Source: Bugula neritina (taxonomy: Eukaryota > Animalia > Bryozoa). From it: DNA of 64,000 nucleotides. The stretch spans positions 8,918,722-8,982,721 of the forward strand of contig OZ037766.1 of NCBI GenBank assembly GCA_964035545.1, given 5' to 3'. Below are positions 1 to 64,000 of the stretch, one piece after another (position 1 is the first letter of the stretch; every line of letters starts with the position of its first letter). The notes under the pieces were generated by a model that was given only the letters and a program-made list of their open reading frames with translations, was not told the origin of the DNA and ran no database searches. A program made the translations under genes and the position numbers.

Positions 1-263
1 TCTCTAATCAAAATATACTTGACAAGTTGATTATTAGAATGCCAAGGTGCTCTAGCCATATTGGACTCTTGTATATCTTTGTAACTAAAGTCAACAGCAT
101 AATTACCTTAATTAATTGCTGTCTGGCTAAGAATCAAACCACTTGATAACAAATTACTGAAAGTGAGGTCTACCCTTCAATATTTCTATCACCTGTCTCT
201 ACTTTATTCACATTTTATAATCAACTTGTTATTTTCAATTCAGGTGCCGACTAGCTGTTAAAA

Positions 264-3200
264 ATGGCTTTAGTCACAGCTCCAACCAACGGATATCACA
301 ATGGGATTGATGGGGCTCAAGATACACTCTATCACTGCATGAAGGATTATAAACATGGGCCCAACTCTAGGATGAGTATCACTTTTAACAGTAGCAAAGG
401 ACTAACCAATGCTCCAGGACAAAACAACTGCTTCCTCAACTCTGCTGTACAGGTGCTTGCAGTTTTCCACAGCTTTATTCATTTTTTCTGTGTAATTACT
501 TCCCCAATGTTAAAGCACTCATCCATGCTCTGGATTTATACTCGTCTACTAATAAGTTGCTACAGAAATGTAGCTAGGCTGCACTGGTATGCAAGCTGCT
601 AAATTTAAAATGAACTGAGAAGATAAAATAGGTTTTTAGCAACAATCAAATTTTCAACTTCCCAAAATGAAAAGTTAGAGGATTTAGAGACTGAGCTCTC
701 TATCTATTAGCTAAGCTAATTTATAGCCTTATGCAACTACAAGGCAACTGTTGAGCCACTGGCATAGCTAGGAACTAAAGACTCCCAAGTGTATAATCTA
801 TAAACTTTCTTATAGCAGTTAAATTTATTGCTTCGTTGGGCTATTTTAAAGATACACTCTAAACTTTCTTGTAAATAAAAGCTGAAACTAAAAACAGCTA
901 GCTGATGGTCTCATGAGTTTTCAAATCTCCCCGTTGGTCCTTAAAGTTATACTGCTGTTTTGCCCGACCAAACTTAATGTTCAACTGACAAGATTTAGAG
1001 CTTAATCTGCTTTGTCTTACAAACAGATTTATGGCAACTAAGCTTTATTATGAAAGCAATTCATCTCATTATATTCCTTAATAAAATTTATGTAGGATAT
1101 TTCAGCTATCGTTGATATTAATTGAAATTGAAAGGTTGCAGTTGGCCATTTTTAAATACTTCAAATTAATAGAATTATAAAAGCAATAGACATATGTTGA
1201 TAAAGTAATGTAACAACATACTATCCTATGTATCATAATAGGATAGTGTGCAATGCTTTAATTTAATTTAGAATAAACAGAATCTCTCATCTCAACTTCA
1301 AGTAAACTGAATACAATACAGTTTCCAACTCCTTGTAACCTCCATTACTAAATATATTACAGGTTAAATTTACCAAACTTGTCATGGTGATTTTGATGTA
1401 CACTTTTGCGGTGGCTATAATAACATGGATATTGGCTAGCATGACTTCTCTGTTTTTTTTATTACAGTGTTGCTGGGTTACACAAATTGAAATGGTAGGA
1501 TGGTGCATAAATTAAGAAGTAATAACCCTGTTTGATCAATTACCCCAGTATAATCTATGAGACTTGGTTCAGGATTTAATTTTTCATATGCTGTATATGA
1601 AAATGGCCTATGTGATTTACACTTTATATTCAAGTTATATTCCATAAAATACTTTATAGACCTGTTTGAATTTAAAAGTTCATATTACATCATATGTTGT
1701 TTTATGTGCCTGTATGTTTTTGTACATATTTTTATGTGTTTAGAAAATGATAATTTTCGCCCGTTTTTATCTATCAGCACATAGTAAGGATGACATGCAT
1801 GTGCTTGCAGGTGCTATGGCATTTGGATGCGTTTAGGAGGAGCTTCCGGCTGCTTTCAGGTCATTCATGCATGGGCAATGCATGTATTTTCTGTGCCCTC
1901 AAGGTGAGGAGATTGTTACTTCTAATTTTCGATAATTTGTAAAAAGTTGGTGATGCAGGAAATTACTAAAATGGGCTAAAATCACCCTTTTACATAAACC
2001 TCTTGTTACAGTTGTGCAGGAAATGTTTTTTGAAATAATTGCCAGCATAGTAAATAGGCGTACATAGTAACACTAACTAGCTATTACCTACCCTAGTTTC
2101 ACTACTTGTACTCCTTCCACTAGCATACACCTGGTGGGTTGTGGAAATACACACGTAATTGTCTCACTTAGCTATACATTGTTAGTAAACTTTTGATATC
2201 AATTAGCTTCTGAGGAGAGGGTAGGTTTGCTCTTTACAACCCTATCAATAACTCAACAATACTCCACAGAAACTTGTAAAAGGCTTTTTCATTATGTTTA
2301 TTATTGTAATTAATTATTAATTGTCCCACAATTCTTCCCATTTTCTTACTATCAGTTGAACAATGCCGGCATTCGTGACCATTTAGCCATGTAATTATTA
2401 TTGTTAGTAGTATGACTATGTATATGGACACCTACTATATTCTGTGCTGTGTTTAAGAGATATGCTGTATTAGCTATAGATTCACAAACTAGATAAATCT
2501 TAGAAATTTTATGGTGATAGTCAATTAGTTATTGAAACATAGACTGTAGAATATAGACTATAAAGTATAGAGTATATACTGTAGAGTACAGAATGTAGAG
2601 TGTAGGCTATACAGAGTTCAGACTATGGATTATAGCATAAGCAAAAGTTGTATTTAAGGGGCAATGTTAGTAAGCATAAAGTTGTAAAAAAGTTTCAACA
2701 AACAGACTTGACACAGGAGTGGCGTATGCCAGGACATACAAAAGTATCGTGTTATGTTGATACAACAGTGCTTTGGCCTGACCATGTATCCAGCTGAGGG
2801 ATTAACTTATTTGCCATCTCCTGTTCTGTTTGCACTCAGTTCACTAGAGGCTCATAAAATAAACAGTGGTTTTAAGCAACATGTCCAACACCTTTCACTA
2901 TCTACAATGAAACTAATACCATTGAAGCTGACAAAGCCCTGTCTGTATGCTGTGCAGTTTCTAAGAGGCAAATGAAGTTACTTTCAAGTTTTTGGTACTG
3001 GAGCCCCAGTGTATTGCAAGCAATGTGGCCTCTAGCCCTGTCATTCTGGCATCAATCACCTGCTATTCCTTTTCACTGCAGGTGATGTTTACACAGTTTC
3101 AATACAGTGACAAGCAAGTTCTCCCCCCTGACACCCTGCGTCAAGCTTTGTCAGAGACGTTTCAGAACCAACAGAGATTTCAGATGGGCTTCATGGACGA

Positions 3201-6200
3201 TGCAGCTGAATGCTTTGTAAGCCAATTGTATTCGTTGAGACAGTAAAACTTCTGGAGTCTTTGATGTTTCTTTTCACTGAAATAATCTGAAGATTATCTT
3301 CTTTGCAAGCTGTAGGCAGCTTTAGCAGTCATGATCTTCATCTTATGATGAATACTGAAGCACTGAACTGGTTTATTTCAGAGTAAAGTTTCTTTAAACA
3401 TGTCACTAACCAGGCTATTGACTAGATATACTGGCGCTAATTGCTTACTATCTGTAACAATAATCTAGCCTTATGTTTTATGGATATCAAAATACTAAAT
3501 GCATTCAGGTTAAAGACTTGATAATGTGTATAATAACACCCCTCCTAGCCTCTCTGTGTTACAATAATAGTTTATGTTTAATGCTGATGGGTGAAATCGC
3601 AGACTGCATTTAGTCAAACAATCTTATGGATCTGGTTTCATATACTCTGAAATGCATTTGAATACAGATTCATTTTAACTCAATAAACTGCATTTCTGTA
3701 ACGTTACCATCCTGACCCCATAAATCAGAGGCATCTTTTACAAACTAGTTTTGTTGACTTTTTCTGCACGAAGTTTGCCAGAATTGAGCTGAAAGTTAAT
3801 AGCAGTATGGAGATGTTAGACTGAGTATCCAGGGTAGCCTGAGGAACTGTCTATCCAGTTGTAATTAATCACCCCTCATGTCCTGCCTTCACTTCTGTTT
3901 CCACTTATTGAACTGATTTATTAATAATTGTGTTCAGGAAAACATACTGACTAGGATGCACAACCATATAGCCTCAGAGGAAAGTGAAGACAGCTGTTCA
4001 GCGCCCCACTGTATACCCCACCGCAAATTCTCCATGTCTGTATCTGAACAGGTCAGACTTATTCTCTATTATTAGTTAGTACTAAAAGATGGCACTCTGG
4101 CCTGTAGTTTATTTTTTACTGATGATTAAGACATGGTATTTCACAAGACATGTGTTTGATGTTGTGAAACAACAAAATGCAAATTAAGTCAACTTATCTT
4201 TTACCTATGGAGCAGTGTTTGTTTGTTATGTAAATGTTACTTTCTTACAGGTTGTGTGTGGGAGTTGCAGAGCCAAGTCTGAGCCCTTTACATTCAATGA
4301 GATGGTCTTCTATGTGAGCACAGGAGCCCTTGTGTAAGTAGTGAAGACTGAGTAGCTAATATAGCTAATATAGCTTGCATGCCCTACTTTTCCTCTGTAA
4401 CACAGGCTTGGTTCACAGGAGGTTAATTCGAAGTATCTGTTTTATTAAATATGTAACGGAAACCTACTATACCTATGCTATTAGCATAATTATCTTCTTT
4501 TCTCTATTTTTGAGGATTTAATAATTCTAGAATGGCCTAACTGATTCATCATTTCAAAATTCTGAAAAACATATTTGTGTGAAATAATTTTCAATTTATG
4601 ATTTGGAATAACGAAAAGCAACAAGACTGACAAGAATCTCTTGTCTAGCTTGTTTTTATGAAACATCACTGACCTAAAGTAGCTATGGGATGGTGTTGAG
4701 ATACTATTTTGTGAATGGTGCGATGATGTATTTTTAGTACACGTAAATGGCGCTATAATTTTATCATGCCATACTCAGTGTCTGTCTGTCATAACAAATT
4801 TAAATTTGTTAGTCTACCATATCACCATCATCATATCTTATATAGCTGCAGATTTTTATTTACCTGATTTCAGCCGTAATGAGAATTGCATTGTCTCTGG
4901 GCTGTTGATTGACTGAAGACTGACTTCGAATGTTTTTTGGCCATGTTTTCCATATTGTGTATGTTGTGGTGTGGCGATGCATAAATTAATTGGGCTTGGT
5001 AAATAAATTATAATCCACATTAAGATATGGCTATTATTTTATTTTGCACTTTGTTTTCTTATTGGCCTACAAGGCTTAGCCTACTTGGGTTGGTCTACGT
5101 GGGTTGGCTCTGGGTTGGGGCGTATGTTTATTCAAAGCTATTACAATTCTTCAACACTCCTCCAAAGTTGGCAAGCTAAAGTTTCACTACATCTCATTAT
5201 TTTGAAACTCAACCAAAGTTAGCTTCAAGCCTTGAATTATATTCTGACATCATGAATTTTGACTATTTTACAGTTGGTATAGTGTAAATAGGTTACAAAT
5301 CAAGTTGTGTTTTTTGTACCAAATAACTCAACAGCCAAAGTATTAGTTGTAGGTTGAAGGAGAACAGATTGTGTGTTTGCTGTGTTCTGCTACTGCCTCC
5401 GTTTGTTTGCAAGACTCGTCTGATGTTTTTTTTAGAAATGAATTCAAGTCGAATTCAAGTGAAGAACTCAGCAACTTGTCGTTCTCTCAGCTACTCAAGA
5501 GTACAGTTAGTAAAGGGGATATCAGATCATGCCCTGTGAGTATCAGTCACCATTGTTATTGATATCTTATTTCAAACAGTTTATTTATTTATTCTTGCAA
5601 ACAATTTATTATCTTTACTTTATTTTTTGCTTTTCTCTTTTTTACCAAATCAAATGCATTAAAACTTTACCACCCATAATTAACCTTTAGCTTTAATTCG
5701 CTTACTTTTTATTACATTTGGATTTGAATTTGAGCCAATAAAAGTCCTAGTAAAACCCTAGTAAAAGCTCTGATACACATCTACTGAGCACTCTAAATTA
5801 AGGTGCCTGGGGATTTTCAATAAGCTCCAAATATTGTAAATTAACTTTATTATTCTTCTCCACTTTGCCAGCATCTATTCATAGATGATTAATTTGGCTA
5901 ATTAAAAAGGTGTAATGTTAGAGAACAATGTAGTTAATGCTATTGTAGTCTAGATTATCCTACGGCCTATCACAATAGTTCCTTTCCTATTTGACTAACT
6001 AATCCCCTAAGCTCTCTTTGCACAGGGTCACTGTGGTCAAATCATATCAAGTGGGTTTTACCTTATGAAAATTATGGCGTTTTAGCTGCTTCTGGTGTTC
6101 ACCATTTGCCATAAGTTTCCTAAAACTATTTGGTTGTAATTGTAATTTGCTAAATAAGCCCACATAGCAAGTAGAATAACTAGTTGAATGAAATTCATCT

Positions 6201-9200
6201 TGACTGGGAATGGAGAAGTACATTACATTCTGCAGGTAGTCTGTGTGAATAATTGCATGTTTTAGATGAAATTTTAAGCATTAAATTGATATGCTTTTAG
6301 AATAATTGTGGGGAACTGGGAGAGAAGAAAAGAGATTTGACCAACGTTCCAGATGTTGGTACGTATGCTGTATAACACACCTATGTTTGGTTATCTTAGT
6401 ATTTCAAAAATTGATTGAATAACAACATGGATTCTATTTAGCTCTCTTGACTTGTATTACGTGAGCCTTCAGGGGTTTAAGTTGCTGAAAGTCAACTCAG
6501 CTTGTTATTGTTCCATTTTACCAATTTTTGACTTTCTGATTTGTTTAGCACTAGAGGCTAAAATAGGTGAAACATTTTCTATGCATCATTAAGTGAAAAT
6601 ATCATCTCCTTAAAAGTTTATTATTTTCAAGTCATTTTATAATTTATAGATTCATTCACGATTATATATGATATATGATATTGAGAAAGAGTTGGCAGCT
6701 GGCCAACAAAAGTAATGTTTTTGCCGTGGATCTTTTTCTTGTCACTTGCATCCTGTAGGCCATATTTCTGCCAAACCCGCTTCACCTTTGCTAACATTTA
6801 TTATTGTGACATCTTGTCAGAGTTTGATCAGCTTCAGTGTCCTTCTCTTGTCCTCCAGCGCCATCTCAGGTGGTGGCTGTCTTTTGATCTTACCAGATGT
6901 TGGAATAGTATTTACAGTTTGATGTCTAAATAATGGCTGCATAATCTTATAATCTCAGAGAAAATCTCTATTTGCTTAATGATCCGTTTGATCCATTGTA
7001 AAACTTATAGATCCTTAGATCAACATTTGAAAGAAATAACCAAGGTGCCATTTTGCAGTATAAATTTAAATAATCTCTAAATCTAAAGATGTATGCATTA
7101 GCTGTAGAAGATGAAAGGGTTGTTTTGATTTGATAAGTCTTTGGCATTGCCCCACATATTCTCCCACTAAAAGTACTGTTTTTGATGATATTATATCTAG
7201 AAATAGCTGCCAGGATGTTTGTTGAAGCTAATTAACCTCTGCGTGATAATCCAAATATAAGTTTAATTATATACTGTCATCATTACCAGATTAAGGTCAG
7301 CATTGTTAATCACTGAATAATAACAAATGATAGTCAGCAAGTATACAATGATTCAGCCTCCAAAGGTTGCTGGGATGGAGGAAATTTGTAGCAAAGTTTT
7401 AAAAGTTAAATATTTTGGTGACATATTAGCTTGAGCTTGCAGCGTGCCACACGGCTGTCATACTTGTTAATTCTTTAATGCTTACCTTTTTTTGCTGATT
7501 GACATGCGTTTGTGAGAGCTCAGCTTGGCAGATTAGCTTCTTATTATATGATTTATGGTCAGGTTTGCACTGCGTCCTTTTTGCCGGCAAATCCCCCCTT
7601 AGTCTTAGCCGTACACGTTAATGTCACCCTTTGGGCAACACCCCTTTACAGCTCTACTGAAACTTTTTGAAATCGTATAATCACCACTTGATGACCTTAG
7701 AATACATAATGAAACCCCCAAGTCAATCTCATAGAAGAGATCAATGGAAAATTTGAAGTAAATTTTTAAGTAAATTATCTAATCGACTAAGTAATAATTA
7801 AATGTTTATATCCACATTCATTTACAGTGAAATTTACAATATTTATGTTATTGTAGCCATATTTTATTATTTCTTGTGCTGACTCTGTTTTTTTTCTTTT
7901 ATCAGTAAAGGTTTTTGCATGACTTTGTCCTATAAATGCAGACTTTGTGTTTAGCCTAAGGTTCTATGTTGCAGTGAGCATTGGTCTGGTGTGGGAGAGT
8001 GCTAAGTCGGGCAGTCAGCACATCCGAGATGTTGTCAACTGTATTGGTACCACGCTAAACTTGGAAGAGGTAGGCAAATTTTATCAAACTGGACTCCATC
8101 CTATCACATTGACCTCCCGGGATGGTTTGGTCTAGAATTCCAATCCTGGCTCATTCATTGCTCAGGAATTTAGAGTTAGAATGTTTATGAATATGTAATA
8201 GGCTATGTGTGCAAGTCCAGTAATACTTACTCAACATATGTAGACAAATTCAACTTCTTTAAGAGAAATAATTTTATTATATGCTTTCTAAGAACAGCTG
8301 TTGAAGCTGTAAATGTCCGATTTTAGCTCTTAAACCTGTTAGCCAATATATTATAGTATGCATAAAGATATTGAAAATATAAAAGACTTTATTATAATGT
8401 TTACTTTGTATAGTTTATTGACCAACTAGCTATAATCAAGCATTTCACTGTTGAAACAGCCTCTTATGTCAACTTCAATTACTTGATAATCGAAATTTAT
8501 TGTACCCAGCTACAGTCCATTCACTCTGTAAATATCAGAGTGATATACCAATATGTAGAGTCAATAATACTTATAGCTGACTGTAGCAACTTGCTTGCTT
8601 ATAAATAGGCTACCAGCTAAAAATACAAAGCTTAAAAAAACAGCTAAAGCATAATTTATTTTTCTAGTCAAAACCACTTAATTATTTGCATGTCAACTAT
8701 AAAAAGAATAATTAATCTTTGCAAATGAAACAGATAATTATTCTTATAGAGTTCTGTTGCATTAATTATTCAACTTAGAGTTGTGTTAATCTATTTGTAT
8801 GTAGACAAGTCAGGGTGTTGGTTGATATAATTATCTTTGTAAGCTACTCTATCCACTGCTTCAGCTCTCCTATTCATCATTCATATATTATTGTCACATA
8901 TCATCAGTGCCATCCAAGTGTCACTCTATTATACCATTTTATTGCTTACCTTTCATCCTATGTTTTCCTTCTTTCTGTTTATTATTATATCTGCTATTGT
9001 TGTAGTTGTTTCACTCAACTCCGGCTAGTGGCAGTGAGGGTGGGAGAGGTGCACCCCCACTAACACCATTGCACTTGGTGGGAGTAGTTTGCTATTATGG
9101 TAAACATTACTCAACCTTCTTTTTTCATTCCAAAGTTCACGAATGGATCTATTTTGATGATGCTTCGGTCAAACAGGTAACTATTCACCCAGCCATACTG

Positions 9201-12200
9201 TTACTTCCCTTTACTTGTGCTGTGTGGTCACAATTACCTGTGGTGTGTGGTCACAACTACCTGTGCTGTATGGTCACAACTACTTGTGCTGTGTGATCAC
9301 AACTACCTGTGCTGTGTGGTCACAACTACCTGTGCTGTGTAGTCACAGCTACCTGCACTATGTAGTCACATGTACATGTATAGCTCCAGCTACTAGCCTG
9401 TAACTTGCTGAATGTAAACTGTTCCCTCTAATCTAATTAACTTTTCGCTGCTGGAAACAGTAAAATTTAAAACATGAGCAGTTTTTCATCCAACCACCAG
9501 GTAGGTGTGGGTTGTACATTTTCACATACACAGTGTGAAAGGCATACCACAGTTTCACCAACACTGGGTTTCCCATCATATTAATTTGTGATTGCTGTTT
9601 GCAAGAACTTATGGTTGTGGTTTCATTAGATGTAACATTTCTAAAATCAATTCCAATAAACCGAAACTTGGAAATGCAGTGTAAGCAGAATCTTAAAAAT
9701 AACTCAAAATATTATAAAGAGTTAAAATATCACTGTTTCTTACAATTTGCACAACCAGCTCAGCAGTTATGTCTACCTTCAGTACACAGTGTACTACAGC
9801 TTAAATTCGGCTGGTAGAAGCTAGGCAGTGGCGGCCATCTCACTACTCTTGCGATAATAATAGGTGCTATTGTTTACCCCAGCAGCTATTGCAGTTTAGT
9901 CAAAAGAAAATGAACATTGTTAAGCTCTTCATACTCCTTCAAGTGGCGCAGGAGGAGCTACTCTGTTATAAAAGAATAAATGTAATTTGTAGTTTTCTCA
10001 CATCATCACGCAACTACTGTTAGTAAACCGTCCCTCTTCTTGTACTTACACCCTCAGCCTTACTTACACCCTCAGTTTTTACTTACACCCTCAGTTTTTA
10101 CTTACACCCTAACTTACTAAAGTTGGAGTCTCTATTAATTTCAGATTACTCTCCCCATGACTTCCATCTTGAATTACTCTCAAAGTGACCTAAATCACAA
10201 GAACTGTTTACAATAGACACATCTCTGTTTAGATTTCCAGCTAATCATATTGTAATGAATGCAGTTTGATCTAGAACAGCTTTCCTCTCTGAATTTTAGA
10301 TTAGCCCTAGTTGGTCTAAGGTCTGTGAAAAGCTGTGCAAAGGAAGGCACCAGCCCCTGCTTCTCCTCTACATGAACCCAAACACCGAGGCAGTGGATGT
10401 TACCACGGCTCCCAAGTACAGCACCATGGCACCCGGTTATGAGTGGAAAAATGAAGGTACAGTGCAGGCTGCATAATTACAGTATTTTTTGCATCTGGAG
10501 GGGGGGGGGTGTAAACCCCACAAATATTCCAATAATAGTTGATTCTTGAGTTTTGTGCCTTCAACATCTACTACACATGTTAGATATAGATTTCAGCATA
10601 CTTTCTATTATAATAATTAATAGGAGTATACAATATAGTAACTAATGAAAGCCCTTTGCAGTATGAACCTTATATCTGGCTTTCCATATGCTCCGCCAAT
10701 TCATATTTATTTATTTATTATAATATATTTATTGAAATTCAAGTCTTAACAACTTTGGCATATGTTCCATGCAGCTTAGAAAGCTTACCAGGTATTCGAC
10801 ACTTCATCTGCCAACTTTACTTGGAAATCATTTCCAACTGGCATAGAACAATTGGCTGTCATGGGTTAATGGACATATAAGTTATGTTTGTGAAGCAATA
10901 ATTTAGTGACTTCCTAGCTATTATTTTTTCAGTTCTTTGCCAAATTTCTCTCCTGGTCTGTTCATTCATCTCTCCTCTGCTTTGCAGCTAATATTAAAGC
11001 TGATTTATCTTTTTTTTTATTTATAGAACACAATGAACCAAATAGCTTGCTGAAGAACTCTGTACCAGACGTGGAGTCTTATCACCATCAACAATTGCCG
11101 AGAAGGGTGCCTTCTGAGCCTCCCTCAACAAGGCTAGATAAAAGGTTAGAATAAAGTCCACAACTAAATGTTTTCACTGAAAATCATCTGCACCTGCAAG
11201 TGATAAAGTATTCTTGCGCAGCTATAAAAATACAAGATTATTGCACATGTAGCTTATAGAACTCGCTTTGAAGGAATATATTGAGTAATGCTGATAATTA
11301 TTCCACTAATCTGAACTGAAACACGTGATTCTTCAGTTTAAGAAGGAAAATGTAGCAATTTACTAGAATATATTATTCTGTTAATCATGTTATGGTTAAG
11401 TTATTGTATTATTATACATTTTTATTGTATTAAACATGTAAAAACTTAGTTGCCTGGTTTGAATGGACTAATTAGCAACTATACTAGGTTTGGGGATGCA
11501 GCCCATCACTAGGCTATTAAGTTACCACTCAACTGTGTGCATGTGATACACAATGTAATTATTCTCTTGTGATTACAGTGTTGGGTTTCAAGTATTTTAG
11601 TGGCCTTTAGGGTATTCATGGGTTTTGTAAGTCATTTGGCTGTCTTTTTGTATGCAACAACCTACGAATAAGCATTCATCTCCGTGGAAACAACTGCTTA
11701 TTATGAAGTATTTACATCAACTTCATAAAAGAAGTAAATACACAACAAACTTGTTTTAGCCGCTGCTCTTCCAGGAAATAGAGAACTTCCATCATTGCCC
11801 TAATTTAGTTTATTTCAACAGATAAAAATTATCTTTGAAACTGATACTTTTTTCATTTATGGTGTAAAATAAATTATGTATGTTTTTCTTTTGACAACTA
11901 AAATTCTTGTACATAGTTTATTGTCTTAGAATTGAGTTGTTTTGCCAAGAAATAACCATAAAGTATCGTTGCTCCTTCGATGTTTACAGATTTTTATTGG
12001 AGTTGTGACAAACACCATAAACATTTTCTAGGTATGACGAAGTGGATGACTCATACGCTGCCAGGCACTACTCTAAAGACAGATACGCTGACAGACAGGT
12101 ATCCAACTCTTCCTCGGCGCTGTCGAGACAAGACTCTGGAGTCAGCACTCACTCCTCCAGGTCACAGGTCTCTGCCTTCCTCGAAGGAGACTCCGTGAGC

Positions 12201-15200
12201 AGAATCTCCTCAGTGCTGACTCAGCACTCCTCCGACAGCGGCTCGTCTGGCCACCAAGTGGTCACCAGACAGGAGTCGGACACGGCATCTTCTTACTGCA
12301 GCCGTAGCTCCAGGACGTCTACTCTGTCTACCTGTAAGTATATCTACTCTGTCTAGCTGTAAGTATATCTACTCTCTCTATCTGTAAGTATATCTACTCT
12401 CTCTATCTGTAAGTATATCTACTCTGTCTACCTGTAAGTATATCTACTCTGTCTAGCTGTAAGTATATCTACTCTGTCTACCTGTGAGTATTTAGTAAAC
12501 ACTGATCTTATAGCCACATGTATACCCCAAGCAGTCTTAACACAGTAAATGCCCTGTTTCTATCTGCCTTTTCCTCATAAAATATTGAAATTGAGTTCCA
12601 ACCACAGCTGGGAAAGAGTTACTTTCAAAAAAGGCAGAGATGAAAGTTGTAACTTCTTTCACAAATTGGGCACGGACCAGGACCCTGCGCAATTTCATTG
12701 TACTTGTCTAGTCTTGTCAAGTACAAAGTTAATGTAGCTTTGAACAGATCTTACACAATTACACCTGTGCACCTGCTCAGTGGCTGCTACTGTCACTAGG
12801 TGACTAGGTGATCTGTGAAATCACAAGTTTTCTATTTGATTGAACCTATCCATGTTGAACTAAAGAAGGTGTTTTAAAGTAATTTAATCTCCAAGTTGGT
12901 TATTTATGCCCATTGAGCTGGGTTACAACTTTGACAATAAATTATTCAAGGATAGTGACTGTCTAACCCATCACTCTATTATTAGCAGCTACTGCAGTGT
13001 AACATAGTGTCTGTCTGTATGTCTGCATGTCTATTAGCTGCAATATTCACTTACATGTTAGAGACTTGCTATATGAAACTAAAAAACTGCATACATTATA
13101 ATTGAAAACATTCTACTTCACATGTTTAGTATTAGCACTCAGAGCTAGCATTGTAAGTTGAACTTATACAAGTTGGATGTTGGATACAATCTTGACTAGT
13201 ACTGCTTTGTTTCATTGCCTGTGCATTGCCTGCGAGTTAATACAAGAGCTTATTGATGAGTGAAATTGTGATGGTTGTAATTTGCTGTGTGCTGTCTTAT
13301 GTTACAGCAAATTGCTGTTGTGCATCATTTGTGTGTTTGAAATAATGGATAATCATGACACTCATTGATTGGTTTTATCAGTGGATATGCAGTTAAATTA
13401 TTTCTCTTTTAGTTTCATCTGCAGTTGAAAGTGAAGATACGGGATATGTCGGCCTGCACAGTAACGGTGTCTTGGGATATCAAAGTGACAGGACACCTGA
13501 GAAAAAGAAAAACAAGGAAAAAGTATCCCTAAAGAAGAAGAAGATGAAGAACAGACTGGATGCGGATGTCATGAGGTTGGCACCGACAATCTGACTCTGT
13601 TTGCTCAACTTATATTTAGTTTCTGCCCCTAGTGTTGGCATAAAAGCTTTGCCTGCCTTATTGATTGAATCAGAGGCATTCACAATATACAACAAAGTGG
13701 TCTGAAAGACTTCTTTGTAAATTATACAGTTCAAATAAATGCAATACATAATATACAAATGCAAATATTAAGTAATGATGATTGTTATTACAGATAACTG
13801 GCCGTATGCCAACAGGCCATGTGCCAGTTGTAAGGGCAGATAATTCTCAAATATTTTGTACCAGTTAATTTAAGGTTTTTTACTCTTGTGTGCAGCAAGG
13901 TTTTTATACTGTGAGGTAGCAACTTAGTAGTGTAACTCATAAAACTTGACACTAGTCATCCTATCACATAGTACTCTATATTGTATACTAATTCTCGTAT
14001 CAGTAAAATTATTAAGAAGTCACTCCATTCTCCCAGAGCCACAAGTAACTCTTTACCTTTTAGATACCATTCCAAGAGTCAAGTCTCATTGTTGGATGTG
14101 CACAACCAAAGCTATGATGACTCTAGCCTGACGAGAACTGCTCATACAGCTGAAGACGTCAGTCAGAATTCAATTTCCTACGCAACATTGCCTCGAAAGA
14201 AGAGAGCTGCATCAGCGACTCCGCAGCCTGCCGCTCTTGTTAGGAGTCCTGAGGCTATATTACCCCCCAAAGGCTCAAGTAACTCAGGTAATCCACACTC
14301 AATGTAATCTATCAGTTTGCTGAATTGAAAGTTAATTGAGTTGTTTGGAAACTCACAGAGTTGTTTTTACATAGATGACAAGGCATCTCCTCACAGCGAT
14401 ACACACACGAGCATCAGTTCAAGAATACAGCTCTTTAATGGAATGAGTGAGCAGCCAGTCGGGCAGAAAGCTGCCGCTGCTTGCGGTAAACCGCCAGAGC
14501 TGAAACCTCTGCTTCACATCAATGAGAAAGATAGGGATGGTCCGTCTTACATCAGCAAAAGCAGTGTGGAGAAGATACTGAATCAACAGCGTAAGGTGTG
14601 TGTGAACGGAAAATGCTGAAATTTTATGAATTTCCGATAGGAATATTTCTTTATGGGAACTTTATATGTTTATTTTACAAACTTCGTTGATGAAATTTTG
14701 TAAATATTTAGGAAACTAATGCCTCTGCTGGTCAAAGACCAGATTTAGTGTTGTTAGAGTTTTATTTTGAAAGCTCACTTTATCACAAACTAGTGAGATT
14801 GCGGAAATAAAACTCTCTCCATTATCATCACCAGTTAAATATGTTGCAAGAACTGCAATACGCAGTGAAGAGTAAATATGCTAGCCAAACCAACTAGAGC
14901 ATCTAGCTTGCAAAATCTCTATGATTTCAACTAGTTGTAATGCAATCATTCATGATGGCATGTGGCGTAGGATTTTACTCGGCACTGCTGTAGCTTTATT
15001 CAACCAATCAGTGCATCTGAAACTGAGCATGTCTGTCACTGAGGATGTTTGTTCTCAGGCTTTGTCTCGAGGATCAATAAAGATGATGAGACCCACTTAT
15101 GATGAACAGTTTGTCTTACCTGAAGAGTACACTTACACCTCTGACAACAAGGGAAGTGAGTTGAAACTGGATTTCACATCTGATAATGCCTCACTGAGCT

Positions 15201-18200
15201 CACTAAAAGACTCCGGTTACAGGTAACTAATAGTCTATTGCTCTACCATTACCTAATGCTATGGTGTATTTTTCAAGTTTAATATAAATTATGTCAGTAT
15301 CCAAAATAAAAATATCTTAAAATATTATACCGAAATAACTCTTGTTCAAAAATGATGAGTACTGCAATTATGATAATGCTATTAATTATATTAATAGCTT
15401 ATTCTATCATAGAAACATTATTTATAAACATCAAATAAGTTGAAATTTTTTTCCAATGTTCCAGTTCTTGATAATTGTTTAAATTTTTATTTCCTTGTGA
15501 ACTTTCACCTTCCAATCTGTAAGCGCTGCCTTCTTGTCTAGAAGTATGGGAGATAGAGGAAGTAACTCCGCGAGCAGCATATCTAGTTTGTCAGCTGAAT
15601 CTCCAACTGTCAATCGTTCTTTTCAATTTGACACGAGGGAACATATTTACTGCGAACCTGCTCCACTGTCATTAGATGACAGCATAAATCAAGGTATTTT
15701 CTATATTAGCTGTCATTAACTATAAGATAATTAATTGCTCACTCTTGGTTAATATAAAAACCGATTTATTATAGTAGGTGATTATTTATAATAATCTAGG
15801 ATTAGCTTAGTGTTATCAGATTTTAATGCTAAATATAATTAACTCAATACATTCTGCTGATTTATTGCTCTTGCTCTACTATAATAGGTTTAGTGTTCTA
15901 TTTTTAAAACTTACAGTAGTTGAGAAATTCAAAAACAAGTTTGTCAAAGTTATTTACTAAAAAAGGCGTAATTTTCAGTCAAGATATATTGGTAAAGTGA
16001 TTTTTATCCCATAGATTTGAATCCATAGAAATATTTTATAAACTTTGAATCTATGGATCTATAGAAATATTTTATAAACTACAAACTCTGTAGATGACCC
16101 GCTGCATGCTGACTCTGCTAGTGATGATTTTGATTTCCCACCTCCACCCGCTGAGTTACTCAGTAACGGCAGCAATCATTGCAAGCAGCTGTCTGAGGCC
16201 AGTCTGCTGTCAGAAGCGAGCACAGTGAAACACAGGAAGACCCCCTCAGTTGAGAGTCTCACTGCCCTACCAGACACCCCCTCTGAGAGTTTACTCGATG
16301 AGTTAAACAACCTCTCTCTCTCGGGTTAGTGTTTCTTACCTCGTCTACATATTCTGTCTGTATGCTGTTCTGTTTTTGGTACACTAGTTTTTATATTTGT
16401 GAGATCAAAATATAATCTATCATTTTCAAACATTTTGCATCTGTTGAGTTAAGATTTTATCAATTTGAATTGATTATTTGATTAGTCTCCCATTTTTTTA
16501 AAGATACATTATTTTACAAGAGGGATTTGTAATGATATTCCATCAAATTTTTCTTGATAGATTCAAAATTAAAAGGAATGATTCAGTCAGCTGAAGAATT
16601 TCTTCAGAAATCTTTTGACCGGGAGGAGAGAAATGAGCTGAGTACATCGCTCGCTTTCTGCCGGCAGTCCGTCAGTAAGTATATCATAAAATCCGGTTCT
16701 ATTCGTCAGTTGCTGAAGTTCTTTTGGTAATTTTTAACTTATTTGATCAGCTGTTTACTAGATCAATGATCTGTTACATGTTCAGCTTTATATCATGACA
16801 TGTTTTCTCACCAAATACCATCTTACTTATCAGATTTGGATATGCTTCCTTGCTACAGCCTCAAGTGTTGTGTTTTTAAGAATAGAAGTAGAATAATATG
16901 TTGAAGGTCTGGTTGAGTTTGTGCATATAGAGATTTATCTACAGGTGATGAATAGGCAGTATTTCTGTTTTTGAAGGTTTGCTCAATTCAGTGCTGAATC
17001 AAAAGCCAGAAAGTAAGCAGCTAGTAACACTTGTACAGTCTAAGCATGACTACTGCTCAAATAGAGTTCAGCATCTCCTCACCAAAGTGGTGGGAGACGG
17101 TGATGATGATAGAGAGACTGCAGCTAGTTCTACTGCCTCCTCTTCCGGCAAACACGTTATGACGGAACTGTATATAGATAACCAGACTAAGAGAGAGGCG
17201 GCATCGTCAGACTATACTCCTCTTCATAATGCTATACACAAAGCACCAACTTCTGGCAGAGAAAATACAAAACCTCGTAGACTCAGTCGCACTGATAGTC
17301 AGCTTAGTAACTGCAGCAGCACAAACTCATCAACAGGCCACCATTCTGTCAAGTCAGCAAGCACAGCTGGTAGCTCAGATCGAGTTATACACACCGTTCC
17401 CCCTAAATTGCAATACTCAATTTTACAGTTGAAACAAAAGCAGCAGCAAGCTTCTAAGATGTCATCTAATTCGCAACAGCCTACTCATCACACACTTTTG
17501 TCCAAGCAAGCTCAGCAGGGTTATTCTCAAAGTCAATCGTATACTAATGGTTATGAGCCAGTTTGTCACACTACAACTTCTCGGCCTGCTACTCAAGCGC
17601 GGCCATATTGTAGACCAAGTTCTACCACTTCTAATATGTACAACGATGTTAACTCTATACCTAAGTCTAAACCTGTTCAGATGCAGCACTCTTTATATAA
17701 GGAGGTAAATATACCGACCACATTGCAACGGAATGACTATATACGAGAAGGCTACAAATCTCCGACAGTTGATAGAAATATCACTGCCAGCCCTACCCCT
17801 AGCGTTATCCCTCCTCCAAAGGAGTTTCAAGAAGTTGAACCTGTGCCAAGAAATAACGCCACCACAAACTCTCGCACTCTGTATACTAGTAGAATGCCGT
17901 ATTCTTCAACTGCTAAGCAAACATATTATCCAGTAAGTAGCTGTCAGTCATATGAAGATAGTCTGCCCACTTCTACCATTCAAAGTCATTCTCAATCTTC
18001 ATACTCCAGACAGACTTCCAGCTCAGCAAGTACTGATGGCTATAAAGAGTTACCGGCCAAGCAAAATATAAATAAACAGAATATCAGAGAGATGCTGGTA
18101 AAGGATATGCTCAAGCGTCAAGGCCAATCAAATATAGAATTGACTTCTCATTCAAACAATAAAAATGGCTTGTATACAAGTTCACAGCCATATATCCCGC

Positions 18201-18592
18201 AATATGAGGAGCCTCTGTGGATACCTCCTCAGCAGTCTGCGTTTGACAAAGGACTTAGTCACTATGATCGACCTAACTACCACAGGAAGAATATTTACGG
18301 GCAGGTTGTTCATAAACCCGATACTGACTACATGTCAAACTATCAACCTCAACATTCACTGGTTAGTCTATATGAATTTTATTCTTACAAATTTTATTGT
18401 TGAAAGTCTGGATTTATAAATATTTCGCAAAAGTATGTGCATTAAACTTTTAGCACAATGAAAAAGTTTAATGTGATATTATATTTCTTATAGTATGGTG
18501 AGAACATGCTGACGGATAACAGACAGACATACCGGCAGCAGAGCGAGCCAAGTAGAATACATCACAGTCACACATACTCAACCGAGCTCTAA
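264..18592 (+). CDS. USP54: USP53/USP54-family (echinus-like) ubiquitin-specific peptidase, about 1455 aa, 21 coding exons
   Basis: Phase-consistent GT-AG exons: 264-452, 1811-1903, 3082-3216, 3938-4051, 4251-4333, 5436-5535, 6301-6358, 7975-8069, 9006-9176, 10300-10456, 11027-11144, 12032-12333, 13413-13575, 14064-14287, 14375-14595, 15059-15222, 15542-15693, 16094-16324, 16561-16674, 16977-18361, 18494-18592 (sum 4368 nt, in frame). Motifs: Cys box [46 protein letters not shown], His box [34 protein letters not shown], and a MIT-like helical segment. In-frame TAG at 252 precedes the ATG. USP53 versus USP54 cannot be separated (probably a co-ortholog). Confidence 0.92.
2539..2636. repeat. 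Degenerate heptamer tandem repeat (TAGASTR-like)
   Basis: tagactg tagaata tagacta taaagta tagagta tatactg tagagta cagaatg tagagtg taggcta..., in a USP54 intron. Confidence 0.6.
9216..9370. repeat. 23-bp minisatellite, about 6.7 copies
   Basis: Unit TGTGCTGTGTGGTCACAACTACC, starting about 40 nt after the donor at 9177. Confidence 0.9.
10044..10117. repeat. About 19-bp minisatellite, about 4 copies
   Basis: Unit TACTTACACCCTCAGTTTT, in a USP54 intron. Confidence 0.85.
12318..12490 (+). repeat. 25-bp tandem repeat x7 containing the exon end and 5' splice site
   Basis: Unit TCTACTCTGTCTACCT|GTAAGTATA; GT at 12334, 12359, 12384, 12409, 12434, 12459 and 12484 (last copy GTGAGT). Confidence 0.95.
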
Positions 18593-19110
18593 GCTCACTG
18601 GCTTCACGGCACAAACAGTTTCTAAGCATTATAATATTTGAACCTACAAACCACAATCAACCTGTTGATTTTGTAGCTTTTCATACTTTCACCTACACTA
18701 CGATTGTAATCCCTTTTCTGTGATTATATGTAAAAAATATTTATGTACACTGATGATTATGATAATTTTACATATTGCACATATTCGTATATCAACTTGC
18801 ACATATACTTACATTTATTACATATCAAGTATTTATTGTGATCTCATTTCACAAACTGCTCCAGTTTTTATTAGGGCAACATTATATTTTCTAGTATCAG
18901 AAAAGCATAGCTATAAATGTTTGTGGATCTGATATTTTTACAATCTTTCTGTATGTACTGTAATGATTGTATATATACATGTTTCACTTTAAAAGAAATT
19001 TATTTTTACTAATCTGATTGTAATTATACGAATAATTGGTGCGAAATTTTTTGCGCAGGCATTTTTATGATCTACTTATCATATTTTAATATTAATATTT
19101 TAAACAAACT

Positions 19111-19131
19111 CTTTTATTTTAGAAATAAAAG
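19111..19131. terminator. Back-to-back polyadenylation signals for convergent USP54 (+) and LKAAEAR1 (-)
   Basis: Palindromic CTTTTATTT-TAG-AAATAAAAG: AATAAA on - at 19113-19118 and on + at 19124-19129. Confidence 0.5.
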
Positions 19132-19284
19132 AATAAACTCTTTGACTAATGACTATAATGTACAAATAAGTGTGATGTAGGTGACAATAAAATATACTTA
19201 ATATAATTGCGCAACATAAATATAAAAAATACTGTCTATTGAAGCATGGCTGAAATTTAGTATAATGGTGTATTACAGAGGATG

Positions 19285-22200
19285 TCAGTTGATCCTTTGA
19301 GTCAACAAGTTAGTGTCGTCATTCAGAAGTGCCTCGACATGATCTCTCTACATACAATGTAATACAAAACATAATCAACGCATCAGATAACAATGCATCG
19401 ATCAGAACTATTCTCACTTGATCTGTTTAAACTATTATCATTAGTAGTATAATATCACTTTGCTATTACTTGAACAGTTTCAACACAACTGAATCTTTAT
19501 AATACATACTTGAGTTGCTACGAGCCATTACTTGCAAACCCTTTTGAATTACTGCAACTTCATAAAAGCTATTTTTACAGCTGCTTTACCATAAGATGAG
19601 CCAAAACTGAATTGTGATGATTTACAACGGTACTTATACTCAAGCTATGATGGAAAAATGACTTACAGCAAGTTTTTCAAGTGTATCATTTTCCTCTTGT
19701 AATTCGGACTTGGCTGGGACAAGCGCTTGTAGCCGAACAGCTTGTAATGCTGACGGCTGACAGGATATGAGATGATTGATTTCTTGTCCTCTATTGGCCT
19801 GATACCTTAACCTCATTATTCTTATCCTGTTGCGAGCCTCTGCAGCTCTGTTAAATGATTCACATGATACATCAAAGAATATGGATTAAACTAATTCTAT
19901 ACCTGCAGGAAACATCTGTAATAAAGTAATAAGTATTATATAAATTAAGAAAATCAAGATTTATATGGGCATATCAGGAGGACACTTGTTGATTAAATGA
20001 AAAAAGTGCGATGTCAATTAATGTAATGTCACAGTGATTGACAAACCTATTGAGTTGCCCTAAACCATATACATCCATATTCAAGCCTGATTTTACAAAT
20101 TGAGCATTAATTGGCTATGAGATCATGCTATATTATCCATAAAAACCTCATTATGAGTATTCATACACAAAATCGAAAGTCTGTCTATAAATTTTCAGAA
20201 TATTTCATAATGCAGCAAAACTACCCACTGCATCCACTTGCCAAGTCAAAGTTTACTCAAAGTTGTCAATAATCGAGCTATAACAGGCAAGCCAAGATTT
20301 GTAGAGAATAATATGGTAAACTTTAGTTCCAAAATGTATGGTTGCTAAATTAAAAAAGTGAACAATGAATTTGTAACACCTTCATATGCTATTTAATATC
20401 ATGCTCACGAATATAATTCCTAATCATCTTACTTTAATTGTCCTATTAGTTTAGCATGCTGCTCCTTTTCCAGTTCTTCTTCTTTAGTGAGTGAAATATT
20501 TCGACTGTAGCAACAAAAACAATGTATAATTTGTAGCAATATATGGATACCCATTTATAATAATATAGATATCAGGATATATGTAGTGATTTATATTGCT
20601 ATGGCTATATGTCACACAGATTAATAAGCCCTCAACTTGTAAAAGGAGTGCTAAAGGACAAAAACACATATAAAGCTGTTGCCTTTTTAAATAAAAAGGT
20701 ATTTCATAAAAGTGAATTATGCTATAAGCAGTAATGCTTACGCTGCTTGTGCTTTCTTTTCATCCAATAGTCTCTTTTTGGTAACCGCAATATTCTCCGC
20801 TACAGCTTTATTTGGTTCTTCATACTGAAAATAAAACGATATGAATAGTTTTGTAATTCATACTTAGTAATAGGATGTCACAACATATCATAAATAACTA
20901 TATTTAAGTAAAACTAACAAATATGATTTATATTACCAGGATACTAAATGTTCTTCTGATTTATAGATATTCAGTGTATTCTGATAAAGAACAGGACTCT
21001 AGAATAGCTTTTAAAAGCCTTGAGCCCAATCTCGAGACCTTTGGGTAACTATTGTGGTAGCTAAACTGGGTGTCATTTCTCACATCAACGTATTCTTAGC
21101 CGCATTCTGATTTGAGTTATTGCTCATACTCAATTTAATCACAGTACATGATGACCATATATTATATGCTAAACTCTATAGATATGTCATATTTTATAAT
21201 TATATAAATCTGGTGTCAAACTAAATTAATGCAGAAATGAATGTGACTGGCTTTAAAATTTCAAACTTGATTTTTTTACCATTGACAATATATATAATTA
21301 CTAAGTTGATGTCAACTTAAAAACATTGTTGTATATCTTTCATACACTTGCTCATTTTTTCTTAGCAAATACTTATTGAATTATGTTTTACTATAACATA
21401 TGGGCAAGAATTTGAATTTCTTCTAAAACTTGGCTATAAAAGCTACACCAATAAATGAATTGCAGACCTGTAACTGGCTAACAACATAATAACATGTACT
21501 ATATTGCAACTTTTAATTATGTCAAGTACTTTGTCCATGTCATGTATAGAGAGCACAACTTCAAATCAGAGTGATTTAGCTGAAATAATATAAACAATTA
21601 ATGTTGAGGTATGGTCCAAGTAGCATATACGTATATTACGCATACAGGATGTGCACGAATGAGATAATAAAAATGTGGGTGTAGATGAGAGAGAAGTGTG
21701 AATGCATATAATAAACAATGAGTTAATGTATAATAATAATAAATGAAACTATATTGCTATTCTAGCTTGAAAAGCTTTATTCCTTTCTTACAGTCAAACA
21801 TTACAGTTTACAGGATTTGAAAATAATAGTAAAGATTGGCACTGGAGCTACCCTCACAGCAAAGCAAACGTACACACTATTTCTCAAGCCCTATCGAGGC
21901 AATAATATATATAATAGCAAATGTGAGATGTATTAAATCTTGATGAAATACCATTCAACTTTATTTAATTGCACCCAGCTACAGATTTGATATTTTAACA
22001 TTCTGCTCTTGATAACCTATTTAGAATCAAAACGGTTTTTTAAAAAGTTATTGTGTACAAGACCTAGTTTTTAAATATTATAAATGAATTTTTTGAAGCC
22101 TGAAGTTTTATCTCCATATATTATATAGTATACAGTTTTTAATTTACTGCTTCAAAATTTATAGTGTTGTATGATACCAACATAACAAAACATTCTAAAA

Positions 22201-22505
22201 ACAATCAAGTCACAAACCAAGAAACATATAGAAAGTAGCTTGGCTGGTTTTACAAAACATAAACTTGTTTGTGATTAATATTTTGACATAATAAGAGTCT
22301 TACAGCAGAATATCGACTCCGAGATACTGAATTCATCTTTTTTAACTTTTCTTCTGGAATCTTTTTCCAGTTATGAGGTTTGAACTTTCCATCTTCACCA
22401 TCAGCCTAAAAATAAAGTTTTACACAATTGAAAAACAATCATTTGACTGTTTATTATACTATTGAAAATATTATTGTATAAAGAAAAGGCACCAACTCTT
22501 ACCAT
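19285..22505 (-). CDS. LKAAEAR1: LKAAEAR motif-containing protein 1 homolog, about 167 aa
   Basis: Exons (-): 22503-22505 (ATG only), 22304-22405, 20742-20824, 20433-20504, 19667-19847, 19285-19347. Translation: MADGEDGKFKPHNWKKIPEEKLKKMNSVSRSRYSAYEEP...KLIGQLKAAEARNRIRIMRLRYQANRGQEINHLISCQPSALQAVRLQALVP...RDHVEALLNDDTNLLTQRIN*. The LKAAEAR motif spans an intron. Absent from the ORF track. Confidence 0.9.
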
Positions 22506-23387
22506 AATTCAGTTTGATTTGACTTTGGGTTTTTGTTCAATATCTCAACAGGGCATTTCCTCACTCACAAAATCTATACTTTTTATGAAGCTCAAAAAAT
22601 CCCAGGTAATCTGAAATAATTATAAATTATTATATTTGACATGATATATCAGAGCCATGCTACAACAAAATAAAATAAACAAATTAGATAATGCACACTG
22701 CATCCAATTAAAGCTAAAAATTAAACAAAAATAGCTATTTTCACTGACCAGCAATACTTTTTCCATGACATGTTTAAGTGACAAAAACTAATAGTAATTT
22801 TAAATATGCCAGTATTATTATACTAAGTTGGTTGAAGCATGCATATTGTCAGCTTTAATAAAACTTTTAATTATGATAATCCAATGAAAACAAGTAATTG
22901 AGAATTGCTTTAGTCATACCTTGGCAACATTGGCTAGACAACAACAAAAAACTTTGTATTACATTTAGTGTTTAGAATTAGAGTGCAAATTTATTTAATA
23001 CCAAGTTTTACTATAAATATATTTATATTAAAATCAGTGCAAGTATCTTATTTTTTACTTTTTATAATTATAGCTACGCCTACTAAAATTAAAAGACAAA
23101 ATGAAAATTACAAAACAAAATAATGAAAATATATACCATTATGATTATATGAATTAAAAATAAAACAGCATAAGACTAATCAGATTTGGGATTAGACTTT
23201 GCAAGTACATAAACTGATAAAGCAGACTGATATGCATAATTAGTAGTTACTATATTGATATTACTAAAAATTGACAAATAATAGGCCAAGCCTGTGGTTA
23301 AAACTTATCTAAAATCTATGCAGAAAAGTACTATTACTAAATTAGTACAGAGATGATTAATCATCCTTGACCTTTGCGCGTATTTAT

Positions 23388-23400
23388 GTTGCGTAGCAAC
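23388..23400. promoter_or_regulatory. RFX X-box-like site in the putative LKAAEAR1 promoter
   Basis: GTTGCGTAGCAAC (one mismatch to the classic RFX site GTTGCCTAGCAAC), in a CpG-containing patch about 0.9 kb upstream of the LKAAEAR1 ATG. Confidence 0.55.
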
Positions 23401-23997
23401 TATACGGAACACTTTTCGACAAATGAACGCCAAATATAATTTATAGAGAGGATAACTCTCTTTAGAAGAATAGGTTTTATAAAAAACACATTTAGTAGTT
23501 GCAGCTGATGCACACTTTTTTATTATCGAATGACCAGAATGCTGGCTGTGGTGTAAAATCTTTCAAATTTAAACTATTTTGCTAGCAAATAAATTGGCTA
23601 GTAATGACGAGAACTAGGCACAGACATGACAACACATAGTTGGCACCATCTCATAAACCTTATTTAAGATTTTCTGATGAAACAAAAGCCGAATGAGGAT
23701 TACATAAGTTTTGCAGTATTAAGAGATAAATACATAAATTTTATTTTATAACTATATTTTTCAATTCAATTATATACATCATTTCTAGAAAATCACATTT
23801 TAAAGCAGTTTTTATTTTATAAAAGCACACTATGTGAACTTATATAACTTAACAGATATTAAAGTTAGCACTAAATACAATACAAAGAGTAAATGCTATA
23901 GAGAATTCAGTAATCCTAGTAAATATTATATACAACGAGAATAAAATGGCAAGACTGAATTAGCCCTGAGTCTATTCTGTTTTGTGAAGTCTGGATG

Positions 23998-25131
23998 TCA
24001 TTGAAGACCCAAAAGTTTCTCTATTGGATCATACTGCCAGTTGGTACTCTCACAGCTTGCTAGTAGACTGCTCAGATTCTTTAGCCTTTTATTGTGCTGA
24101 TCTATAAAAACATCAAACAATGCAAAACACTCCCTGACAACTAGAAAAGACTGATATATTGCATAATTTAAAACCAGCAAAATATTAAGTGCACTACTAA
24201 TGATAATTGCCTTCACAACTGATTCAAATTCAAATTACATTTGAAGGATACTTTTCACAGCTTTTAAATTAGGATTCTAAGATTTTATGATACTGTTAAA
24301 AAAAGCAACTAGGTCATAGGAAATGGGGATGCTTGGTTAGTTGGAGAATGGCTCTTTGATATCATGACAAAGTATTCGGTCTAAACTACCACTTTGAACC
24401 ATGTTACCAGCATGGGTGGAGCAAAAAGAAAAGTAAATGCCATATTATAACTCAACAGGCTTTCAACTATAAATTAACCATGAGTTTTTGAAACATGAAA
24501 TTAAAAAAAATATACTTTAACTTATTCCGTTTAATGTCTAGTTGACACTCCAATTTCTTATGAGTGATTTGTAAGTCACAAATATTATTTGTTGAAATGC
24601 TAATTGCTAAAGGATTGCTAGACAAAAACACATCCAAGAACCCTGCTAGCCAAACCCAGTTGAAAATAAAAAAAGATCATAAGTCCCTAGAATACTCCCT
24701 GTCCTGTCTCCATCACGAAAAAAATATCTAAAAAATTTATAAATTTATCCACTGACACTTACATTTGGTCTGTATATGACTGGAGCTACTTCCTTTTAAC
24801 TCCAGTGTAATACTTGTATTTCTCAATGCTTTATTCTCAAGATCTTCTGTAATCAATACGACATTTAAAACTCATCTAATCACATGAGTTGAAATCAAGT
24901 GGAAAAATATTAACGAACTTGTAAAATGTATGAAATATGTAAAAAAACGAGATCTGCAACTCTCAACAACATTTATAGATAAGATAATATTATATTTAGC
25001 AATACCACCAAGGTACCTTTTCCATTATTAGATTTAGTGGGTTCTGACTCTTCCACTTCAGTACAAGGTGAAGTAAACAAGGACTTTCTTAATGGGAGTA
25101 GATTTAACGGCACTTCAGAGCTTGTTGCCAT
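23998..25131 (-). CDS. ANAPC16: Anaphase-promoting complex subunit 16 homolog, 113 aa
   Basis: Exons (-): 25017-25131, 24763-24846, 23998-24140, all phase-consistent. PLRKSLFTSP matches APC16 PPRKALFTYP; C-terminal QHNKRLKNLSSLLASCESTNWQYDPIEKLLGL matches APC16 [32 protein letters not shown] (recalled human sequence). Probable 5' UTR exon ends at the donor at 25613. Confidence 0.85.
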
Positions 25132-25599
25132 GGGTGACAGTACTCTATTACCTATATAGTAAAATAGTATAATAAAATGAAAGAGTACTTTTACTTGTGG
25201 TGCTATAGATGTATTCAAGTATTATTTCATACTTGACATTTTGTATGCTATACCACTACAATATAATATACTACAGATATAGCATCCTGCTTCCCTGCAA
25301 CCTTAGTTAGAGCTTAATATTGTTTTGTATTGAATACTTCCATGTATTCTATCTTTTCCCCATTTATAATATATCTTTTCTTCCATACATAGTGTATGCC
25401 TACTATATAGAGTAGCAGTAACATTAAATAGACACACACTTACAAGGTTATACACCATGATACAGGACATACAACTAATTATTGGAGATGGTACAACATT
25501 AGCCCTAAAAGTATACTTCCACATATATGATGTTTCGCAACAGGACTTCTAGCCTAAGGATTATAGCACTTTGCTCTTTAGCTATAAGATACTTATCAC

Positions 25600-25770
25600 T
25601 TTCGTACCCTTACCTTTTATGTTGAGTGACGGAGCTCTGGCTACAAGAAGTAAGCAATGAGAGAACCTTCTGTCTAAACGTGGCAGCTTTGGTACAGGAT
25701 TCCAGATCTCTTGTACACTAGAGTCCGTCGTAAGCAGATGTGACTGAAGAGAAGAATAATACCGGTAAGT
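25600..25770. promoter_or_regulatory. Compact head-to-head promoter / first-exon region of ANAPC16 (-) and ESYT (+)
   Basis: Relatively GC/CpG-richer patch with outward-facing donors: - strand AAAAG|GTAAGG at 25613, + strand ACCG|GTAAGT at 25765. Confidence 0.55.
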
Positions 25771-26194
25771 GTGATACCAACTATCAACGCGTTATAGTTA
25801 TACACATGTAGAATATTCTAATTGTATGCATACCCTGTGTTATATTAGGTACTTAGTAGTTGAAAACCCCCAGTACTCAATATAACAGTGGCAAGGGCTG
25901 TTGGATTTTTTAAGCTTTAAATACTAGTACTTATACTATCACTATGACAGTGAGTATGAGTATGTACTAGTGGTCTATAGAGCATAAACTTTAGACTTAG
26001 TTGGATGTGACTGCGTCGTACAACTAAAATTTCAAACCAAAGACCAATCTCTAATAAAAGTTAGAACTGACTGTACTGTAAAAAAACTATTCTTTTTAAG
26101 TTTACTATTCGAATCGATAGTTCCTACCGAGTACCAATAAATTGCAGATTGAGTTATCTTTCAATGATTCCAACTAGCGATGTAAATTCCAAGC

Positions 26195-26342
26195 ATGGTT
26201 CTATAAGCAGTTCCGAGTTGGTGGTGAATGAGTGCAGTAGTTAGGGGTTCGCGAGTTTAGAATTGGAAGTATAACTCTATACGTTAGAACTCCGAACTAC
26301 TGCACTCACTCACCACCAACTCGGAGCTGCTTATAGAATCAT
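26195..26342. repeat. Long inverted repeat (56-bp arms, 5 mismatches, 36-nt loop); MITE remnant or hairpin RNA
   Basis: Left arm 26195-26250 ATGGTTCTATAAGCAGTTCCGAGTTGGTGGTGAATGAGTGCAGTAGTTAGGGGTTC; right arm 26287-26342 is its near reverse complement. Confidence 0.85.
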
Positions 26343-26689
26343 TCAAATTTAAAAGTATTTAGTGTGCAATTCTAAACTTTGAACGAGGGTATTGTTTAAC
26401 CTCCACAAGTCGAACAGTAAAATATACAAATCTCTGTTATTAATAAGGTCAAGGCCAAACTAATTTATCTTTGGATGAAGCTGAATTGTATAGTTGCATT
26501 GTGATTGTGATTGTAGTGGTTACAGGCTACAGTGTAAGCTTAGCAATCAGTGCAATGCAGTGTTATCAAGATAAGGGTACAAATGCATTTACTTTAAACA
26601 CTGATGTAAGTTTTGGGACTTATCTGCCATAATTGGATGAGATAAACTTGAAGCTGTACTCTGAAAATTTGGAAATATAGTTATACTTA

Positions 26690-26945
26690 TACTAATAGTA
26701 ATTTAGTAATAATAATAGTAATACTAATAGTAAATGTAATACTAATAAATACTAAGTCTAATACTTATACTAATAGTAATACTAATAGTAGTAGTAGTGC
26801 TATAGTAATACTAATACGAATGAGCATCAGTATCAGTATGTTCACTTAAAGTTGATACCGCAAGCATAGTAATACTAATAGTAATGCTAATACTGTAATA
26901 GTAATACTACTACTAGGTCTAGTAGTAATACTTGTATTACTATTT
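26690..26945. repeat. Hexamer-periodic AGTAAT/ACTAAT low-complexity tract in the ESYT 5' intron
   Basis: Repeated AATACTAATAGTAAT and variants. Confidence 0.8.
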
Positions 26946-27733
26946 TTATTTTAATTTACACTGACACTTATTGTAAGATTTAGAGTTAGTTTTACACCAA
27001 GCTGAACTTCATTACTTGTCTTTAGTCTTAGCTGTCTTAGCTCTATCAGCTATCTCTATGAAGTATTCATATAATTTAATTTTATAGATGTTCACGTTGA
27101 TCAAGTCAAGGCTGCAATTGTAGACAGCAATGATAATATTAATGCTAATTTCAATTTTGTAATTACAATGCTAAAGGTTATGGCTACAATTAGTGTTACA
27201 TCTAGTTGAATTTCACAAAAGTTTAAATGACTAGTCTTATAACTTAATCTATTAGTATAACTGCCAGTCTTAGGATTCATAGATTACACTGATATAATAT
27301 GTAGGGTTAGTAAATGTAGCATTAATTGTAATTTATTTTCAGTGTAAGTGTAGCTGTAGAAAGATTGTTTGTATTATATGTTGAATATATTGTGTATTTT
27401 AATTTTGCTCACTTTGTATTAGACTCGATATTTTTGAACAGGCGCTGTAAGTAAGAGTATTGTAATACTTGTGGTAAAAGTTATACTCATTGTTGAGATA
27501 ATATATATATCATGCTATTTAATCTATCTTTTGTTTTTACTCATAATGCTATTGTAAATTGTAGAATGAAAATGGGATATACCTTCGACTTTGAGTTTTG
27601 ACATATCAGCGTGGCAGTCAAATTCTTATTCACATTGATACTCAGAGCATATGTCTGAGGATCATCAACTATAGTCGCTATATCTATTATCTTTAAATTA
27701 ATTATTGGATCTGTAACCATCACCACCAGTAAT

Positions 27734-30700
27734 ATGCTTAAGTTTGGGGCTAAAGAAGCTATCACATTTTCAAGGAACTTGGGGATTTCTTTGGTGTTCT
27801 CACTTATTGGATGGTTTGTTCATTGGCTGAACTTTAGCCTGATTGGTGTTCTGTTCCTGTGTGCTGTATTTAGCTGGCACATTACTTTTGAACAATACCG
27901 AGGTGTTAAAAAAGACCAAGCTAAAGCATTTTTTGGCAAAGAAAAAGAAACTATACACGAGATATTTGAAGAAATACCAAGTTGGGTAAGAGTGACAGTA
28001 GAATATAGCCTGTGGCAGTATGACTGAGTGTTATCAAAGTAAACTTGATTTCTGTTGGAAAAATTGTTCAAGTAAAATTGTCTGCGTTATTCTGTATGTT
28101 TTGTGTCCTGAAGAAACTTTAATTTTACTTAAATTCTGCATCACAAAATCTGCAAAGTTCAATAATACCTTTTTGAGTGTTTTTGTCATACTCTGTACAT
28201 TAAGGCCTTCAGACGAAAATGAGAATTATCGTATGGATATTTTCATTAGTACTCAAATTTTGTAAAGATTTTATCAAAATGTTCAATGATTTGCTCACCA
28301 CCTGTTTTTAATTTATGTTTGGTTTATTTGCGTATTCTGTTCTTTGATAGTGATAACATTTTTGAGAACCAAACAATTCTGAATAGCATTACATAAACAC
28401 AACTAGGTCAATAAACTCTTCACAAACTGATGATATACATTCCAAAATTTGTCACATAACAATTTTAATTAGTACCTATTAGACTCTACTCTAAAATTAG
28501 TCACTAACAGAATGCTATTTCAACACAAGGTATTTTTATACTGCAGGTGTATTTCCCAGATATTGAAAGAACAGAATGGCTAAACAAGGTTTGAACTCTA
28601 TAACTCTAATAATTAGGCAAAATTATACTTTGGTCAGAATATTAGTTTAAAAAATATATTTTCACAGTACGCTATTAGGTGCATGCTTGTATATCATGAA
28701 GAAGACGTTAATGTATACATATATTTGATTTGTCACCTGTTATTTCAGTTAATGAATCGCTTATGGCCAGACGTCACACATTATGCCAGGGAGTTTCTGA
28801 AGCATAATATTGAACCCAATATTCAAAAGTCTCTACCAAAAAAGATCAGTAACTTCAGCTTCGAGACTATTGATCTTGGTGACAAGGTATTTTTTAGCTA
28901 CTATTCTCCCCAGATCTTTCTCTCAAATAATTTGGTAATGTGTTTTCAATGCCCTAAATTAACTGACTATTGTTATAGCTCTTTTTACTTACTAATTTGT
29001 CTAGAACTCTGATCATACAGTAAATTGCTGCAAATGCACCACCAAATGTAGTCATTTAGTTTTGTAGATCTAAAGATGCTCATGCAAATAAAATTCATAT
29101 TTAATTTTAGTCACAATTCTTATAAAAAGTTTTATGCACGTCTCAAATAATGCTGGCAGCTTGGTTTAAGGGCTTTTAAAATGAGGCACAGAAAAAATAA
29201 GTCAGCTGTTTCTTGGTTTGTCACCAATATTTCTACTCTTGCTTCAGTGCCTATTGGTATGTTACTTTAGTGTCTATCAGTATGTTACAGGAAGCTTTAA
29301 TCTGTACAATTGTTTGTAGCCACCAAAAATAACTGGAGTCAAACTTTATACTAAACATGTTGAAGATGAAATTATCTTGGATGCTAATATATTGTAAGTT
29401 TCTGCAGTACCCCTTTAAACCAATATATTTTCACTGGAAAAAAACAAAATGAACTTACAACTGTATTACTTTGTAGCTTTATATTATCATTATTTTATGT
29501 AATTGTATAATCTATTAGCAATTATAGTAGCAATTAATATACTAAGCTATTAATAGGTGAATACCTATAGATACTATGGTATATATTATGCATCATTAAC
29601 TTGGGATAAATGGTTTACTACTGTTTTATAGCTATGAAAATGGCTGTAGTTGCTACATGTTTTGTATTTACTGTGCAAGTGAAAGAAATGAGATGTATCT
29701 GCTGTAAAATACAGTGTTGTACCTTGTAGCTATGCTGGCGATGCAAAAGTTAGTGTAAAACTCTCCAAGTTTGAAGCTGGCATTAAAGATGTGGAGTTTA
29801 AAGGGACTTTGAGAGTTGTACTGAAGCCTTTGCTTAGACATCCACCATTTGTTGGTGGTATTCAGATTTACTTTCTTACGTACCCGGTGAGCTACTTGTT
29901 TGCTATGTAGTGTGTAGCAGTAGTACAGTGTTATGTGGTGTGTAGTAGCAGTAGTACAGTGTTATGTAGTGTGTAGCAGTAGTACAGTGTTATGTGGTGT
30001 GTAGTAGCAGTAGTACAGTGTTATGTGGTGTGTAGCAGTAGTACAGTGTTATGTAGTGTGTAGCAGTAGTACAATGTTATGTGGTGCAGTGCAGCAGTAG
30101 TACAATGTTATGTGGTGTGTTGTAGCACCTTAAAGGGTGACAGAAGCTACTACAGCAAAACTAATGCAATAACTAAACAGTAGTTTAATATCTATGGTAT
30201 CAGGCTAGAACTGTTTTGTTTCAGTGTTTCTTGCAATTTACTTGTTAATGAAAATAGTTGCAATAGCAGTGAAACTATTAGAAGTAGTAAGTGCCACTGT
30301 AGTAGAAGTAACCATGTTCTAGGTAACAGCTGTCACACTATTCAATGTCACTGTACTGTAGTCAGATTTCTTTTATTGTTAGCATTTTCTGAGTTCTGTA
30401 ATGTCAATGTATGGTTTATTTGTACATTAAATGGGTGTTCATTCTATTTATATATTCACTCTACTGATAACAGACTTGCGTTCATTTTGTTAGTTTAGAT
30501 TTTAAACATTAAAATTCACTAGGATAGATAGGCGGACAAGGCTGTAGAAATTAGGTTTTTCTAAATAAAAAAATGTTGTTAATAAATTTTCTGTTAATTT
30601 TGATAGATGTTAGACTTTGATCTCACCAATGTTGCTAGTGTGTTGGGGCTGCCTGGGCTCTACTCCTTACTGCGGAAAGCTCTTCTCACTCAGCTTGCTA

Positions 30701-33700
30701 ACTATATGGTACTTCCTAACAAAATCGTGCTGCCTCTCTCCCAAGAAATCAGCGCTTCACATCTGAAGTTTTCAGAGCCCAAGGTAGACCCCACCCTGTA
30801 TTTATCTTGTTGTTTTGTCGGTTGAAGTTGTCATTAGTAGACAAACATTTTAACTTTCATTGTGTAATTATATTATATCTATAATAACAAATATATGATT
30901 TTTATTGATAGAGCTGTATAATTTGTAAATCAAAGTAAATCAAAGTATCACTGTGATTAATACAAATTTGCTGCATTCTATCTGTTCTGTTTTTATTGTA
31001 AATAAATTTTATAGCGAGTATGTGTGTACACCCACAAACTATAGCTTTAGCTTTAGAACTAAGATTTTGCTGTACTTCAACTTCTTTTCACATATCTTTC
31101 TATTTCGTACACATCTAGGGAGTGCTTATGGTTAAGATCGTGGAAGCCAAAGATTTATCTGGACATGACCTCACCTCTAAATCTGATCCTTATGTTAAAA
31201 TTACTGGTAAAGCTATAGTTGTTCAATTTATCAGGAAATAACATGCAGTTGATAGGATTTGAAGCCTTATACTTACTTAGCAGTGTAAAACAAGCCCCAA
31301 ACCACTTCCCTATCAGACCCAAAAGAACACACTGATGAGTCTAAGTACTGCAAGGGTTCAAATTCTACAAATGGCATGTTGTTTTCTTTATCTGGTGAAT
31401 TTGAGTTTTATATTTACTTTATGAACTTATCTTATGCACTCAAAAACAGATCAAACACCTGGAGGTAATCTAATGATTTACACATGAATAGAGATACTTG
31501 CCACGATGTTCCCGTGTATCAATATGCCGGATATTATATTTTATAAGATTAAACACATTTTACAATTACGTACATACCTTATAAAGCATAATTCGACTAA
31601 TTTTATCTACAATATGCCACAGTATGGCTACAGTATGACAAGTTTAAATCCTTCTCGTTTGGTCATTATTAACTCATCTCTACGAAAATCGGTCCAATCT
31701 GGAAATTCAATAAGTTAGTTTATGATTGGTTAGAAAGAGAATTTTTTTTATTTTTAAATTTATCGCTATTTTGAGAAAACAGTACGTAATATTATGATAA
31801 TGGAGAAGTACAAAGCACGCTCTGTAAGTCTTCAGTGTTGCTTAATGAGTGTTTTTGACGAAGTGTGGTAATATTAGTGATTCCAATTTTAACACGCTAT
31901 TCATTACTATATTTCAACAACAATTCTTTCTAGTGTCTGGCGAAGAGCACTGCACTGGTGTAAAGATGAATACCCATAATCCTGTGTGGGAAAATGAAGT
32001 CTTTTATGTAAGTACACTTTGTGATGATGATAGAAATAGCTTGATGCGGTAGGGGCAGCCAACTCCTAATCCTAATTCTAATAGAGCCCACTAGTTGTAA
32101 TGTTATTAAATATGATGCAATAGATTAATTGATAATCAGATAAGTAATGTGATACGTATAGTTGTTGGTTGTGTTCTTAGAGAAGTGTCTTTTTTAAATA
32201 AAACTCAATTTGAATTATGAAAGGTATATTTTGTACTGGGTTTGCTGTTTCTGAAAATGACAAAGTTAACGTAAAATTTAAACTGGTTTCCAATAAGGCT
32301 TTGAACTTACAGCTACAGCCACCTTATAAACAATGCTGCCTATAACATTCGTAAGTCATTAAAGTATTTTGCTGGTAGACTTTCAAAACTGCTGTCCTAG
32401 GTTTGTCTGATAAGCTAATTGCACAAACTTTTGGGGAAATAAATGTCTATTTTTGCTCTAAGTAACTAAACTATTTAGAGTTTTAGATTAACTGCGAACC
32501 AGTCATTGTCATCAAAACATCTGTTTCAAAACATTTAGAGCAATATAAAATATGTGTGCACTGTAATATACTCGTTGATGTTATTATCGTAACAAGAAAA
32601 TATTTAGTGCAAGTTCAGAGTTTCCATTTTAAAACTTTTCTTCACATAATTTAATTTTTATATTAGAATTTTTTCAACTTTTGCAAATCATGATAGTTCT
32701 TTTACTTTTTATCTTAGTTTTATCGTTCTCCAAATTGTGAAACGTCTCTGAATTAGCATAGAATACGGAGTTTTGCTGACAAAATAACTAAAATAAATTA
32801 CTCAAATTATCTGTTTCTCAGTTATAGGATATGATTTCAAGCCACTTAAGTGGAATGAAACATTTATGAACTGTCAATTCCAGTAAAAAGTAAATATTTA
32901 CTATTCATTAATAGAATGTAAGGTGTATTTGATATGTTTATGTGATGTTGCTGTAGTTTACAGTCCTTGAGACAAGTGGGGTGAAGGTGATGATGGAGCT
33001 GTTTGACAAAGATGATGCTTCTAAAGATGACGCAATGGGAAGGTGAGTTATCTGCTGCTACAGTGTATGACTCATAGAGCTGTTTACGTTTTTACAGCAA
33101 TTAAAGAAATAATATATATTATTTAACTTGATAGACCCTTGAAATTGGATTTGAAGCAGCTGTTTGTTTGCTGTTTGCTAAAGTAGCAATGTCGAAATTT
33201 TGAGATTGTTTCGACAAATGTCATTTATTTTGACAATACAGCATATTTTTTTATAAAAGAATGATTTCACACTCACTATTAAAATATACATAATTTAAAA
33301 CTTGTTAGTGTCTAACCCTAGCATTGGTATACATTCGGGTGAGTAGATTATACAAATATTGTGTATGGTGCATATAGAGGTTTGACGCTCTTCATATCAA
33401 ATCATTACATGACGCTTATTCCGTTAGTTAAAGTGTGCCTCCTAATGGTTCCTGCAATCAGATATTTGTCATCAATGAAAGCTAAGATCACGTACTATAG
33501 TGCTAAGCTATCCTTGTGTGTGTATGTTTATGTGTGTATGTTTATGTGTGTATGTTTATGTGTGTATGTATGTATGTATGTGTGTGTATGTATGTGTATG
33601 TATGTGTGTGTATGCTCATCACATTTTCCTGATGTAATTCAAGTTGCAATAGTCATTAGTGCCTTATAAGCTGTTTAACGCAGTTTATAAAATAATATCT

Positions 33701-36700
33701 ATGTAGACCACAAGGGTTAAATCTTCATTGTACAGCTTCTTAATTAGTACTAATTTTATCACTAGATTGTTTATTAGGACAAGAGCTTTTAATATGAAAA
33801 ACATTTTAAAGCAGTAAACCTTTCATTAACATATATTACAAAAGGATAGTGTGAGTAATTTTCTTTAGAAGTAGTCTTTTTATATGAAGTATTATGGACA
33901 GTAAGAAGATCCAATAAAAGTAAAAACTGTAGAAACCCATGCTTTTCAAAAGCTGACAGACAAGTAATTTAAGGGTGTTGAGTTTTGCTAGAAATTTAGG
34001 TAGTTGTACAAAATATTTAAAGTAAATAAATGCAAAAAAAATGTTGAATTTTTGGCTAAGTTTATGCATTTGTTTCCTTCAAAGGATATGCAACAGAATA
34101 GTAATATGGTTTTTTAGAAGGTTCTAATAAATAAACGTTTAAAAAAATATAGTTTGTGAGGCTCTTAAAGTAGTTCGTATTTCATTGGATTCATGGGTAA
34201 TTTTATACAAACCAATCAATGCTTCGTGTAACAACTGATGTTATAATACGTTGTTTATTATATCTGCATTTCTAATAGTTATTTGATTATATTTTATTGT
34301 AGCGGCTGCGTAAGTTCACATATATTGTTTATGTTAGCATTTAAAACTAACACAATTACGTATTTTGTTGGCCAGCCTGCTAACTAGGTTGCCAGGGATG
34401 GTTGCACTGTAGTTCAACCTGCTTTTGTTTTCACTATTGGCATGGCAATACTGGTTTTACCACAACAAATTGGATAGTTAGCATGTCCTCTTTCCCTATA
34501 TGTTGTTGCATATTACTTTTATGCCATTTATGTTCATTATGTCTTCATGTTCAACTAAGCATATTAATATAAATAATTAATATAAATACCAAAGCAGCTT
34601 GTCAAATGCTTTATCATGTAGTAATAGAGAGAAATGGTTGATAGCTTCTTTAGATGATTATTTGGGTTTTGCCTTTCTCCTTCTAACTTTTATGTTGTGT
34701 GCTGCTTTTCACTAACAAGTTATTTATTTGAGCATTTGCAGTACCTACTTACATATTGGATGACTGATTTCGTCTATTTCGTTTAATGCCTTGCTATTAC
34801 AATTGGTCATGAGAATATAACAAATAATTCAGTAATTTCAATACTAAAACCATCCCACTCAGTCGTTTTCATGATCATTTTGCTGTATATTTTAGCATCG
34901 TGCAGTGTATGTATTTTGTGCTCTTTAACATAATATAAAGTAACTACCACTCATAAAGTATAACTACATTACTATATGTAATATAGTTATACTTATTAAA
35001 TGTTTGTGTGTTTACCTATTTCTCATAGTTTTGTCTAACATCAGAACAGACATAATGCTTTATATACAAGTTGTGTTTTTCTTCTTTGTTCTGTGTGTGT
35101 CATTAGTTGAGGGAATTTGCTCATGCTGTATTTTATCTTCACAGAGTTTTTGTAGTGTAGAACTTATAAACAGATTATTTTGTTTGGTTCAAACTGGTAA
35201 TGGTAGCTTATTTGTGTACGTTGTAAAACTGTGTGCAATAAACTCATTCAAATAATAAATTTAAAGATAAAGATGATAGTTAATATATGAAAACATGATT
35301 TGATTTATTTACATTGTATTATTATTTAGTTTTTACCTTTGGTTTTAAAAAGTGGGTGTTTTACAATATATTTATTTTGACTATATTTTAGTGTATCCAT
35401 CCCTCTGTTAAGTTTAAAAGAAAGAGGCCACACTGACACTGTAAGTATTTTAATGACTAACTTATACTGTGTACTTACTGTATATTATGGCTAAGCATAT
35501 TAACAAATATAGTAGGAGTCATGTTTTGTGTCTGTTTTCTATCTCATCAGTTTAAAAACTTTTTAAACTTAGTGCCAACTTACCAAGCAAACGGTTGTAA
35601 AAAGAAGTTTTCACTAAACATTCAATAAACTCAACACAATGCAACTGAAGTAAACACTTTGTCATTCTGCCAACATGCTTCTACAAAAATTGATCGAAAT
35701 TTATTTAAAGTTTATTGAAAATATTAGAAGAATTCTTTCATTACACAGCATCTTTGGCATCAAACAAACAATAATGTACACAACAATATGCAGTACAGCA
35801 TTTAAACCACAATCCTGGCACCAGTTTCACCAACATTCACAATGTAACAACTTAACTAGGAAACTGTAGGAAGAAAGCCAACTTTCAATGATACACTGTT
35901 AAATAGTTACAAACTAGCCTATGTTACTCCTGACCAAAAACAACACGAAAACATTTATTAGTGTAAAACAGTAGTATTAAGTCTCTTTATAGTATTATAT
36001 TTAAATTTTATCTCCTGTATACTCGGTTTTCGCGGAGCCAATGAGTAAAACAGGTCCTTGGCCTGTCTTTTGGAAATGGCAAAATCAATCTGATGACTCA
36101 TTCAGACAGATGATTACCGTCAAACATATTTTGCCCTAGAAAATTTCATGTGATTCAGGGTCAAATCAAACTTGTCTTCATTTCTGGTCGGCTGTTTTTA
36201 TGCAGTATATCACACAAGAATGAATTTTATTTTCAAAAAGTTAAACTTTGCTAAATATTGAGTAGTTCTATCATTAGATACTAATATAATAGATTTTATG
36301 TTATGAAGTACAAATTATATGTGTGTTTTAGTGGAGTGATCTAGCAGATGATGAGGGTTCCTTGCACTATATCTGCACTTGGTATGGTTTTACTACAAAT
36401 AGTAGTTTTATTATGAAACCGGCCAGCATTGCTTCTGTAAGAAAACCTTTGGCGTTGCTCTCGGTGTATATAGACAGTGCCAAAAACCTGGAGGTAAGTC
36501 TAAACTTGACAAGAATTACTTATATTTAATGAATAAACACTTCTTTTTATGAAGTTTTAAAACAGCTGCCTTATTTCTTCTTGTCTTAATGGGGTGCTTT
36601 GAAACTACTATATACATACCAGTTAATGTAGTTTATCCTGTAAGGCACAATCTTACTTTAATTACTAACACTATATTGTTGTGTATAATCAAAAATAGTT

Positions 36701-39700
36701 ATTCAAAGTGCAATGTGACAATTTTGTGTTGTATTGGACCCAGAAGTAGTGGCAATACGTGATGGGCTGGCTAAGGTGTGTATGCAACACCATATCTGGT
36801 ATTGTGATAATATCTACTATAATATGACATGATATGTTTAACCATATTTGAAGACATCGGACGGTGAAACATCTGAGCCATCATCTAAAGTGAAACTCAA
36901 CATTGCTTCTGAAGAAAGATTCACCCAGGATGTCTTTTCAACTCCCAACCCTGTTTACCACAAGAATTTTCACTTTCTTATAGAAAAGCCTGATCTGGAA
37001 ACACTTACTATGAAGGTTTTGTTATCATATTTTGTGTTGTTGTTAGTTTAACTTACTGCCTTTCCGATTTTATTCATACCTAATCTACAATATAGTCACA
37101 TGTTCTACAAATGGTATTCATAAACTCATCATGTCATGGAGTTTGTATGCGTAATAATGTTACATGGATCTGCATGCTGTATCTGTAGTATGCAGATTTT
37201 AAATTGGAAGAAAATAATAGTAATGTGACTAGCCATTTCCATCTTAAACCATTTGAAAAGTAATTGACTGTAAACAAGTAGTGTAACTCAATTTATACTT
37301 TGTTACTATTCTGTAGCTGTAGTTGTATTCAGTGGTTGTATTTTATAGCTGTAGTTGCGCAAGTACAGCTACATATGTTCTGTTGCTACACATGTAGTGT
37401 TTGTAGGTATGTGATGTAGACAGTGATGACGTGTATGGCTCCACTTCTATACTTCTCTCTAACGTAATCATATCAGGTCCAGATATGACTATATACAGAC
37501 CCTTTATACTGCGGGGTGGCTCTAGAACCAGTGAGCTACTTGCTAGACTTTCTGTTAAGGTATTTAGGCTATATTTTTACTAAAACTGGTGAGAAAATGT
37601 TATTTAAGCTGCTGCTTTGTTCCTATTATTTTATTAAATGTTTAGAAGTTTAAATTTGTGAGTAGAGAGTTACCTTATACATACTACTATATACTTGTTG
37701 GAATGATGAACACTACCAACAAGAATATACAGCTAGCTTCTTTATTACAGTACCTTGTACCAGGCAACAAGTTAAAAAGAATAGCGAAAAATTCTAGAAA
37801 CAACTTGAAAGTTGAGAATTCCCTTAACCTAGACAGTGTAGATACTGCAGCTGCTGGTTTGCCGAAAGACGTTGAAATGTCTTCAGAAGGATTAGAATCA
37901 ACCAGCCCTCCAGAGCCTGCTGCTGCTGCTGCTGCTGCTGCTGCCCCTGTTACTAAAGAAACTGATTTCATTGACCCTCTACATGTGGTCCCCAGCACCA
38001 GCTCTGATTCTAACAACAATGCTGCCATAAAGCCTGAGGCTGACCTTTCAGTTCATTCAGGGAGTTTGTTGAATACGCCGGTGGTTGATATCCAAATTGA
38101 TTCTCCGTCATCTGCCAACACTAGCACCAAACTACGCAGAAGAAGAACTCTGTAAGCCTTTTATCTTGTTATTATGAAGTTTATGATGTCTAAATATCAG
38201 CATCAATGTACAAATATGCAGTTCTATATGTTGAATGTTGAAGGTTAACTGGCGAAAAGAAAAGTAATAAAGGTCGAAAAGTGCGTAAAGGAAGTAAAGA
38301 AGTCAGTGCTGGAGATATAGAACTGACTTTGTCCTATCAACAAACGCACAATAAGCTCGTTGTGATTGTGCATAAATGCAGGTAGGCTTACATAATATGA
38401 TTGATGGTAGTTTAATCATTATAGTGTGTTTTATATATGTTCACTCCATGACTTGTTGTTTTATTTGGCCTCACTGTAGCTTGTCGTATTGTTGTATCAT
38501 GTTATATATTGTATTAAAATATAAGCTGTATTTATTTGCTATATTGTTTCACAATATATATCCTGAATCTATTAATTATTATTAGCTGTAATTAAATATA
38601 ATTAATATGAACTGAAACTAATAAATATACCAGGAAGTGAAGTTTAGAGAATGTGGTAGTGTCATTGCACTTTTATTAATTTCAGTGCTGATGTTTATAA
38701 TACTAATGTCAACATAATTATATGATATCATATTTGATTAACTCAGAATTATAATAATCAAAATTGATTACTTCAAATATGTCAATTAAATACGTCTTGA
38801 CCTTTGGAGTTTGGAAGTAAAATGTAAAAAATACAAATTCCTTTATTAAAATTAAACGAGAAATATTTTTAATTACTATTTTATTTATATAAATAAATAA
38901 TGCAAACTTGTATTTCAGATACTACTGTATCCATTTTCTGAGTTTGAATGAGAGTTCTCATATCCATTCCTATATTTATTAATATAAATAAAATAGTAAT
39001 TAAATGTTTCTTGCTTACCTATTTCTAATGAAATCACTAGTCCGTAGGGATATATTTAAATTCTTTTATATATTTGCGGAAACAAGCTTGTTTACCTACT
39101 CATGTGTTGCATGTACCGAAAAGTTTTTTACTTCATTCACAATTAATAAACGTGTAGGTATTGAGCCAAAAAGAGTTATAGCATATTTGGAAGATTTGCT
39201 GGAAACCCTTGTCAGCTTTATAATTTCTCATGAGATGTTGTAGAGGCATACTATTATGAAATGGCTGCATTGTAGAAATCCAATAAAATTTGATGTTGAA
39301 GTTTTTATAGCATTTAGAAATGTAACAGTAATCTAGTAATACTAATCATCAGGTATATATTATCTGCTAATTATATACATCTAAATGCTAAACTATCCAA
39401 CATCTTCAGCTTGAGAGATATTTGTCACGTATACACGGGTTTGTGGATTCCGGCTTGAGGGCTGCACTTAGGTTTAATTGACATAATATTATTGTGTGAA
39501 TTGTAGAGAGCTTATGAAGGCAATGTCGACAGACAGTGAAGCGCCAGACGTTTATGTTAAGCTCTACCTCATGCCGCACAAGACTAGCAAGTGTAAATCA
39601 GAGATTTGCAAGAACTCTTTTTTTCCTGTTTTTGATGAAAGGTAACATTACACATTTTTTCAAGCTTGGAGTGTCAATAAAAAGATATGTCGAAATTTGC

Positions 39701-40786
39701 ACTCAAATTTGTGTTAATTGGTGTCTCGCAGGTTATGAATGCTTTCACAATATTAGGAGTTTTAACTTTGCACCGGCTGTTTGCAATGAAAATAAAACAA
39801 CTTTAGACCTCAATTAATTTTTATTTGTAGTGGAAATTATTTGCAGGTGATAGCAGCTCGAATGCAATGTTTGATTAAAGCTTAACTCTACAACTCTAAT
39901 ATTATCATCAATCTCTTTAGGTTTGAGTTTCACATTGATGTGGCTGACATACTTTCTACGAGCCTAGAGATTGTCGTAAAGCAAGAAAAGTCTTTTTTCA
40001 CAAAAGTTGAGCTGGGCCATGTTTCTCTGCACCTCAGCAACGTGGACCTTGATAAACCAGCAGTAAACTGGTATGTTGAGATTTTTACTCTCTTATCATT
40101 TTTATTATTATTGAGTATGTCAGTTCTGGTTATCTACCTGAATAAATTTGGTCCATTGGAATGAAGGATAAAAACTCATTTTAACCCAGTTTTAATCAAG
40201 TGTGTAAAGTATTGGGGTGTATTCTTATTTTTTTATATTACATATTGCATCATAGGTCTAATATTATCAAGTGTGTTGGTATTATATTATATCGTATTAT
40301 GGGCCTTAGTTATAATACAAACATTATTATATCATAATTTTTACAATATCATTTTAATGTTAGCAAAGCATCATCATACGTATTATTACAATGAATATAT
40401 CGGTCAGCAATGGTAGTACGATAGCATTCATTGTGTTGGTTTAATTATGAATAGAAAACCTCAATTTTTAACCTAACTTAAAATGCATCTATAGTTTTTT
40501 GTAATGAGATTAATAGCTTCTTGGAGAGTTTTACATTATACAGAGTTTATTTCATCAATCAGTAACAGCTTCTGTGACTGACTCAATTGCTTTTTAAGCT
40601 AAAGCAATTTTATATTTTAAATGAATGACCGTGCACATATTGCTGTTTTGTTGACATGCATTTATATGCAATTAGATGTTAATTTTTTAAAAACTACTTT
40701 TACTGCAAATATTTGAATTTTTTATGAATACAATTATTTTACTGTGCAGGTATCAATTGAATGCTTCGCCAGAAGATTCTAGTTGA
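27734..40786 (+). CDS. ESYT2: Extended synaptotagmin (membrane hairpin + SMP + three C2 domains, E-Syt2/3 architecture), about 824 aa
   Basis: Exons: 27734-27985, 28547-28588, 28749-28886, 29320-29393, 29730-29886, 30607-30783, 31119-31206, 31934-32007, 32957-33042, 35392-35440, 36332-36493, 36854-37015, 37407-37559, 37751-38151, 38244-38381, 39507-39641, 39921-40070, 40750-40786 (2475 nt). Motifs: IPSWVYFPDIERTEWLNK, FETIDLGDKPPKITGVK, MVLPNK, C2A KSDPYV/LFDKD..KDDAMG, C2B DSAKNL..EPSS, C2C YVKLYLMP..PVFDE. N-terminus uncertain: in-phase upstream exons 27088-27176, 25738-25764 and possibly 25619-25649. Paralog number is nominal. Confidence 0.92.
29904..30127. repeat. 28-31-bp minisatellite, about 7.5 copies
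   Basis: Unit TATGTRGTGTGTAGCAGTAGTACAGTGT, starting about 17 nt after the donor at 29887. Confidence 0.9.
33312..33720. mobile_element. Possible degenerate piggyBac-type MITE
   Basis: Left end CTAACCCTAGCATTGGTATACAT and right end ATGTAGACCACAAGGGTTAA (TTAA-CCCT-type termini, imperfect match). Confidence 0.3.
33514..33614. repeat. (TG)/(TGTA) compound microsatellite
   Basis: tgtgtgtgtatgtttatgtgtgtatg... Confidence 0.9.
38868..39004. repeat. AT-rich inverted repeat, 32-bp arms with 1 mismatch
   Basis: 38868-38899 TTTAATTACTATTTTATTTATATAAATAAATA versus 38973-39004 TATTTATTAATATAAATAAAATAGTAATTAAA. Confidence 0.7.
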
Positions 40787-42375
40787 ATGCTTCCAACTGT
40801 TTAGAATTTACCTTTGAAGGAACTGATTTGACAAATGGCTATAGATTTACAGAGAGAAGTTAGCTGTTACTATTAATAATATTCTCACCTATCCCTGCTT
40901 TGTCCTGTTCAGGTAGCGGGTATACAACTAATAGCATACATGTAGTTATGTTGAGCAGTTGAATTTTTAAACTATAGTTTTTAATTTCTTTGTATTGGTA
41001 TGGTATACTTAATAATATGTCTTCAGAGAAATTTATTTTGACTACATGTTCCAAGTTTCTACGCATGATTTTTCATTTCGAGTTTCAAAAAATGTTTCTA
41101 TTTTTAGATGACATGAAATTTATAATGCTGTGTAATACTCGTGTATTTATCTTCAAGAGTTTCTATTTTGTATATGATTTAGTTTTAATATTTATAACCT
41201 GAAGTTTTTAGATTGCTTTTTATTTTTATATAAGATTATTTTATTATTGCTGCACATGACTCAATTAACACCTTAATTACTCTGTAATATGCCATAGTGT
41301 CTCAAAAAATTTGTCTCCCTGCAATTTGCATTTCATTATCAAATAAAGTTAAGATGTCTTATTTTACCTGTCTCCGTCTTTTTCAAGATTAATTGTTTCC
41401 ACTATGAATCAGCCGCATTTAAGATAGAACTTATTTATTGTTTATTAATAATTTGAAGCTTTTGAACTTCAAGATTGGTTGAGGTTTAGCAAAAGTTGTA
41501 TTGATTGCATGCAAGGCTCACATTAATAAATAACATTAATCATTTCTACAATGCTACCTAACCTCTCTTTGATCTTACTTAATAGATGATTATTTTTTAT
41601 TTACAAAAAGTTAAAGTTGTTTTATGGTAATGGGAATAAGGCTCTTTCAGCAAAACCTTCATAGGCATTAAAGTTTCATTCAACGCTGAAACATGTTGTG
41701 TTTTACAATATAAATATTTTTTTATTATGTTGTTGACAAAACTGCTATTTTATCTTGGAGTAATTAAGATTTTTATTATATTTGTCAGTTTTAATTAAAG
41801 TTTCAAATAATTATACCTGTAAGTAAGTAATTAGACATAATGCCATAAATTAATAGTTAATTTGTAGCTGGTGGCAAGAGATTAAATGAGTCATTTACTG
41901 GGACAGGTAGCATGTCACCAGCTCTTGTCATAACATGGAATTACTTGATCGCATACCAAGTATAAACTGGCACTAAGTTGAAATATTTCAATAAAACTCA
42001 GACAAACTCTAGAAGGATCCTTTTCCTCTTATTATTTATGCATAATTAGAATACCTTCAAAATTAGTATAACATTTGTGTTTAGTTAATGGAGCAGTCCT
42101 CAAATTATTAAAATGTTATATAATACATACTACCTAAGCAGGAATGGTAAATTAACTGTATAAATTAACATAACTTACTAAATCCATTTAATACAACTAT
42201 ATGCAGCAACACAACCCCCCCCCCACCCCCTGAACAATTTTAAATAAGATGATGAACTCAAAGACTAAAAACAAATAATCAAATACTAAATAATGATAAA
42301 TTTAATAGGAAAATAAAATAGTATTTGGCATCCAGTATTTTACTCGCATATGCATCTATCATCCATTATCTAGCT

Positions 42376-42718
42376 CAGGGCTGTACAACAGGCGACCCCA
42401 GGGTCGGATGTGGCCCCCAGCCTACATTTATGTGGCCCTCGAACGCATATAGAGCTAAAGTTATTTTTCACATGTATACATGAATTACAATCATTGTACA
42501 ACCTTTTAAATGCCTTATTTATACACATAATGCAAAACATACAGCCTGCAGTAACTACTGGGACTTAATTGTATAATGATTCATAAAGTTTTGGAATAAA
42601 GTAGTTTGAAAAATGCTGATGTTGTGGCCCCCAACCCAAACTGAAGTTTACAATGTGACCCTCGTCATGAAATATTCCATTTCTGTGGCCCTCGATCTGA
42701 AAAGATTGGACACCCCTG
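42376..42718. mobile_element. Non-autonomous hAT-type DNA transposon (MITE), 343 bp
   Basis: TIRs CAGGGCTGTACAA ... TTGGACACCCCTG (reverse complement CAGGGGTGTCCAA); five subterminal TGTGGCCC-like motifs; TCTAG in both flanks (degenerate hAT target site). Confidence 0.75.
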
Positions 42719-43011
42719 GACTCTAGTATATTACTAGAAAATCAACCTTTTTTCTTCGCTATGTCCACATATACTGAAAACACTTTTCTGCACCAAAACA
42801 CTTTAATAATAATTTGATACTTCAAGTCACCCATGGAACAATGTTCTTTAATTTTACTACTAAATTCTTGCGAGAAAATAACTTTTTTTGCTGCATTGCT
42901 AACCTAGAACACATGCTTTTCTAAATTTCTCCATTACTGCACCTACCTTAGAAGTATCATAAGTGTTGTTGAGTGGTTATTTATTCTATAGAAAAGTGAA
43001 AGTGTATCAGA

Positions 43012-43688
43012 CTAGGTCTTTGTCCACATATGTGGACACAATACCCTTTAACTTCAAGTAAAATATTTTGCATCCCTTTTGTGTAACATTTTGGGGTTGT
43101 TTAGTCCCAATAATTACCTATACGGTAACCGAATGTTATGATTTTACAATCAATATTGAAAGCATGTCTGCATTTTAAAAATTATTGAATCAATCTACAA
43201 AAAGTTTTTATCGCATGAGCCAAATAAAGTAAAAGGGAAATTTTTTTGAACACTTACTACAAAAACTAATCAACCCTCAACTAAAACAGCAAAAGCCCTG
43301 GCTAACTCGGCCAATCCCAAAAACCTTAAAATGCAAAAATGCAAGCTGTAGCAGAAAAACTAGATATGTGATTGCTCAATTTACATGCAACACCTCTGCC
43401 AAGAACTTTTTAGAAAAAAATTAATAGTGATAATAACTAAAAAAAAAGAACTGTGTAAAGGATATACAGAGAGTTGAAAGTTTTGATTTAGCATCTGTAG
43501 ACTTTTATAAATAATTTGACTGCATGCCTGTATCCATGCATGTTGTTACAGAGATAATATAATATTAAACCATCTCAATCAGTGCATGCAAATGTTTAAG
43601 AACAAATTGTTAAAAAAGAAGCTCTCTATTTATTTGTTGTAGAATAATAATTGTATCCACATGATCTGTGGACAATCATAGGACCTAA
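43012..43688. mobile_element. Possible degenerate MITE with palindromic subterminal motifs
   Basis: Left TAGGTCTTTGTCCACATATGTGGACAC; right TATCCACATGATCTGTGGACAATCATAGGACCTA. Confidence 0.35.
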
Positions 43689-44703
43689 AGAAATACATGA
43701 TATAGACATAGAATTGTTTTACATGTAAAGGATGAATATTGAAAAAGCATCAAATATATATAAAGACATTTGCTAAGCAATTTTCATTGAATAGCTTGCA
43801 AGAAAGCTCTAAATATAGTATAATTCAAATCATGCTATTTATAATAATGACCATGCTCTTCTGAGAGTTAAAGCCATAATAATCTTGTTTCTACTTGAAA
43901 GGTGTTGTGAGCCATTTGCAATATATATTTTTAATTGCAAGCTCAACCATACATATCATCTGTCTGCAATGAGCTGATTACTGCTTATACTGATCTCTAT
44001 TTTTGTTCTAGGCATATGCAAATCCTTGCTATGCACAGGAGATAAATTATTGTTGCAAGATAATAAAGCCAGTGCATGGGAACTTTTAAAAGTAATTTTT
44101 TTTGTAACCACTGATATAAGTATACCATTAAAATAATAACATACTATGAATTATAAACTGGTCACCTTTGGTCACCTTTCACCGCGTGGTCCAGCGGCAG
44201 GGGGTCTATAAATTTTGAATTATTGTTTATAAAAAATCATTTTGCTACTCAACAGCTATAGCAAAATGTTATTTGTCTAGAAAGCTTCTTCTCTTATATT
44301 ATAAGTGTTGCAGTACAGTTAAACCATGTATTATACAAAATAAGTGTCGTTAAGTTTCCCAGAAAATAAGGTCACTTTTTCTTTTAATTATTAATTATCA
44401 TTAAGAATTTCATAGAAATATATTTTGTCAAAATGTACGTCAACCAACTAATTAATTGAACATTTGACACGGGTGCACCTAATTATCGTCTATCATACAG
44501 AGTGTTTATTAAACTAGAAATATTATCAAATCCTTATATATGATGCTAGCTGTTTAAGGAAATTGATTTAGAATGATGAATTGTAAGACGGTTCAAAACT
44601 TATCATATTTAAAACAATGAATAATTCTACTGATATTGGCATTTGACACAAGTGTAATTGAAAATGATGGATGGATAAATCGATGAACAGCCTTCTCCAT
44701 TCC

Positions 44704-44711
44704 TATAAAAG
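44704..44711 (+). promoter_or_regulatory. TATA box of the orphan peptide gene
   Basis: TATAAAAG about 30 nt upstream of an Inr-like TTATCAGATT; non-coding first exon ends at AAAAG|GTTTGT (44787). Confidence 0.65.
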
Positions 44712-45025
44712 GTCAGAACTCTTTGGAGTTTTATCAGATTCTCACAGCTGAAAAGAGAAGCAACTTGAAAACTAAACTTCCTAAAAGGTTTGTTTTTATT
44801 GTGACTAAATGAAGAAATAAGTATACATAATATGTTATTTAATTGAAATAAGTAAAGCTATATCAACCACTATTGAACATATTTGTTATAGTGTTTTCAA
44901 GTAACTTGCAACATAAGCTGTGTCAACATTGAGTGCATTTACTTTATACTTGATATAGCTGCGTTTGTCATTTATGTTCTTTATTTAAAATCTAATACAC
45001 TATTTTTTGCTTGTAGATTTTCAAA

Positions 45026-45811
45026 ATGGGCACTTCGCTATTGTTTGCTTCAATCTTCTTAATGATGGCTTCAGTTGGACTTATTCAACCTGCTGCAGGG
45101 CAGTTTATTTTGCGCAATCAATTGATTACAAGACCAGTAATAACACGCTTTTCTGGAGTCAATTCTATTCTTACACCCCGTTTGATTAGGGGAGGGAGAA
45201 TTGCAAGATTTGGAGCTGGACTGGGTTTCTCTAGGTTGAGGTATGTGTGTGTTGTCAATGTATTTATTCGTGCTAATAATTTGAATATACATAAAACTTC
45301 CAAGTCTTGAAAAGTAAAAACTTTCAATAATATTATATTAATTCATGATTGCAATTGCTTTTTAAATTTCGATCAAATGTGAAAAGACATTTTAAACAAT
45401 TTCACCCTTGATTATAAGTAAACTCTTGTAGGCCTTCTGTGGAGAAGCTATTACTATATTAATAACAACTATACCATTCGAAATGTTTTAAATCACATTT
45501 AGCAAAATATTAGCTTATACCAAGAAATGTTAATGTACTATAATATGTTAAAATTATATGTTGAACTATTAGTGGAAATTAAAAAACGGCAAACATGTTT
45601 TAAATCGAACTATAAAGTTTATGATGTAAAGGAATCTTTTTGCCATCTTATTTTTAACATACTCTTACTTGTTTTATGCAATGATGTTATGATATTCTGC
45701 AGGGGTAATAGTCTAATAAGAGCAATACCTATTAGAAGAACCAACTTCATTCGCTCAAGGCTCATTGGGAGTCCAATACTGCAACAAAGAGTTTTACTAA
45801 GAGCTTTTTAA
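45026..45811 (+). CDS. Orphan secreted Arg/Ile/Leu/Gly-rich cationic protein, 107 aa
   Basis: Coding exons 45026-45240 and 45703-45811 joined in phase 2 (TTGAG|GTATGT ... TTCTGCAG|G). Signal peptide MGTSLLFASIFLMMASVGLIQPAAG. Kozak-like AAAATGG, TATA at 44704, AATAAA at about 45894. Both exons share the same Arg-rich composition. Confidence 0.82.
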
Positions 45812-46023
45812 TATGCAGCAAAGTTATTTTGTTAGTGTTTAAGTTAATTTTTGTTGTTGATTGTATTATTGTTACGGTTATGTGTTTCATACAAATAAAT
45901 AAATTATAAATTATTTGAAATTTAAGAAGGAATTCAATTCATTACAGGTGTTATTGTTTAAAGGGCTTTGCTTCTACATATGTACTTTTATTGATTTCAA
46001 GTTCAAAATCTTATTACAAATAC

Positions 46024-46076
46024 CACACACACACACGCACACACGCACACACGCACACACGCACACACGCACACAT
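46024..46076. repeat. (CA)/(CACG) microsatellite
   Basis: cacacacacacacgcacacacgcacac... Confidence 0.9.
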
Positions 46077-46958
46077 GCAAGCATTTTGTCCTCTACCTTA
46101 AATAAAATTTATAAATAATGTGGGATAACTAATGACATGTTAGTAATAATGCTGTTGACGGATGTAGAAGTTACTAGTGCTGCACACGGAATTAATATGA
46201 TATTCTGTCACACAACAGTATAGCCGCCAAAATAGCTTAAATTATTATCATGAGTGAAGCCAATCTATTATTGCAAGATTTTCTGTACACATGTGTATTG
46301 ATTCTAGATAAACGTACTTTTTTATTAGAGTAGCAAACTGCAGATATAATTTTGATCAAATCTTTGCATCTAACTCCAAAATACAAACTACAAGAAGTTT
46401 TTGTTTTATTTACATATTATATGTAAATATTTTGCAAGCATTGGAAAAAATCTGCCATTTAGATTAAATTAGCCACTAGTGATGATGCAACCTACTCAAC
46501 ATCTAGAAAGTTTTACCATTGAAAATCACAAATTTATCAGCTGCATGGCACTACACTGTGTGCAACTGAAAAATCGAAATAAATTCCATAGTTATCTAGA
46601 GATAGAAAATCTAATTTGCTACATATATAGAAGATAGGCTACACAGCTTATAAGGCAAATAGTTATATAATACTAACGACATTAAAAATTCACCACAAAC
46701 ATTTTCAACAGTTACTCTTAAAATCATAAATTCATGTAATATAGCAAATATGATTGGTTATCAACCCATGTTGTACCATCAATTAGCAAAAACCGATTAT
46801 CATGCATATGAATAGTATTATGTACAACGTTGTTAATAAATTCTTAATTTAACCTTAAATTTTATGCTCATGGCAAAATTTTTCCAAATTCACAAATATG
46901 TTACAACTCCAGAGCAGCTTTTGAAAATACTAGTAGAAGTTGATAACGTAGTGCCATC

Positions 46959-47471
46959 ATGACCTGTAGTGCTATACCACTAGAGTGTAATATCAGAAGT
47001 ACAACACAACAGGACATGGCGGCTTACCAATCACCTGTGATGGACTGCCAAATGCTATCTAAGATATTACGTGAAGCTCCTGGCAATCAAGTTATAGTAA
47101 TGATGTAAGCTCAGAACAGTGTGTTATGCAGGTTGCATTTCTATGTAGTATGCTTCCATAAAATCAATTGTTTCTCATTAACAGAGTAGAATTCTAGGAT
47201 AATATATATTATTTGAAAGATGCATTCGCAATATATTATCTGTATTGTCATTTGCAGATTTATTAAAATCATTTCATCAACTTTTACAATTGAACTCTTG
47301 AAATCTAATTCAAAGATGCACTTCAGACGAATGACTATTGGCAGAGAAAATATTACGATGATTAAAACACTACAGAAAACTGCCTTTCAACTTCTCTCTA
47401 GGTGCCATCTTCTCATCAAGCCTAATTACTTTCTAACTTTCAAACTGCACCTTCATCAAACACACTTCTGA
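46959..47471 (+). other. Candidate spliced orphan ORF (119 aa) or lncRNA
   Basis: GCCATCATG start; exons 46959-47104 (donor GTAAGC) and 47258-47471 (acceptor TTTGCAG) join in frame; AATAAA at about 47723; no recognisable homology. Confidence 0.25.
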
Positions 47472-47828
47472 CAGTTTCTTATTCAATGTCTAGATTTAAG
47501 GCTATTAGTTACTAAGGAAATTGTGGCCACAGCAACTTTACCAATACACAAGTTGTGTGACAACATATGTGTCTTCATATAAGCTCATCAGTTTACTTTA
47601 TTCATGCATATTCCATTCTAGTCAACTTTCAAATATATATTCTATATCATTATGTCGCAATACCTCAAATAACCCGCTTCAAATCTTCCTTTAATGCGCT
47701 GGCACAATTTTATTTGTGTACAATAAAATCAAATGGTTAACATACATCATAGCAATATAAGTTACAAAATACAAATGCATAGCATCATAGTATATATACA
47801 TATATATACAGTATATAATGCTTCAACA

Positions 47829-50545
47829 CTAATAAACCCGCCAATCTGTTTGAGTGTGAATATCATTCAACAAATAGTCGAAATCGGTCTGAGTAGAGCT
47901 TTGTGATAACACAGCAGTTTGCTCGATCCCTGCACTGTCTTCATACATATATGTAGCAACATCTGCAAAATCTGGAGTTGGTGAATGAGTCTGAGTGCCA
48001 AAATCCATGACATCAAAAGGAAATTGCATTGCAAAGTCTGAAGTACTTTGATGAGCGGAAGAATGAGACGGTTGTGGTAAAGTCGGCCTACAGTGTTTTG
48101 GTATTTCCAATTGTTGGCTCAAATTACGATTTTTCGTAATTGTTTGAGTCCCAAAAGAGTTTACTTCAGTTACATTTTGAGACGAGACAGAAAAATCTGT
48201 AGAATGTTCATCATGACTAATACTAAACATATCATCTGTTTGCGTTGCGTACTGGTCATTACCTTCATGAAACACCTGAGTGTCTGGGTGTGAGGAAAGC
48301 TGATTAGCTGGAATAGTAAAATGGCAGTTTGACTGAGTAGGAGCAACAGCAGATGATAAAAATTGTTCATTAGTTTCAGTATTAAATAAATCATCAGTTT
48401 GAGTAGCGATTCGCCGCTCATAAGAGGTTTCAAAAATATCATTTTGCGCAACAAACTGATCTTTCATTGATGCTTCAAAACTGCGATCGGTTTGAGTAGC
48501 AAACTGGTCATTAACCTGATAATTGAACTGAGTATTAGTTTGAGTACCAAAAGAGATTAAATCGTTTATAGTTTGGGAAGTAGAATCAGTTAACATATGC
48601 AGAGAAGCGTCACCAAGTTCACATTGCAACTCCATATTTGAAGAGCTAGAGTTGGCTAACTCATTAAGAAAAGTTGACAAATTAGTCTGTGTTCCAAACT
48701 CAGCATTTGAGACGGGTGGTGTAGAAGTAGCGATCATTGATGTCTGCGTACTAAAATCTGAAGGTGTAATTGAGCTCAAGTCATGACAAGGACCTACACC
48801 TATATCTGTAGTAGACATCTGTGAAATAATGCTGCTTTGAGCCTGCACTGAAGGATTGCAAGAAGCTCCAGGGTTTGATGCCCAAATCAATGGGTTTGAA
48901 ATGTTGTGATTGTGCAAGGTACAGCCTTGCATACTAGCTGACTGATTGACTTGTAGATTCATAAACTCATCAGTTCGCAATATCCGGGCTGGGTTGGAAT
49001 ATAGATTGAGGTGTGGAAAAGTGCGTTGCGCAGCATAACACTCATGTCTAAGAGAACTCCTTCTGGATGAAATACAAGGCGAGAAAACAGGCTGATGAGT
49101 TGAAATGCTATTAGAATGATCATCCTGTTTATGAGTATCAGTTTGAGTTGAAATACTCGTTTGCCTGTAAACTGGTTGATCAGTCTGAGTGAAATCTTGC
49201 AGGGAGGTTTGGGTGGAAGAATCAATTTGGAGTGTTGTGACTTTAGGAAGCAACTTCACATATCTATTAGCAGAAGACATCTTCCCAACAACCCTAGTAA
49301 ACAGAGTAGGTGTGCAGCTTCCTATTGATTTGTCAGCGATTGAAGTTTTACCATTAGAGACACATGGGGCTTCGTCAGCTTTATCTGTAGCACTACTCGT
49401 CAATGCGTTTGATAGAACAGCTGGTTGCCTGAAATAATTTCAATAAAATGCATTTAGATGTATTGCAGTTGAATAAACCAAAAACTATCACTACAATATA
49501 AAAATATAGCTGTTTTACAATTATTTTACAAAAATTTCTCCATTATTAATTATTTTGTCTGAGTGAGAGTTGTCATTCCAAATACTATTTATTTCGCTGA
49601 ATGGTTTACATTAATTACTTAGTATTCACATAACATAATAAGTTAAACAACATTATTATACAGCCGTAACACATAAAATGATGAAGTTTGTAACATAGAT
49701 TTATATAATATAATGTAAAAAAGGCCTAACTATTGATGAAGAGGAAAAAGTTTCATTACTAAGAATTAGATCAGCATATAGGCCTAAACCAATAATAAGA
49801 AATGACAATAATTTTTATGCTATGGAAACTTACTGCGTATTCAACATGGTAAAAGGTTGGAAAATAGCAGTGTCCTCCCCATAGGTTTTACCATGCTGTT
49901 TCCAGATATGCACAGATATAGCTTCTTTGGTAGAGTAGGGTGTCTGGCAGAGAAGACACAAGTAAACATTTCCACATTTCTGTTTATGCAATATTAGCTG
50001 TGGATTAGTAGCAAACTTTTTCTGACACTTTTCACAGGTTAAGATTTTTTCTCCATGGATTTTCTTGTAATGCTAAAAAAACATAAGCATACTTAAATAA
50101 ATAAGGCATGGATAATTTTTGAAACAAAAACTGTAAGACTACTACTAATAAAGTTGGTGTACCATTCGGAGCTGTTTGAACTGTGGAAATGACCTCTCCT
50201 TTCTTGATCTTGAGCAGCCCTTTACAGGACATAGAAAATGGCGCGTGACTCCCGTTTTCTGTGCAACATTTTTTCGGGAATAATCTCCGTAACCCTAAAC
50301 ATGAAAGCTTCACTTTATAAGAGCGTCAAACAGCTTATGGATCATTAAAACACAAATAAATTTAAATAGAATAAATTACACACTTGCAGCTTGTGAGTAT
50401 TGGTCAGATGCATATTCAATGCAGGTCTATGTTTAAACACTCGCCCACATTCTGAAAACATGCATCGAAGGTTAGTCTCTGAAGGTTTGCACAGCTCAGT
50501 AATACTGGGAATAACAATGTCATCGTCGCACTCTTTCTCTCCCAT
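47829..50545 (-). CDS. ATMIN: ATM interactor / ASCIZ zinc-finger transcription factor, about 710 aa
   Basis: Exons (-): 50384-50545, 50163-50294, 49834-50072, 47829-49428. N-terminal zinc fingers (CMFSECGRVFKHRPALNMHLTNTH; FLCPVKGC..FPQFKQLRMHYKKIHGEK; CEKCQKKF..HKQKCG; CLLCQTPY..HIWKQH) followed by a disordered tail with 13 TQT LC8-binding motifs ending DIHTQTDW. Confidence 0.92.
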
Positions 50546-50989
50546 AATTCAGTAGAAAAAGGCCATTGCACTAAAACAATTTATAATATACACAATACAG
50601 CACTTATAAATCATAGCTATAAATATTATTGTAAAAACTTCTTTATTATAAGTTCACATAATGATATTAGTGGCTGAGACTATACGAATAATATACAAAT
50701 TTCACATAATAATTGTACAATATTAACAAGACTGTGAGAAACAATATACTACAAAGCTAAGCTGCAACTAAAATTAACAGCCTTGTAATTATATACTAAC
50801 AATAATTATTATTGAATGTCATAATCATAATGATAATCAACAAATTAAAATTATAAATATCGTTATTACTATTGATGGTAATCTTCTACCATCAACTTAG
50901 TTCTACTAGGATGAGATAAAAAGAGCTTTTATTAAGATATAGGCTGATCCTAGTAAGGCTATCTGCTGAATCAGTGTGTATTTGTTCTC

Positions 50990-51455
50990 AATACTTATAA
51001 GTTATACTAATACTAATAGTAATAGTAACACTCACATTGAATTTGATACTGATCCTAATACTTATAGTTTTAGTAATAGCAGCAATAGAGGTTAACTGCT
51101 ACTAATTGAGCTACTAATTTTAATTTAACTTATATTTTGATTTACACTTACAGTTAGTGAATTACACTTACAGTTACTGCCTACTGGTTTTTCAAGAGTT
51201 TAAGTTGAACTTGAAGTGTAAAGTTTATGAGTTTATTAGTTAGACTTAATGTAACTGTAAGTGTTACTAAATTTAGTGTAACTGTAAGACTAAGACTCTT
51301 AGAGTTAGTCTTACAGTTACACTAACTTCAACTTCAGGTCACTAACTTTTACTTTTAGTCTTAACTCTTAAGGCTCAAGAGTCAAGAGTAACACTAACAG
51401 TAACTGTAAGTAGTCTGTAAGACGTAAGTGTTACTATACACTATACACTTACAGG
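50990..51455. repeat. Hexamer-periodic fold-back tract upstream of the ATMIN ATG, including a perfect 21-bp inverted repeat
   Basis: ACTTAC/AGTTAC/ACTAAC/AGTAAC units; arms 51273-51293 and 51305-51325. Confidence 0.75.
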
Positions 51456-51619
51456 ATGAAAATATATGAATATAACAATGAATTATGTTCATGTAGTTAA
51501 TTAGACTTCTATTAAATATGCAACAATGACAATAATTTCTAATATGTATTACTTCATGTATTATATATGATAATATAAATATTATTAATTTACTTGTAAT
51601 CTAAATAATTATTGTCATT

Positions 51620-51790
51620 TAGTGATTTACAGCTATTGCCTGTGCGCCTTTTGTGCGTAAAGTCAAGACACGAGAGAGCATTTCTATTTGCCCGCAAAAT
51701 AGAAAGTTTAACGTTTTGGTTAGTTTTAGACAACGGTTAAGGTCATTCATCAACGTGAGCTGCTTCGTCAACATCAAGATTAAATTTAAA
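51620..51790. promoter_or_regulatory. Putative bidirectional promoter core of ATMIN (-) and DDX51 (+)
   Basis: The clearest CpG-containing patch between the head-to-head genes (TGTGCGCC, TTTGCCCGCAAAA E2F-like, CACGAG, AACGTG). Confidence 0.5.
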
Positions 51791-52139
51791 TAATATAATT
51801 CAATGAATTATTGTTATTATTTATAAGGTAATAACGTCATTTACTTTTAGTTTGAATAATATTTAAGGTTGTTGGTAGCACTAAAGCTGTAAGTGTAAAA
51901 ACTGTAAGTAAATGAACTTACAACGTTGATTATCATTATGATTATTAATATTAATAATAATTAAAATATTAAATATAATATTAATAACAAAATATTAATT
52001 TTAAATTATTATTATTATTATAAGTTGAACTCATGCTGCAAGTGCAAGTGCATTCAGCATTGGTGATTGGTTATACATATATTTATAGTTATACCTGTAT
52101 CTGTTGGCATGGCTACTGACTGCCAGGTTCAGTGCCACT

Positions 52140-52830
52140 TGTAATTCACTAATACTAATAGTAATTGTAAGGACACTCACACTGACGCTGTCTGTGAACT
52201 TCAGCATCAACTTTTAGTACTAGTACCAGTTGTACTACAAGTACAAGTTCAAGTTGTACTTTTGCTTATAGTTATACTTATACTTAGTCTTATAGTATTA
52301 CTATTAGTTATTCTAGGCTAATTATATTTATTAATATTATACATTAAATTTAATTATTTATAATAATAATTATTATACTTATAGTTATAGTAATAATAAT
52401 AATAGTAATAGTAGATGATTTTATTCTTCATCTTGATTCTAACCGACTTATAAATAAGTAGGAGTTTCTCAGTTAAAGCATGACCATTAGACTTGGTGAT
52501 TGGCATTACCATGATGTTTTTTACTGAGCGTCAGTGTGAGTATCAGTATAAGTATCGGTATCAGTATCATTATCAGTGTGACTATGAGTACTCCTCATGC
52601 AGGGTAGCTGTATTAGTATTACTATGACTGATAGTCTAATACTAATAGTAATGCTAGTAACTGTAATGGTATTATTATATTAGTAATACTATTAGTACTC
52701 CTATAACTACTAAAGACAAAGTTGAGTTAATACTAATAGTAATTGTAGTAGTAATTATAATATTATTATAATTGTAATTATTATGAAAGTAAAAGTAAAA
52801 GTCAAGTGTAACTACAAGTATTGGCATAAG
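52140..52830. repeat. Hexamer-periodic AGTAAT/ACTAAT/AGTATC tracts flanking the first DDX51 coding exon
   Basis: AATACTAATAGTAAT at 52151, 52638 and 52729; AGTATC-type run at about 52539-52580. Confidence 0.75.
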
Positions 52831-55800
52831 ATTTTATCTTGGATTTACTTTGGTCTTGCTCTTAGACAGCTAGAATCTTAAAAGACTAGCTCTCACTCTG
52901 CATGTTACTTTAATTGTTGATGCTTATGTTAGTATAATTTTTGTGTTGGAAAAGAAATACAAAGTGAGAGTTCTAACCTCAGTGATCAGAGATATAAATC
53001 AATGCATAAGCTAGGAGAAATTATTATAGAAGATTAGAATTACACCATGTAACTGGGTTTGAATTGTGCAGTTAAATCTGTGTTTTTACCGACATATAGC
53101 ACTCAAGAAAAATGCTCCAAAAACTCATAGAGGAATATTCACATTCTACATTGCCTTCTAAAGGGCAACAAACATAGTCTGTCTTGCTGCATTACCCTTT
53201 TAATTGGTTCATTTACTTTAGACATGGATGGGTCCAAGTGTTTGACTGCGAGTTCTGATATATCAGAAAATGGAGACAAGGACGAAGGCAGCAGTGTTCA
53301 AAAAGTTGGGTTTGAGATTGGTGGCTACACTGTTTTGCCTGATGTCACGAAAACGAAAGTTGAAAAAGTGAGTTTTTAAGAACAATATATATTAGGCCAC
53401 AGCTTATTAATAGTTTACTGTACTTGTAATAAGTATGGGTGTTGAGCTGTATATGCTTCTCATCTAATGAGGTGTTTTTGTGCTTTCTGTGTGCAATTTC
53501 AGGTTTATAATTGTACTATAAACAATTAAAAGTTACAATTTTGCAGTTTTATCTACTTAGAAAGCAATGTTGCTAAGTAATATAGTGTCTGGCTCTGTAA
53601 CCTGTAACCTAATTTTTTTAGTAACACATTCGCCAGAGTACAGGATTCTGAAACATAAAACTGATGTTAAGAAGCAACATGAGTTGAATGAAATATTTGT
53701 CGTTGCTGCTTATTAGATATAATTAGAACCCTAAGTAAAATTTCCAGTTTCTGATAATTTGACCTTCTAAACCTGACCCGCCATAATTATACTTTCAAAT
53801 CATTTTTTATTTAGAAAAATAATTTTTTTTTAATATTTCAACCGATTCTATTCATCTCTCTTTTTAAATGATGTTTGTTTTTTGAAAACTTTAATTTATT
53901 TGGTGCATCTAAATACTGAATATACAGTATATAATTGTTTTTAGGTGAAGAGAAAATTGCCAGCTTGGCTAGAGTCGCCAGATGTTGTGGAGTCTGACAT
54001 AGCCAATAAACAGAGACCTCTTGACTCTGTATCCTTTATCTCGGACAGAATAAGAACTCAGCTGAAGCACAATCAAATTACACATTTGTTTCCAGGTAGA
54101 ATGCAACTGTACTTATGCAATTTAAAAGCCTAATTTATGAAGTCATGACTACTAGTGCTCTATATAATTTAGCACTGACTTCCATTTGTTTGTGAACTGA
54201 TACAAACTTAAAACTGCTTTACTTACGGACTTACCCAGTTGCATAAATTTCTGCACAGACTGTTATTGAAAACTGCAAACAGACGATGAAATGTTATTGC
54301 TTTGATCGGCTTTCATACTGTTGACATACTGCAACGTTTCCTGCATTGCACCCCATATGTCATATATATAATTAAAATAATGGTCATTATATATATTTCA
54401 AGTCCAATGGCAAGTAATACCAGAGATTCTCTCTTCTGTGATACCAAACTCGTTGATGAGTAAGTTGGGTCTGCCACCCAGAGATATCTGCTGCTCAGCT
54501 CCAACAGGAAGTGGTAAAACTTTGGCCTTTTCTCTGCCAGTCATTCAGGTATTTCGTGGAAATGCATTACATATGATAGTTTCAACTTTATTTTGATAAA
54601 TTTGTCATCGTTACATAAACTTAAGAAATCATTTTGACAAGTCTCTATAATAGTCATACGTTTTTTGCAATCGTTTTGATTTCATTTGATTTTATGGACT
54701 TGTTTTGCTGAGTTGCCATTGCCACAATGTCCGTGTTTATGTTGTGACTGGATGGTTGTTACTTGTAACATTTTAGCTGTTGGAAACTTGCAACACTCGA
54801 AGGTTGAGAGCATTGGTTGTATTGCCTGTATCGGATTTGGCGCTTCAAGTATATAAAGTATTCCAAGATTACAGCGAGGGAACTTCACTAAAGGTAGATC
54901 TGCAGCACAATCTATATAAGCAATTAATTGTATATGCAGATTGTAACTTGTGTGATATGTAATCTGTAGTCCAATCAGCAAGTGTAAGTTGTTTTTGTGT
55001 ACAATTAAGGTGCATGAAACTTGCAGTTCAGGAACTCTGGTGGGCTGATATGGCTGTAGCCAACTAGATTTGATAGGAGGTAGATGTTAGTTGGGTTTAT
55101 ACAGTCCGTTTCCTGTTTCTATATTGGATAAACTTCTTGGTTTATGTATTCCTGCAAAAGCTGGTGTTTGTCTAGAACCTAGATGTAACATTGCTGCTAG
55201 AAAAGACCATTCAACAGAAATTTCCAAAAAATATTTAAAGAGTTATTTTCATGTGATGTTGCATACAAGCAACTCTTTTAAAGTTACATGTGCACAAGCT
55301 GTATTGTCAACACACGTTTTTTTTAGCAATTTATACAACAAATACAATTTTTTTTGAAAACATGATTTCCATGTTTAAATTAATGCTATATTTAGCCTAA
55401 AGATTAACTTGTATTTACTTGCAAGTTAAGAAGTTATGTTCAAGGTTGACAGTAAACCAATTGGCCTGCTCAATTTATGGTTTCAGTTGAAACACATGTG
55501 AAAAACACTTGAAAGCTAAGCGGAATTTTGCCATTTGAATTTGAATGACTGACATTGCGTATGTTCTGCCTTAAAATACAAAAATGTGATGTGTGGAGAA
55601 ATTCGTTTCTACAATTTGGACTAAATATTGATGTATTATATTAGATTATTTGGAACACCTTTAATTGTTAACTAAATACTAAAGTATAATGATAACTAAA
55701 CAGTGCCACTATCATTAAAATAACATGTGATAGTGGGTAGACCAAAGTCTGGTCAATGTGCTCAGTTTCTGTGTGTTATCAGGATCCTCTCATATTAAGG

Positions 55801-58800
55801 CTTTTTCTTAAATATCCACTTGTCCAGTATTCTTAGACCTTTACACATAATACAACTAACTGTTTAATGTTATTATTTAGTAATGAGGTATTGAGATTAA
55901 ATTTTACAACAAATTGCTTATTAAACAATTGAAATTTAATCAAACAAAACAAAGGAGGAGTGAAATATCTTCATGCTCAGCATACACCATTATTTTGAAT
56001 AAACACCTCCAATACGTTATACTTTATAGTGTTTTGCTTTTGATAGGTTGCTTTAACTAATGGCCAGTTGAGTCTTGCTGAAGAGCAGAAAATGTTGACT
56101 ACTAGAAAGTAAGTACTCTTACTTACCCTATTCACTTACTCTGTACACTTACTTTGTACACTTACTCTATATACTTACTATATACACTTACTATATACAC
56201 TTACTATATACACTTACTATATACACTTACTATATACACTTACTATATACACTTACTCTATTCTACCAACTGACACTATACACTCACCTAAGTTACTTGT
56301 AACTCTAACAGTGTATGGTAAACCATCTTGTCAAAACAATAAATCGTATTATCTATTGTTGAAGTCGAATGCTAGCCAGCCACTCTTTTTGTCGCACTTT
56401 TTGTGCCTCTAGTGTTATCTATCACTTGATTGGCTAATACCTAATGTTATCTATTACTTGATTGGCTAATACCTAATGTTATCTGTTACTTGATTGACTA
56501 TTTAGTGACATCACAGAAGAACTGGAAACAGCTGTTGATATTCTGGTTACTACTCCGGGCAGATTGGTTGACCACATCAGTTTTACTCCGGGATTTGATC
56601 TCACTCAGCTCCGATTTCTGGTCAGTGTTTTGATATTCTATGTTGACATTATTGAGTGTGTCTTCCTATGCAAGGTACTTCTAGGGTTTTGTATTGATGA
56701 TGTGTTTTAATTGCTCTACTTGCAGATTCTTGATGAAGTTGACAAAATTCTGGAGGAGGTAAAGCATGACTGGCTGGACTACCTGGAGAGAGCTGTATAT
56801 GACAAGAGAGGCTGGCCCCAGCCTATCACCGCTGCTTCGTACGTAGTGTAGAACTCAAGCTATTGTGTCGCGTGTTTGTATTGGTTATCAGCCACGTGAA
56901 GTGCTCCTGTCCTGCAAGACTGTCAATCAAAGTTCTATCCTTCTAGGTTAAACTCTGCCGCACTGCCTCTTCAAAAGTTACTCTTCTCAGCCACCCTAAC
57001 CCAGAACCCTGAGAAGTTAGAGAAACTGAGGCTATGTGAGCCTAGGCTATTCACTTCCGTCATATCCAAAGAGCAAGGTATGGATGTTGACCACCCTGAT
57101 GATCACTTTACTGGCAAATACACCACCCCTCAGGGTTTGCAGGTAATCATTCTAAAGTAAAAGTTAAGGCTTTTCTTATAACTTTAGTATATATAATGTT
57201 TTATCGGAAACTATCTTGTGATTTTTTGCAAAACATTATAATGCTGCAATAGATTTCCAGCAAGGCACCATCTTTCTTTGAGTGTTTGTACTGGCAGGAA
57301 AAGAGTTGTCTCACCCTTGTTTGTTTTTAAACTGAGGGAAATATCTCCATATCTTTTACAGTTTTACCGGTTTTGTAGAAAGTTTATTAAATTACAGAAG
57401 TAGGCTATAAAAATTAACTTTGTTTATCTTCCTAAAAACTTGAAATTTTTCTGGAATTGTTTGATTCTCAACTTGGTATCACTCTCGGTTATTGCAGGCT
57501 ACTATTAGTTGTAGTATCACCTAATATTTTATTGAATACTCAGTCAATTATTCCACTAACATAAGTAACAACATTGGCACACACTCATTTCAATACATGT
57601 TCTTTCAAAATTAGCCTCATGTCTATAGAATTCCTTCAGGAATTATAAAGACATGATTTTTTACTATATATTATGAAATCTGGTTTTGCTATTAAATAGA
57701 TAATTCCTTTTTATATGTAAAATATCTTCCCTCTTGTCTAAAGAGAGGTGTTTTAATTTTCATTACTCTTGGACGTCTCTTATTTTATAATGTTTCAAAG
57801 TAGCTCTTATTAACTGATGTAATTTAGCTATTGTGTTATATTGAACTATTTCTTGTTATTTTTATAGTTTCTAACCTCATTTTCATAAGTATTACTAAAC
57901 TTGATTTTAAGCTAATTTTTCAACATTGAAGCTCAACTAGAAAGTCTGTCTTAGTTTTATAATTAGATTATGCTTTAAAAACCAGTAGCTAAATTTAAAA
58001 ACTAATACATGATGATTAAACTGAATTGCAGTATAAACGTATCAGCATCATACTAGTGGGAGAACTCAACAGTTTATCTGAGTGTACCCAACATTACATG
58101 GAGCTGGAGTAGTCTAAATCCATCTTGCTTTATAGAAACCAGCTTTAAAATTTAGAAATTTTAGTAAGTTGACTGAAACTGAAAATGGGTACAAAGAATA
58201 TTAATTCATATTACATTTGCTGCATTGTGTTGTCCTCTAGGAGTACTATATAGAGTGTCGCGTACCAACAAACAAACCCCTAGTACTCCTATATCTGTTA
58301 CATACACTAAAGCTGAGGAAAGTACTTGTGTTTGCTGGATCCCAGGCCACAGTCCAGAGGTAGGTTGCACTGATAAAGTGCTCCGATATGTCTGTCATAA
58401 TATATGTTTTCCTAATTCGCCATTGCACATTGCTCATTGTAAACCTTGTTGTATATATTGAATAGGCTACACAAGTTGATGCAAGAATATAGCGAAGAAG
58501 TCAAAATAGCTCAGGTCTCTGGAGATATCTCTAAAAAGCGTCGAACTCAAATCATCCGACAGTTCAGTAGGAGTCATATTGACGTGTGAGTGCAGTAACA
58601 TGTTGCACAATAACAGAATAGTTCTTAGTAACAGGTCTTTAGTACAGTCCGATATAATATCACGACACAAGGGTATAGAAATATTCCCGCAATCCTCGTG
58701 GCAATAGGCTATTCAGTCACTTTTCTATGACAACTCTGTATCGTATGGACTTTGGTTAGACATACTTCCATATGTATTGCATTAATATAGTATTTTAAAT

Positions 58801-59593
58801 ATTTATGATAATGCTGTTTCTATTTTTGCTCAGTTCCTGTAGTTGACACTGTGGTCAGATATGATTTTTTTTGAAGGTCTGCTCTCTGTACTGCTATGTT
58901 TTTACTAATACCACTTCTTCTATATTTAGCTCAACTGTCCTTCACCTTTGTAAATATGTCGAACCTCTGAAGGCACCTTTGAAAATGGGATGTAGTCAAA
59001 CTATCCGACTATTGAATAATAAACAAATGCATGTTATACTATATAACAATATATCTGTTCTCAGTAAAATACTAACCCACATCAACATATCTTTATTAAT
59101 ATTTACAGTATAATAACAACTGATCTGATGGCTAGAGGCCTGGATGTTGATGACGTCTCGACTGTCGTATCCTATGACTCTCCTCCGTATATTAAAACCT
59201 ACATTCACAGAGTTGGGAGAACTGCTCGTGCAGGCAAACCTGGACAAGCTTATACCATTCTCAATGCTAAAGAGGTGACTTTCCATGCAAATCAGTGCAC
59301 ATGTTTAATATAACTTTGTCAAGTCAATAAAGATCATTAATCAACCATTTTCATAATAATTTTTTAAGTTGTGAAGCATTTACTTAGTATTTTTATATAC
59401 TCAATATGCAGCAAATTGTAATAAATTTTTTTTCTCAATTTTACGTTTCATTCCTACTTGTATATTTTAGGTATCCTATTTCAGGAAGATGATCAAATCA
59501 TCATCTAAATCTGTTAAAGCAAAGAAAGTAGGCCGGTCTGAACTAGCACCATATGTGGAGAGATGTAAACAGATTCTAACAGCTAAAGAATAA
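52511..59593 (+). CDS. DDX51: ATP-dependent RNA helicase DDX51 (Dbp6 family), about 532 aa
   Basis: Exons: 52511-52535 (tentative; alternative ATG 53224), 53222-53367, 53945-54095, 54403-54548, 54777-54893, 56047-56108, 56506-56620, 56726-56838, 56947-57142, 58241-58359, 58466-58585, 59109-59274, 59471-59593. Motifs: VKRKLPAWL, LFPVQ, RDICCSAPTGSGKT, TPGRLVDH, DEVD, LQKLLFSATLTQNPEKL, GKYTTP, MARGLD, YIHRVGRTARAG. Confidence 0.93.
56132..56260. repeat. 13-bp minisatellite, about 10 copies
   Basis: Unit ACACTTACTATAT just downstream of the donor at 56109. Confidence 0.9.
56413..56500. repeat. 32-bp tandem repeat, about 2.7 copies, abutting the acceptor at 56505
   Basis: Unit TGTTATCTATYACTTGATTGGCTAATACCTAA. 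Confidence 0.85.
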
Positions 59594-60240
59594 TTCAACG
59601 CACAAGATATTTTAATGTAAGTATGCTGCTAGCAGCTAGTGTGAAAAGTTGTGAGATGAGTAGTTCAATGAGGTGTAGGGAAAGAGAATTATAACATTGG
59701 AGGTCATTATATGCTATATTGTAGTACGTATTGCTCATGTTGCAAAACAAAATCCCATTACCTGTTTTATTCATTTTTTAAAGAGTTTAAAATAGGATTT
59801 TGAAAAAAAGAAACAAAATGTAACCAGGGCAACGTATTGTGTTTAAAAATTAGATCTACACTGGCATTGTCAGTGTGTGACAATTGCTAAATGGCAAGAT
59901 ATTTAACCATTAGGTGTTGTCCCCTTGCTGAGTAATTTTGTTGAATTTGTTTAACTTTGTCATTGGAGTTTTTCATTGTTTCATTTAATAATTATGTTTT
60001 CTGTTATATTGAAAAATGTTCCATTTTATTTCTGTCGTTTATTTTAATCAGTTGTTATAGACCTGTTTTCCATATCACCCAGTAGCAATGATGAATGATC
60101 ATTTTTAGCTGTAGTGTGAACGAGGCATTAGCCATCCGCTTAAAATGGGTCTCTCTATGGTTTATACCCTGTTATTATTTAGTTGGCAAAATAAAGTATA
60201 AATTACTCAAGATTTATTCAAGGCAAAAAAAGTTTAGTAT

Positions 60241-60324
60241 GTCTTCCCCGAGGGTTTAAACCCTTCCTGCACACACACACACCTACTTTGCAGTGTGGGC
60301 TGAGCCCTTAGCCACTGTGCTACC
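60241..60324 (-). mobile_element. Degenerate tRNA-derived SINE head
   Basis: On the - strand: A-box-like TAGCACAGTGG (60312-60322) and B-box-like GGTTTAAACCC (about 60252-60263), with a TG repeat inserted; no intact cloverleaf. Confidence 0.45.
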
Positions 60325-61652
60325 GGACTAACTGAAAATGTAGGCTCCACATAGGATACTTGTTGACCTATATACTGCACATTGCATGGTAAATAGATAC
60401 TGTAAAGGATTAACCCTTGCTTAAAAGCATGCTATGTTATTATCTTATAATACCTGTAGCTAATTTTAGTTAGTCCAATTTTTTTAAAAATAAGTGCTAC
60501 AATAATCAAAGGTGTGGCAACAATTAGCTATACAATGTTGTTGGTGGCAATTACTACTAGTTGAACAAGTTTATGTGGGGAAGTACTTTGATGAGAAATA
60601 AAAGTATAAACATGTCATTGTCTACATGTTGACGAAATGAACCTTATATCATGGTCATTTTCCTCTAATTTTTTTTCGTAACAAGTTGCAAGAGAAGTAG
60701 CAGGTGGTATCTTTTCTGAGCTAGTTGTCTACACATCTAAATTTCATCTCATATAGGTACTAGTCACATCATGTATTGTGGTAGCTGATTTCAATTAATC
60801 AAACTCTTTTATTTTTGCTCAGTGTTTCAGTATTTTTTATTTTAAAATAATCATTATTTGCTTTGTATAACTACCAATAACTATGTCGATTCACGCCTAA
60901 GTTTTTTACTCTTTATTATTGTATTGTGTAATACTGTAAAAGCAATCTGCCTAATGTAAGTTAATCGCCCAATAATTAGGAACTCTCACTTTTTTTTCAG
61001 TTTTACCAAAGTTTTAACACATTAAATTTAGCAATTGGATGCTCAGTTCGTCTGAATTTTTGATAACTTTAGAGTAAACTCAGTTGAGTGTAATTTCCAA
61101 CTATTCAGGATGTTGTAGCAAGTGATTCAGTCAATTCTCTTTAGTGTCAAATGTTGGGCTTCAGGGAAAGCATGTTTGAGCAGTTTTCTCATTTGCTGCC
61201 TTTAAGGGTTTTGGGTAGAAATTATACCCCCCCTCGAAGAAGCTGTGTTAGTATGTTCCCAGGCTGTTCAATATGAAGGCACCAACAAACTTAGACCAAG
61301 CTCTATAATTAACTCTCTCTCTCATCAGTCATATAGACAAAAAAAATTATTGAAAATAATTTAACTTAAGTATTTTGCTGTAGTACCACAATACAGTGCA
61401 AAAATGTTGACTTTATCAGGTTGAAAAAAATATTGTCTATACTTAAATAATTTGTAGTGTTTTGTGATTCTAATGACAAATGTCTAAATTGAAATATATA
61501 GAATAATGTAATAGCTATTTGTGACTTCATACACCAAATAAATATATGTTTATATTATATAATTCTACTCCGCACTTTTGTGCGGCTATCACTATCGGCC
61601 TTCAATTGAACAGTGTAAGTCATATTGTCCTTGCATTATCACAAAATCTTGT

Positions 61653-63863
61653 TCAGTTGTACTGCGTCCTGCTGTCGTACACTGGGTCTTCACTGCTGTC
61701 ACTTTCGTCGCTGCTGTCTACCGCTGACGTTTCGTTGTCGTCGCTTTCACTACTTCCTCTGCTAGCAGCATCATCTGCTAGATAACAAATTCACACTCAT
61801 ATTGGTTGAATTATTTGTGGCGAGTTGTACATGGTTCAAATCAGGTGGAGTCTTTGAAAATATAAGTATTTTCGCTACACTTTACAAGAAAAATAAAGCA
61901 AGAGTTCGAACTCATACAATTCATTTACCAATTCTATTTAACCTTTTTAGAAGTGATCTGGTAGATCTGGTAAAGGCTGATTGTGGCTATTACGTGATTG
62001 GTGGAAACTCTTCATCAACGTCTTATCTTTTTATCATATAAAGCTTGCCAAATTCATTTTTAATAATCCATCGATGCAGCCATGAAAATATTTTATAAAA
62101 ATGAAGAAAGTTTTGTAGTCTCATGCAAGCTACTTTCTGTATCTACCTGTGTTCACCTGTATCTACCTGTCAGCCAGTCTTGTGTTACTAATTTTTACAC
62201 TCACCTGCGTCACCAGTCGCATTGTTCGTGGAATCAGCTCTAAGCAGTTCTTCAGATATGGCGCCTTTAGTGTAACTCCTTGCATATTCTTCACCCCAGT
62301 TGTGTTGGCCATGTTTGGAACTTTGCAGACTGTGTACACTTCCTTTCATACTTCCATACTTTGATAGGTTGTCCTTGATTTCTTCTTCTTGTAGCTCTAT
62401 GCAAACACCAACATGTATTATAATGTATAATGACATATTTTATGCAGTATTGTGTAGTAGCATAGGTCTTCATAACTTTGTATATTGTAGGGTTCCCTAT
62501 TTTTACATACTCTGTAGGCAATTAAAAGGAATTTTCTGTTTGTCGCTACGTAATTTTTGTCCTTTTTTACGGTCACTTAAATTTTTAGGCTGCAGTTTTC
62601 TAACATGAATTGAGGCATCAACATCGATATAACTTGGAAACCTTGCATACATGGATATACATATACTTAGTGTAATAAGGGCAATCCTTATCGGGAAACG
62701 ATGTTGACCACCCATGTTTCGATCTTTGCTCTCAATTTGGTTATAAGGGTTGTATTCTGTGATTAAATTAATGCATACAATATTCTGTGCTTATACAAAT
62801 TACAAAGTTAAACACAAATAATACAGTAAAATGGGTTTTTGCCTATACAAAATATAAACTAACCTTGTGGGTTTGCCCATTCTTGCTTTTCTCCAGATGC
62901 AAATATTCCAAAAAATATTATTCCTATATAGTGTATAATGCCAGCCATTAGAAACACGTATTTCCATTCTTTAAGCATGTCTTCCTGTAAAATAAAAAGA
63001 AAAGTTATGTGCTCTACAATAATCAGTCATGGCAATAAAAGCCACTGTATTAAAAGTTTGGCCTTACCATGGGTGTGTCCTTATAATTTATATGTTGATG
63101 TATAACAGATAAATTGCACACATTTTCCTAATTTCACTGTAATACTAATATAGGGGTATGTCAGAGTATGTAAAAAGCCCACGATTACAGTTAGTCTTTG
63201 TAATGTTTGTTATCTGTACTGGTCAACGTAATCACAATGTATAAGGGTAAGATAATAGTACGTACATTTATAGTAAATCCTGGCTCCTCAGACTCACTCT
63301 TCTGTACTGGTAGTAACTAAAAGTCAAACATAATTTAACTTAGTCCATAATAATGTAGACATTCATCACATTTCCTAATAATTTAATAGTATTGCTTTGA
63401 AATGCATTGCAGGCATTTGAAGATGATCCGATAGTGGAACTTCGCTCAGTGTGGTGAGAAACAGAGAGAGGAAATGAGCAAGGACAACCTATGCATTCAG
63501 TGCCTTCATGTCAACTAACAGCTGTAGACAAAATGTTACTTTAGAAATCCTAAGGGTTGATATGTGACTCGTTGAAAATAACAAGCGGAGAAAATAGCTT
63601 TTCTTTTGCCATCATTTGTCTTTCTTGTTGGACTCCTCATAGCATTCAACATGTTTTATGTATAAAGAATGGAACCATGTATATGCATTTGCTGTTACTG
63701 GATTGAGAAGTTGCCATTTGTTGCTATTTCCTCACCTCAGACCCAGTTAATGCTGACACGGCTATTGGGCAGAGAATACCAGACAAAGTACCAAATCCAT
63801 TTGAAATACCCATGAGAATTGATGCGTACCTCGGGGCAATATCCAAGTGATTAACATTGTAAC
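61653..63863 (-). CDS. VGLUT: Vesicular glutamate transporter (SLC17A6/7/8, eat-4-like), 3' part; gene continues beyond the window
   Basis: Exons (-): 63736-63863 ([32 protein letters not shown]), 62864-62984 ([32 protein letters not shown]), optional 62511-62756, 62205-62396, 61653-61777 (acidic tail ending [11 protein letters not shown]). Confidence 0.9.
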
Positions 63864-64000
63864 CTGTAAAATGTCACATGTTCTGTTAGAAGTTCTATTT
63901 TTGATGCAATCATGTGGCATATTCTGTGAGATACATTTAGATTATCCAGGTCTGCTACTATTAGCAATAATGTAGCATTTTCTGTCTCGAGTGCTCATAT

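Follow-up and report, generated by a model that had tools for sequence, protein, structure and literature searches.

Peptide genes in which a conserved signal is followed by a hypervariable, cationic mature region are typical of antimicrobial peptides (AMPs) and of secreted toxins. Mussel myticalins and other invertebrate AMPs, frog skin peptides and cone-snail toxins all pair a conserved signal with a hypervariable mature region, and the myticalins are, in addition, cationic, linear and cysteine-free. The Pro/Arg-rich AMPs (apidaecin, Bac5/7, PR-39, arasin) are similarly rich in arginine, non-helical and devoid of cysteine, and presumably act in an extended conformation; an anionic pro-piece usually masks linear AMPs. 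Further points of comparison are the legume NCR, weevil coleoptericin A and aphid BCR peptides, which share with the case described here lineage restriction, secretion, positive charge and the setting of a host with a vertically inherited symbiont. To our knowledge there are no characterised gene-encoded defence peptides from bryozoans, among which Bugula neritina serves as a model in work on fouling and on defensive symbiosis.

The gene that we describe here lies in a stretch of B. neritina DNA of 64 kb, referred to as a whole as the window, and consists of two coding exons at 45026-45811 (+), joined via a GT/AG phase-2 intron, that specify a leader of 25 residues and a chain of 82 residues. 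Its predicted product is linear, cationic and cysteine-free like the myticalins, and is without sequence similarity to these, to frog skin peptides or to cone-snail toxins. Unlike the genes for those peptides it is single copy, with no family of shared leaders in the 216-Mb genome, has no anionic pro-region, derives its charge from arginine only, and changes rate within a single exon, at the very point of cleavage. The chain exceeds the Pro/Arg-rich AMPs two- to fourfold in length, contains 5-8% Pro and lacks PRP-type repeats; assignment to that class, which needs about 25% or more Pro together with Pro-Arg repeats, was rejected on the values found (4/82 and 7/85 Pro, no repeats). The NCR, coleoptericin A and BCR peptides differ in being mostly cysteine-rich and in belonging to large families.

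Searches, folding and record look-ups were run exon by exon. In the 216-Mb genome either exon, used as a protein query at E values up to 10, matched itself only, as did exon 1 or the leader used as a DNA query, and the gene is single copy in the B. neritina genome. Pfam returned no match for either exon. A word search of 5.8 billion proteins gave one match (P0001), which was found again at E = 7e-42 in an exhaustive HMMER profile search of 1.84 billion representatives. Three further HMMER matches (E 1e-4 to 7e-4), namely an LRR-Roc-COR protein and bacterial surface-type repeat proteins, were set aside as unrelated, being long, multi-stretch repeat proteins of different make-up. For exon 2 the best score in an ESM Atlas feature search was 0.82 with low recognition, which is at noise level; nothing was on record for the unspliced 94-aa open frame, and neither back-translated leader motifs nor the exact 23-mer of the leader identified further orthologs in metagenomes, a collection from which entries close to this genome may have been withheld. 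An earlier sequence-only reading of this DNA had recognised no family for the peptide, a view with which the empty Pfam result and the recovery, by word and HMMER searches, of a single ortholog plus unrelated repeat proteins are in agreement. As the databases hold very little bryozoan sequence, 'orphan' should be understood here to mean that, beyond the B. neritina complex, relatives are not seen, and the best reading is that the gene would be taxonomically restricted to B. neritina.

The matching protein is encoded on two JGI metagenome contigs of B. neritina, L003 and L004, both named with AY690838, under which the mitochondrial genome of B. neritina is deposited (PMC2678162). Both align with positions 42671-47569 of the window, indicating that they represent the orthologous locus and, on the evidence of the alignment, the ortholog from a sibling lineage; B. 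neritina is a known cryptic-species complex (PMC11480708). Between the two contigs, which come from two JGI samples, there is no base mismatch over about 4.7 kb, and there are five internal indels of 2-81 nt. Since they differ by indels alone we count them as one genome, and they probably stem from the same colony or clone, or else the indels are assembly differences. The comparison reported here thus covers two lineages, and the two contigs are unusable as a sample of within-lineage polymorphism.

Comparison with the ortholog was the basis for exon 1 and for both splice junctions in the gene model, the coordinates of which are collected, with those of neighbouring features, in Table 1. TATA-box promoters are typical of regulated, tissue-specific genes, and transcription of the present gene should begin some 30 nt past its TATA box. 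The start codon ATG at 45026 stands in good context (A at -3, G at +4), exons 2 and 3 translate to 71 and 35 residues, respectively, the junction codon split as AG+G across intron 2 specifies Arg, and the stop codon TAA occupies 45809-45811. The sequence-only reading had described a complete, compact gene for an Arg-only polycation of secreted type, and this model is intact in the sequence, with the signal peptide judged by rule; its exon 2 start, given as 45019, is corrected here to 45017, a slip of 2 nt within the 5'UTR. An imperfect 30-nt inverted repeat (44743-44772 and 44893-44922), with one arm in exon 1 and the other in intron 1, brackets the first donor. Its end stems, of 7 and 10 bp, are perfect; the repeat is largely kept in the ortholog, and may be due to chance, since eleven other comparable pairs occur in the same 6.8 kb.

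Table 1. Coordinates of the peptide gene and neighbouring features in the window, with the comparison to the sibling-lineage ortholog.
Feature	Position	Strand	Basis or remark	Comparison with ortholog
MITE-like interspersed repeat, ~350 bp, 2.4 kb upstream	42369-42720		Genome copies and imperfect inverted-repeat ends starting CTAG	
TATA box TATAAAAG	44704-44711	+	Sequence, core promoter	
Core promoter and probable non-coding exon 1	44704-44787	+	Sequence and ortholog comparison	TATA box and exon 1: 95% identity (80/84 bases, first 79 all identical)
Exon 1 donor G/GTTTGT	44787/44788	+	Sequence	Conserved
Intron 1, within 5'UTR, GT...AG, pyrimidine tract ahead of acceptor	44788-45016	+	Sequence	88.6% identity; indels of 3 and 1 nt
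Intron 1 acceptor AG	45015-45016	+	Exon 2 start = 45017	
Exon 2 start: 9 nt of 5'UTR, ATG, 25-codon signal-like leader ending AAG/Q	45017-45100	+	Translation	Leader: 92% DNA identity, 23/25 residues same
Exon 2 remainder: first 46 mature codons and 2 bases of junction Arg codon	45101-45240	+	Translation	Mature part: 62% DNA identity; in-frame indels of 6, 24, 3 and 9 nt
Exon 2 donor AG/GTATGT	45240/45241	+	Sequence	
Intron 2, phase 2, GTATGT...CAG	45241-45702	+	Sequence	75.7% identity; eleven indels, one (12 nt) a multiple of 3
Intron 2 acceptor CAG/G	45702/45703	+	Sequence	
Exon 3 coding part: last base of junction Arg codon, 35 codons, stop TAA	45703-45811	+	Translation	Mature part: 53% DNA identity; ortholog 5 codons (15 nt) shorter, same frame
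3'UTR with two overlapping AATAAA (45894-45903)	45812-45905	+	Sequence	83% identity
Raised-divergence island between lineages	45101-46530		Starts at signal-cleavage codon, ends at ~500-bp stretch absent from ortholog	

The flanking non-coding DNA, which is 90.9% identical between the lineages across 2.9 kb, provides a baseline against which the identities in Table 1 can be read. All four splice sites, the phase of intron 2 and the Arg junction codon are kept in the ortholog, whose exon 2 is 24 nt longer than that of the window. Indels whose length is a multiple of three make up four of four in the coding sequence and two of 13 in the introns (Fisher p = 0.006), and the proposed frame alone is open through both exons in both lineages. 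The diverged coding parts nevertheless remain homologous, with alignment z scores relative to shuffles of 6.8 for exon 2 and 6.5 for the DNA of exon 3. Because the ortholog keeps the TATA box, exon 1, splice sites, phase and leader, and because the coding indels are all in frame, we take the gene to be real, and consider that the comparison makes it very probably protein-coding. The pair of AATAAA motifs is absent at the aligned position in the ortholog, and the two lineages may accordingly use different poly(A) sites.

In a check against signal-peptide rules the leader presents a 16-residue hydrophobic core, with A at -3 and G at -1 of the cleavage site, followed by a conserved Gln-Phe. AF2 modelling of exon 2, in which both orthologs were used, gives a leader helix spanning residues 2-17 at a pLDDT of about 80, the value for the mature part being about 50, and the product of the gene is, in our estimation, probably secreted. 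Following AAG/Q cleavage the mature chain of 82 residues would have 16 Arg and be devoid of K, D, E, H, C, W, Y and M, giving a net charge of +16 and a GRAVY of 0.19, with 39% I/L/V/F, 8 Gly and 4 Pro; the translated exons thereby match the Arg-rich and Lys-, acid- and Cys-free composition previously claimed, in the count of Arg, the charge and the residues that are absent. The corresponding chain of the ortholog has 85 residues, of which 17 are Arg and one is Glu, and lacks K, D, H, C, W, Y and M; its net charge is again +16 and its GRAVY 0.19, with 38% I/L/V/F and 7 Pro. The same eight residue types are therefore absent, or nearly so, in both orthologs, in which about half of the aligned residues are identical, and neither chain (82-85 aa with 0-1 acidic residue) contains an acidic pro-piece or cysteine.

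A six-frame scan of the 64-kb window found five stretches with at least six Arg per 30 residues and without D, E or K, two of which are exons 2 and 3, on the same strand and joined in frame. On base composition Lys and Arg would be expected about equally often, so that finding no Lys in a total of 33 basic residues from both orthologs has a chance probability of ~3e-10. Given the rarity of such Arg stretches, the complete lack of Lys and the existence of a sole frame open in both lineages, the composition of the peptide is more than chance.

Two other elements of the sequence-only reading fared less well. The recurring hydrophobic-hydrophobic-Arg pattern that it had pointed out corresponds to no consistent periodicity, the period-3 stretch in exon 2 of the window being missing from the ortholog. 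Its premise of a cationic amphipathic peptide was likewise not borne out: neither helical nor strand amphipathicity rises above shuffles, the mean 11-residue hydrophobic moment at 100 degrees exceeding them in none of the four exon pieces (z -2.3 to +1.5), and with a pLDDT of about 50 the mature chain is, on these models, probably disordered.

Several established classes were considered and rejected on these properties. A helical AMP of the cecropin or magainin type is not indicated by hydrophobic moments no higher than those of shuffles or by short AF2 helices at a pLDDT of about 50; in addition, the mature peptides of that type are usually under 50 aa and often accompanied by an acidic pro-piece, as against the 82-85 aa and 0-1 acidic residue here. 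Marine adhesive polycations such as mussel foot proteins 3/5 and the sandcastle-worm Pc proteins do not correspond to a chain with no Tyr, Lys, His or repeats. Protamines and other sperm nuclear basic proteins have no signal and contain more than ~50% Arg in runs, where the present sequence has a conserved leader and 20% Arg that is dispersed. As regards neuropeptide and pro-hormone precursors, no dibasic site, R-x-x-R or amidation Gly is conserved between the lineages.

Values of dN and dS were obtained by the Nei-Gojobori method from the comparison of the window with its ortholog. For the leader (dN 0.036, dS 0.25, dN/dS 0.14) they indicate purifying selection. For the mature codons dN is 0.45 and dS 0.75 (dN/dS 0.6), this dN being about four times the divergence of the flanks, and the 53 non-synonymous differences over about 158 mature sites are more than the rate in the flanks (p = 1e-17) or in intron 2 (p = 0.006) would give. 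A conserved signal region is thus followed by a hypervariable mature region, the pattern by which conserved-signal/hypervariable-mature peptide genes are recognised. The coding DNA contains no tandem repeats, and repeat slippage was on that ground discarded as the source of the divergence.

The island of raised divergence extends beyond the coding sequence. Within it, identity in 100-nt windows is 64-81%, except for 91% at 45450-45549; outside it, identity is 86-97% over 42750-45049 (78% at 44050-44149 excepted) and 81-97% over 46550-47549. Intron 2 and the 3' flank have also diverged beyond the baseline. At the 3' edge of the island about 500 bp, corresponding to 46021-46527 of the window, are missing from the sibling-lineage contig; a (CACACGCA)7 microsatellite at 46024-46079 opens this ortholog-absent stretch, and 46085-46530 is single copy in the genome. 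Since two lineages only are compared, positive selection with linked effects, old allelic classes maintained by balancing selection and a local mutational effect are inseparable. The high dS of the mature codons (0.75), taken with the divergence of intron 2 and the 3' flank, keeps a local mutational or deep-coalescence effect alongside positive selection, whilst the position of the rate switch inside one exon, exactly at the signal-cleavage site, favours selection on the peptide.

The explanation that we regard as best overall, and as a good possibility although short of a probable one, is that of a real, single-copy and restricted gene, selected for its bulk properties, whose product is an extracellular effector of defence or microbe interaction. 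As for the peptide itself, our tentative reading of the sequences is of a lineage-restricted, disordered and rapidly diversifying secreted polycation that would most likely serve in host defence or in interactions with microbes. In such a mechanism a cleavable signal peptide would be followed by a polycation of ~82 residues carrying +16 from arginine alone; selection would keep the frame open, the signal for export intact and the bulk properties of charge, hydrophobicity and use of Arg in place of Lys unchanged, and the mature sequence would be replaced at several times the local non-coding rate. The guanidinium groups and hydrophobic side chains may bind polyanionic microbial surfaces or membranes in an extended, non-helical form, function would depend on arginine and hydrophobic content and not on a fold, and the peptide would diversify under conflict with microbes. 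We rank a role in host defence or microbe interaction ahead of the alternatives because the combination of conserved leader and hypervariable mature region is best known in defence peptides and toxins. Against it, 82 residues is long for a linear AMP and there is no anionic pro-piece, amphipathic periodicity and a confident fold are both absent, and there is one copy of the gene, where defence peptides are in many cases encoded by gene families. The lack of NF-kB-type sites anywhere in the window may be counted on the same side, although with 0.9 such sites expected by chance this is uninformative. The pattern seen between the sibling lineages fits a lineage-specific antimicrobial or a symbiont-control peptide. 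Symbiont control is a special case of the defence or microbe-interaction reading, in which the peptide would be a tool with which the host manages 'Candidatus Endobugula sertula', the symbiont that makes bryostatins and is passed on vertically, or the microbes of the larva or ovicell, and divergence between sibling lineages would track differing symbiont strains or symbiont absence; we give this particular form only a very slim chance.

A different account of the same properties is that of a structural polycation, forming a charge-driven coacervate with polymers that carry acid or sulphate groups in the glue of the larva, the cuticle or the lightly calcified skeleton, with a function set by composition and not by exact sequence. 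The two lineages do share charge (+16), hydropathy and residue set in chains whose residues are only half matching, and the mature part is predicted to be disordered and contains Gly, Pro and Ser without a fold, all of which would suit such a role. A constraint on composition only should, however, give a rate at or below neutral, and the dN of 0.45 is about four times the flank divergence; moreover, the absence of Tyr (and hence of DOPA chemistry), of Lys and His, and of repeats is unlike known marine adhesive proteins, and the gene is single copy; we judge the structural role to be unlikely. So extreme a difference between two lineages within a recognised complex of cryptic species (PMC11480708), in a single-copy gene with a secreted, cationic product, might also be expected of a reproductive protein of this sperm-casting animal, located on gamete or sperm-storage surfaces and diverging between cryptic species in the manner of abalone lysin. 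This we think distinctly improbable, as lysin-type proteins are folded and the present chain has no fold, and as the argument stands on rate of change alone.

Two further explanations can be set against the evidence from conservation. That the locus represents an open frame arisen by chance, or a transcript of recent origin with no function as a protein, would agree with the failure of the spliced protein to appear in the searched collections and with an AATAAA that is not conserved, but it is very unlikely in view of a frame that survives four in-frame indels and a same-phase intron in both lineages, of a leader whose dN/dS of 0.14 points to purifying selection, and of the conservation of charge and composition and, above background, of the TATA box and exon 1. 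Least probable of all, we consider, is a precursor of hormones or neuropeptides that is processed at basic residues to yield a number of small products. In its favour are the signal peptide and the abundance of Arg, with R-x-x-R occurring several times and RR a few times; yet no RR, R-x-x-R or terminal amidation Gly is kept at aligned positions, acidic spacers are absent, and the whole mature part is hypervariable, where known precursors keep their peptides and cleavage sites and allow the spacers to drift.

If active, an arginine-only, acid-free and cysteine-free chain of 82 residues would be an unusual scaffold, and if the peptide were in fact used in symbiont control it would be the bryozoan counterpart of peptides of the legume NCR and weevil coleoptericin type, on a new cysteine-free, arginine-only scaffold. 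A structural role, should that be the true one, would suggest that bryozoan glue or cuticle is assembled by charge. A conserved export signal and a fixed +16, Arg-only make-up, combined with fast turnover, offer a clean test of selection on bulk physicochemistry as opposed to sequence, and the gene is a candidate marker of divergence between cryptic species.

The window is AT-rich animal DNA (29-40% G+C), in which a gap of ~7 kb surrounds the peptide gene. Scans for Rfam families and tRNAs, run over 42-48 kb, found nothing, and four larger open frames elsewhere in the window had no Pfam match. The sequence-only reading had located the gene between other genes in a gap containing a MITE, and the repeat 2.4 kb upstream is indeed multi-copy, with at least 614 first-look candidates in the genome, 40 scored copies of which are 82-87% identical; its inverted-repeat ends were not reported by the repeat finder. 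The alignment with the orthologous contig begins inside this repeat, at 42671. Downstream, in convergent orientation to the peptide gene, there is an open frame of 524 codons at 47829-49403 (-) with no Pfam match, which contains more than ten TQT motifs (FGTQT, ATQTD etc.) and, as judged from its sequence, looks like the LC8-binding tail of ATMIN/ASCIZ.
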